Below are positions 1 through 9,424 of a stretch of DNA of 9,424 nucleotides, one piece after another; position 1 is the first letter of the stretch; the number at the start of each line of letters is the position of its first letter. Under the pieces are notes generated by a model. The model was not told the origin of the DNA and ran no database searches. It saw only the letters and a program-made list of their open reading frames with translations. Both the position numbers and the translations under genes were made by a program. This stretch comes from Verrucomicrobia bacterium UBA3869 (lineage in GTDB: Bacteria; Verrucomicrobiota; Verrucomicrobiia; Opitutales; UBA9783). The DNA lies in contig DGGR01000029.1 of the NCBI GenBank assembly GCA_002392285.1, positions 1 to 9,424 on the forward strand, read 5' to 3'.

Positions 1-1892
1 CTCACATAGAGCAAATGGAAAGGGTAGTAATTGCTTGCTACAAATGGTTATATGGAATAATTAGCCAAAAACGCAATTTTGTTGTGTTTTCTAGGGTTAT
101 TGGGTGCTGCAAATCAATAGGATTTAAGCTTAACGCAGGTTTTCATCGAATCATCGCGAAGGTTCGAAAAACCAAACCTGTACCAACGCGTCAAGGTTCA
201 GAGTTATTTCCTTATAAAGAATCTGCAGAACCTTTTGTACAATCGCGCGAAAGCATTTTTTTATCCACGGGTTCCGATGAAGAGCCTTTGGAAGTAAAAT
301 CGGCAGTAAAAAATACAGTTATACCGGAACCAGTGGTTGAAAAGCCTATAGAAAGCGTTGCGAGTCAAATTCATCCCGTAAAAGAAGCGCCTGTAAAAAC
401 GACGCAAATGGAAATGAACATGGAAGGTATTTCCATTCTTCCGAGTGAATCAGTGGAACTAGCAAGCAATGAGCTTCCTTCCAGGGCGGGGGATTATAAA
501 TTGCCGAGTTTAGATTTGCTAAAAGACCCACCGCCGGTGTTGCAGGATGGAAACGCGGAAGATTACTACGAAACTGCCAACAATTTGGTACAAAAACTGG
601 CTGAATTTGGCGTATCGGTTAAAGTAGAAAATATCCAAGCAGGTCCGGTGATTACGCGATATGAGGTAACACCGGCACGCGGGGTACGTGTTGAAAAGAT
701 TGCGACCTTGGACAAAAACATCGCCTTGGCTTTAAAAGCATTATCAGTGCGTATTCAAGCTCCTGTACCCGGGAAGGGGTGCGTAGGTATTGAAGTTCCT
801 AACCGTAAACCGTTACCGGTGTGTTTGCGCGAAATTTTAGCATCGCGTGCATGGGAGCAATCAGACGCAGAAATTCCGATTGTGTTAGGGAAGGAGGTAA
901 CTGGAAAGCCTATTGTAGCGGATTTGACCAAAATGCCGCACTTGTTGATTGCAGGCGCAACGGGTTCCGGGAAAACCGTATGTATCAACGCTATTATTGC
1001 GTCATTATTGTTCCGGGAAACGCCTAAAAACTTACGGTTTATTATGGTCGATCCAAAAATTGTTGAGATGAAAATTTACAACGATTTGCCGCATATGCTG
1101 ATTCCGGTTGTTACGGATCCCAAACGTGTACCTGGCGCTTTAAAATGGTTGATTTCTGAGATGGAACGCCGCTATAAGCTATTTGCAAATTACGGCGCGC
1201 GCAACATCACAACCTTCAATGAAAAATTGCGTGCTTTATCCGAAAGTGAATTGGCGGAAAAGAACTTAGAGCATTTGCCCTATATTGTGTGTATTATCGA
1301 TGAGTTAGCCGATTTAATGATGGTTGCGCCTGGCGATATTGAAACCTGCATCGCTCGTTTGGCTCAATTAGCACGTGCTGCCGGTATTCACTTGGTCATC
1401 GCAACCCAACGTCCTTCTGTTAATGTCATTACCGGTATTATTAAAGCAAATCTCCCCAGCCGTATTGCGTTTAAGGTGGCTTCCAAGGTGGATAGTCGAA
1501 CCATTTTGGATTTGGGAGGAGCCGATAATTTAATCGGAAGAGGGGATATGCTTTTTGTTCCTCCTGGAGCTTCTCAGTTGATTAGAGCTCAAGGAGCGTG
1601 GGTATCGGATGATGAAATTAACAACCTGGTTGAATTTTTGAGCTGCAATGGAAAGCCTAAGTTTTCCGAGGATATACAGCAGATTATTGAGGATGAATCC
1701 AATGAAGGAAGCTCTGAAGATGTTATAGGGGATGATGATAGTTTGTTACCCCAAGCTTTGGAAATCTTAAAGTCTTCCGATCGTATTTCAACCTCTTTGT
1801 TGCAACGACGCTTGAAAATTGGTTATAATCGCGCCGCCCGTATCATGGATGTGTTAACCGAACGCGGATTGGTTCCTCGGAATGTTGAATAA
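1..1892 (+). CDS. ftsK: DNA translocase FtsK/SpoIIIE, 5'-partial (frame stays open to the window edge)
   Basis: The ORF track starts at ATG 15, but the same frame has no stop back to base 3, so the N-terminal membrane domain probably lies upstream. A P/E/S-rich linker is followed by 'YKLPSLDLL'. Walker A is 'GATGSGKT' (954..977) and Walker B is 'VCIIDELADLMM'. 'ATQRPS' is present, as is the C-terminal winged-helix gamma domain 'LLQRRLKIGYNRAARIMDVL'. Confidence 0.93.
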   Translation, partial: HIEQMERVVIACYKWLYGIISQKRNFVVFSRVIGCCKSIGFKLNAGFHRIIAKVRKTKPVPTRQGSELFPYKESAEPFVQSRESIFLSTGSDEEPLEVKSAVKNTVIPEPVVEKPIESVASQIHPVKEAPVKTTQMEMNMEGISILPSESVELASNELPSRAGDYKLPSLDLLKDPPPVLQDGNAEDYYETANNLVQKLAEFGVSVKVENIQAGPVITRYEVTPARGVRVEKIATLDKNIALALKALSVRIQAPVPGKGCVGIEVPNRKPLPVCLREILASRAWEQSDAEIPIVLGKEVTGKPIVADLTKMPHLLIAGATGSGKTVCINAIIASLLFRETPKNLRFIMVDPKIVEMKIYNDLPHMLIPVVTDPKRVPGALKWLISEMERRYKLFANYGARNITTFNEKLRALSESELAEKNLEHLPYIVCIIDELADLMMVAPGDIETCIARLAQLARAAGIHLVIATQRPSVNVITGIIKANLPSRIAFKVASKVDSRTILDLGGADNLIGRGDMLFVPPGASQLIRAQGAWVSDDEINNLVEFLSCNGKPKFSEDIQQIIEDESNEGSSEDVIGDDDSLLPQALEILKSSDRISTSLLQRRLKIGYNRAARIMDVLTERGLVPRNVE

Positions 1893-1896
1893 CGCC

Positions 1897-2724
1897 TTAC
1901 GCTTGTTTCGTAAATACGCTACGTTCGCAGGGTATCGGGTGCTTTTTTAACCGATACGCAGCAACCAGCCCAATCAACAAGCATACAATTGAATACATTT
2001 GCCCACGCGTAAAGCAACCGATTAGGTGTGCATCAGGCTCGCGGAAGTATTCCAGTATATAACGTATCAGGCTGTAACCAATGACAAAATGGCTGGCAAG
2101 TAGTCCAGGATACCGATGCATACGCTCATCATGCGTTCGTTTTAAACTCCAGATAAACAGAACAAGTCCTTCTCCTAATGCTTCATAAAGTTGCGATGGG
2201 TGGCGCGCGAAACAATCCACTGGGAAAATTATCCCCCAAGGCATTTGAGTCATTCGGCCATAAACCTCGCCATTGATGAAATTAGCGCAACGACCCAAGA
2301 AAATTCCAAGGGTTCCGGGGACAATACATAAATCCGAAAGGGAAAGTACAGAAAGCTTTTGTTGTGCACCCCAAATGCACCAGCTGATAAACAACCCTAA
2401 ACATGCGCCATGGAATGCCATTCCACCATCCCAAATGCGTACTATAGCTAATGGGTTATGGATGTAATAATCCAAGTGATACAAGCATACGTAACCCAAA
2501 CGTCCTCCGATTAAAATGCCGCAAAAACTAGCAAATAAGTAGTTTTGTATTTGTTCGCGCGTTAAACGAATTTTGCCGCTATGAGCCCATCGGCAAAAAA
2601 TCCAATAGCCTATTAAAAACCCTAGTAGGTAGGCGCATCCGTACCATTTAATACCTTGAATACCCCAATGACTTGGAAATTTGATGATGAATGGATCCAG
2701 CGAATGTATCCAATAGCTAAGCAT
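1897..2724 (-). CDS. lgt: Prolipoprotein diacylglyceryl transferase
   Basis: 275-aa polytopic hydrophobic protein with Lgt hallmarks: 'IKWYGCAYLLGFLIGY', 'GGRLGY', 'GGMAFHGA', 'RHPSQLYEA'. Its ATG is only 5 nt downstream of the upstream gene's TAA, implying an operon. Its stop is 4 nt from the convergent ftsK stop. Confidence 0.9.
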   Translation of the reverse strand: MLSYWIHSLDPFIIKFPSHWGIQGIKWYGCAYLLGFLIGYWIFCRWAHSGKIRLTREQIQNYLFASFCGILIGGRLGYVCLYHLDYYIHNPLAIVRIWDGGMAFHGACLGLFISWCIWGAQQKLSVLSLSDLCIVPGTLGIFLGRCANFINGEVYGRMTQMPWGIIFPVDCFARHPSQLYEALGEGLVLFIWSLKRTHDERMHRYPGLLASHFVIGYSLIRYILEYFREPDAHLIGCFTRGQMYSIVCLLIGLVAAYRLKKHPIPCERSVFTKQA

Positions 2725-2729
2725 AAACG

Positions 2730-3104
2730 TTAATCGTTAAGCTGGGCTTCTTTTGCTTTTTCCAAATACCCATCATCCTGACGCTTAAAATTAACCGCAT
2801 TTTTTTGCATGTACGTATTGAAAATATCTTCAGGGGACATGCCTAAAACTTGTGCAATGCTAAGAACAAAATGCAAAATATCGATAAGCTCTACTTTTGC
2901 GTGCTCTAAATCCAATTTTTGATAATGTGCCCACCATTTCCAAGGAACACAATCTATCAATTCACTGACCTCTTGATTTAAAGCCGTTGCGTATTTTAAC
3001 AGCCATTCTCCTGCATGTTCGTGCAGAATCTTCTCAAATTCAGGCCCCAAAATACGGGCATTGAATTGATGCTGCTTATTCCACATCTCTTCAAGTTTAT
3101 CCAT
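2730..3104 (-). CDS. All-alpha NTP pyrophosphohydrolase, dimeric dUTPase-like / MazG superfamily
   Basis: It carries the acidic ExxE...ExxD signature ('NQEVSELID' ... 'AKVELIDILHF'). The 'PWKWW' and C-terminal 'KNAVNFKRQDDGY' motifs match my recollection of the dimeric dUTPase (dUTPase_2) family. I moved the start to ATG 3104 ('MDKLEEMWNKQ') because the longer ORF (to 3152) runs into the tRNA at 3118..3192. No SD precedes ATG 3104. ATG 3086 is an alternative start. Confidence 0.6.
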   Translation of the reverse strand: MDKLEEMWNKQHQFNARILGPEFEKILHEHAGEWLLKYATALNQEVSELIDCVPWKWWAHYQKLDLEHAKVELIDILHFVLSIAQVLGMSPEDIFNTYMQKNAVNFKRQDDGYLEKAKEAQLND

Positions 3105-3117
3105 CGTATTTACGATT

Positions 3118-3192
3118 TGGTACCCCGTGAGGGGATCGAACCCACGACCCATTGCTTAAAAGGCAAGTGCTCTACCGCTGAGCTAACGAGGC
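3118..3192 (-). tRNA. tRNA-Lys (anticodon UUU), 75 nt, CCA encoded
   Basis: Hand-folded cloverleaf on the minus strand: acceptor GCCTCGT/ACGGGGT (two G-U pairs), D arm GCTC-AGCGGTA-GAGC, anticodon arm CTTGC-CTTTTAA-GCAAT, variable loop GGGTC, T arm GTGGG-TTCGATC-CCCTC, discriminator A, CCA. There are two non-Watson-Crick pairs (C27-U43, U50-U64). The layout is close to E. coli tRNA-Lys as I recall it. Confidence 0.85.
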
Positions 3193-3276
3193 AAATTTGT
3201 TTTATAAATTAATCATCGGATGCGCTTTGTCAACGTTTGTTATAAAAATAAATCCTTTCTATTATTTATTGATTGA

Positions 3277-4218
3277 TTAAGCAGTTAAACGAGCGCCTAC
3301 CCAAATTGCGATATCGGGGCGTACTAAGGTAAACGAGGTGAAAAATTTAGACTCAATGGAAAAGCCGTCGTAACCCAAAACAGAACCGTAATCCTGGCAG
3401 AGTTTCATGTTATACATTGCTCCTCCGAACGGAGTCCAAACACCTTGAACTACTGCAGTAGAAGGAACAATTACAATACGTACTACCTTGCGATCATCTT
3501 CCCATAAGGAATCATTATTGGAGAAGGCAGTATCGCTTAGATATACGATCTCGATCTTGTAGTTGTATTGCGCTTGTTGAGCCTGAATAGTTTGAGGAGT
3601 GCGAGCAATATCCGTAGTGCTATTGCTATAGTAGAACGCAGGATCTTTGTCGATGTAAGGTTTTAAGGAGAAAGGCAAGAACACGTACCACGTTGTATTG
3701 GGTTTGATGTGTCCAGCGGTGCTCATCACCTGATGAATAGCGCTCCTAATACGATTGTGGCTAATACCACGAAGGGTATTATCATCGGCCGAGTTTTTGC
3801 TTTCCTTGTTCCATGGTAGGTAGTTTTCAGCCTTAATGGTATCAGGATTAACTGCTTCTAAGAATGAAGTTTCCAACATCTTTTGTGCATCGGCTGCATG
3901 GCCTTGTGCTATTTGTTGGATACGTGCGATATTTGCCAATGTGGAGCTTTCTCCTTCATCTTTCCAAGAAAGACCTACATGATCCCGGTAGGTGTAGGAT
4001 TTCGTTTGAATCATGATAGGATCGATTTCTAGCGGAACAACTCCCTCATGGTACGGAGCCATATGAGGATAATTGGACGGCTTATATACCGTTGTGCTTT
4101 TGCCATCAATACCGATGGCACGGAACAACCCCCGAAATGGGTTGTAATATACGTCAATAGCCGCATTTACGCTGGTCATGACCTCTGGGACGACTTCTGA
4201 TAAAACTGAAGTGGCCAT
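3277..4218 (-). CDS. Hypothetical protein with HK97-fold major-capsid / encapsulin-like sequence architecture
   Basis: Clean 313-aa ORF, ATG preceded by 'aaaggtaaaaact'. No signal peptide or TM segment is evident. The order of elements is typical of HK97-fold shell proteins. An N-arm is followed by an E-loop-like strand pair ('KSTTVYKPSNYPHMAPYHEG...IMIQTKSYTYRDHVGLSWKDE'). A long spine-helix candidate follows ('SSTLANIARIQQIAQGHAADAQKMLETSFLEAV'). Then comes an A-domain-like helix plus 'NTTWYVFLPFSLKPYI'. The C-terminal 'FTLVRPDIAIWVGARLTA' resembles the ends of lambda gpE ('ADPDEFVSVQLA') and T7 gp10 ('LRPEAAGAVVFKVE') as I remember them. That it is coding is likely. The function call is inference only. 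Confidence 0.5.
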   Translation of the reverse strand: MATSVLSEVVPEVMTSVNAAIDVYYNPFRGLFRAIGIDGKSTTVYKPSNYPHMAPYHEGVVPLEIDPIMIQTKSYTYRDHVGLSWKDEGESSTLANIARIQQIAQGHAADAQKMLETSFLEAVNPDTIKAENYLPWNKESKNSADDNTLRGISHNRIRSAIHQVMSTAGHIKPNTTWYVFLPFSLKPYIDKDPAFYYSNSTTDIARTPQTIQAQQAQYNYKIEIVYLSDTAFSNNDSLWEDDRKVVRIVIVPSTAVVQGVWTPFGGAMYNMKLCQDYGSVLGYDGFSIESKFFTSFTLVRPDIAIWVGARLTA

Positions 4219-4284
4219 AGTTTTTACCTTTATTTTTTATGTTTTTATTGTGGTTACACCAGTTTGTCTTTGTTAAAACAAATT

Positions 4285-4308
4285 CCTCCTTTTGATTTGC
4301 ACCAAAAG
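4285..4308 (-). promoter_or_regulatory. Leader hairpin (CUUUUG-8 nt-CAAAAG) overlapping a perfect AAGGAGG that has no gene behind it
   Basis: Stem arms are 4303..4308 and 4289..4294 with an 8-nt loop. AAGGAGG on the minus strand occupies 4291->4285, 67 nt upstream of the real ATG (4218). It is followed only by 'aatTTGTTTTAA'. The structure is visible in the sequence. Its function is unknown. Confidence 0.3.
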
Positions 4309-4405
4309 TGATGATACCCACATGCTCTGTGAGGACATGTTTTATACAATCGACAAGCGGGGGTCATACGCGTGGCCTAGTCCACTATTACGATGATATA
4401 TTGTC

Positions 4406-4436
4406 ATAATAACTACAAAAACATTTTTCTTGTCAA
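4406..4436 (-). promoter_or_regulatory. Candidate sigma70-type promoter for the capsid-like ORF (TTGACA-19 nt-TATTAT)
   Basis: On the minus strand, TTGACA is at 4436->4431 and TATTAT at 4411->4406. The 19-nt spacer is longer than optimal. The -35 box sits inside a 15-bp palindrome. This is sequence-pattern evidence only. Confidence 0.25.
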
Positions 4437-4480
4437 GAAACAAAGAAGTTTTTGAGCACTATCTTCCCTATGCCCGTTCG

Positions 4481-4509
4481 TTGACAATGCACTAGGGATT
4501 TGGTTGAAC
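4481..4509 (+). promoter_or_regulatory. Candidate truA promoter (TTGACA-17 nt-TTGAAC)
   Basis: A perfect -35 TTGACA is at 4481..4486. After a 17-nt spacer comes a weak -10-like hexamer at 4504..4509, ending 6 nt before ATG 4516. If this promoter is used, the truA mRNA would be leaderless or nearly so. Confidence 0.2.
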
Positions 4510-4515
4510 TTTTGT

Positions 4516-5274
4516 ATGCGTTGGAAATGTACATGCGCTTACGATGGAACGGATTATTTCGGATGGCAAAGCCAACCCAATCACAATACCATTCAAGACG
4601 CTATAGAAGCCCAATTACTCAGGGTTTTTAAGCATCCTGTCCGTATTCACGGCGGGGGTCGAACGGATGCTGGAGTTCATGCACATGGTCAGGTTTTCCA
4701 TTTCGATGCAGATTGGAATTATGGAGCCGATAAATTAAGGCTAGCCATCAATGTATGCTTGGCGCCGACCATTCGTATCTTAAAAGTTGAGCCCGTAAAG
4801 GCTGATTTTCATGCGCGTTATTCTGCCCATTGGAAGTGTTATCATTACCATTTTCAATGTCAACCATTGGATCCATTCGCGGTGCGTTATCGTTGGCAAA
4901 TTCCACAGATTTCTATCGACCGTATGCAGGCAACCGCTCAATTGTTGGTAGGAACGCACGATTTTCGCCGTTTTGGAAACAAAATAATGCCCAAAGAAAA
5001 TACTACAAAAACCATCCATTCTGCTGACATTATTCCACAAGATGACCACTTTGTTTTTTCGGTTATCGGATCAGGTTACCTCTACCATATGGTGCGAATC
5101 ATGATGGGTGTATTGGTGGCAAGTAGCCGTCATAACCTATCGATGGTTGAGCAATTGTTGAAAGGGGAAACACCCCCAGTGCCGATTGTACCCGCTCCCC
5201 CTCAAGGATTATTCTTAGAGTGGATTGATTACAATACCCATTCAGAGGGAAATTACGCTAAGCTAACAATCTAG
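4516..5274 (+). CDS. truA: tRNA pseudouridine(38-40) synthase TruA
   Basis: Motifs seen: 'CAYDGTDYFGWQSQ', the catalytic-Asp motif 'GGGRTDAGVHAHGQV', and 'GSGYLYHMVRIMMG'. I prefer ATG 4516 ('MRWKCTCAYDG'), which matches typical TruA N-termini. The ORF-track start TTG 4504 remains possible: 'AGGGA' lies 5 nt upstream of it. Confidence 0.9.
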   Translation: MRWKCTCAYDGTDYFGWQSQPNHNTIQDAIEAQLLRVFKHPVRIHGGGRTDAGVHAHGQVFHFDADWNYGADKLRLAINVCLAPTIRILKVEPVKADFHARYSAHWKCYHYHFQCQPLDPFAVRYRWQIPQISIDRMQATAQLLVGTHDFRRFGNKIMPKENTTKTIHSADIIPQDDHFVFSVIGSGYLYHMVRIMMGVLVASSRHNLSMVEQLLKGETPPVPIVPAPPQGLFLEWIDYNTHSEGNYAKLTI

Positions 5275-5289
5275 TTTTTAATAAAAATC

Positions 5290-6978
5290 TTAGGCTTTAA
5301 ACGCCGCACCTAGGCGTTTACCTAGCATGTAAGAGCTGCCGACAATAAGGATTGCTAAGAAGGTCATGGCCCATACACCTAACGCGCAGGATAAAAAGGT
5401 TCCAATGCCCAAAAAGTTTAACATTTCATAAATCGCTTTGGAGATAGGATAAAACACTTTCCTTTGCGCTAAAACCAAGGAATCGGATACAGCCAATAAG
5501 GTTTGTGAGAACACCAAGATAACGCCAGCTGTTAAATGAGCCGCAATTAAGGGCAGGGTTATCTTATGCAAAATTTTTATAAACGAACAACCGAACGTTT
5601 TCGCTACTTCTTCATACGCAACCGGTATTTGCTGTAACCCATTAACGCTCGTACGTACCATAAACGGCAATTTGCGAACCGCATAAGCAATAATCAACAG
5701 CCATGTTGGGTTTTTTGTTGGATTTAAGGCTGAAAACAACTGACCCTCTTGAGAAATGGCGAGCAAACCAAACGCAATGACCAAACTTGGGACCGCTAAG
5801 GGTAACATGGAGCATAAATCCAGAAAATTTCTGCCGGGTAATTTGGTACGTACAACGACAAATGCAATTCCCAATCCCAATATCATAGCGATGAGTGTAG
5901 CGCTGGATGCATAAATGATGCTGTTCTTAATAGCAGGAATTGCAACCGAATCCCCCAAAGCCGCCCAATAATTTTGGAGGGTAAATGCATTTGGCAATAA
6001 GGATTGATACCAATCTGTCGCGAAGGAGAACAGAATAACTACAAAATGAGGACTTAAGGCTACCAGCAGTATTCCTACGAAAACCGAAAAACAGGCAATA
6101 TTCCCTAGGAAACTGGGCTTTTTACATACGTGAACATGCGAAGCTTTGCTATTAGCCTGATAATCATTTTTTCTGAAAAACACCTGCATTAAGAAGTAAA
6201 ATATAAGCACTACCGTAAGCATGATAATGACTAAATCATAAGGTAGGGTGCTGCTACTAATTTCGTTTAATGCACGGTAAATATGTACTGAGGTAATACG
6301 GTTAAAGTTGAACATTAAGGGAATACCCAACTCAGTAAAGGACCAAATAAAGACCAAAGTGCATCCTGAGAATATTCCTGGGCGAATGAGTGGCAGGATA
6401 ATCGACCAAAACTTGCGCCAGGGCTTATTGCAAAAATTATTAGCAGCTTCGATTAACGTTGGATCTATATTAGCCAGTGCGGTAATAATGTTGAGGTAAA
6501 TAATAGGGAATGAAGTTAAGGCATTTAAAATGATAATGCTGGTCATCGGCGCAACACCCACCCAATCAATTGGGTTGGTAATCCATCCCAAACGCAGCAA
6601 CACCATATTAAGGATGCCGTAAGTCCCAAATAAATGCAAATACCCATTAGCAGCAATCAAAGAGGGCAAGATGATAGGAAATAAAATGACTTTAGTCAGG
6701 ATTGATTTACCCCAGAAATCATACTTGTAAGCTACAAAGGCTAAAACGAGCGAAATAACCAAGCTTAAAAAAGTAGCTCCAACTCCTATGAAAAAGGCGT
6801 TCAACACCCCGCGCATATATACGGGATTTCTGAAAATAATTTGGAAAAACTCTAATGTGAACCCATGGATGCTATCAGAAAAACCTCCCTTGATAACTAC
6901 GCTTAATGGTAATACAAAGAAAAAACCTAGAAATGCAAATGCGCTAATGTAAATGAGGGTTGCTAACCGCTTACTCAT
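5290..6978 (-). CDS. ABC transporter permease, fused two-domain type (FbpB/ThiP/AfuB-like; substrate unknown, iron(III) or thiamine class suggested)
   Basis: 562-aa protein with roughly 12 hydrophobic segments. It has two tandem halves, each carrying an EAA-type cytoplasmic loop: 'IEAANNFCNKPWRKFWSIILPLIRPG' and 'YEEVAKTFGCSFIKILHKITLPLIAAH'. No ATPase or binding-protein gene is present in the window. Confidence 0.85.
   Translation of the reverse strand: MSKRLATLIYISAFAFLGFFFVLPLSVVIKGGFSDSIHGFTLEFFQIIFRNPVYMRGVLNAFFIGVGATFLSLVISLVLAFVAYKYDFWGKSILTKVILFPIILPSLIAANGYLHLFGTYGILNMVLLRLGWITNPIDWVGVAPMTSIIILNALTSFPIIYLNIITALANIDPTLIEAANNFCNKPWRKFWSIILPLIRPGIFSGCTLVFIWSFTELGIPLMFNFNRITSVHIYRALNEISSSTLPYDLVIIMLTVVLIFYFLMQVFFRKNDYQANSKASHVHVCKKPSFLGNIACFSVFVGILLVALSPHFVVILFSFATDWYQSLLPNAFTLQNYWAALGDSVAIPAIKNSIIYASSATLIAMILGLGIAFVVVRTKLPGRNFLDLCSMLPLAVPSLVIAFGLLAISQEGQLFSALNPTKNPTWLLIIAYAVRKLPFMVRTSVNGLQQIPVAYEEVAKTFGCSFIKILHKITLPLIAAHLTAGVILVFSQTLLAVSDSLVLAQRKVFYPISKAIYEMLNFLGIGTFLSCALGVWAMTFLAILIVGSSYMLGKRLGAAFKA
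5298..5320. terminator. 8-bp hairpin (TAAACGCC-7 nt-GGCGTTTA) at the truA/permease convergence point
   Basis: The arms at 5298..5305 and 5313..5320 are perfect complements. The hairpin starts 24 nt after the truA stop, inside the last codons of the permease gene. There is no clear U-tract, so terminator function is uncertain. Confidence 0.2.
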
Positions 6979-6984
6979 ATTATC

Positions 6985-7065
6985 ACACTCATTAGATACG
7001 ATTTTTTATTAACAAACAACTGAAATAATAAATATTTTTTTAATAACCATCGTCCTAATGAGTGT
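6985..7065. repeat. 11-bp perfect inverted repeat (ACACTCATTAG / CTAATGAGTGT) flanking a 59-nt A/T-rich spacer
   Basis: The arms are 6985..6995 and 7055..7065, exact reverse complements checked base by base. The repeat lies in the 108-nt gap between the AsmA-like stop (7087) and the permease ATG (6978). The proximal arm ends 6 nt upstream of the ATG. Confidence 0.8.
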
Positions 7066-7086
7066 CTCTCTATCCTTATTCTATCT

Positions 7087-9424
7087 TTAAAACAACTTTA
7101 AAAGATTTTCTATCTTATTGATCGGATTGGAACTGTCCTTTGGGGTCGCTTTCCCCTTTTTGGATTTACTTGGTTGTAATTTTGTATGGTTTAACAGCTC
7201 TGTTAACCCTCCATAATTGGGTTTGCCGAGTGTCCCATCAATCATACAACGCGGTCCAATGCCATAACCCAATTCCGTACGATTATTGGCATCAAACGTA
7301 AAGTGATCGTTAAATGGACTTTGTTGCGGCGCGCTGAATTGAACTTTGCACAATAAGCTTTGTTGATTCATTGGACGAGAAAAATCCGTACTTACTTGAC
7401 CATCAACATCAATTGCCAAATCGGCATTGGTTACATTGCCTTGGAATACGATTGGCTTTGCTGCATCCCGTTGTAAATTCAATGCGAATTTAGAAAAATC
7501 TATTGTTTTCGCGTAACTAGACAAAAACTCAATAGCTCCTGTCCCTGGCACTGTTATATCGGTTGCAGATTGCAACAAGGAAGTAATACCAGATACCGCT
7601 TGAGTTCCGGTAGATACGGTTTTGCTCGGTATAAATCTTCCATTGGTAGCTTGAACAGATACATGAGCTGTCCCATTTTGTAAATGCTCCAGATCGCCTT
7701 TAACATCCGCATTAATCCCTGCCGTTCCACTCAATTGCCCATATAACGATAGGGGATATTGGAAATAAGCTGGTATATTCCACATTTTGCTTAATTGCAT
7801 ACGATCGGCTAACAGCGATCCTTCAACATGCTGTTGATTGAGATCATACAATGCGTGCCCTTGAACGTTACCATCACAACATTGCATACCAAAATTTTTA
7901 ACGGCAATCACCGTTGGAGTGATGTTAATACTGCTGAAGAAATTCTTAAGTTCTAAATCGGGAATGGACTTTAGCTGAACCTCTATATTACCTTGAATGG
8001 GCAAGGTAAATTTAGCTTTTGCTTCTGGAGTTTTCAAGGTACTCGCCGTTGATACAGCCGAAGTATTCGATACTGTACTGCCAACAGCCTTTGGTTGAGT
8101 CGTTTTAAGCGCATCTTGAATGGACTTCACTAACGCCATCCAATCGCTTGCCCATAGCTTATCGCTGGTAATTTTACCTGACAACTTATTCTGTTGGGTT
8201 AACGTTTGCTGAAAGTTTAAATCACTAATGTGATTTTCATGCTTTAAAACAATCGATCCATCCAATTGATGGCTTTGCTTTGAACCTTGGGTATAGTGGT
8301 TCTTGAATGATAAATCAAAGGGTACCGATGATAAGGATAAATGAGCTGATGCATCTGCAGATTTGTTCTTAGCTTCCCATTGCCATTTGCTCTGGAAATT
8401 ACCGAAAAATCCTGGGTATTTTAATGCAAAGGGTTGTACGCTTAGCGCATCTAGTTTGGCTTCCACAGATCCATGTGTGGTTCGGATTTGGTTATCATAC
8501 CCAGTAGCATCAGCATCCACTAATAACAGAGGCTCGTTTTGCTGAGGAGCATCAATCCGTAAATTTTTAACCCCAAAGTGCCATTTGTGTACCTGACGTC
8601 CACAATTCAATTGATCAATACGGATACCTTTCAAACGCAGCTGTTCCTGATTTTCAAGATATAGAGCGAAATTATCCACCTTTAGAGGTTGCGTTAATTC
8701 AAATTCGAATCCTCCTGGTGCTGATTTAATATGTCCTTGGGTTGACAATGTTCCTTTTGTTCCAATACCCTGGTACTGTACTAGATCCAAAGGACATTGA
8801 TTTACTTGAATTTGAACCAATGGGGTAGGAGAAGAATCAATCAACACCCCCTTAAGCAAGTTAAAATTTTTTAATGATTTACAAACTATCCAATAGTTTT
8901 GTTTAGAATTACCATAAAGTTCACAAACAAATTGCAAAATCCCATATTGCTCGGTTTTTAAAGTATATATAAAATTGTATGAGCATTTTAAATGTAGTTC
9001 TGGATTTAAAGAACATTTTAACGAGCTTAAATCCAAATAAGATTTAGCTAAATTCTGATTAAAATCTAGATCCCCAATACACGTATAGGATGGATTTTTT
9101 AACTGATCATGTCCTTCTCCTTTGACAGTATAATGTAAGAAAGGGGTATTCTCATTATTCCCCTGAACCGCCAAGTCAGCTTGATAATTTAATGAAGAGG
9201 AATCGTTTTTAATAGCACATTTGCCTTTAAAGCGAGCAAGCGTGTTGGTTAATAATTTTTGACGATTAATGTTGATTTGATCGCAATAGATAGCAATAGG
9301 TTTTGTGGTATCTATGACCCATTCTTGCTTTTTATCATCAAAAGATACTTGGATTGTTCCTTCGGTAATATGAGCGCCAATAAAATGACCCTGTGATTCA
9401 AGATAGGGATTAATAAAGCCAAAC
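7087..9424 (-). CDS. Large AsmA/TamB-like envelope protein, 5'-partial (gene start beyond the window end)
   Basis: The ORF track begins at TTG 9174. I translated 9175..9423 in the same frame by hand and found no stop ('FGFINPYLESQGHFIGAHITEGTIQVSFDDKKQEWVIDTTK...SSSLNYQAD'), so the gene continues past the window. Composition is Q/N/S/T/G-rich and looks beta-rich. The C-terminal 'IDGTLGKPNYGGLTELL' resembles the 'GTLxxPxx' motif near the end of AsmA-family proteins, and a Lys-rich tail follows. The family call is tentative. Confidence 0.5.
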   Translation of the reverse strand, partial: FGFINPYLESQGHFIGAHITEGTIQVSFDDKKQEWVIDTTKPIAIYCDQININRQKLLTNTLARFKGKCAIKNDSSSLNYQADLAVQGNNENTPFLHYTVKGEGHDQLKNPSYTCIGDLDFNQNLAKSYLDLSSLKCSLNPELHLKCSYNFIYTLKTEQYGILQFVCELYGNSKQNYWIVCKSLKNFNLLKGVLIDSSPTPLVQIQVNQCPLDLVQYQGIGTKGTLSTQGHIKSAPGGFEFELTQPLKVDNFALYLENQEQLRLKGIRIDQLNCGRQVHKWHFGVKNLRIDAPQQNEPLLLVDADATGYDNQIRTTHGSVEAKLDALSVQPFALKYPGFFGNFQSKWQWEAKNKSADASAHLSLSSVPFDLSFKNHYTQGSKQSHQLDGSIVLKHENHISDLNFQQTLTQQNKLSGKITSDKLWASDWMALVKSIQDALKTTQPKAVGSTVSNTSAVSTASTLKTPEAKAKFTLPIQGNIEVQLKSIPDLELKNFFSSINITPTVIAVKNFGMQCCDGNVQGHALYDLNQQHVEGSLLADRMQLSKMWNIPAYFQYPLSLYGQLSGTAGINADVKGDLEHLQNGTAHVSVQATNGRFIPSKTVSTGTQAVSGITSLLQSATDITVPGTGAIEFLSSYAKTIDFSKFALNLQRDAAKPIVFQGNVTNADLAIDVDGQVSTDFSRPMNQQSLLCKVQFSAPQQSPFNDHFTFDANNRTELGYGIGPRCMIDGTLGKPNYGGLTELLNHTKLQPSKSKKGKATPKDSSNPINKIENLLKLF

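Follow-up and report, generated by a model that had tools for sequence, protein, structure and literature searches.

The window, the whole 9,424-nucleotide (nt) stretch analysed here, carries an intact 313-amino-acid (aa) open reading frame (ORF) on its minus strand (3277–4218) that has no internal stop codon. As the initial annotation had it, the neighbours are ftsK (15–1892), lgt (1897–2724), a tRNA-Lys(UUU) gene on the minus strand (3118–3192; ARAGORN; Rfam tRNA, 62.9 bits) and truA, a host gene that diverges from the ORF on the plus strand (4504–5274; PF01416, 6e-36; synteny in contigs L001 and L002). A dUTPase_2/MazG-like host gene (2730–3104, minus strand; PF08761, 7e-21), located between tRNA-Lys and lgt, had been overlooked. 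Its listed start at 3152 overlaps the tRNA gene, so Met17 (3104) is likely the true start, and the whole-window comparison detected no homology between this gene and the phage contigs described below. The ORF and truA are separated by 285 nt, in agreement with the long upstream region noted earlier. Portal, terminase, protease, tail and integrase genes had been reported missing from the window, and we found none there or in L001, a 13-kb syntenic contig from a sister strain.

Comparison of the whole window with the phage contigs (blastn and tblastx) returned a single matching segment, 3242–4444, which is 90% identical in blastn to positions 9696–10974 of phage contig L007. At the nucleotide level, the gene together with its upstream region is 77–92% identical to a gene of T7-type phage contigs, and the ORF is 76–92% identical to the phage alleles; the gene is of viral origin. 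The phage-derived DNA forms a 1.2-kb cassette (window ~3241–4444) that contains a promoter, a structured leader and the ORF and closes with the ribosome site of the following phage gene, whose start codon is mutated. BLAST places the left limit of phage homology at 4400–4444 and the right limit at 3242–3250, and these ends fall at the conserved junctions through which the phages exchange alleles. No further phage DNA was found within ~20 kb of the cassette. It sits between the promoters of truA and tRNA-Lys, which diverge, and is flanked by no direct repeats, the sole flanking repeat being the −35 boxes of these two host promoters. The tRNA-Lys gene is directly downstream in the same orientation, and no terminator was found between it and the ORF.

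The promoter-like region (4406–4444, minus strand) comprises TTGACA at 4436–4431 and TATTAT-like −10 candidates at 4413–4406, and is common to phage alleles L009, L006 and L003 and to an upstream copy in L007. The ~190-nt 5′ leader (4219–4412, minus strand), delineated by alignment and predicted by RNAalifold to be structured, is almost unchanged across the host and all phage alleles. Five of its predicted pairs show compensatory double changes, a level reached by 0 of 500 shuffles; the leader has no match in Rfam, and a mutation in L001 disrupts one predicted base pair. The leader contains a 37-codon Cys-rich ORF, which was rejected as a gene because it is broken in L006 and L009. By alignment, the 3′ tail (3241–3276, minus strand) consists of intergenic sequence with the ribosome-binding site for the gene that follows in the phages; the ATG of that gene reads ATA in the host (3243–3241).

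The protein family is an orphan. A search of 5.8 billion protein clusters turned up only seven homologues of the 313-aa protein, and profile searching across 1.84 billion representatives added no further relatives. One homologue (P0001, 98% identity) occupies the same truA/ORF/tRNA-Lys/dUTPase/lgt/ftsK site in the sister strain; four others (P0002–P0005, 61–86% identity), together with alleles in L092–L095, lie in phage contigs of 14–32 kb, which include SRR30827662_41038 (30.7 kb) and ERZ27292081 k141_243903 (31.7 kb); at least one contig comes from the AUXO01 metagenome of sheep rumen. Chromosomal copies are thus known only from two near-identical strains: the arrangement is conserved between them, but a scan of 185,579 species genomes in the Genome Taxonomy Database (GTDB) found no homologue. 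None was found in IMG/VR or by tblastn against INPHARED, and scans of the protein against Pfam, PHROGs, NCBIfam, PADLOC and PDB sequences gave no match; scans of six aligned family members against Pfam, PHROG and PDB profiles hit nothing relevant. The host ftsK is 61–63% identical to that of Verrucomicrobiota/Opitutaceae metagenome-assembled genomes (MAGs), and the Verrucomicrobiota MAGs reached in this way are high in GC and lack synteny. An empty site or nearer host relatives, sought through truA, yielded a best match that was 49% identical and not syntenic.

The donor phages are uncultured T7-type podophages. Their contigs follow a T7-type gene order: portal, scaffold-like gene (286 aa), a 312-aa gene homologous to the host ORF, tail tubular A and B, and internal proteins. 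The phage homologues (61–86% identity) therefore sit in a head-morphogenesis module between portal/scaffold and tail genes, a setting that the window copy lacks. The portal is of the T7 gp8 type (phrog_332, 4e-16), and T7 gp8 itself matches phrog_332; the tail-B-like protein matches phrog_376 (3e-11) and the tail-A-like protein matches phrog_394 weakly. The contigs also encode a RuvC-like resolvase and a weak terminase match (phrog_3064, terS-like by size). The 312-aa gene has a divergent RuvC/203-aa gene pair inserted ahead of it and a 347-aa gene after it, and a 305-aa gene of the same slot is missing from L003 and L006. We saw no integrase in the ~21 kb read of each contig; the remaining ~8–10 kb of each 29–32-kb contig, outside the region read, might hold another capsid gene. 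Intermediate phage relatives sought through portal and tail B were absent from IMG/VR, and INPHARED offered only Dunaliella viridis virus SI2 (NC_023841), with 28% identity over a quarter of tail B. The portal, tail A and tail B of SI2 belong to the same families as those of the donor-type contigs (phrog_332, phrog_394 and phrog_376, respectively), and its genes run in the order major capsid protein (MCP), small accessory gene, tail A, tail B.

From its position and predicted secondary structure, the 312-aa phage protein is most probably a very divergent MCP, because its slot follows the portal and scaffold-like genes and precedes tail tubular A and B. T7 gene 10, which is preceded by a promoter of its own and by a conserved structured leader, occupies the corresponding slot after portal and scaffold and before tail tubular A, B and the internal core proteins; the phage gene resembles it in promoter and leader as well, and its 312-aa product compares with 345 aa for that of T7 gene 10 (gp10A). 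The two nevertheless share no significant sequence or profile similarity. The phage contigs also differ from T7 in the divergent RuvC/203-aa pair upstream and the all-beta 347-aa gene downstream, and the 312-aa gene, unlike T7 gene 10, evolves fast (omega 0.2–0.77) and is swapped between phage lineages. The SI2 MCP is recognized by PF19821 and phrog_3437, whereas the 312-aa family is matched by neither Pfam nor PHROG. The 312-aa gene did not stand out when the phage genes were ranked by codon bias.

An HK97-fold capsid is a plausible positional inference, but the linear HK97 layout read from the sequence in the initial annotation gained no backing from Pfam, PHROG, NCBIfam or PDB-sequence matches or from structure prediction. 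No Pfam, PHROG or NCBIfam model matched the 313-aa protein at E≤1, and capsid families went unmatched by all six family members at E≤10; likewise, no encapsulin signature (Pfam, for example Linocin_M18, or NCBIfam) was found. AlphaFold2, run on the six-sequence alignment, gave a pLDDT of 36, and Foldseek with this model returned no hit with E<0.4 in PDB or BFVD. The low-confidence model contains a 31-residue helix (93–123) and a C-terminal beta hairpin (291–312), which would fit as a spine helix and P-domain strands but are not diagnostic. BLASTP against T7 gp10 was negative, and an SI2-type MCP hidden Markov model found nothing among all phage-contig ORFs. Comparisons by hhalign with the SI2 MCP, an SI2-type alignment and a nine-phage T7-like MCP alignment remained at Prob<1.5%; these negatives are weak, because the positive control tail A also scored low with such shallow profiles. 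The previously suggested C-terminal resemblance to T7 gp10 did reappear as the best local hhalign match to T7-like MCPs (residues 279–305 against columns 297–323), pairing LVRPDIA of the 312-aa family with the position-matched LRPEAA of the T7 gene 10 product, although it is not significant (P-value 0.07). The 347-aa neighbour was also considered as the capsid protein on the strength of three collinear BLASTP scraps against T7 gp10. It is an unlikely candidate because its model is all-beta (pLDDT 45), with best Foldseek hits to double-jelly-roll or tandem beta-sandwich proteins.

The host allele is nested within phage diversity, at dS 0.13 from L007 and L009 and 0.4–0.5 from L006 and L003. Its branch carries ~30 substitutions and four private indels, all in frame, and 12 private replacements fall at sites invariant among the phages, compared with 2 and 3 on the two sister phage branches. 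The indels and replacements suggest that the host copy is under relaxed or altered constraint, and the disrupted leader pair in L001 points the same way, with the proviso that the donor phage is unsampled and host-private changes may predate capture. Between the two host strains, the gene differs by seven nonsynonymous and three synonymous substitutions, giving an omega of 0.65 against 0.09–0.14 for truA, lgt and ftsK; with only 10 substitutions, host and phage omega are not statistically distinguishable. The flanking genes of the two strains differ at dS 0.05–0.13. Four frame-preserving indels would have a ~1% chance under pure neutrality (counting indels alone, and if they arose in the host), and since an intact frame is so improbable, the in-frame indels and absence of stops could mean selection for an intact protein.

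We propose that a phage late-gene cassette, most probably encoding a divergent MCP, was captured by the host and is now a young relic, and assign this reading a probability of about 0.6. The gene is a core part of the virion module in the donor T7-type podophages, where it evolves fast and is swapped as a cassette by way of the conserved leader and 3′ junction. A rumen Verrucomicrobiota bacterium would have acquired it as one 1.2-kb cassette inserted in its chromosome, and the host copy, which keeps its frame and expression signals, is most likely past building phage capsids and under relaxed constraint. Several results sit uneasily with this proposal. No sequence, profile or structure result obtained shows an HK97 fold; an omega of 0.2–0.77 and allele swapping are unusual for an MCP, which is usually highly conserved; another capsid gene might sit in the unread phage DNA; and the in-frame indels and stop-free ORF could tell against the relic part.

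Several of these points would also be expected if the gene were phage-derived but encoded a fast-evolving late protein other than the capsid (decoration, head-fibre or host-interaction), with the true MCP in the unread ~8–10 kb of each contig, a possible though rather unlikely reading. High omega and mosaic allele exchange fit it, as does the lack of detectable similarity to any MCP family in phages whose portal and tail B are picked up by PHROG models. In T7-type genomes including SI2, however, this exact position between scaffold and tail tubular A is that of the MCP, and the other genes in this slot are either all-beta (347 aa) or dispensable (305 aa). A length of 312 aa, a long central helix and a C-terminal hairpin, as modelled, would suit an HK97-type protein, and the best local match to T7-like MCPs, though not significant, is the position-matched C-terminal LRPE/VRPD motif. 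The earlier suggestion of a phage relic came closest to these results in that the DNA is phage-derived, but its specific form, the last gene of a decayed prophage once integrated beside tRNA-Lys, is improbable. The cassette does adjoin a tRNA gene, and the signs of relaxed constraint would suit decay. The homology, though, is one 1.2-kb unit ending at phage allele-exchange junctions, other phage fragments are absent from the window and L001, and neither an integrase nor flanking direct repeats were found; the phage contigs likewise show no integrase in the ~21 kb read. Moreover, tRNA-targeting integrases use the 3′ end of the tRNA gene, and the insert is found at its 5′ (promoter) side. Capture of a lone cassette accounts for the locus at least as well as prophage decay does: the DNA is one cassette running from promoter to next start codon, with no other remnant, integrase or att repeats. 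Cryptic prophage remnants resemble the locus in placing phage DNA among housekeeping genes, beside a tRNA gene and with signs of relaxed constraint; they differ from this complete, clean-edged expression cassette, with its intact ORF common to two strains and its surroundings free of integrase, att repeats and further fragments.

Two readings give the host copy a function. A domesticated anti-phage decoy, in which an altered subunit from the capsid slot co-assembles with or titrates shell or scaffold proteins and so poisons head assembly, has a small probability, as does its acting upon infection by a related phage, or constitutively, from the phage's own promoter and leader. It would account for an ORF left intact through four indels and ~30 branch substitutions, for the retained promoter, leader and start codon, and for the presence of the gene at one site in two strains, with a dS of 0.05–0.13 between their flanking genes. 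Replacements clustered in phage-invariant patches are as expected of an assembly-interface variant, and a fast-evolving, allele-exchanged phage gene is as expected of a target of host pressure; capsid proteins are, in the literature consulted, often targets of bacterial immunity. A fuller version, with in-frame loop indels and changed phage-invariant residues in the decoy and with phages answering by fast evolution and cassette swapping, is quite doubtful. Against a decoy, PADLOC matched neither the host nor the phage allele, the adjoining genes are housekeeping genes and not defence genes, and only two near-identical strains carry the gene; the host-strain omega of 0.65 is compatible with neutrality, the L001 mutation disrupts a predicted leader pair, and the reading presupposes a capsid identity drawn from position. 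Gag-derived restriction factors (Fv1, enJS56A1) and the satellite capsid-redirecting proteins SaPI Cpm and P4 Sid offer a purely conceptual likeness, as host- or element-resident proteins that are akin to the viral shell or act on it and could interfere with its assembly (SaPI capsid redirection is treated in PMC12409344). These were demonstrated experimentally and belong to other lineages. The initial annotation listed an encapsulin-like nanocompartment and a piece of a dispersed gene transfer agent (GTA) or satellite system among its possible explanations, and an intact ORF that has its own promoter and stands alone among housekeeping genes would suit either. Both readings are unsupported, and we regard them as highly improbable. 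Pfam and NCBIfam gave no encapsulin, GTA or other match; no cargo gene lies next to the ORF, where the neighbours are truA, tRNA-Lys, the dUTPase-like gene, lgt and ftsK; no GTA or satellite cluster (terminase, portal, head, tail, integrase, replication, interference) is present in the window or L001; and ~20 kb of context holds no cargo, portal, terminase or tail gene. The 185,579 species genomes contain no homologue, all non-identical relatives lie within phage virion modules, and the host copy has changed where functional phage copies are invariant. At most, the ORF shares with encapsulins a possible HK97 fold and a chromosomal site without other virion genes; it departs from them in lacking a family match, a cargo gene and conservation among bacteria, and the relatives closest to it are genuine genes of phage virion modules (86% aa identity).

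Capture of a late-gene cassette connects previously unplaced T7-type podophage contigs of ~30 kb to a rare, low-GC Verrucomicrobiota host, because the chromosomal copy of one phage gene is 90% identical to them in DNA. The orphan family is probably that of a capsid protein whose divergence puts it beyond the reach of current profile libraries, and the locus is a clear-cut example of one late-gene cassette, delimited by an ultra-conserved structured leader, moving between phages and into a host. If the host copy acts as a decoy, it would parallel, in a bacterium, Gag-derived restriction factors such as Fv1. A functional host copy would represent a new type of capsid-derived immunity; a non-functional one would be an ordinary young relic of phage DNA.

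The 313-aa ORF (3277–4218, reverse strand) is an orphan gene of phage origin in the bacterial chromosome, and the new, very divergent family to which it belongs occupies the capsid position in the gene order of T7-type phages. Scans for ORFs, tRNAs and protein families confirmed the coordinates, strand, length and neighbours given in the initial annotation and bore out its observation that no other virion gene lies in the window. The neighbours are ftsK (15–1892, forward), lgt (1897–2724, reverse), a dUTPase_2/MazG-like gene (2730–3104, reverse), tRNA-Lys(UUU) (3118–3192, reverse), truA (4504–5274, forward), an ABC-type permease (5290–6978, reverse) and a 695-aa ORF (7087–9174, reverse) that matches no family in Pfam, NCBIfam or PADLOC. 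GC content is ~41% with no break in composition. The closest matches of the host FtsK are Verrucomicrobiota/Opitutaceae MAGs (61–63%), so we regard the host as a distant, low-GC member of the Verrucomicrobiota; the nearest relative of truA in the scanned metagenome-contig collection is just 49% identical. As listed (2730–3152; 140 aa in public contigs), the dUTPase_2/MazG-like ORF overlaps tRNA-Lys, and its true start is probably Met17 at 3104. This gene is 100% identical in both host strains, with flanking genes at dS 0.05–0.13, matches phage pyrophosphohydrolase PHROGs and is absent from the phage contigs.

The ORF protein alone had no match in Pfam, PHROGs, NCBIfam, PADLOC or PDB sequences, nor did its six-member family in Pfam, PHROG and PDB searches. 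A search of 5.8 billion protein clusters turned up only seven relatives; a profile search through 1.84 billion representatives added none, and GTDB species genomes, IMG/VR and INPHARED held none. One relative (P0001, 98%) occupies the identical chromosomal site in a sister strain, in the order truA, ORF, tRNA-Lys, dUTPase, lgt, ftsK, mreC and mreB. The others (61–86% amino-acid identity) all lie in 14–32-kb contigs of one phage group, with the alleles of four contigs (L092–L095) reached via the gene neighbouring the homologue. One of these, L095 (AUXO013142077.1), is part of AUXO01, a metagenome from sheep rumen (Shi et al. 2014); L095, L092–L094, phage contig L003 and the sister-strain host contig L001 all come from gut or rumen-type metagenomes.

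Gene order places the 312-aa phage homologue within a virion module. A terS-like gene (weak terminase match, phrog_3064) is followed by several unknown genes, a hexapeptide-repeat protein, a 563-aa portal (phrog_332, 4e-16, a family also matched by T7 gp8 itself), genes of 135 and 62 aa, a Q-rich, scaffold-like gene of 286 aa and, on the opposite strand, a RuvC-like resolvase and a 203-aa gene. Then come the 312-aa gene, directly after it a 347-aa gene, in some contigs only a 302–313-aa gene, tail-A-like (207 aa; phrog_394, weak) and tail-B-like (749 aa; phrog_376, 3e-11) genes, and genes of 155, 699 and ~1,290 aa. This order agrees with T7 genes 8–16. Dunaliella viridis virus SI2, the sole INPHARED record with a detectable relative of the tail-B-like protein, has the same three families (portal, tail A and tail B), ordered as major capsid protein (MCP), small gene, tail A and tail B. 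By both comparisons, the 312-aa gene occupies the MCP slot.

The initial annotation had called the ORF an HK97-fold capsid/encapsulin-like gene; slot, size and a predicted helix and hairpin favour a capsid protein, which structure and profile tests did not corroborate. AlphaFold2 with a six-sequence alignment reached pLDDT 36, and Foldseek found nothing with this model. Neither the SI2-type MCP (Pfam PF19821) nor an alignment of T7-like MCPs from nine phages gave a positive result by BLASTP, hhalign or HMM comparison. Such shallow-profile comparisons have little power: in a control on a likely true pair, matching the 207-aa protein to T7 gp11 and SI2 tail A together gave only P=0.02. The pLDDT-36 model has a 31-residue helix at 93–123, then shorter helices and a C-terminal hairpin, and the best local hhalign match is the position-matched C-terminus (LVRPDIA versus LRPEAA, P=0.07). 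The neighbouring 347-aa product (P0128–P0133; L007 10973–12016, L009 1887–2927, L006 7395–8408 and L003 4611–5651) is unlikely to be the capsid protein: its predicted fold is all-beta, with 17 strands and no long helix (pLDDT 45). Taken with this, the slot, size, helix plus hairpin and C-terminal match favour the 312-aa protein as the capsid protein, with a probability of about two in three.

The 347-aa protein has a highly conserved, N-terminal 220 aa (about two-thirds) with Cys/His-rich motifs and a variable C-terminal 125 aa. Among PDB structures, Foldseek ranks the double-jelly-roll capsid protein of STIV first (E=8e-4, TM ~0.2), followed by GH172/DUF2961 and by tandem beta-sandwiches; a jelly-roll-like protein, as this low-confidence model suggests, is noteworthy in a tailed-phage head–tail module.

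Window positions 3242–4444 share 90% nucleotide identity with 9696–10974 of phage contig L007 and 77–88% with the other phage contigs; blastn and tblastx found no match to these contigs in the rest of the window. On the left this cassette is bounded by a TTGACA promoter box common to the phages, on the right by the following phage gene's start codon, ATA in the host. Host homology ends at the same points as the conserved phage junctions (leader side and next-gene junction). Two host −35-like boxes flank the insert and face outward, to truA and to tRNA-Lys. Just beyond both ends lies a 12-nt inverted repeat, CGTTGACAA(A/T)GC (3224–3235 and 4479–4490). Its two copies resemble the −35 elements of the promoters that drive tRNA-Lys and truA in opposite directions, so the cassette went in between two host promoters standing back to back. 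Neither direct repeats nor an integrase nor other phage fragments were found around it. Nor was a terminator-like site found between the ORF and the tRNA, so transcription could possibly read through into tRNA-Lys, the dUTPase-like gene and lgt. L007 alone has an extra ~60–120 nt between promoter and leader (9740–9820), containing an inverted repeat resembling GGTGGACAAGTGACCTAGTCC...GGACTAGTTATCGTAATGGACTAGG.

The host allele clusters with those of L007 type and of L009 (dS 0.13), and the L006 and L003 alleles are at dS 0.4–0.5 from all of these, which nests the host copy inside phage diversity. The gene is moreover a constant component of the virion module across all the phage contigs, and the most parsimonious account is that it moved from phage to host.

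Among phages, pairwise dN/dS of the 312-aa gene is 0.46–0.77 in all between-lineage pairs and 0.17–0.51 between near-identical alleles, compared with mostly 0.14–0.4 for portal, RuvC, tail and core genes; the 286-aa scaffold-like gene also evolves fast (0.57–0.74). L007 and L009 are dS 0.11 apart in the 312-aa gene and 0.53–0.65 in flanking genes. The tail B and 699-aa proteins of L006 and L003 are 96–97% identical, but dN between their 312-aa genes is 0.26 (flanking genes, 0.02–0.09). This conflict with the neighbours' trees indicates that alleles are exchanged as a cassette between phage lineages through conserved flanks. The flanks are far more conserved than the coding sequence (76–92% identity), as are the gene's last codons and the junction to the next gene. 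A leader of ~190 nt (window 4219–4412, reverse; L007 9806–10000; L009 722–919; L006 6203–6398; L003 3455–3649) is almost invariant in the host and all phage alleles and matches no Rfam family. Seven helices are predicted, the 5′ helices showing compensatory double changes in five base pairs (reached by 0 of 500 shuffles), and an AAGGAGG box ~70 nt ahead of the start codon ATG is base-paired in one helix. The leader may act as a translational operator, as a processing site or as a linker for recombination.

In the host, the copy remains intact, with promoter, leader and start codon kept. Relative to every phage allele it has four private indels (−5, +2, +2 and +2 codons), all of them in frame, which is what speaks most for selection still acting to keep the protein intact. 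It also carries 12 replacements of its own at sites that do not vary in any phage lineage (including W83R, Y112H, G208D, Y292S and V294E), against 2 and 3 on the two sister phage branches with comparable synonymous change (9 in the host, 6 and 4 in the phages). Between host strains, the ORF differs by 7 nonsynonymous and 3 synonymous changes (dN/dS 0.65, against 0.09–0.14 for truA, lgt and ftsK), and a substitution in L001 breaks an otherwise invariant leader base pair. These small numbers fit relaxed or altered constraint on the host copy, and part of its private change may predate capture since the donor phage is unsampled.

Three origins had been proposed for the locus. There is no support for a domesticated capsid or encapsulin: the ORF has no encapsulin family match, cargo or bacterial conservation, and its nearest relatives are virion-module genes. 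Nothing in ~20 kb of context points to a gene transfer agent or satellite. The third, a prophage relic, was right in substance about phage DNA, but the clean single cassette and its position on the tRNA promoter side favour single-cassette capture over decay of a whole prophage. Gag-derived restriction factors are a conceptual precedent for a captured copy acting as a decoy; such a decoy or immunity role is improbable here. Bacterial immune systems are known from published work to sense capsid proteins. With its 90% DNA identity, the cassette provides a phage–host link for an uncultured Verrucomicrobiota lineage.
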